Assembly: GCA_031367385.1 (NCBI GenBank)
Contig: JANLPS010000016.1
Span: 1-10,781, forward strand
Direction of reading: 5' to 3'
Length of the DNA: 10,781 bases
From: Archangium sp.
GTDB taxonomy: Bacteria > Myxococcota > Myxococcia > Myxococcales > Myxococcaceae
Part shown: positions 1 through 10,781 of the stretch, piece after piece
Numbering within the stretch: position 1 is the first letter of the stretch
How the letters are laid out: the number at the start of each line of letters is the position of its first letter
Made by a program: the position numbers and the translations under genes
The notes under the pieces: generated by a model
What the model was told of the DNA's origin: nothing
Seen by the model: only the letters and a program-made list of their open reading frames with translations
Database searches by the model: none

Positions 1-36
1 GCGGCCCTTGAGCGCGTTCGGGTCATTGGGGGTCAT
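1..36 (-). CDS. Possible 5' fragment of the gene downstream of cheW (MTPNDPNALKGR..., runs off the left edge)
   Basis: ATG at 36-34 on the minus strand, about 40 nt after the cheW stop. The frame is open to the window edge with mostly G/C third positions, but 12 codons are too few to assign a product. Confidence 0.35.
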   Translation of the reverse strand, partial: MTPNDPNALKGR

Positions 37-77
37 CGGAGCAGCGATCGAGCTGGTGCGCAGGGCAGCACCTCGCG

Positions 78-500
78 TCAGGTGTGGCTCAAGAATTCGA
101 TCAACCCCTCGGGGTCGATCACCGAGACCGACCCCACCGGCGCGGTCGCTGGCCCACGAAAGTGTGCTCGCACGCCCGAGTCAGAGAGCCGGTCGAACGA
201 ACCGGTCAGCGTGGCTACGCCATTGACCCGGGTGGCGGTCAGCGCCATCACACCCTTCGCCACCCGCACCAGCACGGCCCGCTTCGCCCCCGCCTCGCTC
301 TTCACGCCGGTCAGCGTGGCGAGGTCGATGACGGGCAAGACTTCTCCACGGTGCGCGAACACGCCCAGCAGGTGTGGCGGAGAGCCTGGCACCTTCGTCA
401 ATGACGGCAGATTCACCACCTCGGCCGCGGTCTCGGAGGGCACCGCGTAGAGGCTGCTGCCACAGGCGAAGACGAGATGTCCTCTCGGCGCGTCGGCCAT
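78..500 (-). CDS. cheW: CheW-family chemosensory coupling protein (140 aa)
   Basis: HLVFACGSSLYAVPSETAAEVV...LTKVPGSPPHLLGVFAHRGEVLPVIDL matches the CheW pattern (VP..P..LLG..N/HRG.V.PV.DL). I moved the start from 653 to the ATG at 500 because the upstream extension is Cys-rich, non-CheW-like and overlaps the divergent promoter region. Confidence 0.9.
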   Translation of the reverse strand: MADAPRGHLVFACGSSLYAVPSETAAEVVNLPSLTKVPGSPPHLLGVFAHRGEVLPVIDLATLTGVKSEAGAKRAVLVRVAKGVMALTATRVNGVATLTGSFDRLSDSGVRAHFRGPATAPVGSVSVIDPEGLIEFLSHT

Positions 501-523
501 AGCGCAGTGGTAGCAGAGAATCA

Positions 524-536
524 CAAGCGCTTGAAA
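524..536 (-). promoter_or_regulatory. Palindromic / IHF-like site in the divergent intergenic region
   Basis: CAAGCGCTTG (524-533) is a perfect palindrome in an AT-rich patch. The minus strand reads TTTCAAgcgcTTG, one mismatch from the IHF consensus WATCAANNNNTTR. Confidence 0.3.
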
Positions 537-651
537 TTTAACCGCCTGAGGGCAACAGACGCACATCGCGCGACACGCTGCGCACGGAGACCGATTTCGC
601 CTCAGTGCCCAGCAAGAGACCTGGGGCTCGAGCGGCGTAGAGTCGCGCCCC

Positions 652-2019
652 ATGAACCGCGTTCTCGTGGCAATGGTGATCGCTGCTCATGCCATCGCCG
701 CCGAGCCGGCGAAGGTCTACCGGGGCAAGAAGATGTCGCTCGACCAGGTCAACGGCGACGTCTCGAAAGTGCTCACCCAGATCGCCACCGTCGCAGGCCG
801 CAGCGTGGTGGTGCTCAGCCCGCCGCGAGGCCCCATCACGCTCCACGTCAAAGACCAACCGTGGGACAAGGTGCTCGACGACGCGGTGGCGCAAGTTGGC
901 TTGGTGGCGCACCGCGAAGGCAGCCTCATTCTGGTGGGCACCACTGGGGCCATCGAGGCCCATCACGGTACGAAGTTCATTGGTAAACGGCTGACCGTCG
1001 AGCTGCGTGACGCCGATGCCCAGACAGCGGTGGCGGCGCTCTCGGCTGCGGCGGGCCTCCCGGCTCCGGCGGTGTCGGGCGGGCGAACGCTGAGCCTGGC
1101 GATCAAGAACGCGCCGGTCGATCAAGAGCTTGACCTGGTGCTCGCGGTGTCAGGTGCGCATCGGGTCGACGCTGGGGCGCTGGCACCACCCTCGTCAGGC
1201 TGCGCTGCCGCCACGACCGAGCTCGCAGACCTGCGGGTCACCGGAGTCGTCGTCGGTTCTGCGACGCCCACGGCGGTGCTCGCCGACACCCACGGCCATT
1301 CTTGGGTCTCGCAGCTGCAAGGCTGCGTCGGCAAAGAAGGCGCCGTCACGAAGCACGTCTTGCGCGGAGGCGTCGTGCTCGGCTTCGACAAGCTCGAGGT
1401 TCGGTTGGAGATCGAGCCGGGCTCGCTCGCTTTGAAGGAGGTCGCCGACGAGACCATCGACGCGACTGAGATGATTCGGGCGATCGACGCGACCCAGCTC
1501 GAGCTCACTGCGGCCGAGCGCAGCGGGCTGGCCGAGAAGCGGTTCTTACTCGCGCTGGGCCGCGACTTGTTCGATTCGCCCAACTTCGTGCAGCCGATCG
1601 AGGCTGACCCCCGCGCGCGATTGCTCGAATGGCCACAGACCTATGCCGAGACGCTTCAGCTGCAGGTCGAGATGGTGCCCGACCTGACGGCCAACCGGCA
1701 GCTCGCCAAGCGCACGTTGGCGACGGTCGATCGCGCGGGCTGGCATCGCACCGGTTTTCTGCTCACCTGGCTGTGCGCCCAAGCGGCCGACCGCGCGGCG
1801 CTGCTGGTGGCGCTGACCAATGAGGTCGAGACCGGCATTCGGGTGCTGAACAGCGAGAAGTCGCAAGGGGTCGACCCTGAGCTCGTCGAATCGACCGCCT
1901 ATTTGCTGAAGCTCGCGGCGAGCCATGGGTTGACTGAGTCAGAGCTCGGGCCGCTGCGAAGGCGCTTCGATGCAGCGCTGAAGAGATTTCGCGCGACGCA
2001 AGCACCTCCGGCCAAGTGA
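652..2019 (+). CDS. Exported protein: signal peptide + two PilQ-like N0/STN domains + PilP-like domain + helical C-terminal region (455 aa)
   Basis: Signal peptide ends AHAIA-AEP. YRGKKMSLD...ITLHVKDQPWDKVLD and FIGKRLTVELRDAD...LSLAIKNAPVDQELDLVL both resemble the PilQ N0 domain. LADLRVTGVVVG..TPTAVLAD..GHSW.....VGKEG..T.....GVVL resembles the PilP C-domain. Confidence 0.75.
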   Translation: MNRVLVAMVIAAHAIAAEPAKVYRGKKMSLDQVNGDVSKVLTQIATVAGRSVVVLSPPRGPITLHVKDQPWDKVLDDAVAQVGLVAHREGSLILVGTTGAIEAHHGTKFIGKRLTVELRDADAQTAVAALSAAAGLPAPAVSGGRTLSLAIKNAPVDQELDLVLAVSGAHRVDAGALAPPSSGCAAATTELADLRVTGVVVGSATPTAVLADTHGHSWVSQLQGCVGKEGAVTKHVLRGGVVLGFDKLEVRLEIEPGSLALKEVADETIDATEMIRAIDATQLELTAAERSGLAEKRFLLALGRDLFDSPNFVQPIEADPRARLLEWPQTYAETLQLQVEMVPDLTANRQLAKRTLATVDRAGWHRTGFLLTWLCAQAADRAALLVALTNEVETGIRVLNSEKSQGVDPELVESTAYLLKLAASHGLTESELGPLRRRFDAALKRFRATQAPPAK

Positions 2020-4199
2020 TCGACCTGGCTGAACCAGAAGCCGCCGCCCTGAAGCACCCACGCGCCCTTCTCCCACGTGGCTGTGAAGGAGCCACCGATG
2101 CCACCTTCGCTCCAGTCGATTTCAGCGCGGGTCTCGGTTTCATCGAGCAGGTACGAGACCAAGAGCACCGCGGTGTACCCCTGCGCCGAGAGGTAGCGTT
2201 TCAATGAAGCCTCGCTGAGCACCACGAAGTGGCCTCGAGCGGTGACGGTCGCGTAGTCGGCCGGGTCTCCCACGAGCACATGAAAGGGTCCGTCTTGCAC
2301 GCTGAGCACCGCCGAGACCAGCTGCGAACGCCTCGGAGGTGCGGCCTTCGAGCGGGCGACCTGGGGGAAAGCGTCTTCAGCGTCGCTCAAGCCGTCGCCG
2401 TCGGTGTCGATGGAGCGCGGGTCGGTCAGCAGTCGGGCTTCGATGAGGTCGGTCAGCCCATCGCCGTCGCGGTCTTGGGTCAGCTCGCTCAGGCGCGCTT
2501 CGACGAAGAGCCCAGAGGCCTCGCGGGGGTACCTCGTGAACAAGGGAGGGTACGTGATGCTCTGGTGATCGAGCTGGCGAACGAAGACCTCGAGGCGTAC
2601 GCGATCGCCGGTGATGAAGGGCAAGGCCGAACGCCGGGCGACGAGGTAGGGCTGCAGCGCGCGCAGCCCGGTGTAGATGGGCGCCTGCCAGTGCTGGCCC
2701 CGATCAATCGAGTGAATCAGCCAGTAGCCGCCCGATGACACCTCGAAGACCGGGTCGAAGCGCTGCGACGAGGCCAGCACCCAGACCTCTCGCCCTTCAC
2801 GCTGCAGGCGAATGGGCTTGAGGTCTCCTGGGAGCCCTTGGAGCTCGGTCAAGACGTCGGCATCTTCGAGCGCGGCCACCGCGACGCCTTGAGGCATGGG
2901 GTGCTCCTGCCAGACTGACGGCCTCGGCAGGTCGAGGAGCGGGTCTGAAGAGGCGGAAGATGAGGCGCTCGCAGGCAGCTTCGCGAGCTCGGCACGCTGG
3001 GCGCTCACCTCGCGATCACGGGCCTCTGCGATGCGCTGGGTCGCCTCCGCCAAGAACGCCTGAGCCACCAGTGGCTCAGGGGGAGAGACAGAGCCTTCGA
3101 GCATTCGGCGGGCCCGCTCGGGCTGTTTCAGGGCGATCGCCTTGGCGAACAACCGCGGCACGCCCACAGAGAACAGGCACCCATGCGAGCCGGCAATCAG
3201 CTCGAACGGGTCGACGGCGCGGCGCTTCTCGTCTCGTGCTCGCAGCAGCAGCTCGCTCGAAACATTCTGCCCGCAGTCGGTGGTGCTCCAGTCTCCCACC
3301 GAGGGTGACGGCGCGAGCTCGAGCGAGAGCGCCTGATCGCCATCTTGCGCCGCGAGCAACGCCAGCTGAAGCGCAGTGACCTTCGACGGAGGAACGAGCA
3401 GCGCGGCCCTTGTCGGGGCCGAGGCCTCCTTCCACAGCTCGAGCGCGAGACCCGGGAGCTCTTCAGCGAGCGCACTCGCAATCGCGTCGCGGCGCAGCGC
3501 CACCAGCAGCGGGTTCGTCGGCTCTGATTTTTCTCCGGCGGCCAGCAGGGTGAGCATCAGCGCCAGGGAGGCGCCCTTTTGGGTCAGAATCGGCGCGACG
3601 TCGACCCAGGCGAGCGGGTCATCGCGCAACAACGACGAGACCGCGAGCGCTTGAACCGCGGGGCCACAGCTCAGCATCTCGTTCGCGAGGGTGGTTCGAT
3701 CGGTGGAGGTTCGCAACACGCGCTCAAGCAGCGGCAGCAGCCCCTCGCCGTAGAAACAGGTGGCGCCGATCAGGGCCAGCTTGACCTCACGTGCGCTCGA
3801 GGCCGCGAGGGCCTGCTCGAAACGGGCGGTCTCCCAGGCGGTCTGCTGGGCGCGCGTCGATGTGTCGAAGCTGAAGCTCAAATAAAAGAGCTCGGTCTCG
3901 AGGAGCGGCGCGGCGGCAGCCAACGGGAGCGCCCACCCCTCGGCGAGCATGACCGCGGCTTCGGTGAACGACGGTGGGTGCTTCGGGTCGACCCGCTCGT
4001 TGAAGATCTGGCACGGGGCGATCATGCCGCGGTTGGCCCATCGTTCGGCCAAGAAGGCGCTCTCGGAGGCGTGGCATCGGTCGCCAAGAACGATGGGGAG
4101 CCAGTGATCGCGATCGAACTGAAGCGGCTGCTCGGAGGGAGGTGGCGCGGCAGGCAGGGTCACGCACGCAGCGAAGAAAATGAAGGGGAGCGCTTTCAC
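1899..4199 (-). CDS. Large putative lipoprotein: helical N-terminal half, Asp-box, thrombospondin-type-3-like Ca-binding repeats
   Basis: GTG start with lipobox-like MKALPFIFFAA-C. Asp-box SIDRGQHW at about 2688-2711 and DRDGDGLTD..E....TDP...DTDGDGLSD.ED at about 2364-2474. The last 42 codons overlap the convergent gene. Confidence 0.75.
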   Translation of the reverse strand: MKALPFIFFAACVTLPAAPPPSEQPLQFDRDHWLPIVLGDRCHASESAFLAERWANRGMIAPCQIFNERVDPKHPPSFTEAAVMLAEGWALPLAAAAPLLETELFYLSFSFDTSTRAQQTAWETARFEQALAASSAREVKLALIGATCFYGEGLLPLLERVLRTSTDRTTLANEMLSCGPAVQALAVSSLLRDDPLAWVDVAPILTQKGASLALMLTLLAAGEKSEPTNPLLVALRRDAIASALAEELPGLALELWKEASAPTRAALLVPPSKVTALQLALLAAQDGDQALSLELAPSPSVGDWSTTDCGQNVSSELLLRARDEKRRAVDPFELIAGSHGCLFSVGVPRLFAKAIALKQPERARRMLEGSVSPPEPLVAQAFLAEATQRIAEARDREVSAQRAELAKLPASASSSASSDPLLDLPRPSVWQEHPMPQGVAVAALEDADVLTELQGLPGDLKPIRLQREGREVWVLASSQRFDPVFEVSSGGYWLIHSIDRGQHWQAPIYTGLRALQPYLVARRSALPFITGDRVRLEVFVRQLDHQSITYPPLFTRYPREASGLFVEARLSELTQDRDGDGLTDLIEARLLTDPRSIDTDGDGLSDAEDAFPQVARSKAAPPRRSQLVSAVLSVQDGPFHVLVGDPADYATVTARGHFVVLSEASLKRYLSAQGYTAVLLVSYLLDETETRAEIDWSEGGIGGSFTATWEKGAWVLQGGGFWFSQVDHLAGGACVARNLFSAASKRLRSGPSSDSVNPWLAASFSK

Positions 4200-4260
4200 G
4201 GTGTCGTTTAGAACGGTTCAGGTTCTCGGCGATATCGCCGCGTTCGTGCTTGGAGCACCG

Positions 4261-5301
4261 TCACGGGCACCTGAAACGCCGAAGCTCAGCGCCTGCTTCA
4301 TCGCGCAGCAGTGCCAGAATCTCGCCATCGTCAGACACGGCCAGCTCGCGAAACGCCTCATCCGCCGAGGCGCTCGCCGGTACCGCCGTCGTCCCCATCG
4401 GGTGGCCATCGAGCGCGTCGACGCAGAGCACCTGTACCTCCGGCCCCACCATCGCGCCGACATAGACGACCCCGTGCACGTCTGCGTCGAGCAGCACCAG
4501 GCTGCTGACCGGCCCAGCGAGCGAATATTGGCGCGTGAAGCGATGCGCTCGGGTCGACGCGTCGATCACCGTCAGCAACACCTTGCCCGACGCGATGCTC
4601 GCGGTGAGATACGATCGGCCATCACGGGCGGGCCTCCCGGGTATCTCGGGGCGCTCGACGTCTTTGACCCCAGCGACTGACCCGATTCGCACGCTGTCGC
4701 CGTGGGTGCGCTCGACGTAGACCGAATCGCCATCGGTGAAGACACCGGTCGCCGCGCCCCCTTCTCGCAGGCCCTTGCCCAGCAGCGGCAGCTCGCCTCG
4801 CAGCACGCCATCGGGTGAAATCAGCGCGATCGACTTGTCGACCAACCTGTCCATCACCACGGTCGTGCCGTCTTTGGCCACCACCAGATCTTGCGGCGCC
4901 TGCAACGGCAGCTCAATCGACGGCAGCCGCTGCCCTGCTTTGTCGACCCGCACCACGCGGCGATTGACCTGGTCGAGCACCGAGCTGGTGCCCTTCGAAT
5001 CGATCGTCACGCTCATCGGGCCCTCGGGGTTGCCCTCCTGCGGCCGATCGCGGCCCAGCTTGCCGTCACCACTCCCCCAGCCGAAGCGGGCGACCACCTG
5101 CCCTGCCTTGGGCAGGCCCGCATCAGCGGCGGGTGAAGCAGTCGCCATCGCACGGGCCTCGGGCGCTGCCTTGGGAGCGCTTGGCAGCACCGGCGGCCGA
5201 ACCACGTCGCCGCCCGGGTTCTCACCCGTCACCCTCATTCGCCAGACCGCGATGGCCATCAACAGCACCATCACCCCCACTCCGAGCTGCCAGCGCCGCA
5301 T
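4261..5301 (-). CDS. N-terminally membrane-anchored NHL-like beta-propeller protein (346 aa)
   Basis: MRRW + hydrophobic helix + Pro/Ala linker, then repeated blades: GPMSVTIDSKGTSSVLDQVNRRVVRVD, APQDLVVAKDGTTVVMD, LDADVHGVVYV, LAVSDDGEILAL. Start placed at the ATG at 5301 rather than 5382. Confidence 0.8.
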   Translation of the reverse strand: MRRWQLGVGVMVLLMAIAVWRMRVTGENPGGDVVRPPVLPSAPKAAPEARAMATASPAADAGLPKAGQVVARFGWGSGDGKLGRDRPQEGNPEGPMSVTIDSKGTSSVLDQVNRRVVRVDKAGQRLPSIELPLQAPQDLVVAKDGTTVVMDRLVDKSIALISPDGVLRGELPLLGKGLREGGAATGVFTDGDSVYVERTHGDSVRIGSVAGVKDVERPEIPGRPARDGRSYLTASIASGKVLLTVIDASTRAHRFTRQYSLAGPVSSLVLLDADVHGVVYVGAMVGPEVQVLCVDALDGHPMGTTAVPASASADEAFRELAVSDDGEILALLRDEAGAELRRFRCP

Positions 5302-5413
5302 GCCTTGGGTGAAAGCACAGTGGAGCACCCAGGCGCCACCTGCACACCCGCCAGCCGTCCACTTTCGGCGAAGGGGCGTCAAGCGGCTTAACAGTCACCC
5401 AGGAGGTGGTGAT

Positions 5414-5429
5414 TGGCCCGAAGTTGGCT
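5414..5429 (+). promoter_or_regulatory. Putative sigma54 (-24/-12) promoter for the SH3b-NlpC/P60 gene
   Basis: TGGCCCG-AAGT-TGGCT versus consensus TGGCACG-N4-TTGCW: exact GG-N10-GC spacing with two mismatches. Predicted start site near 5440, just before ATG 5443. Confidence 0.45.
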
Positions 5430-5442
5430 ATGAAGCAGCCCC

Positions 5443-6384
5443 ATGCGGCTTGGCTTTGGCGGCGTGCTTCTCGGGTTGGCGACATCGATCATTGGGTGCA
5501 CAGGCAGCGCGTCTGCGACGGCGGTCGAGAGCACGGTCCTCACGGGTGCTCCTGAGGTGGTCGGAGACGTCGGTGATTCGGCGCCCGCCCCCCAGATGCC
5601 CACTGCGGCGAATGAGCCGGTTGATGCTGGCCACCAGTCGGTCAGCCCCGTCGCCACTGACACCGGGCTCACCGGCGACCTCGCGCTCGGGTCGACCCTT
5701 CGCACCACCACCACCTTGAACCTCCGCACCGGGCCTGGCACCGAGAACAGCGTGCGCCTGGTGCTGCCTGACGGCGCGAACGTTCTCACCGTCAACGTCA
5801 GTTCGCCCGAAAACGGCTGGTACAACGTCTCGTACAATGGTGTCGAAGGGTGGGCGTCGGGCAAGTACCTCGAGCTCGTCAGAGGCCCTGTCACCGACCC
5901 GACCGTGCGTGACCTGGCCATCGCTCGCGCCCAGGGCGGCGTGGGCTTCTCGTACTGGTGGGGCCACGGGAGGTGGATACCCTCGGGCGCCACCTCGTCG
6001 AGCATCGGCAGCTGCACCGGCAATTGCCCCAGCTGTACCCACAGCGGCAGTTACGGCGCCGACTGCTCTGGGTACGTCGGTAAAATCTGGGAGGTGCCCA
6101 GCAGCAACACCGACCCCCAGAGCGACTCGCACCCGTACAGCACCATTTCGTTCAACGGCAGCAACGCGCAGTGGTCGACCATCGACCGAGCCGCACTCAA
6201 GAGCGCCGATGCGCTCGTCTACAACGTGAACGGCTCGGGCCACATCTTCATCTATGAGTCAGGTGATGGCTGGGGCTCGATCTGGGCGTACGAGGCTCGC
6301 GGCTGTGCGTATGGCATCGTGCACAACCTGCGAACCGCGGGCACGGCGTTCAAGGCGATCACCCGCACCGGGTACTCGAACTAA
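5443..6384 (+). CDS. Lipoprotein with SH3b domain and NlpC/P60-like peptidoglycan peptidase domain (313 aa)
   Basis: Lipobox SIIG-C19. SH3b: TTLNLRTGPGT...GWYNVSYNGVEGWASGKYL (about 5704-5877). NlpC/P60 motifs: SYWWG, ADCSGYV (Cys208), ADALVY, GHIFIY (His267) and YEA (Glu284). Confidence 0.85.
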   Translation: MRLGFGGVLLGLATSIIGCTGSASATAVESTVLTGAPEVVGDVGDSAPAPQMPTAANEPVDAGHQSVSPVATDTGLTGDLALGSTLRTTTTLNLRTGPGTENSVRLVLPDGANVLTVNVSSPENGWYNVSYNGVEGWASGKYLELVRGPVTDPTVRDLAIARAQGGVGFSYWWGHGRWIPSGATSSSIGSCTGNCPSCTHSGSYGADCSGYVGKIWEVPSSNTDPQSDSHPYSTISFNGSNAQWSTIDRAALKSADALVYNVNGSGHIFIYESGDGWGSIWAYEARGCAYGIVHNLRTAGTAFKAITRTGYSN

Positions 6385-6391
6385 GCGCTTT

Positions 6392-6889
6392 TTACTTCAG
6401 GAGCTTGGAGACCACGGCGCCGCGCTGCTTGGCGAGTGACTCGAGCTCTTTGTTGACGGCCGCAAAGGCCCGCTCAGTGCGAGTGCGAGCTGCCGGGGTG
6501 AGCTGCGCCGTGCTCAAGATCTTTCGAAGGCTGGTGCGCTCGGCCGTCTTGTTTTCAATGGCGGCATCAATCGCGCCGACTCTTTTGATGACCAAGGTGC
6601 CAGCGCGCGTGACGATCAGGTTCTCTGAGCGCGCGATGGTTTTCTGCAACACCGCGCTGCGTGCCTCGAGCTTGGCGAGCGTCGCTTGAAGCTGAGCCGT
6701 CAAGGCAGGCGTCATTTGGGCGCGAGAGAGCTGACTGTGCAGGCGCTTCATCTGGCGAGCGATCTGAGCCTGCTCCGACTGGGCCGAAAGGTAGGCGGTG
6801 ACCGCCGCGTCGCCGCTCCGAGCGGGAGCTCCTGCGCGGGCTGAGGCGGTGTGTCTTTGGGGGGGGCGAGCAATGGTAGGGGCGTTCAT
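6392..6889 (-). CDS. Basic alpha-helical/coiled-coil hypothetical protein (about 165 aa; alternative GTG start at 6910)
   Basis: Fills the gap directly downstream of the SDR on the same strand. Heptad-rich, Ala/Arg/Lys/Gln-rich, with no signal peptide. Confidence 0.65.
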   Translation of the reverse strand: MNAPTIARPPQRHTASARAGAPARSGDAAVTAYLSAQSEQAQIARQMKRLHSQLSRAQMTPALTAQLQATLAKLEARSAVLQKTIARSENLIVTRAGTLVIKRVGAIDAAIENKTAERTSLRKILSTAQLTPAARTRTERAFAAVNKELESLAKQRGAVVSKLLK

Positions 6890-6919
6890 GACTGGAACCG
6901 TTTTTCGCACCTGGTCGAG

Positions 6920-8485
6920 TCACCAGTTGGTCGGCTTGTAGTCTTTCAAGAACCGCCCGAAGTACGGCGCATCGCCATTGGCGATGGTGAAGATCGGGTC
7001 GATCACCCGCGCCGCGCCGTCGACGATGTCGAGCGGGGGCTGAAACCCGAGATCATTGATCTTTCGGTGCGCGTGGTGCGCCGGGTCTTCGTCGGTCACC
7101 CACCCAGTGTCGACCGCGTTCATCAAGATGCCGTCTTTGGCGTAGTCGGGCGCCGAGGTCAGCGTCATCATGTTGAGCGCGGCCTTGGCCATGTTCGTGT
7201 GGGGGTGCTTGTCGGTCTTCGTGCCACGCGAAAAGCTGCCCTCCATCGCCGAGACATTCACCACGTGCTTCACGGTGCCAGGGGTGCGCTTCATCAGGTC
7301 TCGCAGCCGGCCCGCCAAGATGAACGGAGCAACCGCGTTGACCAGCTGCACCTCGAGCAGCTCGGGCGTCGACACCTCGTCGAGCGTCATTCGCCAGCTG
7401 TTCATCGTGCGCAGGTCGACCTGCTGCAGGTCAGCGTCGAGCTTCCCTTCGGGGAAGGTCTCCATGCCGTAGTTCGCGTCGTCGTAGCTGTAGCGAATTT
7501 GCGAGAGCCGGGCCGAGGCGGCGACTCCGGCACCGGCTCCCCGCCCGGAGTGCCAGGCGGCCAACCCGGTCACGTCTGGCGAGCCATTGCCCAAGAGTGC
7601 GCCGGTCGCTCCCGAGAGGGTCTCGAGGCACTCTTCGCGGGCCCGCAACACCTGCCGCGCACCCTCGGGCAGCTGCTGCACCCGCTGCTCTTCGACGTTC
7701 ATCAGATGCGCGAAGAACCCGGGAGGCCGACGCACGGTCTGGGCCGCATTGTTGATCAACAGGTCGAGCCTGGGCAGGCGGTGCGACAGCCAGCGCGCGA
7801 ACAGCTCCACCGAGGGCGAGTGACGCAGATCGAGCCCGTGCACCTCGAGGCGGTCGGCCCATTTGGCGAAGTCGGGTTCTTTCGCGTAGCGAATCGCCGC
7901 ATCGTGGGGAAAACGGGTGCAGACCAAGACCCTGGCCCCCGCGCGCAACAGCATCAGGGCGGCTTGCTGGCCGATCTTCAGGCGGGCGCCGGTGATGAGC
8001 GCGACCTGCCCCTCGAGCTTGGCGGTCTGAAAGCGCTTGGCGTAGTTCAGGTCTCCGCAGGCCGGGCACATCGCGTCGTAGAAGTGGTGCAGCGTGAAGA
8101 ACTCGACCTTGCAGACGTAGCAGTGACGGCCGTTCTCCAGACGGGCACCGGGGGCCGACTGCGGTACGGCGTTGCCCGAGGGGAGCACCATTTCAGGCGG
8201 CACGTAGACCGCGGCGCGTCGGGCCAGGCGAATCGGGGCATTGTCTCGGGCGGAGCGGTCGGCCTTGAGCCGTTCTTGGTGGCGCTCGTGGCGAATGGCT
8301 TTGGTGAAGGCTTGCAGCTCGTGGCGAATCGGCTTGGCGACCCGGCCGGCGGCGATCAGCAGCGCCCGGCGCAACGGCTCGTCGAGCGGGGTCAGCAGGC
8401 TGCGATCTTCGACCACCGCTTCGAGCAGCTTCGTGGCCGCGCGCACCTGCTCGGGCGTGATGGTGGGCTTGGGGCCAGACTTCAT
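6920..8485 (-). CDS. Atypical SDR-family oxidoreductase with N-terminal CxxC...CxxC motif (521 aa)
   Basis: VALITGARLKIG (variant nucleotide-binding motif), LDLLINNAAQT, VVNVSAMEG, HPHTNMAKAAL and MNAVDTGWV. CYVC-X14-CPAC lies ahead of the Rossmann fold. Confidence 0.9.
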   Translation of the reverse strand: MKSGPKPTITPEQVRAATKLLEAVVEDRSLLTPLDEPLRRALLIAAGRVAKPIRHELQAFTKAIRHERHQERLKADRSARDNAPIRLARRAAVYVPPEMVLPSGNAVPQSAPGARLENGRHCYVCKVEFFTLHHFYDAMCPACGDLNYAKRFQTAKLEGQVALITGARLKIGQQAALMLLRAGARVLVCTRFPHDAAIRYAKEPDFAKWADRLEVHGLDLRHSPSVELFARWLSHRLPRLDLLINNAAQTVRRPPGFFAHLMNVEEQRVQQLPEGARQVLRAREECLETLSGATGALLGNGSPDVTGLAAWHSGRGAGAGVAASARLSQIRYSYDDANYGMETFPEGKLDADLQQVDLRTMNSWRMTLDEVSTPELLEVQLVNAVAPFILAGRLRDLMKRTPGTVKHVVNVSAMEGSFSRGTKTDKHPHTNMAKAALNMMTLTSAPDYAKDGILMNAVDTGWVTDEDPAHHAHRKINDLGFQPPLDIVDGAARVIDPIFTIANGDAPYFGRFLKDYKPTNW

Positions 8486-8555
8486 GCGCGGCCTTCTACC
8501 GAAAGCCTGGCTGAAACGAAAACCGAGTGAGGCAAGACTACGGTTTTGTTGAAGG

Positions 8556-9101
8556 TTACCAGCGCGTGCCCTTCGACCCCATCGAGGAGGTCGTCTCGAG
8601 AATCAGGGCCACCGCCACGGCTGCCGGCAACGCGCCGATGGCCGAAGTGAACAGCTCTTGCTGCGGCGTGCGGGCGTCGATCACCGGGCCGACGAATGAG
8701 GCAGCGAACATGATCGCCAGCGAGGCCAACAAGGGGAGCGTGATTTCACCGCCTCCACCCAGCATTTGGTGCACCGCGAACCCGGCGCCGGTGATCAGCA
8801 GCGCACCGAGGGCGGCGTTGGCGAACCCCACATCGAACTTCGAGGCGCAGGTGAAGAAACAGGTCGACACGGCGAGCGAGAGGCCCAGGGCCACCGCGGC
8901 GCCTCCCACCCCGGCGGCGGTGCTCAGCAACACGCGGCGCACCGGCTGGTCGGGAGGCGGCGCGGGGTGAATCGGCAACGCTGGCAGGGCTCCCGGCTCG
9001 AGGGCCGGCTCGGCCATCGGGGCGTCGGCGGGCAACAACGGCTCAGGCGGCGGAGTCGGCGGGACCTGCGACAGCCAGAGCGCCAGAACCAAAGAGACCA
9101 T
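8556..9101 (-). CDS. Membrane protein with signal-like N-terminus, Pro-rich linker and about 4 Gly/Ala-rich hydrophobic helices (181 aa)
   Basis: MVSLVLALWLSQVPPTPPP..., followed by hydrophobic segments STAAGVGGAAVALGLSLAV, ALGALLITGAGFAV, LPLLASLAIMFAASFV and AIGALPAAVAVALIL. Start placed at ATG 9101. Confidence 0.75.
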   Translation of the reverse strand: MVSLVLALWLSQVPPTPPPEPLLPADAPMAEPALEPGALPALPIHPAPPPDQPVRRVLLSTAAGVGGAAVALGLSLAVSTCFFTCASKFDVGFANAALGALLITGAGFAVHQMLGGGGEITLPLLASLAIMFAASFVGPVIDARTPQQELFTSAIGALPAAVAVALILETTSSMGSKGTRW

Positions 9102-9208
9102 GGAGCCATTCTGCGCCGCCTGCGAGTGCCGCGACGAGCGAATAATTCTGAAGGGCTTGCTTGGCGGTCGGGTCACATGTCAGTGCCTCGCGGTAGGGTG
9201 CCCCGCTC

Positions 9209-10447
9209 ATGACGATTCGATTGCTCCACGCTGCTGATCTGCACCTCGACAGCCCGTTCGCGCTGCCGACGTCGACGCGCGCGCCGCTCAACGCCACGCT
9301 CGAGGCGTTCTCGAATGCGGTCACCATCGCCCTGCGCGAGCGGGTCGACGCGGTCGTGCTCTCAGGTGACCTCTACGAGCGGCGCGATCGCTCGGTTCGG
9401 GCGCGGTTTCACCTACAAAAAGAGCTCGACCGGCTGCATGCCGCGGCCATTCCCTCCTTCATCGTGCATGGCAACCATGACCCCCTCGCTGGCGACCCTG
9501 GCGGAGTGCAGCTGCCACCGTCGACCACCGTCTTCGGCGCGTCGTGGGCCGAGCACCCGGTGGTGCGAAACGGGGCCGTGCGGTTTCGCGTGCAGGGCAT
9601 CAGCTTTCAAGAGGCGCAGGTGACCGAGAACCTGTCGCGGCAGTTTCACCGGGTGGGGCCCGAGCCGACCATCGGGGTGCTCCACTGCAACGTCGGGGGG
9701 CACGGCGCGCATGCCGATTACGCCCCTTGCTCCGTCGACGATCTCGCTGCGTCTGGGCTCGATTATTGGGCCTTGGGGCATGTTCATACCCGCCAGACGC
9801 TGGCCCTTCGCGGCGGTGGCGTGGCGGCGTACCCGGGCAATACCCAGGGCCGGCAGGTGAATGAGACCGGGCCCCGCGGGTGCTTGCTGGTCGAGCTCGA
9901 TGAGACCCGAGAGCGGCCGCCCCGGGTGCAGTTCATGCCGTGCGATGTCGTTCGCTGGCATCGGGTCGAGCTCGATCTGTCGGGGGCCGAGACGCTCGAC
10001 GGGGCGATTGAGCTGCTCGAGCGGCAGGTCGACGAAGTCACCGGCGATGGCGGCGTGAAGCACCATGTGGTTCGGGCGGTGCTGACGGGCCGAACCGTGC
10101 TGCATCGGCAGTTGACCCCGGCGGCGTTGAGCGAGCTCGAGGCGACCCTGGTCGAGCGCTGGGCCCATCGGCCGTTGAGCTTAGAATCATTGCGCTCTTC
10201 GACGGCGGCTCCGTTCGACGTGCCTCGGCTGGTGGCGTCGGGTGGGCTCGCCGGAGAGATCGCCAAGGTGATCGCGCAGCCGATGAGCCCGGCGACCCGC
10301 GAGGGGTTGTACGCCCAGGCAGGCCTCGGGGCGATGCAGGCTCAGCTCGACGCCGCCAAGCTCGGCGCCATCGGCCCATCGCCCGAGCTGCTCGAGCAGG
10401 CGCTCTTTCGAGCCCTCGAGCTCGTCACCTCGGAGGACTCTGCGTGA
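9209..10447 (+). CDS. SbcD/Mre11-like metallophosphoesterase DNA repair exonuclease (YhaO-like)
   Basis: All five phosphoesterase motifs are present: HAADLHLD, SGDLY, HGNHD, VLHC and LGHVH, followed by YPGNTQGR..NETG.RG, which is typical of the YhaO group. Confidence 0.93.
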   Translation: MTIRLLHAADLHLDSPFALPTSTRAPLNATLEAFSNAVTIALRERVDAVVLSGDLYERRDRSVRARFHLQKELDRLHAAAIPSFIVHGNHDPLAGDPGGVQLPPSTTVFGASWAEHPVVRNGAVRFRVQGISFQEAQVTENLSRQFHRVGPEPTIGVLHCNVGGHGAHADYAPCSVDDLAASGLDYWALGHVHTRQTLALRGGGVAAYPGNTQGRQVNETGPRGCLLVELDETRERPPRVQFMPCDVVRWHRVELDLSGAETLDGAIELLERQVDEVTGDGGVKHHVVRAVLTGRTVLHRQLTPAALSELEATLVERWAHRPLSLESLRSSTAAPFDVPRLVASGGLAGEIAKVIAQPMSPATREGLYAQAGLGAMQAQLDAAKLGAIGPSPELLEQALFRALELVTSEDSA

Positions 10448-10781
10448 GCCCGGCCCGCAAGACCGTCATCGAGTCGCTTCGGGTCGACGGCTTCGGCCGG
10501 TTTCACGACTTCGAGCTCGAGCTGGGCGAGGGTCTCAACGTGCTCTGCGGGCCCAATGAGGCTGGCAAGAGCACGCTGTGGAGCTTCATCTCGGCGATGC
10601 TCTTCGGGTTCGAGCGCCGCACCGAGGCCAGCCGGTACGAGCCAGTGGGCGGCTCGGCGTTCGGGGGCGAGCTGCGGCTCAAGACGGTTGGCGGCCGGCT
10701 CGTGGTGCGTCGGGGCGCGCTCGTGTTGACTGTCCAGCCGATGCTCTCGTTCGACGGCAAGTCGCCCGACCGGTTCTGGAC
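10444..10781 (+). CDS. YhaN/Rad50-like AAA ATPase, N-terminal part only (not in the supplied ORF track)
   Basis: GTG at 10444 overlaps the upstream TGA (GTGA). It translates MSPARKTVIESLRVDGFGRFHDFELELGEGLNVLCGPNEAGKSTLWSFISAMLFGF...YEP..G..FGGEL, with Walker A GPNEAGKST at 10549-10575, and stays open to the window end. Confidence 0.9.
   Translation, partial: MSPARKTVIESLRVDGFGRFHDFELELGEGLNVLCGPNEAGKSTLWSFISAMLFGFERRTEASRYEPVGGSAFGGELRLKTVGGRLVVRRGALVLTVQPMLSFDGKSPDRFW

Follow-up and report, generated by a model that had tools for sequence, protein, structure and literature searches.

The window, that is, the whole 10,781-nucleotide stretch of DNA analysed here, carries a gene whose product joins two domains of the PilQ N0 type and a PilP-like domain in a single chain (Table 1). 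In an earlier, sequence-only reading the gene was ended at position 1413 (aa 254); the frame in fact continues to 2019 and encodes 455 aa, a helical tail of about 200 aa having been overlooked. All three proteins in the 90% cluster of the fusion are 455 aa in length, the gene is spanned with zero differences by contigs of two sequencing runs (X1 and X2, which are possibly the source DNA itself), and codon-position GC is equal between the core and the tail. The start of the protein is signal-peptide-like, as had been claimed, with a hydrophobic 9-mer scoring 3.1, an A-x-A motif and no lipobox by hydropathy and motif check, and a TM segment is absent from the protein (maximum 19-mer hydropathy 1.43).

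Table 1. Extent and parts of the fusion gene and position of its divergent neighbour, in window coordinates
Feature	Position	Strand	Description
Whole fusion gene	652..2019	+	455 aa: signal peptide, N0a, shortened N0b, PilP-like domain, helical tail
Putative cleavable Sec signal peptide	652..702 (aa 1 to ~17)	+	Without lipobox; hydropathy and motif check
N0a	715..963	+	PilQ-type N0/STN (aa 22-98) and linker helix (aa 98-104)
N0b	973..1167	+	Degenerate second N0 (aa 108-172); Ala-rich first helix, last strand absent in model
PilP-like beta domain	1201..1413	+	aa 184-254; C184 at 1201-1203, C225 at 1324-1326
Optional helical tail	1426..2016	+	aa 259-455; terminal three-helix bundle
Divergent cheW	78..500	-	Leading gene of a conserved che cluster; chance neighbour outside the element

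A sigma-70-like promoter was not found within positions 400-2200. The 3' end of the fusion gene (1899-2019) overlaps by 121 bases a convergent ORF on the minus strand (1899-4199), which encodes a probable lipoprotein of 766 aa with a TSP3-like repeat, its weak similarity to CglD/MtsD being confined to the repeat. Elsewhere in the window, the gene at 5443-6384 (+) encodes an SH3 domain followed by a further region, which we take to be a probable NlpC/P60-like cell-wall hydrolase, and that at 9209-10781 (+) a Mre11/SbcD-like metallophosphoesterase followed by an AAA_27/Rad50-like ATPase that is cut by the contig end. A family scan of the other nine window proteins identified no pil genes, in agreement with the earlier reading. 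The divergent gene is indeed a cheW (PF01584, 6e-20), but the suggestion that its linkage to the fusion may be meaningful was rejected: in five of five other carriers of the fusion the cheW orthologue is located elsewhere, at a distance of 2 Mb or on a different contig, and the genes upstream of it differ, and the adjacency is therefore attributed to chance.

Residues 22-98 of the fusion were assigned as a PilQ-type N0 domain (N0a) by sequence profiles (TIGR02515, 1.4e-11; 4ar0, 2e-6) and by comparison with the 4ar0 structure (Z 11.0, rmsd 2.8, 84 residues aligned), while the STN match of the full protein, at 9e-6, falls short of the Pfam cut-off. The second unit (N0b) repeats N0a (hhalign 97.3%, E 2e-11), so that the earlier description of two similar PilQ-like units is borne out; it stops one strand early in the model, ending at E170-172. 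The fold of N0a is that of the PilQ secretin N0 (PF07660 STN; TIGR02515; 4ar0, 3jc8), with the linker helix retained, and N0a is 29% identical to the N0 of the host PilQ. Unlike PilQ, the fusion has a duplicated N0 with a shortened second copy, is devoid of AMIN, N1/N3 and barrel domains, and is encoded outside pilMNOPQ. The same periplasmic docking fold occurs outside secretins in the STN signalling domains of TonB-dependent transducers and anti-sigma factors (6ovm, 4m0h, 5odw; Z 8-10); in contrast to these, the fusion is PilQ-type in sequence and has neither a transducer barrel nor a linked sigma/anti-sigma pair. A Pfam scan of the protein revealed no TonB-dependent barrel or anti-sigma domain, and linkage to an ECF sigma factor is not conserved among the family neighbours examined. 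Pairing of strands between N0a and N0b, which was hinted at by the 5odw alignment ranges, proved too inconsistent to be of use.

Comparison with 45 PilQ N0 domains indicates that, on the face that binds PilP, N0a of this copy no longer carries residues that are nearly invariant. Position 42 is arginine and position 46 aspartate or glutamate in 44 of the 45 in each case, and positions 32 and 43, which align with GspD interface residues named in the GspC-GspD study (PMC3169554, excerpts), are hydrophobic, whereas the fusion carries T42, T46, Q32 and Q43. Most members of the fusion family do keep the PilQ-like helix-1 residues (R42 in 15/22, D46 in 17/22), a retention that would fit docking in cis or binding to a real PilP alike.

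The third unit had been described as PilP-like, and this description is upheld. Residues 184-254 matched M. xanthus PilP (3jc8_Pa) with an E value of 0.074 when the query was used alone and of 1.5e-5 when a family profile of the domain was used; the same profile matched an alignment of 30 myxobacterial PilPs at 94.3% (E 1e-7). Fold comparison returned PilP (2y4x, Z 6.4, rmsd 2.8 over 73 residues; 2ivw, Z 5.8) and GspC-HR (3oss_C, TM 0.79 of target, rmsd 1.7 over 62 residues), but since the Z values are middling by themselves the sequence profile is decisive for the assignment. A Pfam PilP match was obtained for 5 of 22 family members (best 0.0019), the query not being among them. The beta-sandwich fold and sequence profile are thus common to the fusion, PilP (PF04351) and GspC-HR. 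In contrast to PilP, the fusion is without a lipobox and without the flexible N-terminal region that binds PilN/PilO, the conserved YxYxPxGKRDPF motif of which is absent, and the domain is fused behind its own ligand domain. Seven residues (C184, C225, G227, A208, W71, D72 and L84) are invariant in 22/22 aligned family members, and C184 and C225 are predicted to form a disulfide. Pfam matches to the secretin barrel (PF00263), Secretin_N/N1/N3 (PF03958) or AMIN (PF11741) were absent from the fusion at E<=0.1 and the C-terminal part is helical, consistent with the claim that the protein is barrel-less. Membership tests accordingly place the fusion as neither a secretin (its TIGR02515 score is 44 against a cut-off of 284) nor a PilP.

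An AlphaFold model of the three-domain core attained a pLDDT of 91.4 and a pTM of 0.84 (pLDDT 89-91 over five models), which argues for fixed packing of the domains, and the core is hence predicted to be one compact unit. With the tail included, pLDDT was 86.0 and pTM 0.66, with a low-confidence joint at residues 257-262, so that the helical domain at 259-455 looks like a separate, appended one. Structural matches to the tail in the full-length model are generic three-helix bundles (Z up to 9.5 over aa 377-453). The tail gave no match in Pfam or in the Atlas, and, searched alone, none in 200 other genomes of the class. Tails are present in 6 of 29 family members, in a common position and with a few shared motifs, their similarity being weak by hhalign (P 0.006, 0.0085 and 6e-5). 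The dN/dS ratio of the tail (0.33-0.70) suggests that it is under constraint too.

The distribution of the fusion was examined next. A search of 1.84 billion representatives returned 623 matches, the majority to N0 only; 21 of these are proteins of 247-284 aa that match the core, and they were aligned with the query (22 rows). The working family set (n = 29) additionally includes tailed, partial and N-terminally extended forms. A hydrophobic N-terminus was found in 24 of 25 family proteins and a lipobox-like motif in one of 25. Profile searches, with six candidates scored per genome, detected the family in 6 of 401 genomes of the phylum, host included, in 5/23 genomes of genus g6 and in 4/121 of the family to which genome G416 belongs; carriers total 12 myxobacterial genomes, with G415 included. 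The fusion family is small, with about 29 intact, signal-peptide-bearing relatives, and is patchy and fast-changing in myxobacteria. In a search for longer, barrel-bearing forms, 7994 candidates yielded only two ordinary PilQs, which counts as weak evidence, and no locus turned up when metagenomes were scanned with the query.

Neighbourhoods were scanned at 12 loci in the 11 other carriers. Among 88 ORFs (35 scanned at E<=1e-5 and 53 at E<=1e-8, with some loci on short contigs, and with a few short ORFs and the ORFs of L031 that repeat L029 skipped) pil and che families were absent, the neighbours being housekeeping enzymes, kinases and unknowns. A prophage origin was considered and rejected, four family proteins giving no PHROG match. 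In the host genome, contig C547 carries an intact pilMNOPQ; three other secretins are encoded as well, and a profile search detected no second copy of the fusion. Besides the fusion itself, the N0 profiles matched only PilQ in the host (1e-15) and the PilP-like profile only PilP (2e-5). All carriers that were checked have pilP or pilQ; across Myxococcota in general, PilP was found in 125 of 151.

Relative to the pilP-pilQ operon, the domains (N0-N0-PilP) stand in reverse order, indicating that the fusion is not the result of operon read-through. The possibility that it represents a degraded pilQ fragment is excluded by this reversal together with the intact family with dN/dS below 1 and the full pilMNOPQ of the host. 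The PilP of a second lineage (lineage B) has the same cysteine pair as the fusion: pairs matching C184/C225 are present in the operon-encoded PilP of G415, G485, G486, G505 and G416, and a C[VLIA]G motif occurs in 29/29 lineage-B PilPs (taken as the best 30 matches to one query, with one genome left out), 0/30 PilPs of the host's order and 0/36 PilP matches from other families. We take lineage B to be Kofleriaceae-like and the host Myxococcaceae-like. A C...DCVG pair was seen in the lineage-B operon PilPs at L089, L090, L098, L100, L101 and L105-L134. PilPs of the host's order have a CxxxxC pair just ahead of the domain, in contrast to the lineage-B cysteine solution.

Trees of the N0 and PilP domains, built on 77-79 columns and with long family branches, group both modules with lineage B. 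The family PilP-like domains and lineage-B PilP share one side of a 98/95 branch, apart from host-type PilP, in a tree that omits four family rows on long branches, four paralogous matches and alternate rows of A and B, and whose bootstrap is not fully settled. All 24 family N0a domains are set apart together by a 100/100 branch that joins the tree among lineage-B PilQ, the other 35 PilQs lying beyond a further 100/100 branch; a hold-out restricted to N0b did not discriminate between a single origin and two. Since both modules group with pilP and pilQ of another lineage, and the cysteine pair is shared with the PilP of that lineage, this copy is likely to have been acquired horizontally. The history may have been that of a single fusion event from lineage-B pilP and pilQ, followed by horizontal spread, including to the family of the host. 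The beta1-beta2 hairpin is closer to that of host-type PilP in 12/12 host-side family members; a G-x-A-x-P hairpin is widespread in Myxococcota PilP, and this hairpin type is probably ancestral. The idea that each subfamily tracks the resident pilus machine was weakened on addition of other families, given the widespread hairpin and the placement of the family as one group beside lineage B.

Divergence of the family is rapid. The syntenic fusion orthologues of G485 and G486 are 53% identical, against 96% for the PilP domains and 99% for the PilQ N0 of the same genomes, and in the same-genus pair G000/G001 the fusion is 45% identical versus 92% for the PilP domain. Whole-gene dN/dS (Nei-Gojobori) is 0.38-0.73 over six orthologue pairs and rises to ~1 in N0b of two of them, the true ratios being lower since high GC leads dS to be underestimated; for two near-identical copies in G415 the value was 0.08. 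These values indicate a constraint that is real but loose. The G001 copy (L032:6990-7045) has a 25-base direct duplication that shifts the frame inside N0a, and is either an artefact or a pseudogene.

In the type II secretion system, strand 1 of the GspC HR domain is described as lying antiparallel to strand 1 of the GspD N0, with a contribution from N0 helix 1, and the interface as species-specific (PMC3169554, excerpts). PilP is described as binding PilQ N0 in the same manner, and PilN/O via its flexible N-terminus (PMC3441751, excerpts), while the HR domain of OutB binds secretin N0 by strand addition (PMC9239104, excerpts). Since both halves of such an interface are present in the fusion, and an anchor is absent, the simplest reading is of a soluble, self-capped periplasmic protein. 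It would be exported by the Sec route and its signal peptide cleaved, and the first strand of the PilP-like domain would then pair in cis with the first strand of one N0, acting as a built-in cap. With two N0 units to one PilP-like domain one docking edge would be left free to take up a beta-strand from another protein, the partner probably lying outside the host pilus; the tail could feasibly serve as an exchangeable extra binding surface. We give this reading a little short of an even chance. Docking in cis is suggested by the pTM value, either N0 could be the capped one, and AlphaFold may dock the domains through likeness to solved complexes. Nevertheless, a repurposed module, the last option raised in the sequence-only reading, is the best fit, and was ranked first because of the fast evolution of the fusion, its foreignness to the host machine and the eroded N0a face: a protein dependent on binding PilP or PilQ would be expected to keep to the very slow evolutionary pace of these two, and the fusion does not.

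A further likeness is to the GspB/OutB scaffold of the Dickeya type II secretion system, an accessory protein whose HR/PilP fold engages secretin N0 by strand addition (PMC9239104, excerpts). The HR fold is present in the fusion and the TM segment is absent; whereas OutB is anchored in the inner membrane and to peptidoglycan and is without N0 (PMC9239104, excerpts), the fusion is anchor-less and has two N0 domains. PilO-PilP gene fusions are likewise natural fusions of PilP with another pilus component, but they join inner-membrane partners within the operon (PMC3169554, excerpts), whereas here PilP is joined to a secretin N0 outside it.

It is possible, if on balance doubtful, that the protein instead modulates the assembly of type IVa pili or serves as a soluble decoy for it: the free N0 would bind PilP, or the PilP-like domain would swap onto the N0 of PilQ, titrating the PilP-PilQ link and thereby lowering or tuning piliation. 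The exclusive matches of the profiles to PilQ and PilP in the host genome would be in keeping with this, as would the spare binding site, the retention of PilQ-like helix-1 residues in most members, the finding that lineage-B fusions are most like the resident PilP (17/17) and PilQ N0 (16/16), and the existence of accessory HR-fold proteins that bind secretin N0, such as OutB (PMC9239104, excerpts). However, family loci never adjoin pil genes (12 other loci and the window), the fusion diverges far faster than its would-be partners, N0a is eroded in this copy, and the modules are xenologous to the host machine, while the GspC-GspD interface is called species-specific (PMC3169554, excerpts). The decoy or modulator role put forward earlier accordingly stands as a possibility, weakened by the other-lineage modules, the fast evolution and the lost N0 face residues; it would be more probable in lineage B, where most members appear to keep the PilQ-like face. 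A bolder form of the idea, which we regard as improbable, is that myxobacteria have horizontally spread soluble secretin mimics, with fused halves of the PilP-PilQ interface and a free N0 face, that, by titrating PilP, shut down or tune pilus assembly, with effects on motility, kin interaction or avoidance of pilus phages. Such a mimic would be a host-encoded periplasmic regulator of an undescribed kind, and similar barrel-less N0n-PilP fusions would have arisen several times.

A weakly constrained relic, i.e. a stable, self-satisfied fusion that has little function and is drifting, seems quite unlikely. The high dN/dS ratios, the patchy occurrence and the frameshifting duplication in G001 would suit such a relic, but frames are intact and signal peptides and the two invariant cysteines are retained at 25-36% identity, true dN/dS is lower than calculated at this GC, the tail is constrained too, and the break in G001 could stem from the assembly. 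It is very unlikely that the fusion is a structural adaptor or spacer linking the secretin to the alignment complex instead of or beside PilP, as had also been proposed, because both anchors are missing. The presence of both halves of the secretin-alignment interface would allow for this, and N0-PilP units could conceivably polymerise edge to edge like secretin rings; against it, the protein has no lipobox, TM segment, PilN/O-binding segment or AMIN domain, the host pilMNOPQ is intact, and the fast, patchy evolution is unlike that of a machine part. Conflict proteins are often secreted, disulfide-bearing, fast-evolving, patchy and transferred, as the fusion is predicted or appears to be, but that it is released by the myxobacterium to jam secretins, pilus or type II, in competitors or prey is the least probable reading: the neighbourhood shows neither a delivery signal nor an immunity gene or secretion locus, there is no PHROG match, and the outer membrane of the target would have to be crossed.

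No paper describing an N0-N0-PilP fusion was found in a full-text literature search, in which subscription journals were thinly covered and supplements, which may hold tabulations, lay outside the scope. The fusion is a new architecture of known parts, and its present standing is that of an architecture undescribed in the papers searched as opposed to a new system. A docking model of the PilP-PilQ N0 complex, restrained by NMR data, is available (Berry 2012; PMC3441751, excerpts). If docking in cis is real, the fusion would be a natural single-chain version of this complex, and, being small and soluble, a ready target for crystal structure determination; were it to bind PilP, it would provide a new periplasmic route for pilus regulation. 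The family also illustrates that parts of an envelope-machine interface can be excised, fused, moved across lineages and reused, and the same solution is seen in other lineages, in TPR-N0n-PilP-TonB_C proteins and in N0-PilP fusions of 650-730 aa.

The latter (L171-L174, from G062, G088, G101 and G081 of family f12) are secreted and barrel-less, with N0-like repeats, identified by eye, followed by two PilP/GspC-like domains; in L174 these match Pfam PilP (2e-5 at 578-632) and T2SSC (0.003 at 491-549). They apparently represent an independent N0n-PilP fusion. Barrel-less N0 arrays were also observed joined to M56, TonB_C, TPR, zf-HC2, FGE-sulfatase and VIT domains. Six proteins (P0007, P0014, P0020, P0029, P0041 and P0055) carry TPR and two to four N0 repeats without a barrel, to which some add a PilP-like domain, a C-terminal TonB_C or both, and eight others (P0044, P0047, P0049, P0071, P0090, P0027, P0004 and P0034) have tandem PilQ-type N0 domains with BlaR1/M56 (one with TonB_C), zf-HC2, FGE-sulfatase or VIT/DUF2135. 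Smaller barrel-less offshoots of PilQ recur in myxobacterial genomes, comprising a signal peptide and N0-N1-like domains in ~170-190 aa (L010, L014, L017 and L097), or a signal peptide, a cysteine and a single N0 in ~117-127 aa (L071, L072 and L095). Finally, a further host ORF (G000:C440) encodes a signal peptide, one divergent N0-like domain matched at E 0.004 and, after it, a helical and a beta-repeat region.
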